Assembly: GCA_016930515.1 (NCBI GenBank)
Contig: JAFGGO010000033.1
Span: 1 to 11,900 of the forward strand
Reading direction: 5' to 3'
Length of the DNA stretch: 11,900 nt
Source: Promethearchaeota archaeon
Lineage (GTDB): Archaea; Asgardarchaeota; Lokiarchaeia; Sigyniarchaeales; SOKP01
Within the stretch, counting starts at the first letter, position 1. Each line of letters begins with the position of its first letter. The position numbers and the translations under genes are program-made. Below, piece after piece: positions 1 to 11,900 of the stretch. The notes under the pieces were generated by a model that saw only the letters and a list, made by a program, of their open reading frames with translations, was not told where the DNA came from and made no database searches.

Positions 1-13
1 ATAGTACGGGTTA

Positions 14-48
14 AAATAAATAAAAAGAAAAAAACAATAATAATAAAA
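14..48 (-). terminator. Oligo-T tract downstream of the 68..478 gene (archaeal-type terminator)
   Basis: A-runs on + (aaaataaaataaaaagaaaaaaaac) read as T-runs on - just after the stop codon. Confidence 0.5.
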
Positions 49-67
49 TTATGAGAAGTAAAATGGA

Positions 68-478
68 TTACTCTTCCATTGCCATTTGTTTTTCAATTGC
101 CTTCAAATTTTTTTGTAGGCCTTTGATCTCGCCTTGAACGGCCTTCACGGCGGTCTTTTCTTCGCTACTAATTTCTTTTAATTTCGTTTTTAAGGCCGCT
201 GCCTTGGCTTTTTTTAAACCGGCTACTTCTTTTGATAAGGCTTTTACGCTACCAGCTCTCTCTTTCTTTTTGGTGGCCCATTCGTTGGCTTTTTCAACAG
301 CTTCGTCCAATAAGCCTTGCTCAGAAGCCAACTTCGATTCAGCAGCGTTAATTTGCGAGTCGTATTCAGACTCTACTTCCTTTTCTGCAGAAGCGTTTTT
401 CTTTGCTGCTTCCTCTTCAATTTTCGTGATTTCGTCTTGTTTTGTACTAATTTGACTATTAATTTCGTCTATAGACAT
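68..478 (-). CDS. Small coiled-coil hypothetical protein (136 aa, MSIDEINSQ...AMEE)
   Basis: The ORF track gives 68..550 from a TTG, but the first 24 codons are AT-rich intergenic-like sequence. The ATG at 478 is preceded by AAAAAGTGAAAAATTCACA, the same GTGA motif seen before other genes here. The product is E/K/A-rich with heptad periodicity and no Pro. Confidence 0.85.
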   Translation of the reverse strand: MSIDEINSQISTKQDEITKIEEEAAKKNASAEKEVESEYDSQINAAESKLASEQGLLDEAVEKANEWATKKKERAGSVKALSKEVAGLKKAKAAALKTKLKEISSEEKTAVKAVQGEIKGLQKNLKAIEKQMAMEE

Positions 479-557
479 TGTGAATTTTTCACTTTTTTTT
501 TGTTTATTGATTAATTTTTTCATACAAACGGTTAAAATAATTGTTTTCAACTATTTG

Positions 558-567
558 TATTTAAATA
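558..567 (-). promoter_or_regulatory. Candidate TATA box (TATTTAAATA) for the 68..478 gene
   Basis: Palindromic TTTAAATA about 80 nt upstream of the ATG at 478. The AT-rich background makes a chance match possible. Confidence 0.3.
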
Positions 568-863
568 ATATCTTATTAGAAATTATTGTTTTTAAAATTT
601 ATTCTATCAATGATGTTTTAACTAAAGAAAAAACATTTTTTCACCAAAAATTTTGTTAAGAATAATAAAATATGCAAAACTGAATTTCTTAAAGGATTTC
701 GTTTTATTTTAAAATTTCTCAGTTATTTTTAATCTTTTTTATTTTTTCAAGAATTATATCGTCAAATCATATTTTTACTTAAAAAAATTTACACAATTGA
801 TTTTATTATTTTGAACACAATTATTTTCTTAAAAATTCGTATCTGATTTAAAATAGTTGAAAA

Positions 864-876
864 TTATAATTTAAAT
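864..876 (+). promoter_or_regulatory. Candidate TATA box (TTATAATTTAAAT) for the DMT-RAM cluster, possibly a leaderless transcript
   Basis: TTTAAAT at 870-876 lies about 30 nt upstream of ATG 903, and no GTGA motif precedes that ATG. Confidence 0.3.
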
Positions 877-902
877 GCCATGAATTCCATAGTAATGCAA
901 GC

Positions 903-2201
903 ATGCAGAACAAACATCATCTATACATTCTTTTTGCAAATATCTTATGGGGCTTGATCCCTGTCGTTGTATCTGATATTTTTAGCGAAGTATCCGTTCT
1001 CACAGTTATTTTCTTTCGATTCTTCACTTGTGGTATTGTATTTCTTATAATCGCTTTTGGTCTCCTGTTGATTAACAACAGATATACTTCTAAGCGAAGA
1101 ATACCCATAAAAATCTTTATTGATGTTTTAAAGACAAGGAACAACTTGTTTCGTAATTTTAAAAATATTCTATATTTTGGAATTTTAGGTTTTTTAGGAA
1201 TCGTCATGCAAATTATTTTTTATTTTTTGGCTTTAAAACTTACCTCAATTGGATTTGTTATGATTGGTTTTATCGTTTCAACTGTACTCATGGCAGCGTA
1301 TCAGCACGGGAAGTCGGAAAGCTTAGATGTGTTTAAATTGATGTATTTATCTTTATTAATCGTTTCAATTCTTATTATCATATATGTGAAGACATCAGAA
1401 TCTTCAAATCTTTCCTTCATTGGTTTGGTTTACGTTATTGGTTTTGGTGTTTGCTTGTTGTTTTTTCATATTTACATTAATAGGGATCCTTTAGCGATAG
1501 ACGAGCTAAAAATAATAAGTGATAACAGAAATTACAAGGTAATTAGGTTAATGTTCAAGTTATCTTTCATGTTTTTACTCGGTATCGCAGGAATGTTCCT
1601 ATTTTTGTTGTTAATGCTTTTAATTCCCGTGGAACCCATTTTAGTATCGGAGATACATCTTTTTTTCGCACAACTTGCTGACGCGTCCATCTATTTTAGG
1701 TGGGAGATCCTATTCATAATAATATTTTCTACGATTCTTCCCTATATATTAATCTTTATTGCTTATAGTTTTTGGAGCCCCTACAATCTCACCTATAATC
1801 AATGGACCTCTATTATAACGGTTGTTGAACCGATGACCGCTCTTTTTTTTGGAGCAATTTTTATCAATGAATATTTTCCAACGGAATTATTAGTAATAAC
1901 ACTCTTCTTGCTTGCTTTATCCATCATTCTACGCTATATTCACGAAAGATCGGTCAAGGTCAACGCCTGCGTCCTCTTGGATATAAAAGAAGGATGTATG
2001 GAAGACTTACCGCTCAAGTTATTAGGATTTAGTGGAATTACCCGAATAGATATGTTAGTAGGTAAGTACGACATGATCTTAACGGTTATAAAAAGCTCGA
2101 TCAAGGACTTTTATTACCTCAACGAGCAATTGCAAAACTTAGAAGAGATTAAAAAAACTACCATATTATTTATTAACAAGGTTTCGAAAATAAATGCTTA
2201 A
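903..2201 (+). CDS. DMT/EamA-family transporter (10 TM) fused to a C-terminal Lrp/AsnC ligand-binding (RAM) domain
   Basis: EamA signatures ILWG, FFRF, FYFLALKLTS and SIITVVEPMTALFFGAIFINE, with ten hydrophobic segments in aa ~7-346. Residues ~351-432 (nt 1953-2198) are soluble, with a beta-alpha-beta-beta-alpha-beta pattern and the Lrp G-x-Y-D motif (LVGKYDMIL). Confidence 0.85.
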   Translation: MQNKHHLYILFANILWGLIPVVVSDIFSEVSVLTVIFFRFFTCGIVFLIIAFGLLLINNRYTSKRRIPIKIFIDVLKTRNNLFRNFKNILYFGILGFLGIVMQIIFYFLALKLTSIGFVMIGFIVSTVLMAAYQHGKSESLDVFKLMYLSLLIVSILIIIYVKTSESSNLSFIGLVYVIGFGVCLLFFHIYINRDPLAIDELKIISDNRNYKVIRLMFKLSFMFLLGIAGMFLFLLLMLLIPVEPILVSEIHLFFAQLADASIYFRWEILFIIIFSTILPYILIFIAYSFWSPYNLTYNQWTSIITVVEPMTALFFGAIFINEYFPTELLVITLFLLALSIILRYIHERSVKVNACVLLDIKEGCMEDLPLKLLGFSGITRIDMLVGKYDMILTVIKSSIKDFYYLNEQLQNLEEIKKTTILFINKVSKINA

Positions 2202-2226
2202 TCACGCAAAGGTGATAAAAAAAAAT

Positions 2227-2469
2227 ATGTTAAAAGCCATCATATTTTTCAAGATAGACTTGAAGGCAATGAATAAAGTTATTGAAAAACTCAAGGAAAT
2301 CCCCCAAATAAAGAAATTATTGTCTCTCACGGGAGATTACGATGCCATCGCCGAAATCGAAACTGAAACTTCCGAAGAATTGTTTGATATTTTTTGCACG
2401 CAAATTGATATGATTGACGGCCTTACTGACACGAACACCCACGTTGTCATGAAATCCTGGGAAAAGTGA
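2227..2469 (+). CDS. Stand-alone Lrp/AsnC ligand-binding (RAM) domain protein, no HTH (80 aa)
   Basis: MLKAIIFFKID...LTGDYDAIAEIE...IDGLTDTNTHVV is a typical AsnC C-terminal domain. ATG 2227 is preceded by GGTGA (2211-2215). An alternative start at 2194 overlaps the upstream gene. Confidence 0.9.
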   Translation: MLKAIIFFKIDLKAMNKVIEKLKEIPQIKKLLSLTGDYDAIAEIETETSEELFDIFCTQIDMIDGLTDTNTHVVMKSWEK

Positions 2470-2473
2470 AACA

Positions 2474-3271
2474 ATGAAGGAAATTCCAAGTTTTATTTTA
2501 GCCACCACCTTTCACGAGCCTGAATTTAAATTAAAAATTGCTTTTGAAAAAGCGCTTCCAGATATAAAACGGCTTTTTCCACTTCGAATTGCTTGCTGCA
2601 CGCCAACAACCGATGATAAGGTGGTATCTTTTTTAAAAAAAGAAGGATTCGTGGTATCAATCAGCCCATCAATGAGTCAAGTCGAGACATATACTTTAGC
2701 ACTCAAATTAGCTCTTGAACTCGTAGAAGAAAGATTTTTACAAAAGATTTTATACATCGATCTTGATCGCTTAGTTCATTGGATTAATTTTTTTCCAAAT
2801 GAAATCGCTAATCTCATCGAAAAAACGGACTTTGATTATCTTCATATTGGACGGAATGCTCGTGCGTTTGATACGCATCCTTCCACACAAAAAGAAACTG
2901 AAATTGTGGTAAACGAAATGGCATCTATAATCCTTGGATTCGAGCGTATTATCGATGTCATCTCCGCATGCTTCGCCTTAAGCCCAAAAATACTAGAAAA
3001 ATTGATTGCCATAAAACATAAGACATCTAAGGGTTTTTATTGCTCGTGGCCTGTGCTTTGTTGGAGATTAGCAAAAAATAAAATATTAATTGAAGTAGAA
3101 GGGCTCGAATGGGAAACACCCGATAGGTTTCAAGAGGAAATTAACGACTTGGGATATGTCCTTTGGATGGAACAATTTCAATCGGCTCGCGAATGGAAAA
3201 AAAGAGTTGCGTTAATGAGGGAATGTATACTCGAGTTCATAAATATAATTAATATTAGCGACCTTACTTAA
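2474..3271 (+). CDS. Uncharacterised protein, probable GT-A (glycosyltransferase family 2-like) fold
   Basis: N-terminal beta strand (FILATTFHEP) and a hydrophobic strand ending in DxD (ILYIDLDR), followed by IGR...AFDTHP...Q..TE...N and GLEWETPD. Starts 4 nt after the RAM gene stop. The fold assignment is from motifs only. Confidence 0.6.
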   Translation: MKEIPSFILATTFHEPEFKLKIAFEKALPDIKRLFPLRIACCTPTTDDKVVSFLKKEGFVVSISPSMSQVETYTLALKLALELVEERFLQKILYIDLDRLVHWINFFPNEIANLIEKTDFDYLHIGRNARAFDTHPSTQKETEIVVNEMASIILGFERIIDVISACFALSPKILEKLIAIKHKTSKGFYCSWPVLCWRLAKNKILIEVEGLEWETPDRFQEEINDLGYVLWMEQFQSAREWKKRVALMRECILEFINIINISDLT

Positions 3272-3393
3272 AAATCAATATAAAACCTTGAATATATCTC
3301 GCATCTTCTATTTCTTTCGATTTTATATTGTTATATAATTTATTATTGAACTTTCATTTCGTAATTTTTTCAATCAGAAATACTTTTTAGACA

Positions 3394-3423
3394 AATAAAA
3401 ATAAAAAATAAGAAAGAGAAATA
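3394..3423 (-). terminator. Oligo-T/pyrimidine tract downstream of the 3425..5002 gene
   Basis: The A/G-rich run on + reads T/C-rich on - immediately after the stop codon, in a convergent intergenic region. Confidence 0.45.
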
Positions 3424-3424
3424 A

Positions 3425-5002
3425 TTACCAAATGAGGTTTGCGATGACTTCTTTCGCCGCCGCAGATTCCTTCTTGCCTAAGACTTTTCTTACCCTGAGA
3501 TCGTTAATGGCGTCTTCTAATCGAGTGTCTAAATTCTTCATTTCCATCAAGTTGCACTTTTCAGCGCTTGTTTCGACCAAGTCGATCATTGAATTGTCCT
3601 TGTTCATCATGTTTTCGATTTGTTTTCTGAATCCTTCCTTGATTTTCGTGTTCACCGGCTTTCCCTTATCAATTAAAATGGGCAACACGGGACACCTCAT
3701 GGTAGTTCTGTTCGAGTTCGGATCGATGAAGTAGAAAATGAATATGGGAATGCCAACGATGACTTCCTTGGTCTTCACTTCGATCGAATAGTCGTTAAAG
3801 AACGCTTGCACGCTCGTCATATCAATATCTTTTACGCGCTCTATGTTGTCCAAGCAGGATTGTTTTTCTCTTTTTATCAAGGTAACAACGTCTTCGGCTG
3901 ATGATAGGTCGGATTGTTGAGACTTGTGCTTGTCGTCGATCTGTTTCTGGACTTCCCGTATCTTACGTTCCAACTCTCTCATCTTGGCTTGGTGCGCTTT
4001 CTCAGTGTCACTTATTTCCTTGTTAATGCTTTTTTCTACATTGTTAATGTCCATCTTATATCTGTTAATGGTATCTCCAAGAGTCTTGTAGTTCAAATCC
4101 AAATCTTTCACGCTTTCTTGGATTAAAAACCAATCTTTTTTCTCAATAGCGCCCTTAATTTTATCTACGGAGCCCTTTACATTGTTGATGTCGTTAAGGC
4201 AATCTCCTGTTTTATCGCTGATCTTGTACTTTCCAGTCTTTACCAAGTCTTCGGGCGTTTTATCAAAGTGTTTGTTTTTCTCCGCTTCTAACTCCTTGTT
4301 TAAAATTGCAAGTTGCTTTTCTTCTTCGCTCGTGTCGACTCTCTTGCCCCGAAGCTTGTCTACTTCTTGTGCGCTTTTTTGAATCCATCTTTCGCACAAT
4401 TTTGTTATGATCGTTCCGTATTCGTCGAGCGTCTGAGTATCTCGTTGAGATACGAAATCGCTGATTTCTGGAGCCATTCTTGCTTGTTCCACGCTTTTAG
4501 CTATTGGTCCACCCTCCAAAATGAAATATGGTTCTCCAAAAGAGTTCAAGTTGTATTGATTGATGAAAAAGTTCTTGAAAAAATCCATTTCGCTGGAACT
4601 GAATAAGGCTTCTTGTATAACGGTATTTCTCTTGAAGTTTTTCGTTTTTTTCAAGTATGTGGTATTGTACGAACTTAAAGCCTCCAAAAAAGAGTAGGGA
4701 TCAGCACCCTTGATGACATTATCAGGCTTTACGGGAATGGTAGAATATTTGCCAACGTTCAATTTTTCCGATTTATTTCCCAAATAGGAACAAACACAAG
4801 CGCGGGTGTCACTAATGGGAATTAATTTAACGGGCCAGAAGCAAGTAGCGACTCTATTAATTTTTCCAAGTTTTTTCACGTTCTTACCCAAGATGCCTAT
4901 GCATTCGATTAAAGCCATTGCCATCTCGTTTAATAATGCTGCTTTTGAGCGAGCAGGGATGACGTCTCCGAGATTTATCAGGTATGGTATGACTTTTTCC
5001 AT
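3425..5002 (-). CDS. Hypothetical protein with a long central coiled coil between globular N- and C-terminal regions (~525 aa)
   Basis: Long ORF (track start 5014 GTG). ATG 5002 (MEKVIPYL) is preferred because GTGA at 5014-5011 then acts as the RBS-like motif. The middle third is heptad-rich in K/E/D/I/L, the termini are beta-rich, and there is no Walker A motif. Confidence 0.85.
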   Translation of the reverse strand: MEKVIPYLINLGDVIPARSKAALLNEMAMALIECIGILGKNVKKLGKINRVATCFWPVKLIPISDTRACVCSYLGNKSEKLNVGKYSTIPVKPDNVIKGADPYSFLEALSSYNTTYLKKTKNFKRNTVIQEALFSSSEMDFFKNFFINQYNLNSFGEPYFILEGGPIAKSVEQARMAPEISDFVSQRDTQTLDEYGTIITKLCERWIQKSAQEVDKLRGKRVDTSEEEKQLAILNKELEAEKNKHFDKTPEDLVKTGKYKISDKTGDCLNDINNVKGSVDKIKGAIEKKDWFLIQESVKDLDLNYKTLGDTINRYKMDINNVEKSINKEISDTEKAHQAKMRELERKIREVQKQIDDKHKSQQSDLSSAEDVVTLIKREKQSCLDNIERVKDIDMTSVQAFFNDYSIEVKTKEVIVGIPIFIFYFIDPNSNRTTMRCPVLPILIDKGKPVNTKIKEGFRKQIENMMNKDNSMIDLVETSAEKCNLMEMKNLDTRLEDAINDLRVRKVLGKKESAAAKEVIANLIW

Positions 5003-5115
5003 TTTTTGCATCACTTTTTTTGTTATATTATGTGTTTAATCGAAATTTGCAATTAAACTTTTTCTTTTACATTTTCGGTCGCTTGGCAATCTGCGCGATT
5101 TAACAATTCGGAAAT

Positions 5116-5745
5116 TCACGCTTTTAGTGCGATAATATATCGCAACGAGTGTATGTGTCTTCCTAATTCTCCATGATCTTCTTTATCTTCAATAAGTTCT
5201 GTTTTAATAACGGACATATCAGTAAAATGATTTAGGAGATCTTGTTTCGAAAAGTAATGAACCGGACGACCTGGCTTGCTTTCAAATGTTTGTGGTTCTA
5301 TCTCGCGACCTTTCCCGTAACTTTTCTCTTTTTCAGAAAATACTATAAAAAAGGCTATTCCACCAACCTTGAGGAGTTCATAACATTTATTTAAAAACCT
5401 ATATCTATCGTTTTTTAACAACAGATGTAACACATTAAAACAATAGATGGCATCATACTTTTCGTTATCGTATACCATATTCAAGACATCTCCTCGCACG
5501 AAATGCGTTTTAGAATCAAACAATCTCGCAATATTTAATGCTTTTTGGGAAATTTCTATTCCAGTTACCTCAATATCATGTTGTGAAAAAAATCTCGTGT
5601 TTCGCCCGTATCCTGCTCCAGGAACGAGCAAGGTTTTGACATGGTAATCTTTAAAGAAATTAAATGCTATAAAGGCGGAATTACTTGGTTTTTCGCCCCA
5701 AATTTTACCTCCCTTCTTAAACCTCTCATTCCAATATTCTTCCAA
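5116..5745 (-). CDS. Class I SAM-dependent methyltransferase
   Basis: Motif I LLVPGAGYGRN, acidic strand VTGIEIS, GDV, YDAIYCFNVLH and LLKVGG, with an N-terminal YWNERF..GGKIWG.KPS typical of TPMT/TehB-like small-molecule methyltransferases. TTG start. Confidence 0.9.
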   Translation of the reverse strand: MEEYWNERFKKGGKIWGEKPSNSAFIAFNFFKDYHVKTLLVPGAGYGRNTRFFSQHDIEVTGIEISQKALNIARLFDSKTHFVRGDVLNMVYDNEKYDAIYCFNVLHLLLKNDRYRFLNKCYELLKVGGIAFFIVFSEKEKSYGKGREIEPQTFESKPGRPVHYFSKQDLLNHFTDMSVIKTELIEDKEDHGELGRHIHSLRYIIALKA

Positions 5746-5800
5746 GGTTCATCTTCTTTACACTTTAAATAAAATTGTAAAAGGTAATGTAAAAAAAAAG

Positions 5801-5816
5801 ATTTTGTTAACAAAAT
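5801..5816. promoter_or_regulatory. Perfect 16-bp palindrome ATTTTGTTAACAAAAT, candidate operator
   Basis: Read directly from the sequence. Lies in the divergent region between the methyltransferase and the small ORF. Confidence 0.45.
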
Positions 5817-5875
5817 TTTTTAATCACCTATAGAAACCTTTTTTTTCCATCGTTAATTGATTTAATTGGGATCAT

Positions 5876-6037
5876 ATGGTGAAAAAAGAGAAGAAAATGG
5901 ACGATAAGGGTCCCGATAACGATGACATAGAAAAGGTTTTTGAAAGTACATGGAATAACTGGTCTTCCCGGAGGAGATGCGAAAGTACCCACATTCCAGA
6001 GATTTTTAAGAAAGAGAAGAGAGAAGATAATCAATAA
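5876..6037 (+). CDS. Candidate small protein (53 aa) MVKKEKKMDDKGPDNDDIEKVFESTWNNWSSRRRCESTHIPEIFKKEKREDNQ
   Basis: Hand-translated from ATG 5876 to TAA 6035-6037 and absent from the ORF track. It is a purine-rich, higher-GC island inside AT-rich DNA. An alternative ATG at 5897 follows GGTGA (5878-5882). Confidence 0.55.
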   Translation: MVKKEKKMDDKGPDNDDIEKVFESTWNNWSSRRRCESTHIPEIFKKEKREDNQ

Positions 6038-6188
6038 CTTAACTTATTCTTTAATTATAGAGCGATAATCCTCTCTTTGTATGATAAATTTAAATCCTAT
6101 AAGATATGTTTAATTTTTCTTGTTTTAATCACGACATTAGTGTTTTTCAAAAAAAGGTGTCTTAGGAGTAAGAAATAAAAACTTGAAA

Positions 6189-6245
6189 ATAATCATTATG
6201 ATTGTGGACAATTTTCTTGAAAAAACTCCTTAAAAGGTGTACAAT
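6189..6245. promoter_or_regulatory. Cluster of overlapping palindromes upstream of the CoA-transferase-GNAT gene
   Basis: ATAAT-C-ATTAT (6189-6199), AATCAT-T-ATGATT (6191-6203), ATTGT-GG-ACAAT (6201-6212), and a partial copy GTGTACAAT (6237-6245). Confidence 0.4.
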
Positions 6246-6333
6246 CGTGTCCAAATTAAATTCTTGTCTATATGCATGGAGTTAACACCATTGACCATAA
6301 AATTAATTATAAAATATTGGGTGGAATAAAAAA

Positions 6334-8232
6334 GTGAATTTTTTTGATGATAACTTGAGAAAATACGAACATAAGAAAGTATCGCTTGAAAACGCAATAA
6401 ATAAATTTGTGAAGCCCGGAGATAGAATTTTTATTGATTCGGGGTGTGCTGAACCGACGGATCTGACGCAAAAATTAATAGAACTCGGTCCAACCTTACC
6501 TGATGTAGAGATCTTGCATTTTTTAAGCTTGAGCGACTTAGATTATTACAAGACGGCAGGTGGTATTGAAGATTTATTTCGTCATAACGCTTTTTTTATC
6601 GGAAAAAGCTTGCGAAAAGCAATAAAAGAAGGTTTAGCCGATTATACACCAATGCTACTTTCCGAAATTCCACGCTTGTTTAAATCGGGACAAATGCACG
6701 TGGATGCGGCTCTCGTGCAGGTTAGTCCTCCAGATAAATACGGATTTTGCAGCTTTGGAATTAATGTAGATATAGTTAAACCCATAGCCGAAGCAGCTGA
6801 ACGGGTAATTGCCGAGATTAATCCAAAAATGCCGCGTACTTTAGGAGATTCGTTCATACACATCGATGATATCGACGTATTTGTGATTTCGGAACACGAC
6901 ATCATTGAATTTAGCTACGAACCGCCTAACGAGGTGGCAGAAAAAATTGGTAGTTTCGTAAGCAGCCTCATCGAAGATGAATCTACGATTCAAACTGGAA
7001 TAGGACAAATACCAAATGCGTGTATCGAAAAATTGGAAAGTAAAAGGGATTTAGGCGTTCATAGTGAAGTTTTTTCAGATGGGATCGTGGATCTAGTCGA
7101 AGAAGGCATCATAACTTGTAAAAAAAAAACATTACACAATGGAAAAATGATATGTTCTTTTGTAATGGGTTCACGTAAGCTTTACGATTTTGTTGACGAC
7201 AATCCATTTGTTGAGTTCCATCCCTGCGATTATGTGAATGATCCTAACGTTATTGGTCAAAACAGGAAACAAGTGGCAATTAACGCGGCGCTCTCGGTCG
7301 ATTTAACGGGTCAAATAAACGCGGATTCGGTTGGTCATGAGTTTTACAGCGGAATAGGGGGGCAGGTAGATTTTGTAAGAGGAGCTGCGAGAGCAGTTGA
7401 TGGTAAACCGATTATGGTCTTACCTTCAACGGTTAAATTGGCTAATGGAGAAGTTGTTTCAAGAATCGTTGCTTCTTTACAACCAGGTACGGGCGTAGTT
7501 GTAACGAGAGGAGACGTTCATTATGTAGTCACGGAATGGGGCATCGCTCATCTTTATGGAAAGAGCGTTAGAGAAAGAGTTTTGCAAATGATTAATATAG
7601 CCCATCCCGATTTTAGAGAGGATCTTCTAGAGCAAGCGAAAAAATGGAACTATGTGTATTCAGATCAAAAATTACCAAGATCAATAGAAGGAAGGATCAG
7701 TCTTTATCCAGAAAAATATGAAACCTCTCTAACTCTTAAAAGTGGCAAGAAAATACTCGTAAGACCTATCAAAACAACTGATGAACGAATGCTCCAGGAG
7801 TTGTATTATTCCTTGGATAGTAAGGATAGATATTATAGGTTTTTCACCCCTGTGAAGGATTTTCGACATAAAAAAATTCAATACAATCTAACTATTGATT
7901 ACGCAACGAATATGGTTCTTGTGTGCGAATATTCCGAAGAAAATAAAAAAGAAATCATTGCGATTGGCGGATTTTTCAAGATTGAACAGCCAAACATTGC
8001 TGAAATTGCGTTTACAGTACATGACGAATGGCGAAACGAAGGGATCACGACTTTTTTGATGCATTATTTAGTGAAGATCGCAAGGGAACTTAGTTACAAG
8101 GCATTGAGCGGTAGCATATTATTGGAGAATAAGGCGATGTTACACATTATCAACAAGGGAGAATATCCCTTAAAATTTAAACAAATTGATTCGGGTGTAT
8201 TCGATTTTGTCATGGATATTACATTATCATAA
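6334..8232 (+). CDS. Acetyl-CoA hydrolase/CoA-transferase (4-hydroxybutyrate CoA-transferase-like) fused to a C-terminal GNAT acetyltransferase
   Basis: Family I CoA-transferase motifs VSPPDKYGFCSFG, EINPKMPRTLG, LGVHSEVFSDG (catalytic Glu245), SGIGGQVDFVRGA and VHYVVTEWGIA. From aa ~458 there is a Pat-type GNAT: SGKKILVRPIK, YYRFF, AEIAFTVHDEWRNEGI, ENKAML. GTG start with GGTGG upstream. Confidence 0.93.
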   Translation: MNFFDDNLRKYEHKKVSLENAINKFVKPGDRIFIDSGCAEPTDLTQKLIELGPTLPDVEILHFLSLSDLDYYKTAGGIEDLFRHNAFFIGKSLRKAIKEGLADYTPMLLSEIPRLFKSGQMHVDAALVQVSPPDKYGFCSFGINVDIVKPIAEAAERVIAEINPKMPRTLGDSFIHIDDIDVFVISEHDIIEFSYEPPNEVAEKIGSFVSSLIEDESTIQTGIGQIPNACIEKLESKRDLGVHSEVFSDGIVDLVEEGIITCKKKTLHNGKMICSFVMGSRKLYDFVDDNPFVEFHPCDYVNDPNVIGQNRKQVAINAALSVDLTGQINADSVGHEFYSGIGGQVDFVRGAARAVDGKPIMVLPSTVKLANGEVVSRIVASLQPGTGVVVTRGDVHYVVTEWGIAHLYGKSVRERVLQMINIAHPDFREDLLEQAKKWNYVYSDQKLPRSIEGRISLYPEKYETSLTLKSGKKILVRPIKTTDERMLQELYYSLDSKDRYYRFFTPVKDFRHKKIQYNLTIDYATNMVLVCEYSEENKKEIIAIGGFFKIEQPNIAEIAFTVHDEWRNEGITTFLMHYLVKIARELSYKALSGSILLENKAMLHIINKGEYPLKFKQIDSGVFDFVMDITLS

Positions 8233-8247
8233 CGCAAACTGTTAACG

Positions 8248-8270
8248 AAACGACGGAATTCGTCGTTTTT
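8248..8270 (+). terminator. Hairpin AAACGACG-GAATT-CGTCGTTT ending in a T-run, candidate terminator
   Basis: Perfect 8-bp stem with a 5-nt loop, 15 nt after stop codon 8232, with TTTTT at 8266-8270. Confidence 0.6.
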
Positions 8271-8275
8271 CCTAT

Positions 8276-8298
8276 TTGTCAAGAAGACAATTTATATA
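8276..8298 (+). promoter_or_regulatory. Archaeal promoter for the AOR operon: TATA box TTTATATA (8291-8298), with inverted repeat TTGTC-N5-GACAA (8276-8290) over the BRE position
   Basis: Canonical TTTATATA preceded by purine-rich AAGACAA, about 70 nt upstream of ATG 8365. GTGA motif at 8355-8358. Confidence 0.6.
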
Positions 8299-8364
8299 GG
8301 TGGGAATTTTAAATTATATCATGTTGTATTAATAAATATAGATTAAACATACAAGTGAAAAAAA

Positions 8365-10281
8365 ATGAGTAAGTCTAAGGAAATGCCAATACCAGACGAA
8401 GTTAAAGGGTATTCACAAAAACGACTTGACGTCGATTTAACGAATGGAAAAGTAAAAGAAAGCGTCATTCCTAAGGAGTACTGCCGCGACTGGATTGGAG
8501 GATACGGTTTTGGAGCAAAAGTATTATGGGACGAATTAAAACCAGGAGTAGATCCTTTAAGCCCCGATAATGTATTCGTATACGCTCACGGACCGTTTCC
8601 AACCACGATTTTGCCAACATCTTCAAAATATGGCGTGTTTGCCAAATCACCCTTAACGGGAATGTTTGGAATGGCAATATCTTCGGGATCGGTTGGTGCG
8701 CAAGCTCGAAGAGCCGGAATCAACATGATCGTTTTTAAAGGAAAGGCTCCCGAGCCCGTCTATTTGGTAGTTGACGACGATGATCGATATTTAGTTCCTT
8801 GTAAGGATAGCCTTTGGGGGAAAGGCACTTGGGAAACCGAAGACATATTGCGAGAAGAATTTCAAGATCATCGACTTGCTGTAATGTCAATTGGTCCGGC
8901 AGGCGAGCGAATGTCTCGCTTAGGTTGCATTACTAACGATAGGAACAGACAAGCAGGTAGGACGGGAATGGGTGCAGTTATGGGCTCTAAGAATCTTAAA
9001 GCCGTTGCATTTAGAGGAACGAAAAGTGTAAATGTTGCTCAACCTGCAGAATTTTATAAGTTGGCAAAAAAGTTGATTAAAGTGGCAAATGGACCTGCCA
9101 CGGCAAAATATCGAGATCTGGGCACTCCAGCGGGATTAACGAGCTACAACAAATTAGGCATGATGCCAACCCATAATTATCGCGAGGGAACTTGGGAAAA
9201 AATAGACGATGGGACCTTCACGGGAGACACGCTAAACGCAGATTGGATCGTTAAAAAGGTTGCGTGTTCTCAGTGTTCAATTGCGTGCGATCACATAGCA
9301 CATGTGCCTAAAACCCATCCACTCTGGCCTAATCTCTACTCGTCTATAGATGTTGAAATGTGTTATTCATACGGTACAAATACCGGTTGTTCTGATTGGC
9401 CTACCGTGTTCAAGTGCGTCCAACAATGCGACGACTTGGGAATTGACGCCATCTCGGGAGGTGTAACTTGTTCAATGGCTTGCGAGTTGTACGAAGTCGG
9501 ACTCATCACCAAGGAAGACCTTGGGTACGAATTACCCTTCGGATCCACAGCGAATTTAGTGAAATTTAACGAAGAGATGATACTTGGAAAGGGTTTTCCA
9601 GGAAAGATCTTTGGAGACGGTACTAAAGAAGCGGGAAAGCGACTCGAAGAAATGGGTCGAAAAAACGCAAGTTATTATGGGATGCAAATCAAGGGATTGG
9701 AAATGCCCGCATTTGATATTCACGGCATGACAACCTTTGCAGTAGGGGAAAGCGTGTCAATTAGAGGCGCATGTCATTTGAGAAATGGCGCATATGGAGT
9801 AGACACTAAAGGAACTTACGATAGATTCGGATACGAAAAACCAGTGGAACGAGGAAAAGCAATAAAAGACGTGGAAGATATTTACGCCATAGTTGATTCT
9901 TATATAATCTGTAAATTTACGAGGGGTATTTATGAGAACGACGACGAAATGGCGAAAGTCTATGAGCTTGTCACGGGTATTCCCGCAACCGGGGATTCTA
10001 TAAACAAAAGAGGAGAGGCCATCGTAACTCTTTCAAAATGTTTCAACATAAGAGAAGGATGGACAAGGGCTGACGATCACCCTCCAGAACGGTTTTTCAA
10101 GGAACCACACACCAAGGGTCCCGCAAAAGGATTCACGTTAGATGAAAAAGGGTATCAATCGGTTCTTAGCGGCTATTATGAGGCAAGGGGATGGGACAAA
10201 GACACGGGAATACCGACCGACGCCAAGTTAAAGGAACTCGGAATGGATTTTGTGATTGGAAAATTAGGAGGTAAGAAGTAA
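8365..10281 (+). CDS. aor: Aldehyde:ferredoxin oxidoreductase family (tungsten bis-pterin, AOR/WOR) catalytic subunit
   Basis: Motifs KSPLTG, SIGPAGE, AGRTGMGAVMGSKNLKAV, CxxCxxxC (C301/C304/C308) plus C516 for the [4Fe-4S] cluster, DDLGIDAIS pterin-binding motif, RGACH, FNIREG and YYEARGWD..GIP. Confidence 0.95.
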   Translation: MSKSKEMPIPDEVKGYSQKRLDVDLTNGKVKESVIPKEYCRDWIGGYGFGAKVLWDELKPGVDPLSPDNVFVYAHGPFPTTILPTSSKYGVFAKSPLTGMFGMAISSGSVGAQARRAGINMIVFKGKAPEPVYLVVDDDDRYLVPCKDSLWGKGTWETEDILREEFQDHRLAVMSIGPAGERMSRLGCITNDRNRQAGRTGMGAVMGSKNLKAVAFRGTKSVNVAQPAEFYKLAKKLIKVANGPATAKYRDLGTPAGLTSYNKLGMMPTHNYREGTWEKIDDGTFTGDTLNADWIVKKVACSQCSIACDHIAHVPKTHPLWPNLYSSIDVEMCYSYGTNTGCSDWPTVFKCVQQCDDLGIDAISGGVTCSMACELYEVGLITKEDLGYELPFGSTANLVKFNEEMILGKGFPGKIFGDGTKEAGKRLEEMGRKNASYYGMQIKGLEMPAFDIHGMTTFAVGESVSIRGACHLRNGAYGVDTKGTYDRFGYEKPVERGKAIKDVEDIYAIVDSYIICKFTRGIYENDDEMAKVYELVTGIPATGDSINKRGEAIVTLSKCFNIREGWTRADDHPPERFFKEPHTKGPAKGFTLDEKGYQSVLSGYYEARGWDKDTGIPTDAKLKELGMDFVIGKLGGKK

Positions 10282-10818
10282 ATGGCACCGAAAAAACAAA
10301 AACATCATCAATTTATCGTAGTTAACGCAGATCTCTGCACGGGGTGCGAGACGTGCGAGTCGGTATGCTCTTTCGTGCACGACGGTAGCTTTAACCCGAT
10401 AAACACGAGGATCCACAGGATTCGTATCGAACCCATCTTGAATGTCGCCTTGTCTTGTCAAAAGTGCGACGATGCGCCTTGCATTAGATCTTGTCCAGAG
10501 AAGGCGCTTGATAAAGACGAGGAGGGTTCCATTTTAGTTGACAATGACAAGTGCAACGGCTGCGGCTTTTGCGTCCGAGCGTGCGATTTTGGAGTTATTT
10601 CTCTTCATTTGAATACCCAGAAAGCGATTGTTTGCGATTTATGCGAAGGCATGAAAGAGGAATTTATCGACCCTGAAGTGGGTAAGAAAGAGCCCCAATG
10701 CATAGCAGTCTGCCCCAAAGAAGCCATCTCGCTCAAGACCGTGGTCCAAATCGGCGAAGAAACGAGGATAGAGGCTGCTAAAAAGCTCTTTTCGGAGATG
10801 CTCGAAGAGGCAAAATAA
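10282..10818 (+). CDS. 4x[4Fe-4S] polyferredoxin (DmsB/HydN type), probable electron-transfer subunit of the AOR
   Basis: 16 Cys in four groups: CTGCETCESVC, CQKCDDAPCIRSCP, CNGCGFCVRAC, CDLC...PQCIAVCP. The ATG directly abuts the aor stop, and GGAGGT at 10267-10272 suggests translational coupling. Confidence 0.95.
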   Translation: MAPKKQKHHQFIVVNADLCTGCETCESVCSFVHDGSFNPINTRIHRIRIEPILNVALSCQKCDDAPCIRSCPEKALDKDEEGSILVDNDKCNGCGFCVRACDFGVISLHLNTQKAIVCDLCEGMKEEFIDPEVGKKEPQCIAVCPKEAISLKTVVQIGEETRIEAAKKLFSEMLEEAK

Positions 10819-10826
10819 ATCAACCA

Positions 10827-10849
10827 TTTTTATAATTTTTTCTTTTTTT
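10827..10849 (+). terminator. Oligo-T terminator of the aor-ferredoxin operon
   Basis: Three T-runs of 5-7 nt just after stop codon 10818. Confidence 0.6.
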
Positions 10850-10932
10850 ATTACTCTTAGATATCTATTATTTTCGAGAATAATTACTAATCTTTAAAAA
10901 AGTCCTATTTAAATTTTTGAGAAGATCGTAAT

Positions 10933-11820
10933 TTACATCCCATCGCTGCCAATTCCAATAGAGAGGTCGTAATTAATGGCAGAATTCATAAACAAAATCA
11001 CTATTAGTAAAATCATAAAAATGATACATAGAATCGATGTTTTTTTAAGCGCTTTCCAAGATATTAAGGACAAGTAATACATAAAGTCTTCTTTATCTTT
11101 AGGATCATCAGAAAGAGTTAGTAGGCGAAAATTCATTTCGAGATATTGTTCATTCCATTTTTTTCCAATAAAAAAGAATGGATATACAAAAATGAGACCG
11201 AAAGAAATTCCGGTCATCCAAGATAAAAATACATCCCTTGTAATATAATTAATTGGTAAGCATGTACAAAACGCTAGAATAAAAATGAAAGAAAATATTG
11301 ATATTGTTCGATTTCTCTTCGAAAAGATACTCTTTACCTCGTTTAACTCTGCTTCAAAGGGCTTGAATTTGGACCGTATTTCTTGAATTTTTTCTTTAAA
11401 GGCTATTTTTCGCTCCTTTGTAAAAATTAATTCCTTTAAAATTTCATTGTATTTTTTATCACTTTCACTCTTGAGATTAACGCTATATTGGACTAGATTT
11501 AAATCATATAAAATCTTGAATCCTATAATCGGAGAGATAAGTCCAATTGTAATCAATGTTCCTGCAATGATAAAACCTATAATTGAAGGTAGAGAGAGCA
11601 ATGTGATAAAAAAAAATGATACTCTTGCCAAAGCTAAACTATGGATGCATGTGAGTAATAAAATGCTCCCTCTAGCTATTTTATGAGATTGCAATTTCTT
11701 TAATTCCTCCAGATTGAGCGATTCGTATTTCTTTACATCCTTAAGTTGTTTCCCGCAATTTTCACAAATAATTGCTCTGTTCTTGTTGATCTCTCCACAG
11801 TACTTACATTTTCCAAACAT
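10933..11820 (-). CDS. Zinc-ribbon-domain membrane protein (about 5 TM), hypothetical
   Basis: N-terminal CKYCG...AIICENCGKQL zinc ribbon, then a TM pair, a charged helical linker, a second TM pair and a C-terminal TM. Confidence 0.8.
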   Translation of the reverse strand: MFGKCKYCGEINKNRAIICENCGKQLKDVKKYESLNLEELKKLQSHKIARGSILLLTCIHSLALARVSFFFITLLSLPSIIGFIIAGTLITIGLISPIIGFKILYDLNLVQYSVNLKSESDKKYNEILKELIFTKERKIAFKEKIQEIRSKFKPFEAELNEVKSIFSKRNRTISIFSFIFILAFCTCLPINYITRDVFLSWMTGISFGLIFVYPFFFIGKKWNEQYLEMNFRLLTLSDDPKDKEDFMYYLSLISWKALKKTSILCIIFMILLIVILFMNSAINYDLSIGIGSDGM

Positions 11821-11900
11821 TTTTTATCTTAATTAATAAGTTATAATGTATTTGAAAAATCCAAACAATTCTTTCTAATACAGGATTTTGTATAATGAAT

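Follow-up and report, generated by a model that had tools for sequence, protein, structure and literature searches.

A DMT-fold transporter fused to an Lrp-type RAM domain and genetically linked to a free RAM protein in Asgard archaea: a candidate amino-acid-switched module

Why should a transporter gene run on, in the same reading frame, into the ligand-binding (RAM) domain of an Lrp-type regulator, and why should the next gene encode that domain alone? The question is raised by two genes, here called A and B, in the window (the whole stretch of DNA analysed, 11,900 nucleotides of a Promethearchaeota archaeon contig; Table 1). In the reading we prefer, to which we give a probability slightly better than even (about 0.55), A and B form a two-part system in which the pair of RAM domains senses a small molecule and controls the DMT transporter post-translationally, not transcriptionally.

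Table 1. Features of the A–B locus; positions are those of the window
Feature	Position	Strand	Basis
Gene A, DMT/EamA-fold transporter with C-terminal RAM domain, 432 aa	903..2201	+	ORF, Pfam, AlphaFold2 model, homologues
Residues 1-351 of gene A, membrane domain with ten helices	903..1955	+	DSSP on model, Foldseek, hydropathy, K/R loops
Tethered RAM domain (tail) of gene A, residues 353-425	1959..2177	+	model, Foldseek, tail profile, alignment
A–B spacer, 25 nt, with Shine-Dalgarno-like AGGTGA at 2210-2215	2202..2226	+	read from sequence
Gene B, stand-alone RAM protein without HTH, 80 aa	2227..2469	+	PF01037, homologues, profile

We examined whether gene A is what it seems to be. The first repeat (residues 6-160) barely passes the cut-off of the Pfam EamA family (PF00892; 28.7 bits against 28.2), the second repeat (170-350) has no Pfam match, and the tail, taken as a single sequence, stays below the cut-off of PF01037 (18.9 bits against 25), so that Pfam alone backs the reading of ten helices plus RAM weakly. 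NCBIfam assigned no family to gene A. The AlphaFold2 model (pLDDT 86.8, pTM 0.85) has ten membrane helices by DSSP, and its confidence holds across the junction between the membrane and RAM domains. Foldseek matched the membrane domain over ∼350 columns to the DMT transporters LicB (7paf), YddG (5i20), SLC35B1, Vrg4 and TPT (probability 1.00, TM by target 0.59-0.66), and an Atlas EamA cluster gave a TM of 0.80 on residues 1-347. At the sequence level gene A is very remote from the solved DMTs (14-18% identity), and the family profile hardly retrieves generic EamA proteins; the membrane domain is thus too far from characterised EamA proteins for a substrate class to be transferred from YddG or EamA. 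Lysine and arginine are concentrated in loops 62-85 (seven K/R) and 194-211 (three) and are lacking in loops 254-260 and 293-301 (none in either). This distribution fits the predicted N-in/C-in topology, which would place the RAM tail in the cytoplasm.

The model of the tail has the β-α-β-β-α-β fold and superimposes on the stand-alone RAM protein DM1 (2e1a) at 1.4 Å over 74 columns, with a TM by target of 0.88. A profile built from 44 tails retrieved DM1 at an E-value of 3.8e-10 and STS042 at 9.5e-7, and precomputed annotations of PF00892 together with PF01037 are present on many gene A homologues. Judged from the alignment, the tail retains only half of the RAM amino-acid-binding motif. The ligand loop G-x-x-D is kept, with G387 invariant and D390 nearly invariant across the homologues, and at the position of the Thr-x-Thr pair the family consensus has I-x-I and this sequence T419/I421. 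A BLASTP comparison of the tail with B gave no match, while hhalign of the tail profile against the B family gave a probability of 95.5% at 18% identity. The homology of the two domains is therefore visible at the profile level only, which argues against a recent duplication.

Gene B is the more canonical of the two RAM sequences. It lies within an ORF (2194-2469) that contains an ATG at 2227 preceded by the AGGTGA motif, and we took this ATG as the start as the resulting product matches homologues of 79-81 aa. The spacer that follows the stop codon of A (2199-2201) fits co-transcription of the two genes. B scores 49.9 bits against PF01037, has 43 homologues of 59-91 aa, and carries a complete motif (T35-G36-D37-Y38-D39 and T69-N70-T71); G36, D39 and T71 are identical in all of 39 homologues. 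In the regulator Grp, the α-amino and carboxylate groups of the ligand are contacted by D102 and the backbone of G99, and T132/T134 from the neighbouring dimer contact the carboxylate (PMC2504300). The gene B profile matches the RAM domain of FL11/PH1519 at an E-value of 1.5e-10, with TGDYD and T-x-T aligned; FL11 and LysM, the best named relatives of B, are both lysine-responsive (Table 1 of PMC2995911). This genome has 12 PF01037 matches, and B is the only short stand-alone RAM among them. Neither A (at E≤10) nor B (at E≤0.01) matched any HTH family, and both stand outside the Lrp/AsnC regulator family proper, in which the HTH is N-terminal. A preliminary description of this DNA had proposed a ten-helix EamA transporter fused to a RAM domain, a stand-alone RAM gene 25 nt away and no HTH in either protein. 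All three points are borne out: the first by the ten-helix model, the Foldseek matches, the tail profiles and the precomputed Pfam annotations of homologues, the second by the stop and start codons given above and the third by the HTH-family comparison of both proteins.

The fusion is real, conserved and not confined to this genome. We found 47 full-length homologues of gene A, with identity down to 37%, and the fusion is present in 99 of 400 Asgard genomes and in 25 of 85 genera, every match running through the tail. The profile search returned only 167 matches at E≤1e-3 among 1.84 billion representatives, by which measure the gene A family is small and distinct. Outliers carry the labels Korarchaeota and Spirochaetota, and structural look-alikes of the DMT-RAM fusion occur in Thermoplasmatota. 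No published description of an EamA/DMT-RAM fusion was found in the searchable literature, in agreement with the preliminary description, whose author knew of none. The sole Asgard literature match with 'eamA' concerns an unrelated regulator gene beside a transporter.

The free RAM gene accompanies the transporter almost without exception. A gene of 79-89 aa follows directly downstream on the same strand in 9/9 loci of a first set and in all 56 evaluable species-representative loci of the closer relatives; among distant loci it does so in 16 of 20. Across 53 homologous loci, the spacers between transporter and RAM gene measure -4 to 40 nt. The arrangement is near-obligate and also varies: one family (L015-L020, L022) has two tandem free RAM genes, and in the L144 lineage the free RAM gene lies directly upstream rather than downstream. 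Family f4 and the Korarchaeota-labelled L143 have no adjacent partner RAM; in 3/4 genomes of f4 the partner lies on the same strand but 2.3-4.7 kb further downstream. Two proteins of 541 aa, P0108 and P0241, join both kinds of RAM to the transporter in a single chain. They are 99% identical to each other and come from two independent assemblies, a JGI metagenome and an NCBI MAG labelled Spirochaetota (112-kb contig). In one frame they hold the transporter, the tail RAM, a stretch of ∼57 residues (comprising the last part of the tail RAM and a linker of ∼27 residues) and a B-type RAM. A further free RAM gene follows each of them; in this bacterial clade, the first free RAM copy has been fused into the transporter.

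We modelled the complex of the gene A tail (346-432) with gene B, together with three controls. The ipSAE was 0.67 for the tail with B and 0.00 for the best control, a pass that, RAM dimers being common among solved structures, may reflect memory of the many solved RAM dimers and may show likeness to these rather than binding; the mark applied is reached by 58/80 solved complexes and by 2/110 mismatched pairs. At least 98% of the contacts agree between the runs, and the pLDDT of the partner is at least 88. The model appears to be a canonical RAM dimer, in which residues 379-389 of the tail meet 72-80 of B and residues 420-432 of the tail meet 28-38 of B. We also calculated APC-corrected mutual information over 65 non-redundant tail/B pairs, a sample of low power, and observed no enrichment of covariation at the predicted interface (Mann-Whitney p 0.36). 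Six of the top 50 covarying pairs fall at this interface, where 5.0 are expected. A covariation analysis of this depth is uninformative and does not discriminate between a heterodimer and homodimers that stack. That the tethered and free RAM domains co-assemble, as first proposed for this locus, is backed by the tight and wide linkage of the two genes, by the natural two-RAM fusion and by the complex model.

In Lrp-type proteins the ligand site lies between dimers (PMC2504300). The modelled 1:1 heterodimer would therefore lack, by itself, a ligand site of the known type, and some higher assembly would be needed. The tail or B may also have ceased to be a sensor, given the Thr pair lost from the tail and the 18% identity between the two.

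From these data we infer how gating might work. The tail and B would form the canonical RAM dimer by reciprocal β2/β4 pairing, and such dimers would associate onward, among themselves or with homodimers of B, so that ligand sites arise where dimers meet, the arrangement of Lrp/AsnC proteins. To these sites both the tail and B would contribute the amino-binding G-x-x-D loop, and the carboxylate-binding Thr pair, missing from the tail, would come from B. Binding of a cytoplasmic amino acid would change the assembly and thereby restrain or release the rocker-switch movement of the transporter. The outcome would be feedback (trans) inhibition if the transporter is an importer or exchanger, and activation by substrate if it is an exporter. 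We put forward only tentatively the fuller version, in which the half-degenerate tethered RAM and the obligate free RAM together form amino-acid sites between dimers that set the activity of the transporter, possibly as a ring bridging at least two transporters.

The most likely effector and substrate class would be a basic amino acid (lysine, ornithine or arginine). This is a guess, and it draws on the gene neighbourhood in other genera and on the nearest characterised relatives of B, not on the present window. In those other genera, a rocD-like aminotransferase gene lies divergently ∼200 nt upstream of the pair (17 loci), and KamE-like (15 loci), KamD-like aminomutase (11), amino-acid-kinase-family (AA_kinase; 17) and OTCase (10) genes lie near it, counts that overstate independence since the genomes with this neighbourhood are kin. 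Such an ornithine/lysine catabolic neighbourhood is limited to 3-4 of the 19 genera sampled, and its genes are absent from the present window and its genus. As for the other neighbours, a recurrent convergent gene of ∼530 aa had been considered a divergent γ-glutamyl transpeptidase (GGT), and this was rejected as the 529-aa product of the window's copy shows no similarity to GGT. The 529-aa protein has no Pfam match and is 57% identical to an unannotated coiled-coil protein of other loci. The GGT reading had been prompted by a 530-aa GGT at the same place in some loci.

Other explanations of the pair were weighed against post-translational control. The transporter could be a transceptor: at the membrane its tethered RAM would bind and let go of B, or of full-length Lrp-type regulators (the preliminary description named sequestration of Lrp-family proteins as its alternative), and so alter transcription; the transporter would then signal the state of its substrate, and the freed B or regulator would act as DM1 does on FL11, through mixed octamers. 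Partners for such a shuttle are conceivable, as the genome encodes about ten longer PF01037 proteins (153-320 aa) and the RAM of B is closest to that of the regulator FL11. Gene pairs of an Lrp-type regulator and an EamA transporter also exist, for example PA2577/PA2576 (PMC8707732). However, the single-chain transporter-RAM-RAM proteins fix a B-type domain at the membrane, which fits a shuttle poorly, B is linked to the transporter gene and never to an HTH gene in all loci examined, and no Lrp-type HTH gene recurs around the pair in these neighbourhoods. We consider this explanation unlikely.

It is improbable, too, that the tail and B merely aid assembly, stability or oligomerisation, for instance by joining two protomers, without any sensing. 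RAM domains are obligate dimerisers, the tail scores below its Pfam cut-off and its ligand site no longer has the conserved Thr pair (PMC2504300), all of which a purely structural module would accommodate. On the other hand, B retains every canonical ligand-contact residue, and the invariance of G36, D39 and T71 among its homologues would be difficult to account for if B bound no ligand; the tail itself keeps its invariant glycine and nearly invariant aspartate.

A module that handles and senses some metabolite other than an amino acid, for instance a nucleotide sugar or a further substrate of the DMT type, appears more improbable still. In this version a 265-aa ORF that begins 4 nt past the stop codon of B would encode the partner enzyme here. 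Besides YddG, transporters of choline and of nucleotide sugars are among the best structural matches to the membrane domain, and a response of DM1 to 2-oxoglutarate, too, has been reported (PMC2995911). The effectors of Lrp-type RAM proteins in Table 1 of the same review are, however, all amino acids, and B keeps the residues that contact the α-amino and α-carboxylate groups. Moreover, the 265-aa ORF follows the pair in only 4/41 loci and has no match in Pfam or NCBIfam, whereas the recurrent neighbours elsewhere are genes of amino-acid catabolism. Finally, a fusion produced by a lost stop codon or a chimeric contig, the artefact against which the preliminary description had cautioned, is refuted: nothing but the weak Pfam scores of this one sequence speaks for it, while the same full-length architecture recurs in 99 genomes from many independent assemblies and the model is confident across the junction.

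With post-translational control as the preferred reading, the architecture suggests a transporter that is switched directly by an amino acid. In the fuller, tentative version above, it would be the first case of a secondary (DMT) transporter whose activity depends on hetero-oligomers of RAM domains. If the switching is real, the RAM domain and the DMT superfamily, neither of which is named in a 2023 review of transporter regulation (PMC10710835), would join the short list of transporters under direct metabolite feedback. Stand-alone RAM proteins are common in archaea, and their physiological role was called unclear in a 2010 review (PMC2995911). The module proposed here would give them a concrete role as the soluble subunit of a transporter-bound sensor, and, in the fuller version, at least one class of them would be transporter subunits rather than transcription co-factors. 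Asgard archaea, together with some other archaea, would then have taken amino-acid sensing of the Lrp type away from the promoter and placed it at the membrane. Asgard archaea are thought to live by amino-acid fermentation, and as the module lies inside ornithine/lysine catabolic clusters in several genera, it may be a main route of substrate entry or exchange. The three natural variants, with a single free RAM, with two, or with a RAM fused into the transporter chain, are ready-made constructs for structural work.

Among known systems, the demi-FFRPs (DM1 of Pyrococcus and STS042 of Sulfolobus tokodaii, 2zbc) share the RAM fold and signature with both the tail and B, and the Lrp/AsnC regulators FL11/PH1519, Grp/ST1022 and LysM share the RAM domain, of which B has the full G-x-x-D and T-x-T motif. 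Mixed assembly of different RAM proteins is documented for FL11 with DM1 (PMC2995911). Unlike these systems, the present pair has no DNA-binding domain; one RAM is welded to a transporter, and the free RAM is genetically dedicated to it. The same two families are coupled in PA2577/PA2576 of P. aeruginosa, where the Lrp-type protein controls an EamA-type transporter (PMC8707732). There, control acts on transcription by way of an HTH and a promoter region that the two genes share, whereas the present proteins have no HTH and the ligand domain sits within the transporter. With YddG and LicB, gene A shares the ten-helix DMT fold, and Pfam EamA is assigned to its first repeat; it differs from them by an 80-residue, predicted-cytoplasmic RAM tail and by extra helices in the loops.

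The MthK/RCK K+ channels also combine tethered and soluble copies of one ligand-binding domain, and the comparison is only an analogy. In MthK, the soluble copy arises from an internal start in the same gene, the ring consists of eight identical domains of the Rossmann-like RCK fold, and the cargo is an ion channel. A and B, in contrast, are separate genes whose RAM domains are 18% identical with unequal ligand motifs, and both the fold and the cargo are different.

A regulatory domain fused to a transporter is, as a general kind, already known. The C2 domain of MetNI and the regulatory domain of ModC bind the substrate and lock the transporter, an established theme in which the solute, held at a domain-domain interface, restricts conformational cycling (PMC10710835). 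The likeness to gene A, a small cytoplasmic ligand domain fused to a part of the transporter, is one of architecture alone. In MetNI and ModBC, the domains are homodimeric and are carried by the ATPase subunits of ABC transporters, which are primary transporters, whereas gene A encodes a secondary DMT carrier with a RAM domain and, as we propose, a separate free subunit. Their trans-inhibition is the closest functional parallel to the mechanism put forward here, at least as close as MthK/RCK.

The AlphaFold2 model, Foldseek and a profile of the tails settled the earlier claim that A, the product of the first gene, is an EamA transporter (PF00892) fused to an Lrp/AsnC ligand-binding (RAM) domain, on which Pfam alone was lukewarm. 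The first EamA repeat passed the Pfam cut-off narrowly (28.7 versus 28.2 bits), the second was not detected, the tail scored 18.9 bits on PF01037 (cut-off 25), and the tail and B, the free RAM protein, showed no similarity by BLASTP. The model of A, made from an alignment of 44 homologues, was confident (pLDDT 86.8, pTM 0.85) and showed ten membrane helices followed by a beta-alpha-beta-beta-alpha-beta unit at residues 353-425. Foldseek aligned ∼350 columns of it with the solved DMT transporters LicB, YddG, SLC35B1, Vrg4 and TPT. The tail alone matched RAM domains, best of all DM1, the stand-alone RAM protein of Pyrococcus (1.4 Å over 74 columns). The profile of 44 tails matched DM1 (E 3.8e-10) as well as the B family (hhalign probability 95.5%, E 1.5e-8, identity 18%). 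B is a canonical RAM domain (49.9 bits) and, as described earlier, Pfam detects no DNA-binding HTH in either protein. As hydropathy and the K/R distribution of the loops are consistent with an N-in/C-in topology, the RAM tail is predicted to face the cytoplasm. Database names of family members are 'EamA family transporter', 'hypothetical protein' and 'Lrp/AsnC ligand binding domain-containing protein'.

The internal ATG was taken as the start of B because a ribosome-binding-like AGGTGA motif precedes it and the resulting length matches that of the homologues (n = 43; nearly all 79-81 aa). The spacer from the stop of A to this start is 25 nt, in agreement with the preliminary description. The window is AT-rich (G+C 25-45%).

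Features of the window and the loci of the single-chain form
Feature	Position	Strand	Details
A, transporter with RAM tail	903-2201	+	ORF, 432 aa
B, free RAM protein	2227-2469	+	ORF listed from 2194; ATG 2227; 80 aa; AGGTGA at 2210-2215
265-aa ORF	2474-3271	+	starts 4 nt after B stop; no Pfam/NCBIfam match
529-aa protein	3425-5014	-	long coiled-coil-like stretch at its centre; convergent towards the cluster
Methyltransferase			downstream of the pair
CoA-transferase/GNAT fusion	6334-8232	+	632 aa; acetyl-CoA hydrolase/transferase N- and C-terminal domains, C-terminal GNAT acetyltransferase
AOR (aldehyde:ferredoxin oxidoreductase) and 4Fe-4S protein	8365-10818	+	638 aa, then 178-aa poly-ferredoxin-like protein (ATG 10282)
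Single-chain form, bacterial loci	L033 3001-4897; L102 7683-9579		high G+C; transporter-tail RAM-linker-B-type RAM in one 541-aa ORF, then free 86-aa RAM gene

A word-indexed search retrieved 47 relatives of A down to 37% identity, nearly all of 429-445 aa and many with precomputed PF00892 and PF01037. Matches occurred in 99 of 400 genomes of the same phylum (25/85 genera; 31/90 high-quality genomes), and all the complete ones extend through the RAM tail; an artefactual fusion was therefore rejected. When 1.84 billion representatives were searched exhaustively with HMMER, no more than 167 proteins reached E<=1e-3 and 43 reached E<=1e-30, with hardly any generic EamA proteins among them; within the DMT superfamily, the membrane domain of A is therefore a small branch of its own. 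When 185,579 species genomes were scanned with a pattern, each of the 68 loci recovered bore the label of an Asgard lineage or 'uncultured archaeon'; the Asgard labels of the homologues are Promethearchaeota, Hermod-, Thor-, Hod- and Odinarchaeota. The outliers are a Korarchaeota-labelled protein (P0151), a Spirochaetota-labelled bacterial clade and two ESM-Atlas clusters found most often in Thermoplasmatota. Both clusters are close to A in language-model features (0.95); one of them is also similar in predicted structure (TM 0.69/0.72 over 387 residues) and carries PF01037 in 96% of its members.

Three distant relatives of the membrane domain (P0166, 692 aa; P0175, 829 aa; P0177, 618 aa; E 1e-7 to 2e-11) carry, where the RAM tail would be, long extensions without a Pfam match. 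A-type carriers may have recruited other cytoplasmic domains too.

Linkage of the fusion to a stand-alone RAM gene proved near-universal. Six look-ups with diverse A homologues gave nine loci with a 79-81-aa RAM gene 20-32 nt after the fusion, and among species representatives a free RAM gene follows the fusion at 56 of 56 evaluable loci (53 by ORF filter, 3 recovered by six-frame search). It adjoins the fusion in 16 of 20 more distant genomes; the four exceptions all belong to one family (f4), and three of these carry a B-like RAM further along the same strand, 2.3-4.7 kb downstream. Seven loci of one Asgard family (L015-L020, L022) have a tandem of two different free RAM genes after the fusion, hence three distinct RAM domains per locus. 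In one metagenomic lineage (L144) the free RAM gene is directly upstream instead, and the Korarchaeota-labelled locus has none nearby. Among the 12 PF01037 matches in the window's genome, only B represents a short stand-alone RAM; the rest are in ORFs of 153-320 aa.

The two RAM domains also occur in one chain. In the 541-aa bacterial protein P0108 the family profile matches from the membrane domain into the beginning of the tail RAM, residues 461-541 match the B profile end to end (E 3e-17), and the stretch between the two matches holds the remainder of that first RAM plus a ∼27-residue linker. P0241, 99% identical with five substitutions, comes from a separate assembly (an NCBI MAG with a Spirochaetota label, 112-kb contig) and has bacterial-looking neighbours: RNase III with dsRBD, SBP_bac_1 proteins, glycoside hydrolases and IclR. 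That two assemblies with different point changes keep the same open frame speaks against a sequencing error. In both, a further free 86-aa RAM gene follows. Such a locus is equivalent to one with two free RAM genes whose first member has been joined to the transporter. The bacterial form suggests either that the module left the archaea by horizontal transfer or that its range extends further than is visible so far. The 541-aa fusion is independent evidence that the tethered RAM and the B type function together in a single complex.

A complex of the tail (346-432) with B was modelled using a separate alignment for each and three controls. The ipSAE was 0.67, against 0.00 for the best control; its mark is reached by 58/80 solved complexes and 2/110 mismatched pairs. 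Contacts agreed to at least 98% between runs, with a partner pLDDT of at least 88. The model is a canonical RAM dimer, pairing tail beta2 (379-389) with the last strand of B (72-80) and the last strand of the tail (420-432) with beta2 of B (28-38). As many RAM dimers are already solved, the passing model shows likeness rather than binding of these two copies. Covariation over 65 non-redundant tail/B pairs, too shallow to inform, gave no signal at the modelled interface.

In the Lrp/AsnC regulator Grp (ST1022), D102 and backbone atoms of the G99-D102 loop bind the alpha-amino group of the ligand, and its carboxylate is bound by the G99 backbone and by T132/T134 from a subunit of the neighbouring dimer, threonines conserved family-wide according to the authors (PMC2504300). 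B retains all these contact residues (T35-G36-D37-Y38-D39, T69-N70-T71), with G36, D39 and T71 invariant in 39 homologues. In the tail, G387 is invariant and D390 is conserved in over 90%, but the family consensus at its Thr-x-Thr position is I-x-I (T419/I421 in the window's A). B has the full motif and the tail lacks the Thr pair, so B could, where dimers assemble, fill in sites that would stay incomplete with the tail alone.

The window's own genes offer no clue to the substrate or effector. The AOR and ferredoxin-like pair fits a fermentative lifestyle. The 265-aa ORF follows the A-B pair at only 4 of the 41 loci clustered by neighbours (±9 kb; likewise L008 6586-7380). The 529-aa protein belongs to no Pfam family and gave just weak matches of SMC/ATG17-like coiled-coil type, and its assignment as GGT was rejected; a homologue at L001 is 57% identical, and proteins of this type lie 0.7-5 kb downstream of the pair at 11/41 loci in 4 genera. 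This coiled-coil protein is the recurrent neighbour in the window's genus. Elsewhere, a class-III aminotransferase (rocD-like) diverging ∼200 nt upstream and an amino-acid-kinase-family protein each occur at 17/41 loci, aminomutase subunits at 15 (KamE-like) and 11 (KamD-like), and ornithine/aspartate carbamoyltransferase at 10; one further locus has an arginase fragment and lysine 2,3-aminomutase. These associations are limited to 3-4 of 19 sampled genera and, the genomes being kin, are suggestive synteny rather than statistics. The nearest named relatives of B are FL11 and LysM, whose effectors are Lys/Arg/Gln and Lys, respectively (PMC2995911, Table 1). From these neighbours and this kinship, a basic amino acid is the best guess for the compound carried or sensed, with roughly one chance in three. 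In several genomes of one genus (g12; L103-L111), a Ras/Arf-like small GTPase gene is convergent ∼270 nt after the free RAM (e.g. L006 6610-7149).

Alongside the observed architecture, conservation, linkage and natural fusion, we propose that the tail and B would co-assemble via the RAM dimer interface, that additional contacts between dimers would make ligand sites, and that ligand occupancy would change the conformational cycle of A. A and B may instead act via Lrp-type proteins, by sequestration or signalling; the window's genome encodes about ten such proteins and mixed FL11-DM1 octamers are documented, but this fits the single-chain bacterial form poorly.

In the searchable literature we found no paper describing a DMT/EamA-RAM fusion, and neither Lrp/RAM nor DMT comes up in a 2023 review of how transporters are regulated after translation (PMC10710835). 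Regulatory domains fused to transporters are known; what is new is a RAM on a DMT carrier together with a dedicated free RAM subunit. The earlier analogy with MthK captures the subunit logic of tethered plus soluble copies, but the fold is not that of the RAM domains and a ring of A and B is conjectural. The closest functional precedent for the proposed regulation comes from MetNI and ModBC, which are trans-inhibited through C-terminal domains that are fused to them and bind the substrate at a domain interface (PMC10710835).
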